Below are positions 1 to 64,000 of a stretch of DNA of 64,000 nt, one piece after another. The stretch spans positions 62,001-126,000 of the forward strand of contig NW_020843935.1 of NCBI RefSeq assembly GCF_003704095.1. Direction: 5' to 3'. The position numbers were made by a program, and so were the translations under genes. The notes beneath the pieces were generated by a model. It searched no databases, had not been told where the DNA came from, and saw only the letters and a list, made by a program, of their open reading frames with translations. Numbering within the stretch: the first letter of the stretch is position 1; every line of letters begins with the position of its first letter. The DNA is from Pocillopora damicornis. Taxonomy: Eukaryota.

Positions 1-24297: not shown

Positions 24298-25743
24298 NNN
24301 NNNNNNNNNNNNNNNNNNNNNNNNNNNNNNNNNNNNNNNNNNNNNNNNNNNNNNNNNNNNNNNNNNNNNNNNNNNNNNNNNNNNNNNNNNNNNNNNNTGC
24401 CCGTAACCTCCCCTTTGTAAGCCTTTTTTAAGCAAACAACCTACAATATTCAGATGGTGATAACTGGTGAGTACCCTCTGTTTGACATATTGTGCCCCTC
24501 CCCCCCTCTTAGGAACGCAACACATTAACCCGACCAGGGCTCAAAACCTAACCTTTCGGCCCCAAATTCATAGTGCTAGTCACCAGGTCACCGTCTTTTT
24601 CACGAAAAATAAGAAAATTATTGATATTTGTTTTTACAGTGGGCGTGGGTAACTGTCATTAGGTTGTTATCTAAACTCAGGAGCTTACAAGAGTACTCTG
24701 AGTGAACTATCCTATGGACTCTTCCTTTTGACTGGAAGCTTTATAGTTTTTTTGAAATATTCTTTAAAAAGGCACCTTTCGGCACTGGTCATATTTGAGC
24801 ATAATTGGGTAATAGTGTTGTCGGTGCGTTACGCTATGTATATTCGAAAATATCGGTATTGAAAAAAGTTCACTTTCATTTCAATTTACAAAAAAATTTA
24901 CCGTAAAATCCATACCCAATCGAAGAAATTCGTGGAAGTCCTTTGTATTTTGAAACCGAGATAGTTGTGGTTGAACATCCATTTCTAATTCCTAAAATGT
25001 ATTAGAATCGACCAGACAGGTGCTTCATTTCAAAACCTCGCTTAGAGAGAAAATACAGTTCTCCGGCTTCACTAAACATAGGTAATGTTTTATCACATAG
25101 AGACAAGCTTTAGGCGCTACTTACGAAACAAGCTCTAAATAGACACTTAAACGTTTAAACAAACAATTGCAAACCACCGTTTAATTTTACTGAAGTGCCG
25201 AGGACTAATTAATTAAGCTTACGGCACACACTCACCTACACTCGAACTGTAAAAATGTTAAATCACGTCTTCCCTACAATCCTGCTGAAATAGTCTCGCT
25301 TCGTATTGGGAAAAAGTGTTGAGGAAAATTTTACGTACTTTTCAGATTTTTTCTGCAACACACTTACTGGTCAACATGTCAATGAAAACGAATTTTAAAC
25401 TTTTTTTACCTTACAAAACGTTAGTCCTGTGACCACCTTACGGGTACGTTCAGCTTTATGGTTTCCTCAGATTTTTTTGGTACTACCTGAATATAAAGTA
25501 GGCCTAATTGTCTTGGGACTGCTGCATCTTCAAATTCTGTTGTCCATTTAACGTGCATGTTGAACGCAGCGTAAGCAACGGCACAATTAGATATACACAA
25601 ACCCTTTACATCTCTTGTTTTTACGTTGCAAGATGGCAAAATTTGAAGCAGCACATTTACGAATCTATACAAAAGAATATGGTTGAATTTGTATTTACAA
25701 AATGTATTTTTTACTTATCTCACAGGTTGCTTGAAGTTACGAA

Positions 25744-28700
25744 CTATTCAAGACATCTCTGGCAAATTAAACAGGCTCTAGAGTAACAAGGGTGAACAAC
25801 ACGCCTCCAGAATGTGCGAAACATTGCGTAATATTTTATCATGTCCTTTCCTTCCCATTGATTGATCATACGATGTAGTTTTTCGTACTTATAGTCGGGA
25901 GAGTGTGCATATAAAAGAGGAACAAATGAACGAACATTATAATGCTCGTCATCATCATACCGACCATCGCTATCGGCCTTGTGATGTCTGTGGCGAGACC
26001 CTTTATGTTGTCTTTTACCTGGACGTGTGTTTTGACTAGCAACTTTTCTTGCCGCCTTTATCAGGGCATTAGCTAAAGCCTTTCCAACTGTATTCACAGA
26101 ATACTCATTTCTACTTGCGTTGGACCTTGAAGCCCGAGGGGGAGCGTCTTGTCTCGTCACAGTGGGAACCACTTGATATAGCGGCACTGGAGGACCGGAA
26201 CGTTGTGGTGGGTTTGGTGGCGGTGGTAACGAAGAGGCGGGAGGTGCAGGGGCAGGAGCAGGGTTGGGGATCTGCCGCATGCTAGGTTGAGCCTGTGACA
26301 GTGCTTGCGACAACGCTTGCACTAATCTATCATTACTGATTGGTTGAATACCTTGCTGCATGTTTTGTGCCAAGGCTTGTACAAGAGCAGCTGTTAAAAG
26401 GTCTGGCGGCTGGTTTCGCGCCTGAGCTTGAGTTGCAGCGAGAGCCAAGGCAGATGCAAGGGCATTCGGCTGAGACTGGGTCATGGAAGAGCGAATGGCA
26501 TTGGCAAACATTCCGGTTAAACCATTATACAGAAGGGGATCATAGCCTGTTTGGCCAATAGAGGAGAGGACATTAGGGAACTGTTGGATACCAGGTAGCG
26601 AAAGAGGGGAGGGATACATGAGTGATGAAGGGTATTGTAATTGTTGGTTGAGTGGGGAAGCGTACGAAGGCAAAGGTAAGCCTAAAGATTGCATTAATGG
26701 TGACTGCAAACTGCCCATGCCTCCGGGATATAAAGACCCTCCCTGTGTCATAAGCCTATTGTTTAAGAGAAGAGGAGAAACTGGATTTAACGAAGGTAGT
26801 CCCATAACAGGGTTGGACATTAACATGTTATTTAGTCCTCCCATTGGTGCCGCAGGTGCTGACGAGGACACCGTTATTGCTGCCGGCGGTGATGCGGCTA
26901 TAGTCACTTGTCCAGGTGGAGCAGCAAAATTTTGTGACGAAGGTGTGGCAATAACGGTTCTGGGTGGCGAAGCTTCAGCCAAATACACTGCAGGGGTGTA
27001 AACGGGGGCTGGAGGTGATTGCACCATTGGTTGTTGATACATTATAGGAGCCGGTGGTGGTGCAGGAACAATTACGGGAGCTGGAGCTGGAGCCGGTTGA
27101 GGCTCTGGTGGAGATGCAATTATGTATTGTGGTGGGGGAGCTGGCACTGGGGGTGGAGGAGCAATAATGTATTGTGGTTGTGGCGGCGGTGAAGGTGCAG
27201 GTGCGAGGGCATACTGGGGTTGAGATTGTGCTTGAGCAGGTTGTGCCATTACTATTTGAGGTTGTTGACCGGCTGGTGACGCTTCCGAGGCGGCAGGCAT
27301 TTGTGCAATGATTATTTGGGGAGAAGGCTGTGGGGTAGATTCTGCGGGAGCGGGCAAGGTTTGAGCATAAATCACGCGTGGTGTTGGTGACATCGGTACA
27401 TTTTCATGTTGTTCAGCCTCAGCCGTTTCGCCGTTATCCCCAATCTCTAGATTTAGATTGATGTTGGCAGGAACTGGTGGTGTCCCTCTTTTAAGTAAAG
27501 GGTTTTCAGACTGGATGTCTATGATTTGTGGCCGTGCAGGCGGCGGTGGGATAGGTCGTGGGGTTGGTGGCGCGGGCTGCGGTGTCGGAGGAGTGGTTGG
27601 TGGGGTTGTTGGCAGAGGGGTTGTTATCGGGGGTAGGGTAGTTGGAGTTGTTAACGGTGTCGTGAGCGTCGTGGGTGTTGTTGTGGGTGTAGTAGGCGTT
27701 GTTGGTGTCGTAGGCGTTGTAGGTGTCGTGGTAGGTATCTTCTTTGCCGTTGGTGCCGCAGTTTCAGCTTCCTCGTCCAGTTTGAAAGCCTCATCTTTAG
27801 TGTTTATTGTGTTATCAGGTGGCAAAACAATGAAAGGCTCATCGTCTACCACTGGTTCATTGTTGGAAATCTGTTTTTTATACAAGTTTGGGTCGTACCA
27901 AGGATGTAGGCCTAGGAAATGTCCCCAATAGGGCTTTCTCGCTGATGGTAGGTAAGTTCTTTTCCAAGTGAAATCTTTTAGTAGAAAAAAAAACAAAACA
28001 AAAATTAGTTGTGATTACTTTTGGTTCCTATGGCCTGAGATGAGCTAGGGTATTGCTTGTTATCCAATCGAGGATAGCCCATCAGCCTCCGGTCTTTTTG
28101 ACAGGTGTCCTTAACGTTACTCACCCGGTTGGACAGAAGCAGCATCATGTACCTCCGCCCTAAACATAAAAATACTGTGACACAAAGAATTTTTATACAT
28201 TGCAGTACAGACGGTATACCTTAAATTGGCTATAGCGGTCTGAATTTTACCTTATCGGCCTTATAAATGCGAATTTTCTGGTTCTGACACAATAATATGG
28301 CGTCGATTAGTCGGATTGTTCATGTCGACAATAGTGTATCAGGTGAAACATACATAGACTGGCCCCGTGAGTAGCATAAGACAATTTTTTTTAAATTAGA
28401 AACGAATATAATCGTCTTTGTGTGACCTCGATCGGTTTACGTGTAACATGAATATGTTGGTCACATGTGATTAAAAATGTAATTCCTTGATTATATGCAC
28501 CTTACCATTGGATCTTCTTGGCTTTGTTTCACCAGTGTGCAAGGAAGCAATTAGATTCCTTTTGTGATTTAAAACTGTCGTAATGAAATAGCCATTTGTA
28601 TCTTTCATGGGTCTGACATTTTCATTGTCTATGGCTCTTTTGACTTGCGGGTCACCATCTCCGTGTGAAGCTCCGGCCCACTTGTCGGTTCTCCGTTTTA

Positions 28701-28833
28701 AAGTGATTGTCTTTAGGTGTGCGGTCTTCCTGTTATGAAAAGCAGTTCCTTCATGTATCGTTACCATGAAGATGAAAATAGAGACACATAGCATCACAAA
28801 CTCTCTCACATGGAGGGCATATAAACGTTTCAT
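25744..28833 (-). CDS. Gene A: secreted Pro/Thr/Gln-rich orphan protein (852 aa) with mucin-like TTP tract and C-terminal Cys cluster
   Basis: complement(join(25744..27974,28506..28833)) with a phase-1 intron (AATG|GTAAGG ... CTACTAAAAG|AT). Signal-like segment FVMLCVSIFIFMVTIHEGTA, basic propeptide with KR/RR, and C-terminus HPCYSRACLICQRCLE*. Confidence 0.85.
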
Positions 28834-29888
28834 GTTGCCCCCGGCGAATTCTTGGCCCTTTTCGCAATCATTTCGTCCCAAATAAGGCAAACAACATCCT
28901 CACCACAGGTCCTTGATATTTAAGATATACAGAGAAGCAAAATATCTATCTTAAAACGATAAACATCACTGGACTGTCACTAATTTTCCCATCGGAGTCT
29001 TGTTTTACTTAGAGTACATAATTAACCAACTTTTCGTTTAAATATTTATGCCTCGAAGCAGAAAACTAGTGTTTGAAAGACTAGCAGGTTTAATCAGGTG
29101 CTAAGTTACCATACGCGCAGGATTTTTTATCCAAAAACGCTAACTTTAGAGGTTATTGTAAATGCAGTTTTTTCGCGGAAATAGGTACCTTGATAACAAT
29201 GATAACTTCACTTTTGAGATCGTATTTAACTTAGGTAAAGACATGCTAACTTATCATCATAACTCAAAAAGTTGAGTCGACTTTCCCGATCGTGAGTTAT
29301 AGGGAATAAAAAAAAAAAACTCCTCTTACAGGTTGAATCATCAGCCTCCCTCCAGGTTCGCCAACGGGCTTTAAAACGCCTTCTCCGTATTGTTATAATA
29401 ACGGAAAAAAGGTGTAATTAAACGAGCCTAATTAAGCTACCCAGTGTGATATTATTGTTCGTATTTGGTATGTAAGCATGCAGACAAAAGGAATTGTTAA
29501 CTTTTATTTAAGTAAATATTTGTTCGATTCTTGGAGTCCTGGGTAACACATTCACCCTATTAAGAGAATTCCGAAGCTCCTAGTTGACAGTTTTATGAAC
29601 AAAAGCTTAACTACATAAAGTATTACTAATAGCGCGGGGTAATCAAATCGTAAACGACCAAAACTCTCACAGTGATTTTATCGCCCAGGAGATGAAAACC
29701 TAAAATTGCAGGAGGGAAGTTCAAATGGTTAATTCGGTCACACCTGCCCAATCCGGACAATAAAGCGACCAGCATGGAAACGGGTGGTGCTGAATATTAA
29801 ATTTCGCCGTTCTTCTATGTAGAAGTAACCACAAACAAGATACTCTTTCTTTCTTTCTTATTCGTTTAAGTCTCAATATATTTAGGCG

Positions 29889-32512
29889 ATGAGATTTGCC
29901 TTGTTTTGCGTGTCCATACATTTGCTTTTTCTGGGTCATGTGATAGCAAGGGCAGCACAATCAGTGAGACTTCAAAGCCGCCGATTTAAGTCCTCACATC
30001 GAATTCATTCAAGGTTATACAGTCATGGAAAGAATCAAATTGACAAGAACAACAAGCATGGTATGTAAGGCGATGTAAAAGTTAACAATAATACATTCGT
30101 ATGTTTAGTCAGTGACATCATGAACTATTGAGTGTATTTTTATTGTTTTTGAACTTAAGAATAAATAAATCTTATACTAAAAGACAGCTCACTCTTGACA
30201 AGAGTCTGCATTCCGTTAGGTAGTGATCTCAAGACGATATTTCTATTTTTGCACTCCAAATGTGATTTGCCTTTATAAGCATGACTGTTAAGAATAACTG
30301 CGACTGATAATCGCAGAGTTTCTTTTTTTTTTTTTTTTAATTTTAGATGACCTCGTTACACCAACATTGTCTTTTGTTTTTTTTACTTAAAAAAAGGGGT
30401 CCATATTGTTATTCTGATCCAAAAAGAGCCGTCATTATCCTTTCATTATTAATTCCCCTGTGGTTCCAAACCACTGGCAAAGATAGGTTTGAAATACATT
30501 GAACTTAGTTAAACTTCTTTCCCACCTGTATAAATTTCTTTAAAATTTCATTTGTGTCCTCAGGATTAAAAAGAATCTCTCCTTTGAGGCGACAGTGCTA
30601 ATCACATGTTTTTAAGACCGACCTATTATACATGGCTTGAGATAAGCTGACTTATCCCTTTTTTTTTACAGGGCCAGGAAGTGTACCAATGAATGTGAGG
30701 CATAGACATCTTTTTCATTCGATATTTAAGCACCGTAAAAAGTTCTTAAATGCTAAAGGTTCCCCAAAAGAAGTGATCGTCAGGGTGAATGGACAAAATG
30801 TTTATTCCAGCAAAGCTCAAGGATCAAACTTCTCCATCAATGCTAGCGTACCAACGACTTCTCCTCCTCCTCCTCCCTCGCCTCAAACACACAATATCAA
30901 CCTCCACATTAACCTTACTAGACCAGTAAGCCCCCCTGGGAGACCAAGTGACCAGCCGATTATTATAGCTCCCCCACCAAGGCCACAGCCAGTTGTAGCT
31001 ATAGTTCCTCCGATGGCATCACAACCTGCGCCAGTACAAGTTCAACCCATGGTGGTTCCTCAAGTACAACCTCAAGTACTACCACTTCCTGCTCCCACCA
31101 CTGCACCAGCGCCCCCTGAAAAGAAGGGCCAATCAAGTCTCAGTAAAATATTACTTACGGCTGCTTTGTTGAAGACTCTATCGGGAGGAGACTCTTCTGA
31201 AAGCGCAACACAAGGATTTCCATCATTGATGCAAAACCCACTTGCCTCTAATGGCTATTCTCTTAATTCTCTGCTCCCGGGTACTTCAGGTGTTGCTGCT
31301 TTGCCATCAATAGGGAATCTTCCTCTGGGCTATCCTCAGATTGCGACTCAGCCCGTCGGAAATCCCTCACTGGGATATCCTCAAGGTAATCTCCCAGTAT
31401 TAGGATACCCAGCGCAAACTGTTCCACAAACAGGGTCACAAGCCTTGGGATATCCAGCAACGTCAGGCGTCCTAGGAGGCCTTAATGCGGCAAAACCTGG
31501 CGTCATGGGATATCCAGCCATTGGCACAAACATGGGATATCCAGCCATTGGCACAAACATGGGATATCCAGCCGTTGGCACAAACATGGGATATCCAGCC
31601 GTTGGCACAAACATGGGATATCCAGCCGTTGGCACAAACATGGGATATCCATCCACGGGAAATCCAGGCATGGGATATCCCGCTGTAGGGAATCCAAGCT
31701 TGGGATATCCTGCCGTTGGGAACCCTAATGTGGGAAATCCTGTTGTAGGAAACCCATATTTGGGCTACCCTGCAAGGGGTGTCCTGCCGGGCGGTGTAAA
31801 CCAGAACGTAAGGTATCCTGCCAATTGGAATCCAAATAACAGGTATTTAGACGGCAATAAGCAAAACAGTAGAGATCCTATTAGTGGGAATCAAAACTTG
31901 GGCTACCCGGGAGGAGCTAATCAAAACGTAGGGAATCCATCCGGAACCACCCAGAACTTGGGTTTTCCTGCTGCTGCGAGCCAAAATATGGATGCTGAAG
32001 CAACGATACCAAACTTTCTGAGTGGGCTAGCTCCTGAACCTTCTGCTAGCCCTCTTGAGGCTAACAATCCACCATTACCTGGTCCATCACCTGGTGTACA
32101 ATCAAATGCACCAACCGCTACTGTGCCTCCTCCAGTATCTTATAATGCCCTATTGCCTGCGAATGCGTCGCCTGTTGGTACCGCTGGTGGGAACCCTAAC
32201 CTTGCTCAAGGTCAGGGCCAGACTGACACTTCAGAAACACCCGTTGTGCAGCCTAATGTAGGAGTAGCAGGGACACCTGGAGTAGTGACAGGTCTCTCTC
32301 AAGCTCAAGGACAGGGCACTGGCACAGTTCTGCCTGCAACAACATCAGCAGGTGTTCCAGGATTTGATCCCAGTTTGTGTTGGTGTGGTTGCGAGCCGAC
32401 GTGTGCTAATCCGTGTGACCTGTGCAATAGTAGCAGAGAGAATAGTTATGGCAACATTTTAAATCAGTACAATACTGGCTCAATAAATCCTTCCAATGGA
32501 CGGAAGAAATAA
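29889..32512 (+). CDS. Gene B: secreted Pro-rich/GYP-repeat protein with 6-Cys module (670 aa)
   Basis: join(29889..30060,30672..32512). Exon 1 is not in the ORF track and encodes MRFALFCVSIHLLFLGHVIARAAQSVRLQSRRFKSSHR...NKH. A phase-1 intron (G|GTATGT...TTTACAG) joins it in frame to the 607-aa ORF. Confidence 0.88.
31505..31650 (+). repeat. Coding 27-nt tandem repeat, (MGYPA[IV]GTN)x5 plus partial, in gene B
   Basis: Near-identical ATGGGATATCCAGCC[AG]TTGGCACAAAC units. Confidence 0.95.
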
Positions 32513-34428
32513 TCGTTCGTAATCAGCAGAGGCTTCCTCGCAATTTTTGTAAGAGAGTTAGAGAGAGGTCTTCGTTTTCTTATATTGTATTATTCTTCAT
32601 TGTCAGCAAGGCTGAAATGATAAGTAGTGCAGACCTGAACATGAAAGTGTATTGTTAATCTCACTGGTATTTCTGAAAATTGACTTAATATATTGGTATG
32701 CAGTATGTATTGGTGCTTGGTTAGTAGCTCGAAGTTAAATTGTCTTTGAGAGAAAAAGACCAGATTGGCGCCAGATTTCCTCTCATGAAAGGTGGAAATA
32801 AACAGTAGCTCAGAAAATTTTATTCCATTTTACGACAGCTATGAGGTTTTAAAATGGCTAGGATAAAATTGAATCAATGTACGATTCAACTTAGTGTAGT
32901 TTGAGGGTCCCCTATCAGAGTAGACTGCTCTTGTGGTTACTGACGTTTGAAAAGCTTGTTACTTAGCAACTCACCTTCCCACTTACTTAGTCAGAGAACG
33001 AAGTGAGCCGTGCTTAATGGGATGGCAAAATATATCACGTCGGGCTAAGATGATGGGTCGTCATTGGCACCTTTCAAGTTTCTTCGTTCACAGACTTTGG
33101 TGCTAGATAATTCTTTTGCATAGATACATTTTAAACAATTTGTATTAAAAAGGCTTTTTTATTCAACGTTCATGTTGTTCTGTGATAATTGTCCTTGTAC
33201 ATTCTGTTACAACAATTATCGTCGATAACAATGACAAAAGTCTCGATAACTTGAGCTGCAATTGTTATCGAAGTCAATGATGACTTCCGTTCCGGTTGGT
33301 AAATGTCACTCACCGGTACTGGTATGGGGTGATGGCTCTTACAACAAACGATCAGCATGTTTCCATTGTTATCACCAGAATTATTTTTACGGTTAATTTT
33401 ATTCACCACTAATGATTATAATTTGTCAATTTTTACGACGAAGGCTAACGTTAACCCCATTGATACCCCTGTTACCGAAATTAGTCCCCCTCAGAACTAG
33501 CCTCGCCCTGAAGATCATATGATGCACTAGACTGTTGCTCCCACCCTCAGAATACTTAATAGGTTTGAACTGCACTGCACGAAAGCGCTTGAACCTGCCC
33601 TGGGCAGAGGCTTTTCATTCACTAGACTTTTGCAATTCCATAAAATATTTTTTAATGAATCAGCAATTACTTTCCTTCGCAAAATGCTTGTGAATGGTTT
33701 CCTCCAACTAATTTGAAAAGCTTTCAAAATAACAGTCAGTTAAGTGTATTGTCAAGACATCAGAACTATTCTTGAAGTAATCAATTCTAATCTACATCTT
33801 TTCCTTAATTTGCATTTCTTGCCACGCAAGTAGCTCAGGATATTTCAGACAAAGATGAAGTAATTCTAGAAGCGGTCAAATGCTATGACGAATTGATTGC
33901 ATGCACGGGAAGAACTAATTTGTAGATGATCTTATGGACTCAGGTCATTTTTATGGTCATTGATTTGTACTGATTTTTTTGTTCAATTTCCTCCTTTCTT
34001 GTTGAACAAATGAGCATTGTCGAAGCGCCTGTAACAATCAATGGGCAATTCATTACCCTGCTTTCTTTTCATAGTCGTAAGAGGAAGTGGGATTCCATAA
34101 CAATGGAAGTTTTGGTTTAAGAAACTTCCATCACGACTCATCTAACGTCTTAAAGAACCCCAAGCTGAATCCACCAGTTTAAGTTATAAACTTTATTTTA
34201 TGAGTCACGAGAGAAAGGGAGATTACTTGTAAGCAGTCAAACTAATCCTCCCATATCTAAAAAAAATGAAGAAAGGATCACTCAAGAACAATGCAAAACC
34301 AGTTTTGTCGACTGGTGTTTATAAATATTTGATTCATGGCGTTCGAGTTAAACGGGGCATTTACAGCACTTTAGTGCTAGGTAATAAAACATGGAAAGAA
34401 ATAAGGTTTGTGACCCATAACTCATAGT

Positions 34429-37400
34429 ATGAAAATCAAGGGAGAGGTTCTTCTGCTATGGCAAGTTCTGTGTGTACATTGGGTGATCACTCTGGCTGGA
34501 CATCATAGAAAAAACGGCCAAAGGTCACGAACAGAATCTGACGTGAAGGATAGAAGACACAAATTAAACAACTACTTTCTCCAAAGGAGGATAAATGGTA
34601 AGAGTTGAGTGGAAATGTTATCATGAACTATCTTTTTTTCTGTTAGTTGAAGTGTAACGGGAGTGGATATAGGATCTGAGCGAGACAAGGATGACCTAAC
34701 ACAAAGTATTAGGAAACTTAATCTTCCCATCCTTTACTTGACAATGAAATTGAACCGTGAAGCGCACGATCTGTAGAGACAGTATTTATTACATATATAC
34801 AATTAGAGGCTGGAAAAATAACAGACGGTGATTGAAGGTAGAATCGACCCTGTCGAATGTGATATTATCCGTGAAGTGTTAATTTGGCCCAGCCGTGGTT
34901 GACGTGACAAAAAGTTGCCGAAAAATGAAAACAGATCATACGAAAACGCTGTTTGTATAAATTTTTCAGGATGTTTTGACTTTGTGTGAGATGAAGTGAA
35001 AAATGGTCGTTTCCTGTTGATGAGGTATCGGGTTTCAATATCAGTAACAAAATCAATGTTTGCACAAATTTGGTTGCAACTTCAATTCAGATATGCCTTT
35101 TGTATCGAAATGACGGCTGAAATCTGCTGCAGCGCATGCTGTTACACTGCGCTTTAACGTGATTTGATATTAAAACGCTCGACCTTTAAACTTAAAAGAG
35201 ACAGTCATATGAACTACATGCCACCAATCAACCTGACTTTAAGATCATACTAAGGATGAAAAATGTATTCATTTATTATTTCATACAATTCATTGGTACA
35301 TTAATTGAAATTCAAAAAGAGTGCTCACGATATAAATAAGAGGAAATATGTTAGATTACAAGTAGCATAGTACAAGTTCGAAAACTGCCTTCAAATGAGA
35401 AAAAAAAGTAGACGGAGATCGTAGTTTTAAAAATGACTCAGCAACCTGACTGGACACGTGAAACGAACGTGTAATTAACGAGCATCCGCTAGGAAAGCCT
35501 TCGAATAGAAAAAAAATAATTTGAATCATATGTGCATTGTTTGTAGCTTCCAGTAGTTTAAAATAGATCGCGATGAGATTGAAAAGAAGGCTGCGGGATT
35601 TCGTTATGTCAGGGTAGAAAGATTGAACATGGAATCGTCTTTGGTCCAATAATTTTCTTAGAGTTGAAAATTAAGTAATGATTTCAAGATAATTTTCAAA
35701 GGATGATATAAGAATCATTTGGCTTTCGGATCTTTTACTTCTGCCATAAAATGCGTGGATTAGTGACTTTCCGAATGACCAGGATTGTATTTTCAATCAT
35801 TTATAAGAATGAACTAAGGTACCTCCTAATATGAGTAGTGCTCAAGTGTATTGTGGAGTTTTTGCATCAAGTGATCTAACACTTGGGGGATGACCATGGA
35901 AACTCTTTAGATCATTATAGAACACTACTCTGAACTACAATCGTGTGGTCCCTTTTATTCGTGGTAGTCTGAGAAAATGCAAAGGACAATCGAGTATAAA
36001 CTTTCAAAATGTAGTGGTGCATGGTTTTTTTCCTCTCTACATCAATTTGGTGCATCCAACCCCGCATTTATAATCTTCTCAATTAGTAAAGAATTTTGCA
36101 TCAAGGCTGTGAAGTGTCGCTCGGAGTGATTCAAAACCTATATCAATTGTTTGTCAAAAATGACTAAATAAATATATGTATTGATGTTACCATTTTACTA
36201 CCAGAAAACAGTAAGAATTGTGGTTCAGGAAATTGAGCTGGAGAGTGTAAGGGTAAGATAGAATTAGGACTAGAGCCACGTGTTTCAGAGCAACATTTTA
36301 CACCGAGAACATGTGCAGTAAAGGTGAAAGAATTCTAACTCAAATCCTTCTATTTTAGGATCTCTTCACCATCCACTTAATCATCTAGGATCTATCAGGC
36401 GATCTTTTATCGGGCGTAAGGTACACATTAAGGGTGCACCAAAAGGTGTTATCGTGACCATAAATGGGCAAAGAGTTGACCCAAATACTGGCAGCACAAT
36501 ATTACCCATACAGCCACCTCAGCCAGCACCCCAGCCAGTACCACTACCAGGTCGGAATGTTCCCATTAATGTTCATGTTCACGTAAATAAAAAATACAAC
36601 GATGCCAACATCATTGGTCAACGTAAGCAACCCATTATAATCACTGCACCCAATCCTTATCGAGCTGTGAGACCAATTGTGATTCCGATGCCAGCACAAG
36701 TGCCAGCTCCACAGCCCCTTATATTACCTGCTCCATTACCTCCTCCTCCGCCTCCGGCTGTCCTTCCAGCGCCTGTTCCATTACCTTTACCAGCACCTCT
36801 ACCACCACCAGTTGCCATTCCAGTTCCAGCTCCAGCTCCAGCTCCACCTCCAGATAAAGAAGACTCAAACTTTGCAGAAATTCTTCAAACAGCTGCATTG
36901 CTTAACACTCTAAACAAAAAAGAGGAAAGTCGCCCAAAAGTTATACCAGTTGTTCAGCCTGTAATTACTCCAATGGCTTATCAGCCTGGCAGAAATCCAG
37001 CGCAGGGATATCCAGCGCATGGAAATCCGAATCAAGGATATCCGCCGGATGAAAATCCAAATCAGGGATATCCAGCAGGTGAAAATCCAAATCAGGGATA
37101 TCCGGCTGGTGAAAATCCAAATCAGGGATATCCAGCAGGTGAAAATCATAACCAGGGATATCCAGCCGGTGGTGGGAATCAAAATCAAGGATATCCAGCA
37201 GGTGGAAGCCAAAACCAAGCCACAACAGGAAAAGCTCCAGTAGGAGGTACAAATATTCTTTCTGGACTATCAGGAATCCTGCCTTTGTTGCTTCCCTTCA
37301 ATTGTAGATGTGGATGCGAAAGAAGGTGCCCGGACCTTTGCAACCTTTGCAAAGACGTCGACGAGGAAATAATTGACACATTAGACTGTTGTAAGTCAAT

Positions 37401-40400
37401 GCCATGTCCCTGTGTAAATGCCGCAGCAGGCACACAGCCTGTAGGGGCAACTGCAACAGGAACTGTGTCAACTCCCAGTGGGGGTGCCGTAGTTCCTCAG
37501 CTGCAACAAGGTGTTGTGCAGCAGGCACCAGCATCAACCGTAAACCAGATACAACCAATGCAAATCTCTAACGGTGCTACTGCCCTTGCAGCTCCCCCCC
37601 AACCTGGTCTGGTGCCACCATCGCAGCCAGCTTCAGCTCCACCTCTCCCTTCATTATCTGTATTACCTGGACCTCAGGCTCCCGGTGTATCATCGCAACT
37701 TGCATCAGCACCACCTCTGCCCTCTTTAGGGCGGCCAGCCTCAGCGCCTCCTCTCACTTCATCATCTGCATTACCTGGACCTCAGCAACCTGGTCCAGCA
37801 TTACAGCCAGCTTCAGCGCCCCCACTTCTGCCACTTGTTCCTACATTACCACAAGCCCCTAATCCTCCTGTTGTTTCATCGCCTGGAACTCAGTCTTCTG
37901 GCACAGCATCTCAGCCGTCTGCTCAAGCACCTAAACCTTCATCATCTGGTTCTGCTCTAGCGCCTGCTGTTCCACCCCCACTCCCACCCAAACCAGAAAT
38001 TTCTCCTCCAAAAACAACCTCATCAAAGCCAGGTCGGGTCCCGGCTCCTGTATCCCCTGAAGCTGTTCCACAACCTGAGCCAGAAATTCCAGCTCCAGGT
38101 CCTCCTGGTTCGACTGTCCCACCTAAGCCGGAGATTCCAGGAAAAGGGATAAGTACTGGAACGGGTACTGAACCGCCTGGGAACGAAAATACTGCACCTG
38201 AATTAGAGCCACCTCCCACTGATACAGGCTCTCCAGGTCCTGACAATTCAAAGACTCAAGGTGAGTTAGTTGCTCCTCCTCCGGACAACTACGGACCCAT
38301 CGAGATACCAACAGTTCCAGTCTTACCGGGTGAATCACCAACCACTGGTGAGTATCACGTTTAGAGAAATTATAAGTAAAACCGTCTTTGGAGCAGGCGC
38401 GTTTCTTAAACATAATTTTAAAACCGTTGGGACGTAAAGAATGTTATATTTGCAGTATCCTTTTTGAAGAAAACTGCGTTGAAAGATAATGAAGGAAAAT
38501 TTTAGTAGACGTAACTTCATTTTATTGAATGGAAATGAGGAAAGAGTCGAGTTTAACGCGTGAAATGTTACAAAGAAGAAAAAAAGCATAGTTGGATCTA
38601 ATGATCTACTATCCTTTTGAGTTGATGAGTGATCGAAATGGAATGCTCTCCAAACTCTTATCTTTTGGATGGTTATTTCTACAATAGACTCCTTGAGAAG
38701 TTTACTGACAGCTTTTCGTACTTTTTGAAAATATGTTGTTGCTGATTTGTAGGTCTCTATATAAAAATGTTCTCTTTGTGCTGATTTGAATATATTCATG
38801 TAGAAATGCTGGAATGCTTTGTTAAGTGTTTCCATTATCTTTTAGCGATTTTCACTGTAGACTTCAAACCTGAGCATATCACCTTTAAAGTCTAAATCAA
38901 GCTGATGGTGTGCTTGGCTGGAAGCAGTTTCGAGATATTATTCTCTTTCCTTATGTGACATTCAAATCTATTCTTCCCATTTCCAGGTCATTCTCAAACT
39001 ACAAGTTATCCTGTTGGTCCAGGGCCTCCTGGCGCAAATCCAGCACCTCCTAGTTCATCTACCTCTTCCACAAATCCTTCGCCCCCTCTTCCGTCATCGC
39101 CACTCATGAAGAATGCATATCCAGTTCCTCCTCCAGCCCCTCAGGTATTTATCATAAAGGAAAATAGCAATCCAACAAGAGGCCCAGAGGACAGTAAAAG
39201 TGCTGAGGCACTCAATAGTTTAAGCGAATCATTTGAAAGTGCTTTCAAAGAAGCGCTTAAATCAGAACGAAGGAAAATAGGAAAATATAGAAGTCATGCT
39301 AAAGGGCATTTTAGTATTAAACCCGAGGAAGAAGACAATTGGAATACAAAAGACAGCGAAACAGATGATCAAGAGGAGGAGGAGGACGAGGAGAAGGTGC
39401 AGTCTCATGGCGGCTCTCGGAGAGATTTCACCGACGGGGAAGACAGTAAACTCAACGAGGATTTTTCTAACGATGATATAAATGATAATGGCAATGAAGA
39501 TGACAGTAATGATGATGATGGTATTGATGATAATCATGATAATAATGCTGATTCTAATACTGATGAAATAGATGATGATGATCATAGCGATGATAATAGT
39601 GATGACGATGGCAATAATATTGATATCAAGGCGGAAAAAGAGCCGCCATACGACTTGGACCAACCTCGTCATTCTCATGCTCTATCATACTTCAGAGGAA
39701 ATGAGCAAAGATACGAGGGAAGACGCAAAATGTATCCGACAAATAAAGGAAGGAAGTATCAAAGACTTCATGATCGGCATCGAAATGGAAAACAACGCAA
39801 TGAAGAAACGAGAGAGAGTGAGCTGTTGTATGATCGTTCAGTCAACGGTGCTCTCAACCGTGATCGTAATAATGTTCATTCTCGCTATCACAGAAAGAAA
39901 TTTCCATTATCTAAAACAGAAGAGGACGAGGAAATGTCACCAGAACATGATTCCAATTCAATCCATGTAGAAAATGTTCAATACAATCCATTGGAAAATA
40001 CTGAAATTTCCCGCCTTCGTCATGGAGGTGCAAGTAGGACTTTCAAGAGCCCAAAGCATAGTTTAAAATCTCCAGAATCCCCTAAGGAAAAGCACCATGT
40101 GCCTTATAATCATGATAGAATCAAATTTCGTCATTTTCAGGACAAAGGCTCAGACAAGCATGCAGGCCACGATAAAGAGGGTGACCACACCTTCATCAAG
40201 GAACATCATGATCATCATTTGAGCCATTCAAAAACTGCAATGTTACCTGAAGATGAAATCACTGAAGAGTCAGCCTCAACGATTGAAGAAACTAGTTATT
40301 CAGGGCATAATGAGAAGGTTAAATCCTTAAAGTCATTGAAGAATTTCTTAACTTATACACACTACGCGAAAGGTGCGTCTCATCACCTTGTAGAAGACAC

Positions 40401-40587
40401 TCGCACTAAAGACAAAAAAACTCCTCTTGGTACTGTGGAGTCATTTAAATCAGGCAATCATAGGCATTCTAGCAAACATAGCAAATCAAAACAGGAAAAG
40501 GACATTGCAGAGGATTATAGTGAGAGTTCGGGTAATGAATCTGGTCAAAATTATAACAGTGGCGATTATGAAGATATTGGCAGTTAG
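34429..40587 (+). CDS. Gene C: secreted Pro-rich/GYP-repeat/Cys-module protein with Asp/Asn-rich and His-rich C-terminal exon (1252 aa)
   Basis: join(34429..34597,36359..38347,38987..40587). Exon 1 is not in the ORF track and encodes MKIKGEVLLLWQVLCVHWVITLA|GHHRK...QRRIN. Two phase-1 GT-AG introns join it in frame to the 636-aa and 493-aa ORFs. Confidence 0.87.
37003..37200 (+). repeat. Coding 30-nt tandem repeat (consensus QGYPAGENPN, 7 GYP units) in gene C
   Basis: CAGGGATATCCAGCAGGTGAAAATCCAAAT-type units. Confidence 0.95.
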
Positions 40588-40899
40588 GCAAATTTAAGCA
40601 CATTGTTTAAAAATAAGGTTTCTTGTAATAATCTAGACAACTGTCACTTTAAATAAAAAAAATTTTCTTTCTTTCTCTGGCTGAATTTATTTTGTCTCAT
40701 TTTAGTCATGGGAAGGCTTTTTTATGATGTGAATCGCAAAATGCACATGTATGTTTTTCCTTAGCTTTCGATTAGGTTTGCTTTTTCTGCGAGAATATTA
40801 CAGCTGACTGTTTTCAACAGTTGTGGGCTTTCAAAGGATATTTATATCGACCTTGCAATTACGTTATATGTCTTTTTAGACGGGACACGTATCGAGTGA

Positions 40900-41292
40900 A
40901 GAGAGTTCACATGGAGGTAGAGGACCTCAGGTAGGTGAGGTAACCCGCCAAGCCGAGGTGGAAAAATAGCCCGCGTTTACATACAATCTTACAACCCCGG
41001 GATCCCTTGTTGAAGTTACTTTAGAGGTTACTGGCGCACTTGTAAGTGCAACCTGAGCGTAACCCCGGCTTGGCGGTTACCCCACCTTGACACATTTACA
41101 TTGCAAATCGTGACCCTAGCTGTCAGGGTTATCCTACCCAGCAGACCAGGCAACCCGCCTGGCTGGGTCATCCCACTTATCATGTAAACGTGATCAAGAT
41201 AAAATAATAGATTGTATGGACAGGCGGGCTACCCCAACTAGGCGAGTCACCTCATTTACCAGGGGTCTCCCACCTCCTTTAAAACAGGCCCT
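40900..41292. mobile_element. Non-autonomous DNA-transposon-like repeat
   Basis: GC-richer insert with imperfect inverted ends (GGAGGT..GGACCTCAGGTAGGTGAGGTAAC / GTCACCTCATTTACCAGGGGTCTCCCACCTCC) and repeated GGTAACCC/GGTTACCC motifs. Confidence 0.5.
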
Positions 41293-42894
41293 TAACAAAA
41301 TTGGTCCTTTACGGGGCATTGGTCATTTGCCTGTTGAATGCAGAGAACGAGGTATGCGCAGTTCGAAGGAGGGAGAGGATTTAAAGTACCGATTTTTAGT
41401 TAACTTTGAGTTAAGTTGTGCTGTTTTCCTGATAAAAGTAAACATGACGATTGTATTTTTTTTTCTCAGAGGGCACGGTAACGAATCCTGCAATCTGATT
41501 GGTTCTTAGCGCGGTCCGTATTTTCCTATCTCTGCCACGGGCAACGATAACTCTTTCGTGAGTCGCCGAGTACATCCCTACCTTTGTTGCTATTTTTCAT
41601 AAATGTATCTCGCTTTTCTGGCTAGGTAGTATTTTTAAGCAAAGACGTTCGTTGGTCACTACTTCAAGCCGATAAATAACTTATTCCCTCGGTCTTGATT
41701 ACCGCCCTCGGCCTTCGGCGGTACTCAAGACCTCGGGCACAGTTTTTCCTAATACAGACCTCCCGGCTGGCGAATAGCATATGCGGTTTCTTTTTTGCGG
41801 CTTTTCTCGCGTACGAGCCGTACACCAATGGATATAAAAAAGCTTCACAAAAGCAAGTGCATGCGCTTTTTAAACTTCTTTTCTCTTTTTTACCAGGTTC
41901 TTGAAAAAAATCACCTTCTGACGCTAAATCGTCGTCGGTAGAAGTTTTGTTGCAATTTTGAACGCTTTGCAAAATGTTCTTGAGTCTTTCCTTTGTACTT
42001 ATCATGTTATACAATGAATACAGCTAACGGTTTATTTTTTGGAAGAGTGTGATATAACTGAAAAAAATTGAATTGCCGTCTTGTACCTAGTTATACTTCC
42101 AGCATTGACCTATCAGGGTTAGGATTTAGGGTTGGAAGGAAGGAATGGCAAAGGAAGGAATGACCACTTCTTTTTAAACAAAAATATATTTTATTTCCGA
42201 AGTAGGCCTCTTTACAGCTCACATGCCATCGTCACAATTAGGTTATGAGCGGTAATTAAAGATGAGATGAACGAATGATGAATGAATTTTTCTTAATACA
42301 AGGTTCTTAGTTTTGATACAAAATGAACACAAAATGAAATTTTTATGGTTTAACTCGATACAAGCCAATAAGTGTGGCTTTGAGATTTTCCCATTCGTAA
42401 CGAAGAATTTGTAAATGAAGGAAAATTATAAGTAACAATTGTTATGTAATTATGATATGAAACGTCCTATTTGTACCATATACTTAAAGATTATTACATT
42501 CTCGTAACAGATGACTCTAGTAAATTTTTTTTTCCTTTTGAAACCTTTTGAGTCAATTTTCTTAACATTGCTGTAAACAAGTTTATGATGAATCAGGCGA
42601 TCATTTTTCCTATTGTTTTACTCTTTTCTATCCTGAAGCATGATTTTACGTTGTCAGATATTTCAAACATTGCCTCTTCTTTTCAAAGTAGATTGATCAA
42701 TTTACATTTTCCGAGTTACACGTATGGTTATAGCAGAAGAGAAATAAAACTTCCGTCTTCCCTCTCTTATCTGGCATTTGGCCGAGTTCTGCGATAAAAT
42801 AAAGAACACAGAGCTCTTTATTTCGCAGAGTTTTCTTCCTTCTTTCTCCCTTATGAAAACATCTTATAAGTTGTTTAAAAAACTTCTCAGTTTC

Positions 42895-43214
42895 CTACAA
42901 ACTGTATTGCTCTACGTTGGTAAGCTGCATTCCTGAAGTGTTGATGAAAACTTGTACAAATTTTTCTCTCCTCATTGCCGAGTTAAATTTGCGAGCTATC
43001 ATCTGTTCGGTAGCGCCAACAGAGCGAGTGCCTTTGCTAGTTCTCTTTCGTCGTTCATTCTTTGACTCTGTCGCTGTGTCTGTGGAGGTAACCTTCTGCG
43101 TTCCGCCTGGGCTTGTTGGTAAGGTGTCGGTGTGCTTGCTGTAAATGGCCTGCGAGATGAGCCGTAGGGGACTCTCGCCGATGGCGGTATTGTCTTCATG
43201 GGTACTATATGTTG
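42895..43214 (-). CDS. Probable terminal exon of gene E (reading frame uncertain)
   Basis: Good acceptor (TTTTTAATACATATTCAG|) at 43215-43216. The phase-1 reading matches the G|GTAAGC donor at 45409 and stays open to the stop at 42895. A phase-0 reading is also open to 42999. Confidence 0.5.
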
Positions 43215-45408
43215 CTGAATATGTATTAAAAAGGAAGCTTAATAATAAATGACAAAGAAATCGTAAAAAAGTCACAGAAAACAATGCCGCAGCATGATTA
43301 GAAATATTCCCAACTAACTACTCCTTTTTCATATTGCTTGGTTTCATCAAATGAGTTGATGATGTAAATGAGCCACCAAAATGAATTTCTAAAGCCGACG
43401 TTTTTAAGCGTTAACCTGTCGCTCGAAATGTTGATTTTACAGCATTGCCATGCTTCATCTTTTATCATCATTGTCATGATTATAATTTCTATCTGTCATT
43501 GCTATTCGTTTTGTGAATTACTATCGTTAACAGAAATTGGTCAGAGATGATTGGTGAGTCACCTTCCGTGTTAGTGCAGTTTTAATCACAAGAAACAGGC
43601 ATTTAATGAAAATTGTTCTTTTAACTCGTTAGAAAGCAGTCGAATGGTTATAAGATAGAAGCCGCAAAGCTAATTGGTGAAGATAAGACGAAGAAAACAG
43701 CGTTAGAGTATGAAACTTACTGTGTGCCCCTTTGATTTAATAGTTGCAAGAGAAGTCTTAAGTTATCGTTATGTAGCAGACTTACGTCAGAGGAGGTGTC
43801 CACGCATCATGCCTTCCATACACGTTGTCACGTTGTAGTCATCAAATATCGTCAAAGTTTCATTAATTAATGACGATTTATGCGTAAGTTAATGAAAGCT
43901 AAGCTGCAGAAATGTTGATGCATTCATGCCTCATTGCAACATGCTGCTGCATAACAGAATTCAGAGCCTAAGTCCAAAAACCACTGGGAACTCACGTAGT
44001 CCTAAGGAGTTATATTTGGCAGTCCAATGCAAATGAAAATTCCGATTGAAATACCTTCTCATGTAAGAGCACACAAAGGAAATGGGATTGCAGCAGCTAA
44101 TGCATCATTTTGTCTGTAGTCCTCTTTAAATAATTTGGATTTTATGGTTGAATAATTTCGTTAAGGGAATAAATGATCCAAAATTTCCACAATCTGTCAC
44201 CAAAAGTGATTGGGAAGAGGACAGCTAACTCTTTCTGAGACGAAGTCTCGCTATTTCTGTTATTGCACGAATACAGTACGTTTTCGTCCCGTTATGTTTG
44301 CCTCAGTTTTGTTGTCAGGCAACAAATTACCAATATTATGGTACCCTTTTACGGTTAACAGAGGCTTTAAGTATTAACATAAGATATTAGCTTATTAGAA
44401 AGTATCAACCTGTTGATATATTATCTATTTGCCGTGATTTTTTTTATTTCATTATCTTTAGATAATTTCCCGCTTCAAAATTATATTCAATAAGTTAACT
44501 GATGAGCAAATTGCGTTATGAACCAACTTTTTTTGTTACATCACTTCTATTTACATCATTTTTACATACTAAAAATCGTCCAAAAAATACTGTTAGATAT
44601 TTCCCTCCTACTATCATTGTTCAGAGCTCAATTTTAAAAATGTTCAAAGCCTTAGACCGACTCGTAGAGTTGCTTTGTTGCTCTTACATAGCATTTTGCA
44701 GAAATATGCAATTTGCATATACGATATTTGTTTTGATCTTTTCTGTATCATGGTTATGGGTGAGCTGATTCACAGATATTCTTTTGATGAATTGGTGGTG
44801 GTCGTATTTTTTTTTTTTCGTACGTCCAAAATCGTGGTTGGTGTAGGTAGACGAAGGAACGTCGTTATCGGTCTGCTTATTGCATCGTGAGTATGGGTGA
44901 GCTGTTGCTCACTTCGTTTTTGGAGCTGGTAGTGCTGCATAACTGATCTAAGTTTCTATTTGGTCTACACTCAGACGAATCTCCTCCCTGAGAAAAATTT
45001 TTCGCGAGTGTGGATCAAAATGGGACTACCTATGAAAATATTTTCAACTGAGAATTTCAGAGCCAAATTTCAAGTTATCAAAACTGCCAGCTACGGCAAA
45101 CATCACACTAATGAACGACTTTAAAAACGGAAAAAGGCAAGATGCTGAGCCGTGATTGGTTTTGAATTATGCAGCTGATTGCGTGAGAGGCTGGGAGCAT
45201 TTTCTGTACCAATCAAGTAGCATTGTGAGGTGCAACAGTGAATTGCTGTTGCTGCTCATTTGCAGAAAATGGCCCCTTCTGATCCAGTAGTTAGCCTGGA
45301 CGAATGTCTTTCATTACGTTCCTTTCACACCTTTTATGCTGTTTTTACTTTGGTGCAGCGTAGTTTTCTCTTTAGCACCACGTTTTTTCTTTTTCTTTTT
45401 ACGCTTAC

Positions 45409-63880
<18,472 letters not shown>

Positions 63881-64000
63881 CTAGGAATTTTAAATTGCAA
63901 AGAAGTCGTCGGTAAAACGTAACATATTGTTGAGTGATTCGATATCAAGTAAATAACGTGAAGTCTCCGAAGACAAGTGACTCATAACTACCCGATCATG

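What the first reader, a model, noticed from the sequence alone, without database searches (positions are those of the whole stretch)
25744..38347. Genes A, B and C form a paralog family recognisable only by an ordered string of micro-motifs
Seen in the same order among unalignable low-complexity spacers: (i) a Cys-Val signal-peptide core (LCVSI / FCVSI / LCVHW) on its own exon ending in a phase-1 intron; (ii) KGSPKEVIVRVNGQ (B, 30755-30796) vs KGAPKGVIVTINGQ (C, 36430-36471); (iii) an alternating beta-strand NINLNLEI (A) / NINLHINL (B) / PINVHVHV (C); (iv) PQIIIAQ / QPIIIAP / QPIIITAP; (v) an amphipathic helix DLLTAALVQAL (A, 26371-26403) / ILLTAALLKTL (B, 31148-31180) / ILQTAALLNTL (C, 36880-36912). 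Gene D has a weaker echo, HHALH..basic..FINVNGGGIY (20105-20134). Inference: these motifs act as self-assembly stickers in otherwise disordered chains.
Basis: partly seen in the sequence, partly recalled or inferred. Interest (0 to 1): 0.8.

Follow-up and report, generated by a model that had tools for sequence, protein, structure and literature searches.

The report
Conserved coral cluster of secreted disordered proteins
Three neighbouring coral genes encode secreted, mostly disordered proteins with a few strongly conserved short motifs: two of them (B, C) are true sister genes of an undescribed family shared by corals and sea anemones, but the evidence that the third (A) is related to them is weak.

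Summary

**B and C.** They are clear paralogs and can be aligned by ordinary BLASTP. They also share GYPAGG-type tandem repeats and a six-cysteine module, so they are not recognisable only by micro-motifs.

**A.** It belongs to a separate, well conserved, single-copy family.
- BLASTP, HMMER and whole-genome profile searches do not link A to B/C.
- Only hhalign gives a marginal local match over the NINL strand and the PQ-(I/V)3-A repeats (P about 1e-4 to 1e-3; 0 of 100 shuffles reached one of the three real scores).

**Conservation.** Motifs ii-v are the conservation peaks in orthologs of each family, so the first refutation test fails. The Cys-Val signal-peptide core is not conserved. The gene D echo is at chance level.

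**New here.**
- The A-B-C order is conserved in two other corals and mirrored in the sea anemone Nematostella.
- All three genes have a signal-peptide exon followed by a phase-1 intron and a giant exon. RNA contigs confirm this for A and B.
- There is no Pfam match, named homolog or paper.

**Function (inferred).** Cross-linkable extracellular structural or elastomer-like proteins whose conserved islands act as local folding or assembly sites.

Two earlier scan notes cover parts of this same stretch (the six-Cys module and gene C's acidic exon).

The parts
28506..28833 (-). Gene A exon 1: start codon, signal peptide and basic region (109 codons plus 1 base, so a phase-1 donor)
   Evidence: Sequence. 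RNA contig X4 record 26 joins 28506 to 27974.
25744..27974 (-). Gene A giant exon 2 (to the stop codon). Holds NINLNLEI at 27442-27465, PQIIIAQ at 27301-27321 and the DLLTAALVQAL helix at 26371-26403.
   Evidence: ORF. Ortholog alignment A1. RNA contigs cover it. AlphaFold2 predicts helices at residues 487-568.
29889..30060 (+). Gene B exon 1: signal peptide and basic region, phase-1 donor
   Evidence: Sequence. Spliced RNA contigs in runs X2 and X4.
30672..32512 (+). Gene B giant exon 2. Motif ii 30755-30796, iii 30893-30916, iv 30953-30973, v 31148-31180; 27-base GYPA repeats 31504-31756; six-Cys module 32378-32425.
34429..34597 (+). Gene C exon 1: signal peptide and basic region, phase-1 donor
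   Evidence: Sequence. Matches the N-terminus of the Oculina model P0021.
36359..38347 (+). Gene C giant exon 2. Motif ii 36430-36471, motif v 36880-36912, 30-base GYPAGG repeats 37003-37204, then the six-Cys module and a Pro-rich tail. GTGAGT donor after 38347 (phase 1).
39040..40587 (+). Later exon of gene C: Asp-rich and His-rich tail. Its exact start upstream of 39040 was not determined.
   Evidence: It is contiguous with the C protein in the Oculina model P0021 and adjacent in locus L002.

Best explanation
**What it is.** The stretch holds an ancient, syntenic three-gene cluster of secreted, largely disordered proteins.

**B and C.** They are tandem paralogs of an undescribed hexacorallian family. 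From the N-terminus the family carries:
- a signal peptide and a basic stretch;
- an N-terminal set of conserved islands: a KG(A/S)PKxV(I/V)VxVNGQ hairpin, an INL(H/N)INL strand-like motif, Pro-flanked (I/V)3 stretches, and an amphipathic ILxTAALL helix;
- 9-10-residue Gly/Tyr/Pro/Asn tandem repeats;
- a CxCGCx3Cx3Cx2C module;
- in C only, a long Pro-rich, then Asp-rich and His-rich tail.

**A.** It is a separate, single-copy, older-looking family. It has a Thr/Pro mucin-like stalk, PQ-(I/V)3-A repeats, a four-helix Ala/Gln/Leu region and a basic amphipathic helix. A shares with B/C only a short module (NINL plus PQ-hydrophobic repeats) and the LTAAL helix core, at marginal significance.

**Shown.** Gene models, expression of A and B, B/C paralogy, motif conservation, synteny reaching to Nematostella, and predicted disorder.

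**Inferred.** The proteins are extracellular structural or elastomer-like matrix components. The conserved islands would be local folding or assembly sites, Tyr and Cys would supply covalent cross-links, and the repeats would supply extensibility.
For: - **B/C paralogy:** BLASTP, alignments A2/A3, and the whole-genome profile search finds only B and C.
- **Orthologs of each gene:**
- **Conservation peaks at the motifs:**
- **Synteny A(-) B(+) C(+):** seen in loci L001 and L002 and mirrored in Nematostella locus L004.
- **Nematostella C-like N-domain against the coral B/C profile:** hhalign E 1.2e-20.
- **RNA contigs and splice joints:**
- **Tandem repeats:**
- **AlphaFold2:** mean pLDDT 59 for the B/C N-domain, with only a hairpin and a helix, and 39.7 for A, with helices only.
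- **No Pfam family:**
- **Design parallel:** elastomeric cnidarian proteins combine disordered repeats with cross-linking motifs (PMC4321713).
Against: - **Function:** nothing shows where the proteins are made or deposited. No cell-type, proteome or localisation data could be linked to these genes.
- **Self-assembly:** untested.
- **A may be a true distant paralog after all:** it has the same two-exon, phase-1 structure, is linked head-to-head with B in both corals and Nematostella, carries three motifs in the same order, and gives hhalign P down to 1e-4.
Confidence: 0.6

Rival explanations
1. One reading: A, B and C all descend from one ancestral gene. Their sequences have diverged beyond alignment except for an ordered string of micro-motifs, kept because they act as self-assembly stickers.
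For: - The motif order iii, iv, v is the same in both families, and each motif is a conservation peak.
- hhalign pairs NINLNLEI with INLHINL and PQIIIA with the (Q/R)P(I/V)3 motifs at P 6e-4 to 9e-4, and pairs the PQ-hydrophobic repeat regions at P 1e-4. No shuffle out of 100 reached the real score of 34.8.
- All three genes have a signal-peptide exon, a phase-1 intron and a giant exon.
- The head-to-head A-B linkage is kept in Nematostella.
Against: - BLASTP, HMMER and both whole-genome profile searches fail to link A to B/C.
- The Nematostella C-like protein matches the coral B/C profile at E 1e-20 but not the A profile. The resemblance does not grow stronger at the deeper node.
- B/C's strongest signatures (motif ii, GYP repeats, six-Cys module) are absent from A. 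A's strongest blocks are absent from B/C.
- The hhalign matches lie in Pro/Gln/Ile/Val-rich low-complexity sequence.
- Phase-1 introns after signal peptides are common (my own knowledge, not tested here).
Confidence: 0.35
2. B and C, and perhaps A, are structural proteins of cnidocysts (the nematocyst or spirocyst wall or tubule). They would be anthozoan counterparts of cnidoin or of the minicollagen-like and proline-rich capsule proteins.
For: - The architecture parallels cnidoin: signal peptide, long basic pro-region, disordered repeat core, short Cys-rich cross-linking modules (PMC4321713).
- The Nematostella gene at B's position ends in polyproline runs flanked by C-x3-C-x3-C-x3-C motifs, like minicollagen ends.
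- The genes occur in a non-calcifying anemone.
Against: - The coral six-Cys module has spacing 1-1-3-3-2, not the minicollagen 3-3-3-3-0.
- There are no Gly-X-Y or GxGQQ repeats.
- No expression or proteome link was found.
Confidence: 0.25
3. The cluster encodes skeletal organic-matrix (biomineralisation) proteins secreted by calicoblasts. Gene C's Asp-rich tail would bind calcium carbonate.
For: - Gene C carries an Asp/Asn-rich and a His-rich exon.
- The proteins are secreted and of low complexity, and the cluster resembles biomineralisation gene clusters in general design.
Against: - All three genes have orthologs in Nematostella, which makes no skeleton, and the Nematostella C-like gene has an acidic tail too.
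- The accession of the Stylophora ortholog of B is not in the 60-protein skeletal proteome table. That table also lists proteins under other accession types, which I could not map.
Confidence: 0.1

Closest known systems
Cnidoin (Hydra nematocyst elastomer; PMC4321713)
   Same: Secreted; long basic N-terminal pro-region; disordered, hydrophobic, Gly/Pro-containing tandem-repeat core; short Cys-rich modules suited to disulfide networking; prone to self-aggregation.
   Different: The repeat unit differs: GYP(A/S)GGN-type rather than QMQGCGQQxP. The Cys spacing differs. Cnidoin has no N-terminal island set ii-v. No sequence homology was detected, and cnidocyte expression is not shown.
Aneroin (sea-anemone silk-like repeat protein) and resilin-type elastomers
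   Same: Short Gly/Pro/Tyr/Asn-rich tandem repeats of about ten residues. Tyrosine is available for dityrosine cross-links (PMC6862824).
   Different: From memory, the aneroin unit is a different decapeptide. No reference sequence was on hand, so homology is untested. B and C also have conserved non-repeat islands and a Cys module.
Minicollagens and minicollagen-like proteins
   Same: Proline-rich stretches next to small Cys-rich modules. The Nematostella gene at B's position has polyPro runs with C-x3-C repeats.
   Different: There is no collagen triplet region. The coral six-Cys module has a different spacing and lacks the terminal CC.
Vertebrate SCPP gene cluster (an analogy only)
   Same: A tandem cluster of secreted disordered proteins with a shared signal-peptide-exon structure. 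Kinship is visible mainly through linkage, gene structure and short motifs.
   Different: The lineage is unrelated and no calcium-phosphate context is known. The introns here are phase 1. For gene A, the kinship itself is unproven.

Membership tests
B/C family (undescribed): is gene A a member? | KG(A/S)PKxV(I/V)VxVNGQ hairpin motif (ii) | tested here: not met
   No match in A or its orthologs by regular expression or block scoring matrix.
B/C family (undescribed): is gene A a member? | Detection by a family profile | tested here: not met
   HMMER scores are negative. The whole-genome search with the B/C profile finds only B and C, even at E up to 10. hhalign is marginal, P 1e-4 to 9e-4.
B/C family (undescribed): is gene A a member? 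| INL(H/N)INL strand motif, (Q/R)P(I/V)3 motifs and LTAAL helix, in this order | tested here: inconclusive
   They are present in A in the same order and are conserved. Shuffle p-values are only 0.03, 0.1 and 0.003.
B/C family (undescribed): is gene A a member? | GYP(A/S)GGN tandem repeats and the CxCGCx3Cx3Cx2C module | tested here: not met
   Both are absent from A. A has only 2-4 loosely spaced Cys at its extreme C-terminus.
Minicollagen / cnidoin cysteine-rich domain | Cys pattern C-x3-C-x3-C-x3-C-x3-CC | tested here: not met
   Coral B and C have C-x-C-x-C-x3-C-x3-C-x2-C in all orthologs.
Minicollagen | Central Gly-X-Y collagen triplets | tested here: not met
   None in A, B or C.
Cnidoin | GxGQQ-type Met/Cys-rich repeat core, and expression in developing nematocytes | tested here: not met
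   The repeat unit is different. Expression in nematocytes is not testable with these tools.
Coral skeletal organic-matrix / acid-rich proteins | Recovered from the skeleton proteome, and tied to calcifying lineages | tested here: inconclusive
   The accession of B's Stylophora ortholog is not in the skeletal proteome table. Orthologs of all three genes exist in the non-calcifying Nematostella.
Any Pfam family | A match above the gathering threshold | tested here: not met
   No family for A, B, C, C's tail or the Nematostella genes.

The most novel reading that the evidence does not exclude
A, B and C are the diverged products of one ancestral gene, kept as a three-gene cluster since before sea anemones and stony corals split. 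This would be a cnidarian counterpart of the vertebrate SCPP cluster, with kinship surviving only as gene structure, linkage and a few assembly motifs. Together the three proteins would co-assemble, through the shared INL strand, PQ-hydrophobic and LTAAL motifs, into a cnidarian-specific cross-linked elastic matrix, for example the spirocyst or nematocyst wall or another extracellular layer.
Probability: 0.25. Interest if true: 0.7.

Novelty: new variant of a known kind. Interest (0 to 1): 0.42.

Why it matters
**What it would add.** If confirmed, the cluster adds an undescribed, deeply conserved set of secreted structural proteins to the cnidarian extracellular toolkit.

- The B/C N-domain profile found only nine coral protein clusters among 1.84 billion representatives.
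- Even so, the family is shared by stony corals and a sea anemone and keeps its gene order.

**Why it is useful.**
- It is a clean case for studying how short conserved islands persist in otherwise fast-evolving disordered chains.
- It gives candidate Tyr- and Cys-cross-linkable elastomer sequences of interest for biomaterials.
- Nematostella orthologs exist, so function can be tested directly by knock-out and localisation.

Tried and rejected
**Searches that found nothing**
- Pfam scans of A, B, C, C's tail, D, E and the two Nematostella genes: nothing above threshold.
- ESM Atlas look-ups for B and for A's C-terminal half: no usable hit.
- Paper searches by accession, gene identifier and motif strings: zero hits.
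- Skeletal proteome paper: B's ortholog accession is not listed.
- Stylophora cell atlas text: no relevant terms.
- Nematostella matrisome paper and its supplements: no accession or sequence match. Its identifiers could not be mapped to these genes.

**Tests of A against B/C that were negative**
- HMMER with the B/C N-domain profile against the A family: negative scores, dominated by the composition-bias correction.
- Block matrices for motif ii and for the wide motif-v block: no significant hit in A.

**Smaller claims rejected**
- Gene D echo: rejected as chance.
- Cys-Val signal-peptide core: rejected as a family mark, because orthologs have Leu or Cys-Pro there.

**Technical limits**
- One hhalign shuffle script timed out before printing anything, and its re-run finished only the 20-column-window shuffle.
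- Look-ups of the Stylophora and Oculina loci found no record, and one coral locus came back without DNA.
- Exons were never joined. All searches used single exons by reference.
- The masked N stretches were left untouched.
Full report
**Source and setting.** The window is eukaryotic, from a stony coral.
- B's closest named relative is an uncharacterised Stylophora pistillata protein at 80% identity (PFX19686.1).
- The window's assembly is 234.35 Mb in 4,393 contigs. This fits the 234 Mb Pocillopora damicornis assembly (PMC6208414). That assignment is an inference.
- From about 18 kb to 48 kb the window holds five large ORFs for low-complexity proteins, none with a Pfam match.

**Check of the observation.** Every motif sits in the stated frame at the stated coordinates. 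The gene models hold.
- B: exon 1 runs 29889-30060 and joins 30672 across a GT..AG intron. Spliced polyA-RNA contigs from two studies show the joint.
- A: exon 1 runs 28833-28506 on the minus strand and joins 27974 in one RNA contig. Its donor is GTAAGG.
- C: exon 1 runs 34429-34597 and joins 36359, judged from canonical splice sites and agreement with an Oculina patagonica gene model.
- All of these introns are phase 1.
- Exon 1 carries 30-80 basic residues as well as the signal peptide.
- RNA contigs from four studies cover A and B, so both are expressed in colonies.
All queries were single exons given by reference.

**B and C.** BLASTP aligns them collinearly.
- N-terminal 330 residues: E 9e-8.
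- GYPA repeats: E 5e-14.
- Cys module: E 1e-5.

So "unalignable" and "recognisable only by micro-motifs" are wrong for this pair. Orthologs of each exist in several scleractinians. In a 15-sequence alignment, motifs ii, iii and v are the most conserved windows of the whole protein (100th percentile) and motif iv is at the 95th. The shared anatomy is:
- a signal peptide and a basic stretch;
- the VIVxVNGQ hairpin;
- INLHINL;
- two or three Pro-flanked (I/V)3 stretches;
- a Pro-rich spacer;
- the ILxTAALL helix;
- 9-10-residue GYP(A/S)GGN tandem repeats (27-base and 30-base DNA periods);
- the CxCGCx3Cx3Cx2C module;
- in C only, a Pro-rich, then Asp-rich and His-rich tail, which the Oculina model joins to the same protein.

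AlphaFold2 on the N-domain gives mean pLDDT 59, with only the hairpin and the helix predicted.

**A.** A is a single-copy gene. It has clear orthologs across Scleractinia and in Nematostella (XP_032233285.1).
- Its alignment shows many conserved blocks with no counterpart in B/C: DDEPYIVLPPDNTI, a Thr/Pro stalk, a roughly 80-residue four-helix Ala/Gln/Leu region, a basic amphipathic helix, and a C-terminal RSFVP...FRxFW...Cys end.
- NINLNLEI is at the 99th percentile of conservation, DLLTAAL at the 96th and PQIIIAQ at the 82nd.
- AlphaFold2 gives pLDDT 39.7, with helices only. Motif v is the third helix of the helical region.

**Is A related to B/C?** Evidence against:
- BLASTP gives E 2.3 and 0.15.
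- HMMER scores are negative after bias correction.
- The B/C profile finds only B and C in the whole genome even at E up to 10, and the A profile finds only A.
- The 1.84-billion-protein profile search returns no A-family member.
- The Nematostella C-like protein matches the coral B/C profile at E 1.2e-20 but does not match the A profile.

Evidence for:
- hhalign pairs NINLNLEI with INLHINL and PQIIIA with the (Q/R)P(I/V)3 motifs at P 6e-4 to 9e-4. It pairs the PQ-hydrophobic repeat regions at P 1e-4, probability 57%.
- None of 100 local column shuffles reached the real score of 34.8 from one of the three hhalign settings (shuffle mean 21.3, SD 4.0, maximum 33.8).
- Block matrices built from B/C give p 0.03, about 0.1 and 0.003 for motifs iii, iv and the core of v.
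- The gene structure is the same, and the linkage is conserved.

These matches lie in low-complexity sequence and the motifs were chosen after the fact. I put homology of A at about 35%.

**Smaller claims.**
- The Cys-Val core of the signal peptide is not kept in orthologs of A or B.
- The gene D echo scores p 0.013, but an unrelated stretch in the next ORF scores 0.003 with the same matrix. I treat the echo as chance.

**Synteny.** The order A(-), B(+), C(+), followed by C's acidic exon, recurs in two other coral assemblies (L001 and L002). It is mirrored in Nematostella locus L004.
- The A ortholog lies head-to-head with a gene that has GYPS repeats, an ILQL... helix, a Cys cluster and a polyPro/C-x3-C tail.
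- Next to that comes a C-like gene with GSPKGVVVRVNG, INLNINL, PQIIM, LKAAALL, nine GYPS repeats, a Cys-rich block and an acidic tail.
- The cluster therefore predates the split between sea anemones and stony corals.

**Distribution.** The big profile search found ten proteins at E up to 0.001.
- Nine are coral B/C proteins.
- One is a bacterial RTX adhesin whose roughly 117-residue repeats each weakly mimic the layout "I.GAP.G..L.V.GQ.I ... M.LHVNAT" (at most 14 bits per repeat). I read this as convergence of beta-strand patterns.
- The library lacks the Nematostella C-like protein, which would score 76 bits. Absence from that search is therefore weak evidence.

**Mechanism.**
- Shown: the proteins carry signal-peptide-like N-termini, are mostly predicted disordered, and carry a few strongly constrained islands, tandem Tyr/Gly/Pro repeats and a compact Cys module.
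- Inferred: they are extracellular structural proteins built on the known elastomer plan of disordered repeats plus cross-linking motifs plus self-association (PMC4321713). The N-terminal islands would act as local folding or assembly sites.
- Whether the site of action is the cnidocyst, mesoglea, a surface layer or the skeleton is open. Nematostella orthologs argue against a purely skeletal role.
- Self-assembly could not be tested, because the complex predictor was unavailable.

**Novelty and score.**
- There is no Pfam family, named homolog or paper.
- The membership tests for minicollagen and cnidoin domains fail on Cys spacing and repeat type.
- I therefore class this as a new variant of a known kind (cnidarian secreted repeat proteins with cross-linking modules) rather than a new member of a described family.
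- It is a solid, moderately interesting finding.

Noticed in passing
L004:3-2312 (-), 5992-8160 and 8867-9169 (-), 10001-13314 (+): Nematostella keeps the same three-gene cluster in mirror image: a C-like gene with all of motifs ii-v, GYPS repeats, a Cys block and an acidic tail; a B-position gene; and the A ortholog LOC5508653.
   Followed up: yes
L004:5992-6700 (-): The Nematostella gene at B's position ends in long polyproline runs flanked by C-x3-C-x3-C-x3-C motifs. This resembles minicollagen termini but has no collagen triplets.
   Followed up: partly
P0032 (bacterial RTX adhesin, 2660 aa): It is the only non-coral hit of the B/C N-domain profile. Its roughly 117-residue repeats share the layout I.GAP.G..L.V.GQ.I ... 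M.LHVNAT at 14 bits or less per repeat, and Pfam does not cover those repeats. I take this as probable convergence.
   Followed up: partly
window 18242-23270 (+) and 45314-47734 (-): Two more giant ORFs flank the cluster, for low-complexity proteins with no Pfam match. The first (D) has a signal-peptide-like start. The second contains an internal duplication of about 50 residues that includes KPIIWHIP.
   Followed up: partly
window 30860: RNA contigs from different studies carry in-frame insertions (CTC or CTCCTCCTC) in B's polyproline tract. This is a length polymorphism between colonies or species.
   Followed up: no
P0021 (Oculina patagonica isoform X2): This annotated C ortholog goes from the GYPAGG repeats straight to the Pro-rich region and lacks the six-Cys module. 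The module may be removed by alternative splicing inside the giant exon.
   Followed up: no
window 23730-24430 and 55400-56100: Masked or gap N stretches.
   Followed up: no
Search of protein representatives library: The library lacks the Nematostella C-like protein, which scores 76 bits (E 3e-16 at library size) when tested locally. Negative results from it are weak for cnidarians.
   Followed up: yes

Follow-up and report, generated by a model that had tools for sequence, protein, structure and literature searches.

Genes B and C are tandem paralogues of Pocillopora that are spliced and expressed, and both encode a 16-residue module with six cysteines. As far as its sequence can tell, this module is an undescribed, conserved cysteine motif without a match in catalogued families. 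The first-pass annotation had drawn attention to the motif, and translation bears this out: CWCGCEPTCANPCDLC is read from 32378-32425 and CRCGCERRCPDLCNLC from 37303-37350 of the window, i.e. of the whole 64-kb stretch of DNA that was analysed, and the additional CCKSMPCPC ascribed to gene C is indeed encoded at 37387-37413. The features of gene B (670 aa) are the following.

29889..30060, + strand: first coding exon of gene B; encodes the predicted signal peptide (residues ~1-22) and the first part of a basic pro-segment rich in His, Arg and Lys
30672..32512, + strand: gene B exon 2, coding; completes the low-complexity protein of 670 aa
30758..30805, + strand: conserved N-terminal motif GSPKEVIVRVNGQNVY; predicted beta-hairpin, common to B and C
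30893..30916, + strand: conserved NINLHINL motif; variant form in gene C
31139..31180, + strand: conserved LSKILLTAALLKTL segment; predicted helix, common to B and C
31329..31969, + strand: Gly-Tyr-Pro repeat region of gene B; 16 G[YF]P counted over the whole protein
32378..32425, + strand: six-Cys module, B type, CWCGCEPTCANPCDLC; 28 residues before the C-terminus
32498..32509, + strand: C-terminal GRKK of gene B; possible amidation signal

Gene C (1,252 aa) is organized as follows.

34429..34597, + strand: first coding exon of gene C; encodes the predicted signal peptide plus a basic pro-segment
36359..38347, + strand: gene C exon 2; N-terminal motifs, polyproline, GYPA repeats, Cys module, Pro/Ser/Ala-rich stalk
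37006..37197, + strand: GYPAGxNxNQ repeats of gene C, with 7 GYP
37303..37350, + strand: six-Cys module, C type, CRCGCERRCPDLCNLC; from pattern match, alignment and conservation
37351..37413, + strand: conserved acidic linker and four-Cys cluster CCxxxPCxC; forms a 10-Cys unit with the module
38987..40587, + strand: gene C exon 3 (joint 38346/38986 seen in both sets of RNA runs); Asp/Glu-rich, then His/Lys/Arg-rich tail
39145..40140, + strand: alternative in-frame intron of 996 nt inside exon 3, with a GT..AG joint

Spliced polyA RNA supports both genes, and both copies of the motif sit inside spliced exons that are covered by RNA contigs. For gene B, the GT..AG joint 30059/30671 was recovered in all four RNA runs and then in two of three RNA-type runs of a second set, it is missing in a sequencing run that covers introns, and a single RNA contig (31622-33152) covers the module, the stop codon and the 3' UTR. 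In case of gene C, the joint 34596/36358 was found in two of the four RNA runs and in one of the three RNA-type runs of the second set, and one contig of 2,400 nt covers exon 1 together with the complete exon 2. Four of the 7 RNA-type runs contain the joint of the 996-nt intron, the short side of which is covered by only 25-30 letters; splicing out this intron drops the acidic region of C and results in an isoform of ~920 aa. Four database models (P0005, P0006, P0008, P0009) fuse B and C with three differing junctions, and no B-to-C joint is listed across 7 RNA-type runs, in contigs that by their nature cannot prove absence. On account of both points, we take the fused models as annotation artefacts.

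How unusual is the motif? Across all six reading frames of the window, the pattern C-x-C-G-C-x3-C-x3-C-x2-C has two matches only, those of genes B and C, while six-frame residue frequencies lead to a chance expectation of ~8e-6 per window and ~0.03 per genome. The matches are far above chance level, and as B and C share the motif because of gene duplication, the two copies count once. In genome scans, the full six-Cys form was found in the two window copies only, whereby the scan for CGCx3Cx3C, which gave no further six-Cys copy, covered 30 inspected loci out of 121 matches. The short pattern CxCGC-[codon VHN]-x2-C stays at chance level, with 27 genome-wide matches vs 25 with the reversed control. 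When the genome was searched at the protein level with the C unit, the N-termini of C and B and the gene A tail, only the query locus and weak matches that look non-coding came up; these searches are insensitive, as the C query missed B.

Genes B and C have in common a predicted signal peptide, a basic pro-segment, the N-terminal motifs and Gly-Tyr-Pro repeats, and B-type and C-type proteins fall into separate clades (100/100). The named relatives come from Pocillopora, Stylophora, Montipora and Oculina, which are stony corals, and from no others; gene order is conserved, and B and C constitute a two-gene family so far known from stony corals only. Database names for these genes mislead (piccolo-like, NAC-alpha-like, PPE10-like, ribosome-binding protein), and databases often merge the two into a single model. 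No literature on the family was found by six gene accessions or by topic, and CxCGC-like strings in the literature were unrelated among the matches listed, as judged by title. All eight N-termini examined (Pocillopora, Stylophora, Oculina, Montipora and the locus L062) are hydrophobic, with a hydropathy of 2.55 in gene B, and basic pro-segments with 29-40% K+R+H are present in all 7 sequences that allow their delimitation. C-type proteins conserve a KR or RR before the first motif, and judged by hydropathy and motif the pro-segment is predicted to end close to dibasic residues. The mature chains are predicted to be mostly unstructured, with one hairpin and one helix, and the prediction for the N-terminal region gave no globular domain (pTM 0.17). 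Cysteines make up ~1% of B and C, and there is one six-Cys module per chain: past the signal peptide, gene B has six cysteines, all inside the module, and gene C has 6+4, all in the 10-Cys unit. In the family searches, P0021 and P0023 were dropped from nine matches as repeat translations, P0046 from nine matches of another search as it has GYP repeats alone, and L063 from three candidate loci as a bacterial off-frame ORF.

The module is present in 16 of 19 representative family proteins, and two of the three module-less ones are fragments that stop before it. The B orthologue at L062, which was located by synteny rather than by motif, has it as well. A lack of Cys conservation in orthologues, which the first-pass annotation had named as a refuting outcome, was checked for and did not turn up: the cysteines are conserved, and in gene C the module is the top-ranked 16-mer (mean identity 0.94 in six orthologues) with synonymous changes only: between C and L062, whose proteins are 54% identical overall, the module codons differ by 8 synonymous and 0 non-synonymous changes, with three of the six Cys codons silently changed. 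The corresponding comparison for B gives 6 synonymous and 4 non-synonymous changes, again with three of six Cys codons changed, and the B module ranks fourth among 16-mers (mean identity 0.78). These codons indicate strong purifying selection on the module. Cysteines and glycine are invariant in 11 distinct module 16-mers, which is partly circular, as the 16-mers were chosen by pattern and several proteins were recruited by the module profile; all 11 variants terminate in CxLC. The cluster CCxxxPCxC follows 12-13 residues past the module in all nine module-bearing C-type representatives and in none of seven B-type ones. The Stylophora B and C proteins bear extra cysteines that are not conserved.

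Does the module belong to a known family? Pfam offered none for ten module peptides at E up to 10, and none for the whole exons of B and C at E up to 1. The best PDB sequence matches, ribosomal eS12 (E 0.1) and a three-finger toxin (E 0.2), are both read as chance, and no CRD or ShK chain is among the PDB sequence matches at E up to 10. In the ESM Atlas, the module region and C residues 60-420 gave no usable match, which shows neither novelty nor absence. AlphaFold2 modelled the C Cys unit from 4 input sequences with pLDDT 49 and pTM 0.22, and Foldseek and VIA-align returned nothing with this model, which is uninformative given the pLDDT of 49.

The first-pass annotation had suggested a variant of the minicollagen/NOWA cysteine-rich domain (CRD) or an analogous cross-linking micro-domain, and the two parts of this suggestion fared differently. 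The minicollagen CRD has the pattern CX3CX3CX3CX3CC, i.e. a spacing of 3,3,3,3,0 (PMC4863159), and non-canonical myxozoan CRDs retain the closing CC (PMC7981951). Like the CRD, the module packs six cysteines into fewer than 20 residues with Cx3C core spacing. Its spacing is different, however, with CxCxCx3Cx3Cx2C (1,1,3,3,2), and it has no closing Cys-Cys doublet; the second cluster of C opens with CC, yet it holds four cysteines. In minicollagens, CPP-1 and Cnidoin, CRDs are found at either terminus and flank a Gly-X-Y, polyproline or elastic domain, whereas B and C carry one module. The canonical CRD pattern is absent from the six frames of the window, and the CRD-tail pattern, with 2,538 matches over the genome that are mainly simple repeats, is too loose to use. 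The longest Gly-X-Y runs are 3 triplets in B and 2 in C. With the other spacing, the missing closing CC, the lack of Gly-X-Y, the single module per chain and no PDB match, a CRD variant is unsupported. The idea of an analogous micro-domain holds up better, as it agrees with how CPP-1 and Cnidoin of Hydra are built, which have a signal peptide, a long propeptide to KR, a Pro- or Gly-rich body and disulfide-cross-linked six-Cys CRDs (PMC4321713, PMC6910907). B and C likewise are cnidarian proteins rich in Pro or Gly, with a predicted signal peptide and a basic propeptide (PMC4863159, PMC6910907, PMC4321713).

A second candidate for common descent is ShKT (PF01549), which is frequent among the secreted proteins that this genome encodes (144 matches). 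The module resembles it in the six cysteines, the Cx3Cx2C ending and the hydrophobic residue preceding the last cysteine, but has 16 residues vs about 36, with the first three cysteines packed as CxCGC, and lacks the tail consensus N-C-[KRP]-K-[ST]-C. ShK spacing is mostly 6,8,10-13,3,2 in 45 ShK-like domains of this genome, and the module agrees with it in the last two spacings only. On the five non-Cys tail positions, the 11 modules scored -0.5 to -6.6 bits (null p 0.06-0.38), compared with 9.2 as the median for ShK, and ten module peptides had no match to Pfam ShK. It appears very unlikely that the module diverged from one of the six-Cys families known in cnidarians, either from the minicollagen CRD by permutation or from ShKT by shrinkage with the Cx3Cx2C tail retained: the Cx3Cx3C core is common to the CRD, the Cx3Cx2C tail is common to ShKT, and the invariant L15 is the commonest ShK residue at this position (L in 12 of 45 domains), but the overall spacings, the low tail scores and the lack of a Pfam ShK or PDB CRD/ShK match speak against such a descent.

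Close CxCxC and CxxC spacing is typical of thiolate clusters. The clustered CxC and CxxC cysteines of the module resemble this, and B and C both contain His-rich segments, so that Zn or Cu thiolate binding, either metallothionein-like or Zn2Cys6-like, could in principle serve to store metal or to cross-link chains through it. A metallothionein, however, is a small protein of the cytosol with a very high Cys content and no signal peptide, whereas B and C have 670 and 1,252 aa with ~1% Cys, and the signal peptides predicted for 8 of 8 N-termini, and for every full-length orthologue, imply an oxidising compartment. Neither ten module peptides (E up to 10) nor the exons (E up to 1) matched a metallothionein or zinc-finger family of Pfam. 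We thus regard metal binding as quite improbable, and the metallothionein-like alternative that had been raised before is disfavoured.

How could the module function, then? Most likely, at about an even chance, it is a disulfide-locked micro-domain through which a disordered matrix protein becomes linked. As the ER lumen is oxidising, the module cysteines are probably oxidised to disulfides, and on its way through the secretory pathway the module would fold as a knot with three disulfides. After secretion, a partial disulfide exchange among neighbouring chains may occur in analogy to the Hydra CRD. A single CRD can make one or multiple intermolecular links, depending on its fold (PMC4863159). 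As each chain has a single module, such an exchange would yield dimers or else small, branched oligomers, and a network would need a second contact; the conserved N-terminal hairpin, the NINLHINL segment, the LxxAALL segment and cross-linked tyrosines of the GYP repeats are examples. Flexible spacers would be provided by the Gly/Pro/Tyr repeats, and the otherwise disordered chains could become linked into the extracellular matrix via the module.

The even cysteine counts (6 and 10) allow complete intrachain pairing, and this as well as the single module per chain counts against a polymer role and in favour of a purely intramolecular disulfide knot, i.e. a non-covalent binding or recognition domain on a flexible tether, which does not exchange disulfides and may bind a matrix partner, a receptor or a sorting factor. 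Non-Cys residues are conserved in a paralogue-specific way (W2, E6, D14 and L15 in B; R8, P10, D11, L12 and a DVDEE linker in C), as expected of a specific binding surface, and the larger 10-Cys unit of C resembles a self-contained domain. B-type C-termini, which are G or G plus basic residues in 6 of 7 representatives, hint at regulated secretory processing, but the B module has no flanking dibasic sites, so that a release as free peptide is not indicated, and the composition of B and C resembles structural matrix proteins. Altogether, the intramolecular knot is possible, albeit doubtful. The Oculina isoform X2 (P0043, 1,071 aa), a modelled product, has neither the module nor any cysteine past the signal peptide; at least one modelled product thus dispenses with the module, which also argues against a polymer role.

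If cross-linking by the module is true, it would be a second cnidarian solution for disulfide-built materials, a directly testable 16-residue tag of interest for biomaterials, and a lead on the cohesion of coral tissue or organic matrix. If there is only an intramolecular knot, it would add one further small disulfide domain confined to a single lineage, a finding of modest interest. B and C share with galaxins and Cys-rich SOMP that they are coral proteins with predicted secretion, and C shares with acid-rich coral matrix proteins an Asp/Glu-rich tail. Galaxins have 13-19 tandem di-Cys repeats and >10% Cys (PMC4890752), whereas the cysteines of B and C are limited to one module, with one CC in C and none in B. 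Stylophora family accessions are absent from the main text on the skeletal proteome (PMC7115838), and a family accession is absent from that of the coral cell atlas (PMC8162421). It is speculative and rather unlikely that stony corals, before the complex/robust split, evolved their own disulfide cross-linking micro-domain independently of the minicollagen CRD, with B and C building an elastic network, e.g. as tissue-skeleton anchor, in which the acidic tail of C would grip calcium carbonate and its splicing-out would be an off switch.

Gene A was also said to end in a cysteine tail, and CYSRACLICQRC is present, but it is not the module of B and C. Gene A has no significant similarity to B or C, and since its profile score also lies within local shuffles, it was rejected as a third family member. 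Its tail has a spacing of its own, with cysteines 839, 844, 847 and 850 in one exon-joining model.

25753..25788, - strand: C-terminal Cx4Cx2Cx2C of gene A; distinct from the B/C module

Genes B and C, two neighbouring paralogues, each carry one copy of a real and conserved, apparently undescribed six-cysteine module of a stony-coral gene pair. Both 16-residue motifs reported in the first-pass annotation are found precisely at 32378-32425 (B) and 37303-37350 (C), the extra CCKSMPCPC of C is confirmed at 37387-37413, and across all six reading frames of the window only the two motif copies match C-x-C-G-C-x3-C-x3-C-x2-C. By chance, about 8e-6 matches to the full six-cysteine pattern are expected in the window and about 0.03 in the 234-Mb genome. 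A DNA pattern for the first four cysteines, which omits variants with a sixth codon that begins with T or carries G at its second position, gave 27 matches genome-wide versus 25 for the control, and only the two window copies reached six cysteines. With a second pattern that partly covers the omitted variants, 121 matches were obtained, and no further full module was present in the 30 that were retrieved as loci. A repeated family with RCGCRASCRGRCxCL-type cysteine clusters (G000 C730, C1082, C2210 and C2866) is distinct from the module; these clusters resemble CXC domains of mobile elements.

The two genes have the following structure:

29889-30060 and 30672-32512: gene B, 670 residues, GT..AG joints in RNA contigs
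34429-34597, 36359-38347 and 38987-40587: gene C, 1,252 residues, GT..AG joints in RNA contigs
39145-40140: in-frame GT..AG alternative intron in exon 3 of gene C, removing 332 residues including the Asp/Glu-rich region; in four of seven RNA-type runs, with short anchors

The database protein P0007 is identical to the spliced C protein and the sequence cluster of gene B includes Pocillopora records, which identifies the source as a Pocillopora coral. The intron-covering run contained none of the B or C joints. Four public Pocillopora models fuse B and C (P0005, P0006, P0008 and P0009; 1,819-1,912 residues) by three different junctions, and no fusion joint occurs among the RNA joints listed. 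Both N-termini consist of a hydrophobic stretch and a segment with 38% Lys+Arg+His, after which a common series of short motifs follows (GxPKxVIVxxNGQ, INxHxxx, QPIII, ILxTAALL), and both proteins contain proline-rich linkers and Gly-Tyr-Pro repeats. As AlphaFold2 predicts only a hairpin and a helix in the N-terminal region (pTM 0.17), the chains are probably mostly disordered. After the predicted signal peptide, all six cysteines of B lie inside the module, 28 residues before the C-terminus, and all ten of C lie in the module and a second cluster 12 residues further. The C-terminus of B (32498-32512) reads GRKK in Pocillopora and Stylophora, while four further B-type proteins finish with a free Gly; this is a possible conserved amidation signal, absent from Montipora.

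The module withstands the refuting condition that the annotation had set, a lack of cysteine conservation in orthologues: in every pair compared, three of the six cysteine codons are changed, all silently. Over the 16 module codons, C of the window differs from C of L062, the locus of another coral, by eight synonymous and no non-synonymous changes, in proteins that are 54% identical overall; the counts are seven and one between C and the locus L061, and six and four between B and L062. Ranked by conservation among all 16-mers, the module comes first in C and fourth in B. In 11 distinct 16-mers, in which the constancy of Cys and Gly is set by the selecting pattern, position 6 is always acidic and Leu15 never varies. 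The module is present in 16 of 19 representative family proteins; two others are fragments ending before it, and one, the Oculina protein P0043, is a full-length C orthologue from which the entire cysteine unit is missing. This may reflect alternative splicing, a model error or a loss; its name, "isoform X2", suggests another, unseen isoform. The second cluster, CCxxxPCxC, occurs in all nine module-bearing C-type and none of seven B-type representatives.

By word-indexed searches, an orthologue of each gene was found in Stylophora, with 83% over the region for B and 87% for C. A module profile run against 1.84 billion representatives (E up to 0.001) gave nine matches, seven of B or C type and two repeat artefacts, and eight of nine matches to a whole-protein profile are family members. 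The named members come from Pocillopora (three species), Stylophora, Montipora (two species) and Oculina, and none is a non-scleractinian, although Montipora B reached only 38.9 bits, near the cut-off, so that anemone members could be missed. L062 preserves the gene order of the window, a divergent A exon 1 followed by B and C, and each of the three has a signal-like start. In a tree of 14 N-terminal regions, from which fragments and near-copies were excluded, B splits from C at 100/100, and the two module copies of the window are therefore one inherited module and not independent occurrences. Montipora, a complex coral, falls within the B clade on a long branch, and as Pocillopora is a robust coral, the duplication likely predates the complex/robust split.

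What known family could the module belong to? The nearest functional precedent is in Hydra, where disulfide reshuffling of the cysteine-rich domain (CRD) is described as joining minicollagens, CPP-1 and Cnidoin (PMC4863159, PMC6910907, PMC4321713), with one or several links per CRD depending on the fold (PMC4863159). The layout of Cnidoin, as described there, resembles that of B and C: a signal peptide, a long propeptide with KR at its end, a body rich in Gly, and cysteine domains. The suggestion that the module is a CRD variant is not supported: its cysteine pattern differs, and the closing CC, the pairing at both termini and a Gly-X-Y region are lacking. ShKT domains share the Cx3Cx2C tail, but spacing and tail residues do not fit 45 ShK-like domains of the same genome; galaxin and metallothionein identities were likewise rejected. 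Pfam and PDB gave no match, and the ESM Atlas gave no usable one. Full-text searches of the openly available literature listed no description of the B/C family. The genes do not appear in the accessible main text of PMC8162421, PMC7115838, PMC12960093, PMC13581030, PMC8382919, PMC12549020 or bioRxiv 10.64898/2026.03.24.713908, whose supplements may list them.

Since a predicted secreted protein here has its cysteines all packed into a single conserved 16-mer, they would most likely be oxidised to three disulfides, and the resulting knot could link chains by analogy with the Hydra CRD. We give such linking an even chance, on account of this precedent and the Cnidoin-like layout; against it stand the single module per chain, the even cysteine counts and the Oculina model that lacks the module. 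The main rival, a somewhat less probable one, is an intramolecular knot for non-covalent binding; in its favour, non-cysteine residues are conserved in a paralogue-specific way. A metal cluster conflicts with the predicted signal peptides and is improbable. Structure prediction of the cysteine unit reached a pLDDT of 49, and at that low confidence no fold was matched. Most likely, the module would work like a CRD-type disulfide micro-domain without belonging to the CRD family.

Other genes of the window include:

25744-28833, minus strand: gene A, the third Pro-rich gene beside B and C, oriented divergently from B and with a signal-like start
18185-23270, plus strand: long gene of low complexity; its N-terminus is signal-like, and it has many dibasic sites and no Pfam family
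45314-63616, minus strand: exons with EGF-like repeats and Laminin_G_3 (E 7.9e-11)
12252-15065, plus strand: pyridine nucleotide-disulphide oxidoreductase gene (Pyr_redox_2, E 2.4e-33)

The cysteine-rich tail annotated for gene A is present, with a spacing (Cx4Cx2Cx2C) unlike that of the module. L062 has a conserved exon 1 at the corresponding position (score 163 versus a shuffle maximum of 42), no intron joint of gene A was seen in RNA, and its stop codon, which varies between individuals, shows a base change in two of four RNA runs. The gene at 18185-23270 is a fourth uncharacterised, secreted-looking gene of the cluster. The EGF-like/Laminin_G_3 exons lie upstream of an 820-residue Gln/Pro-rich ORF, and in the locus L095 a signal-like ORF occurs alongside a further EGF-like exon; all these parts possibly form one large secreted gene. 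The gene at 12252-15065 we take to be probably an alternative NADH dehydrogenase.
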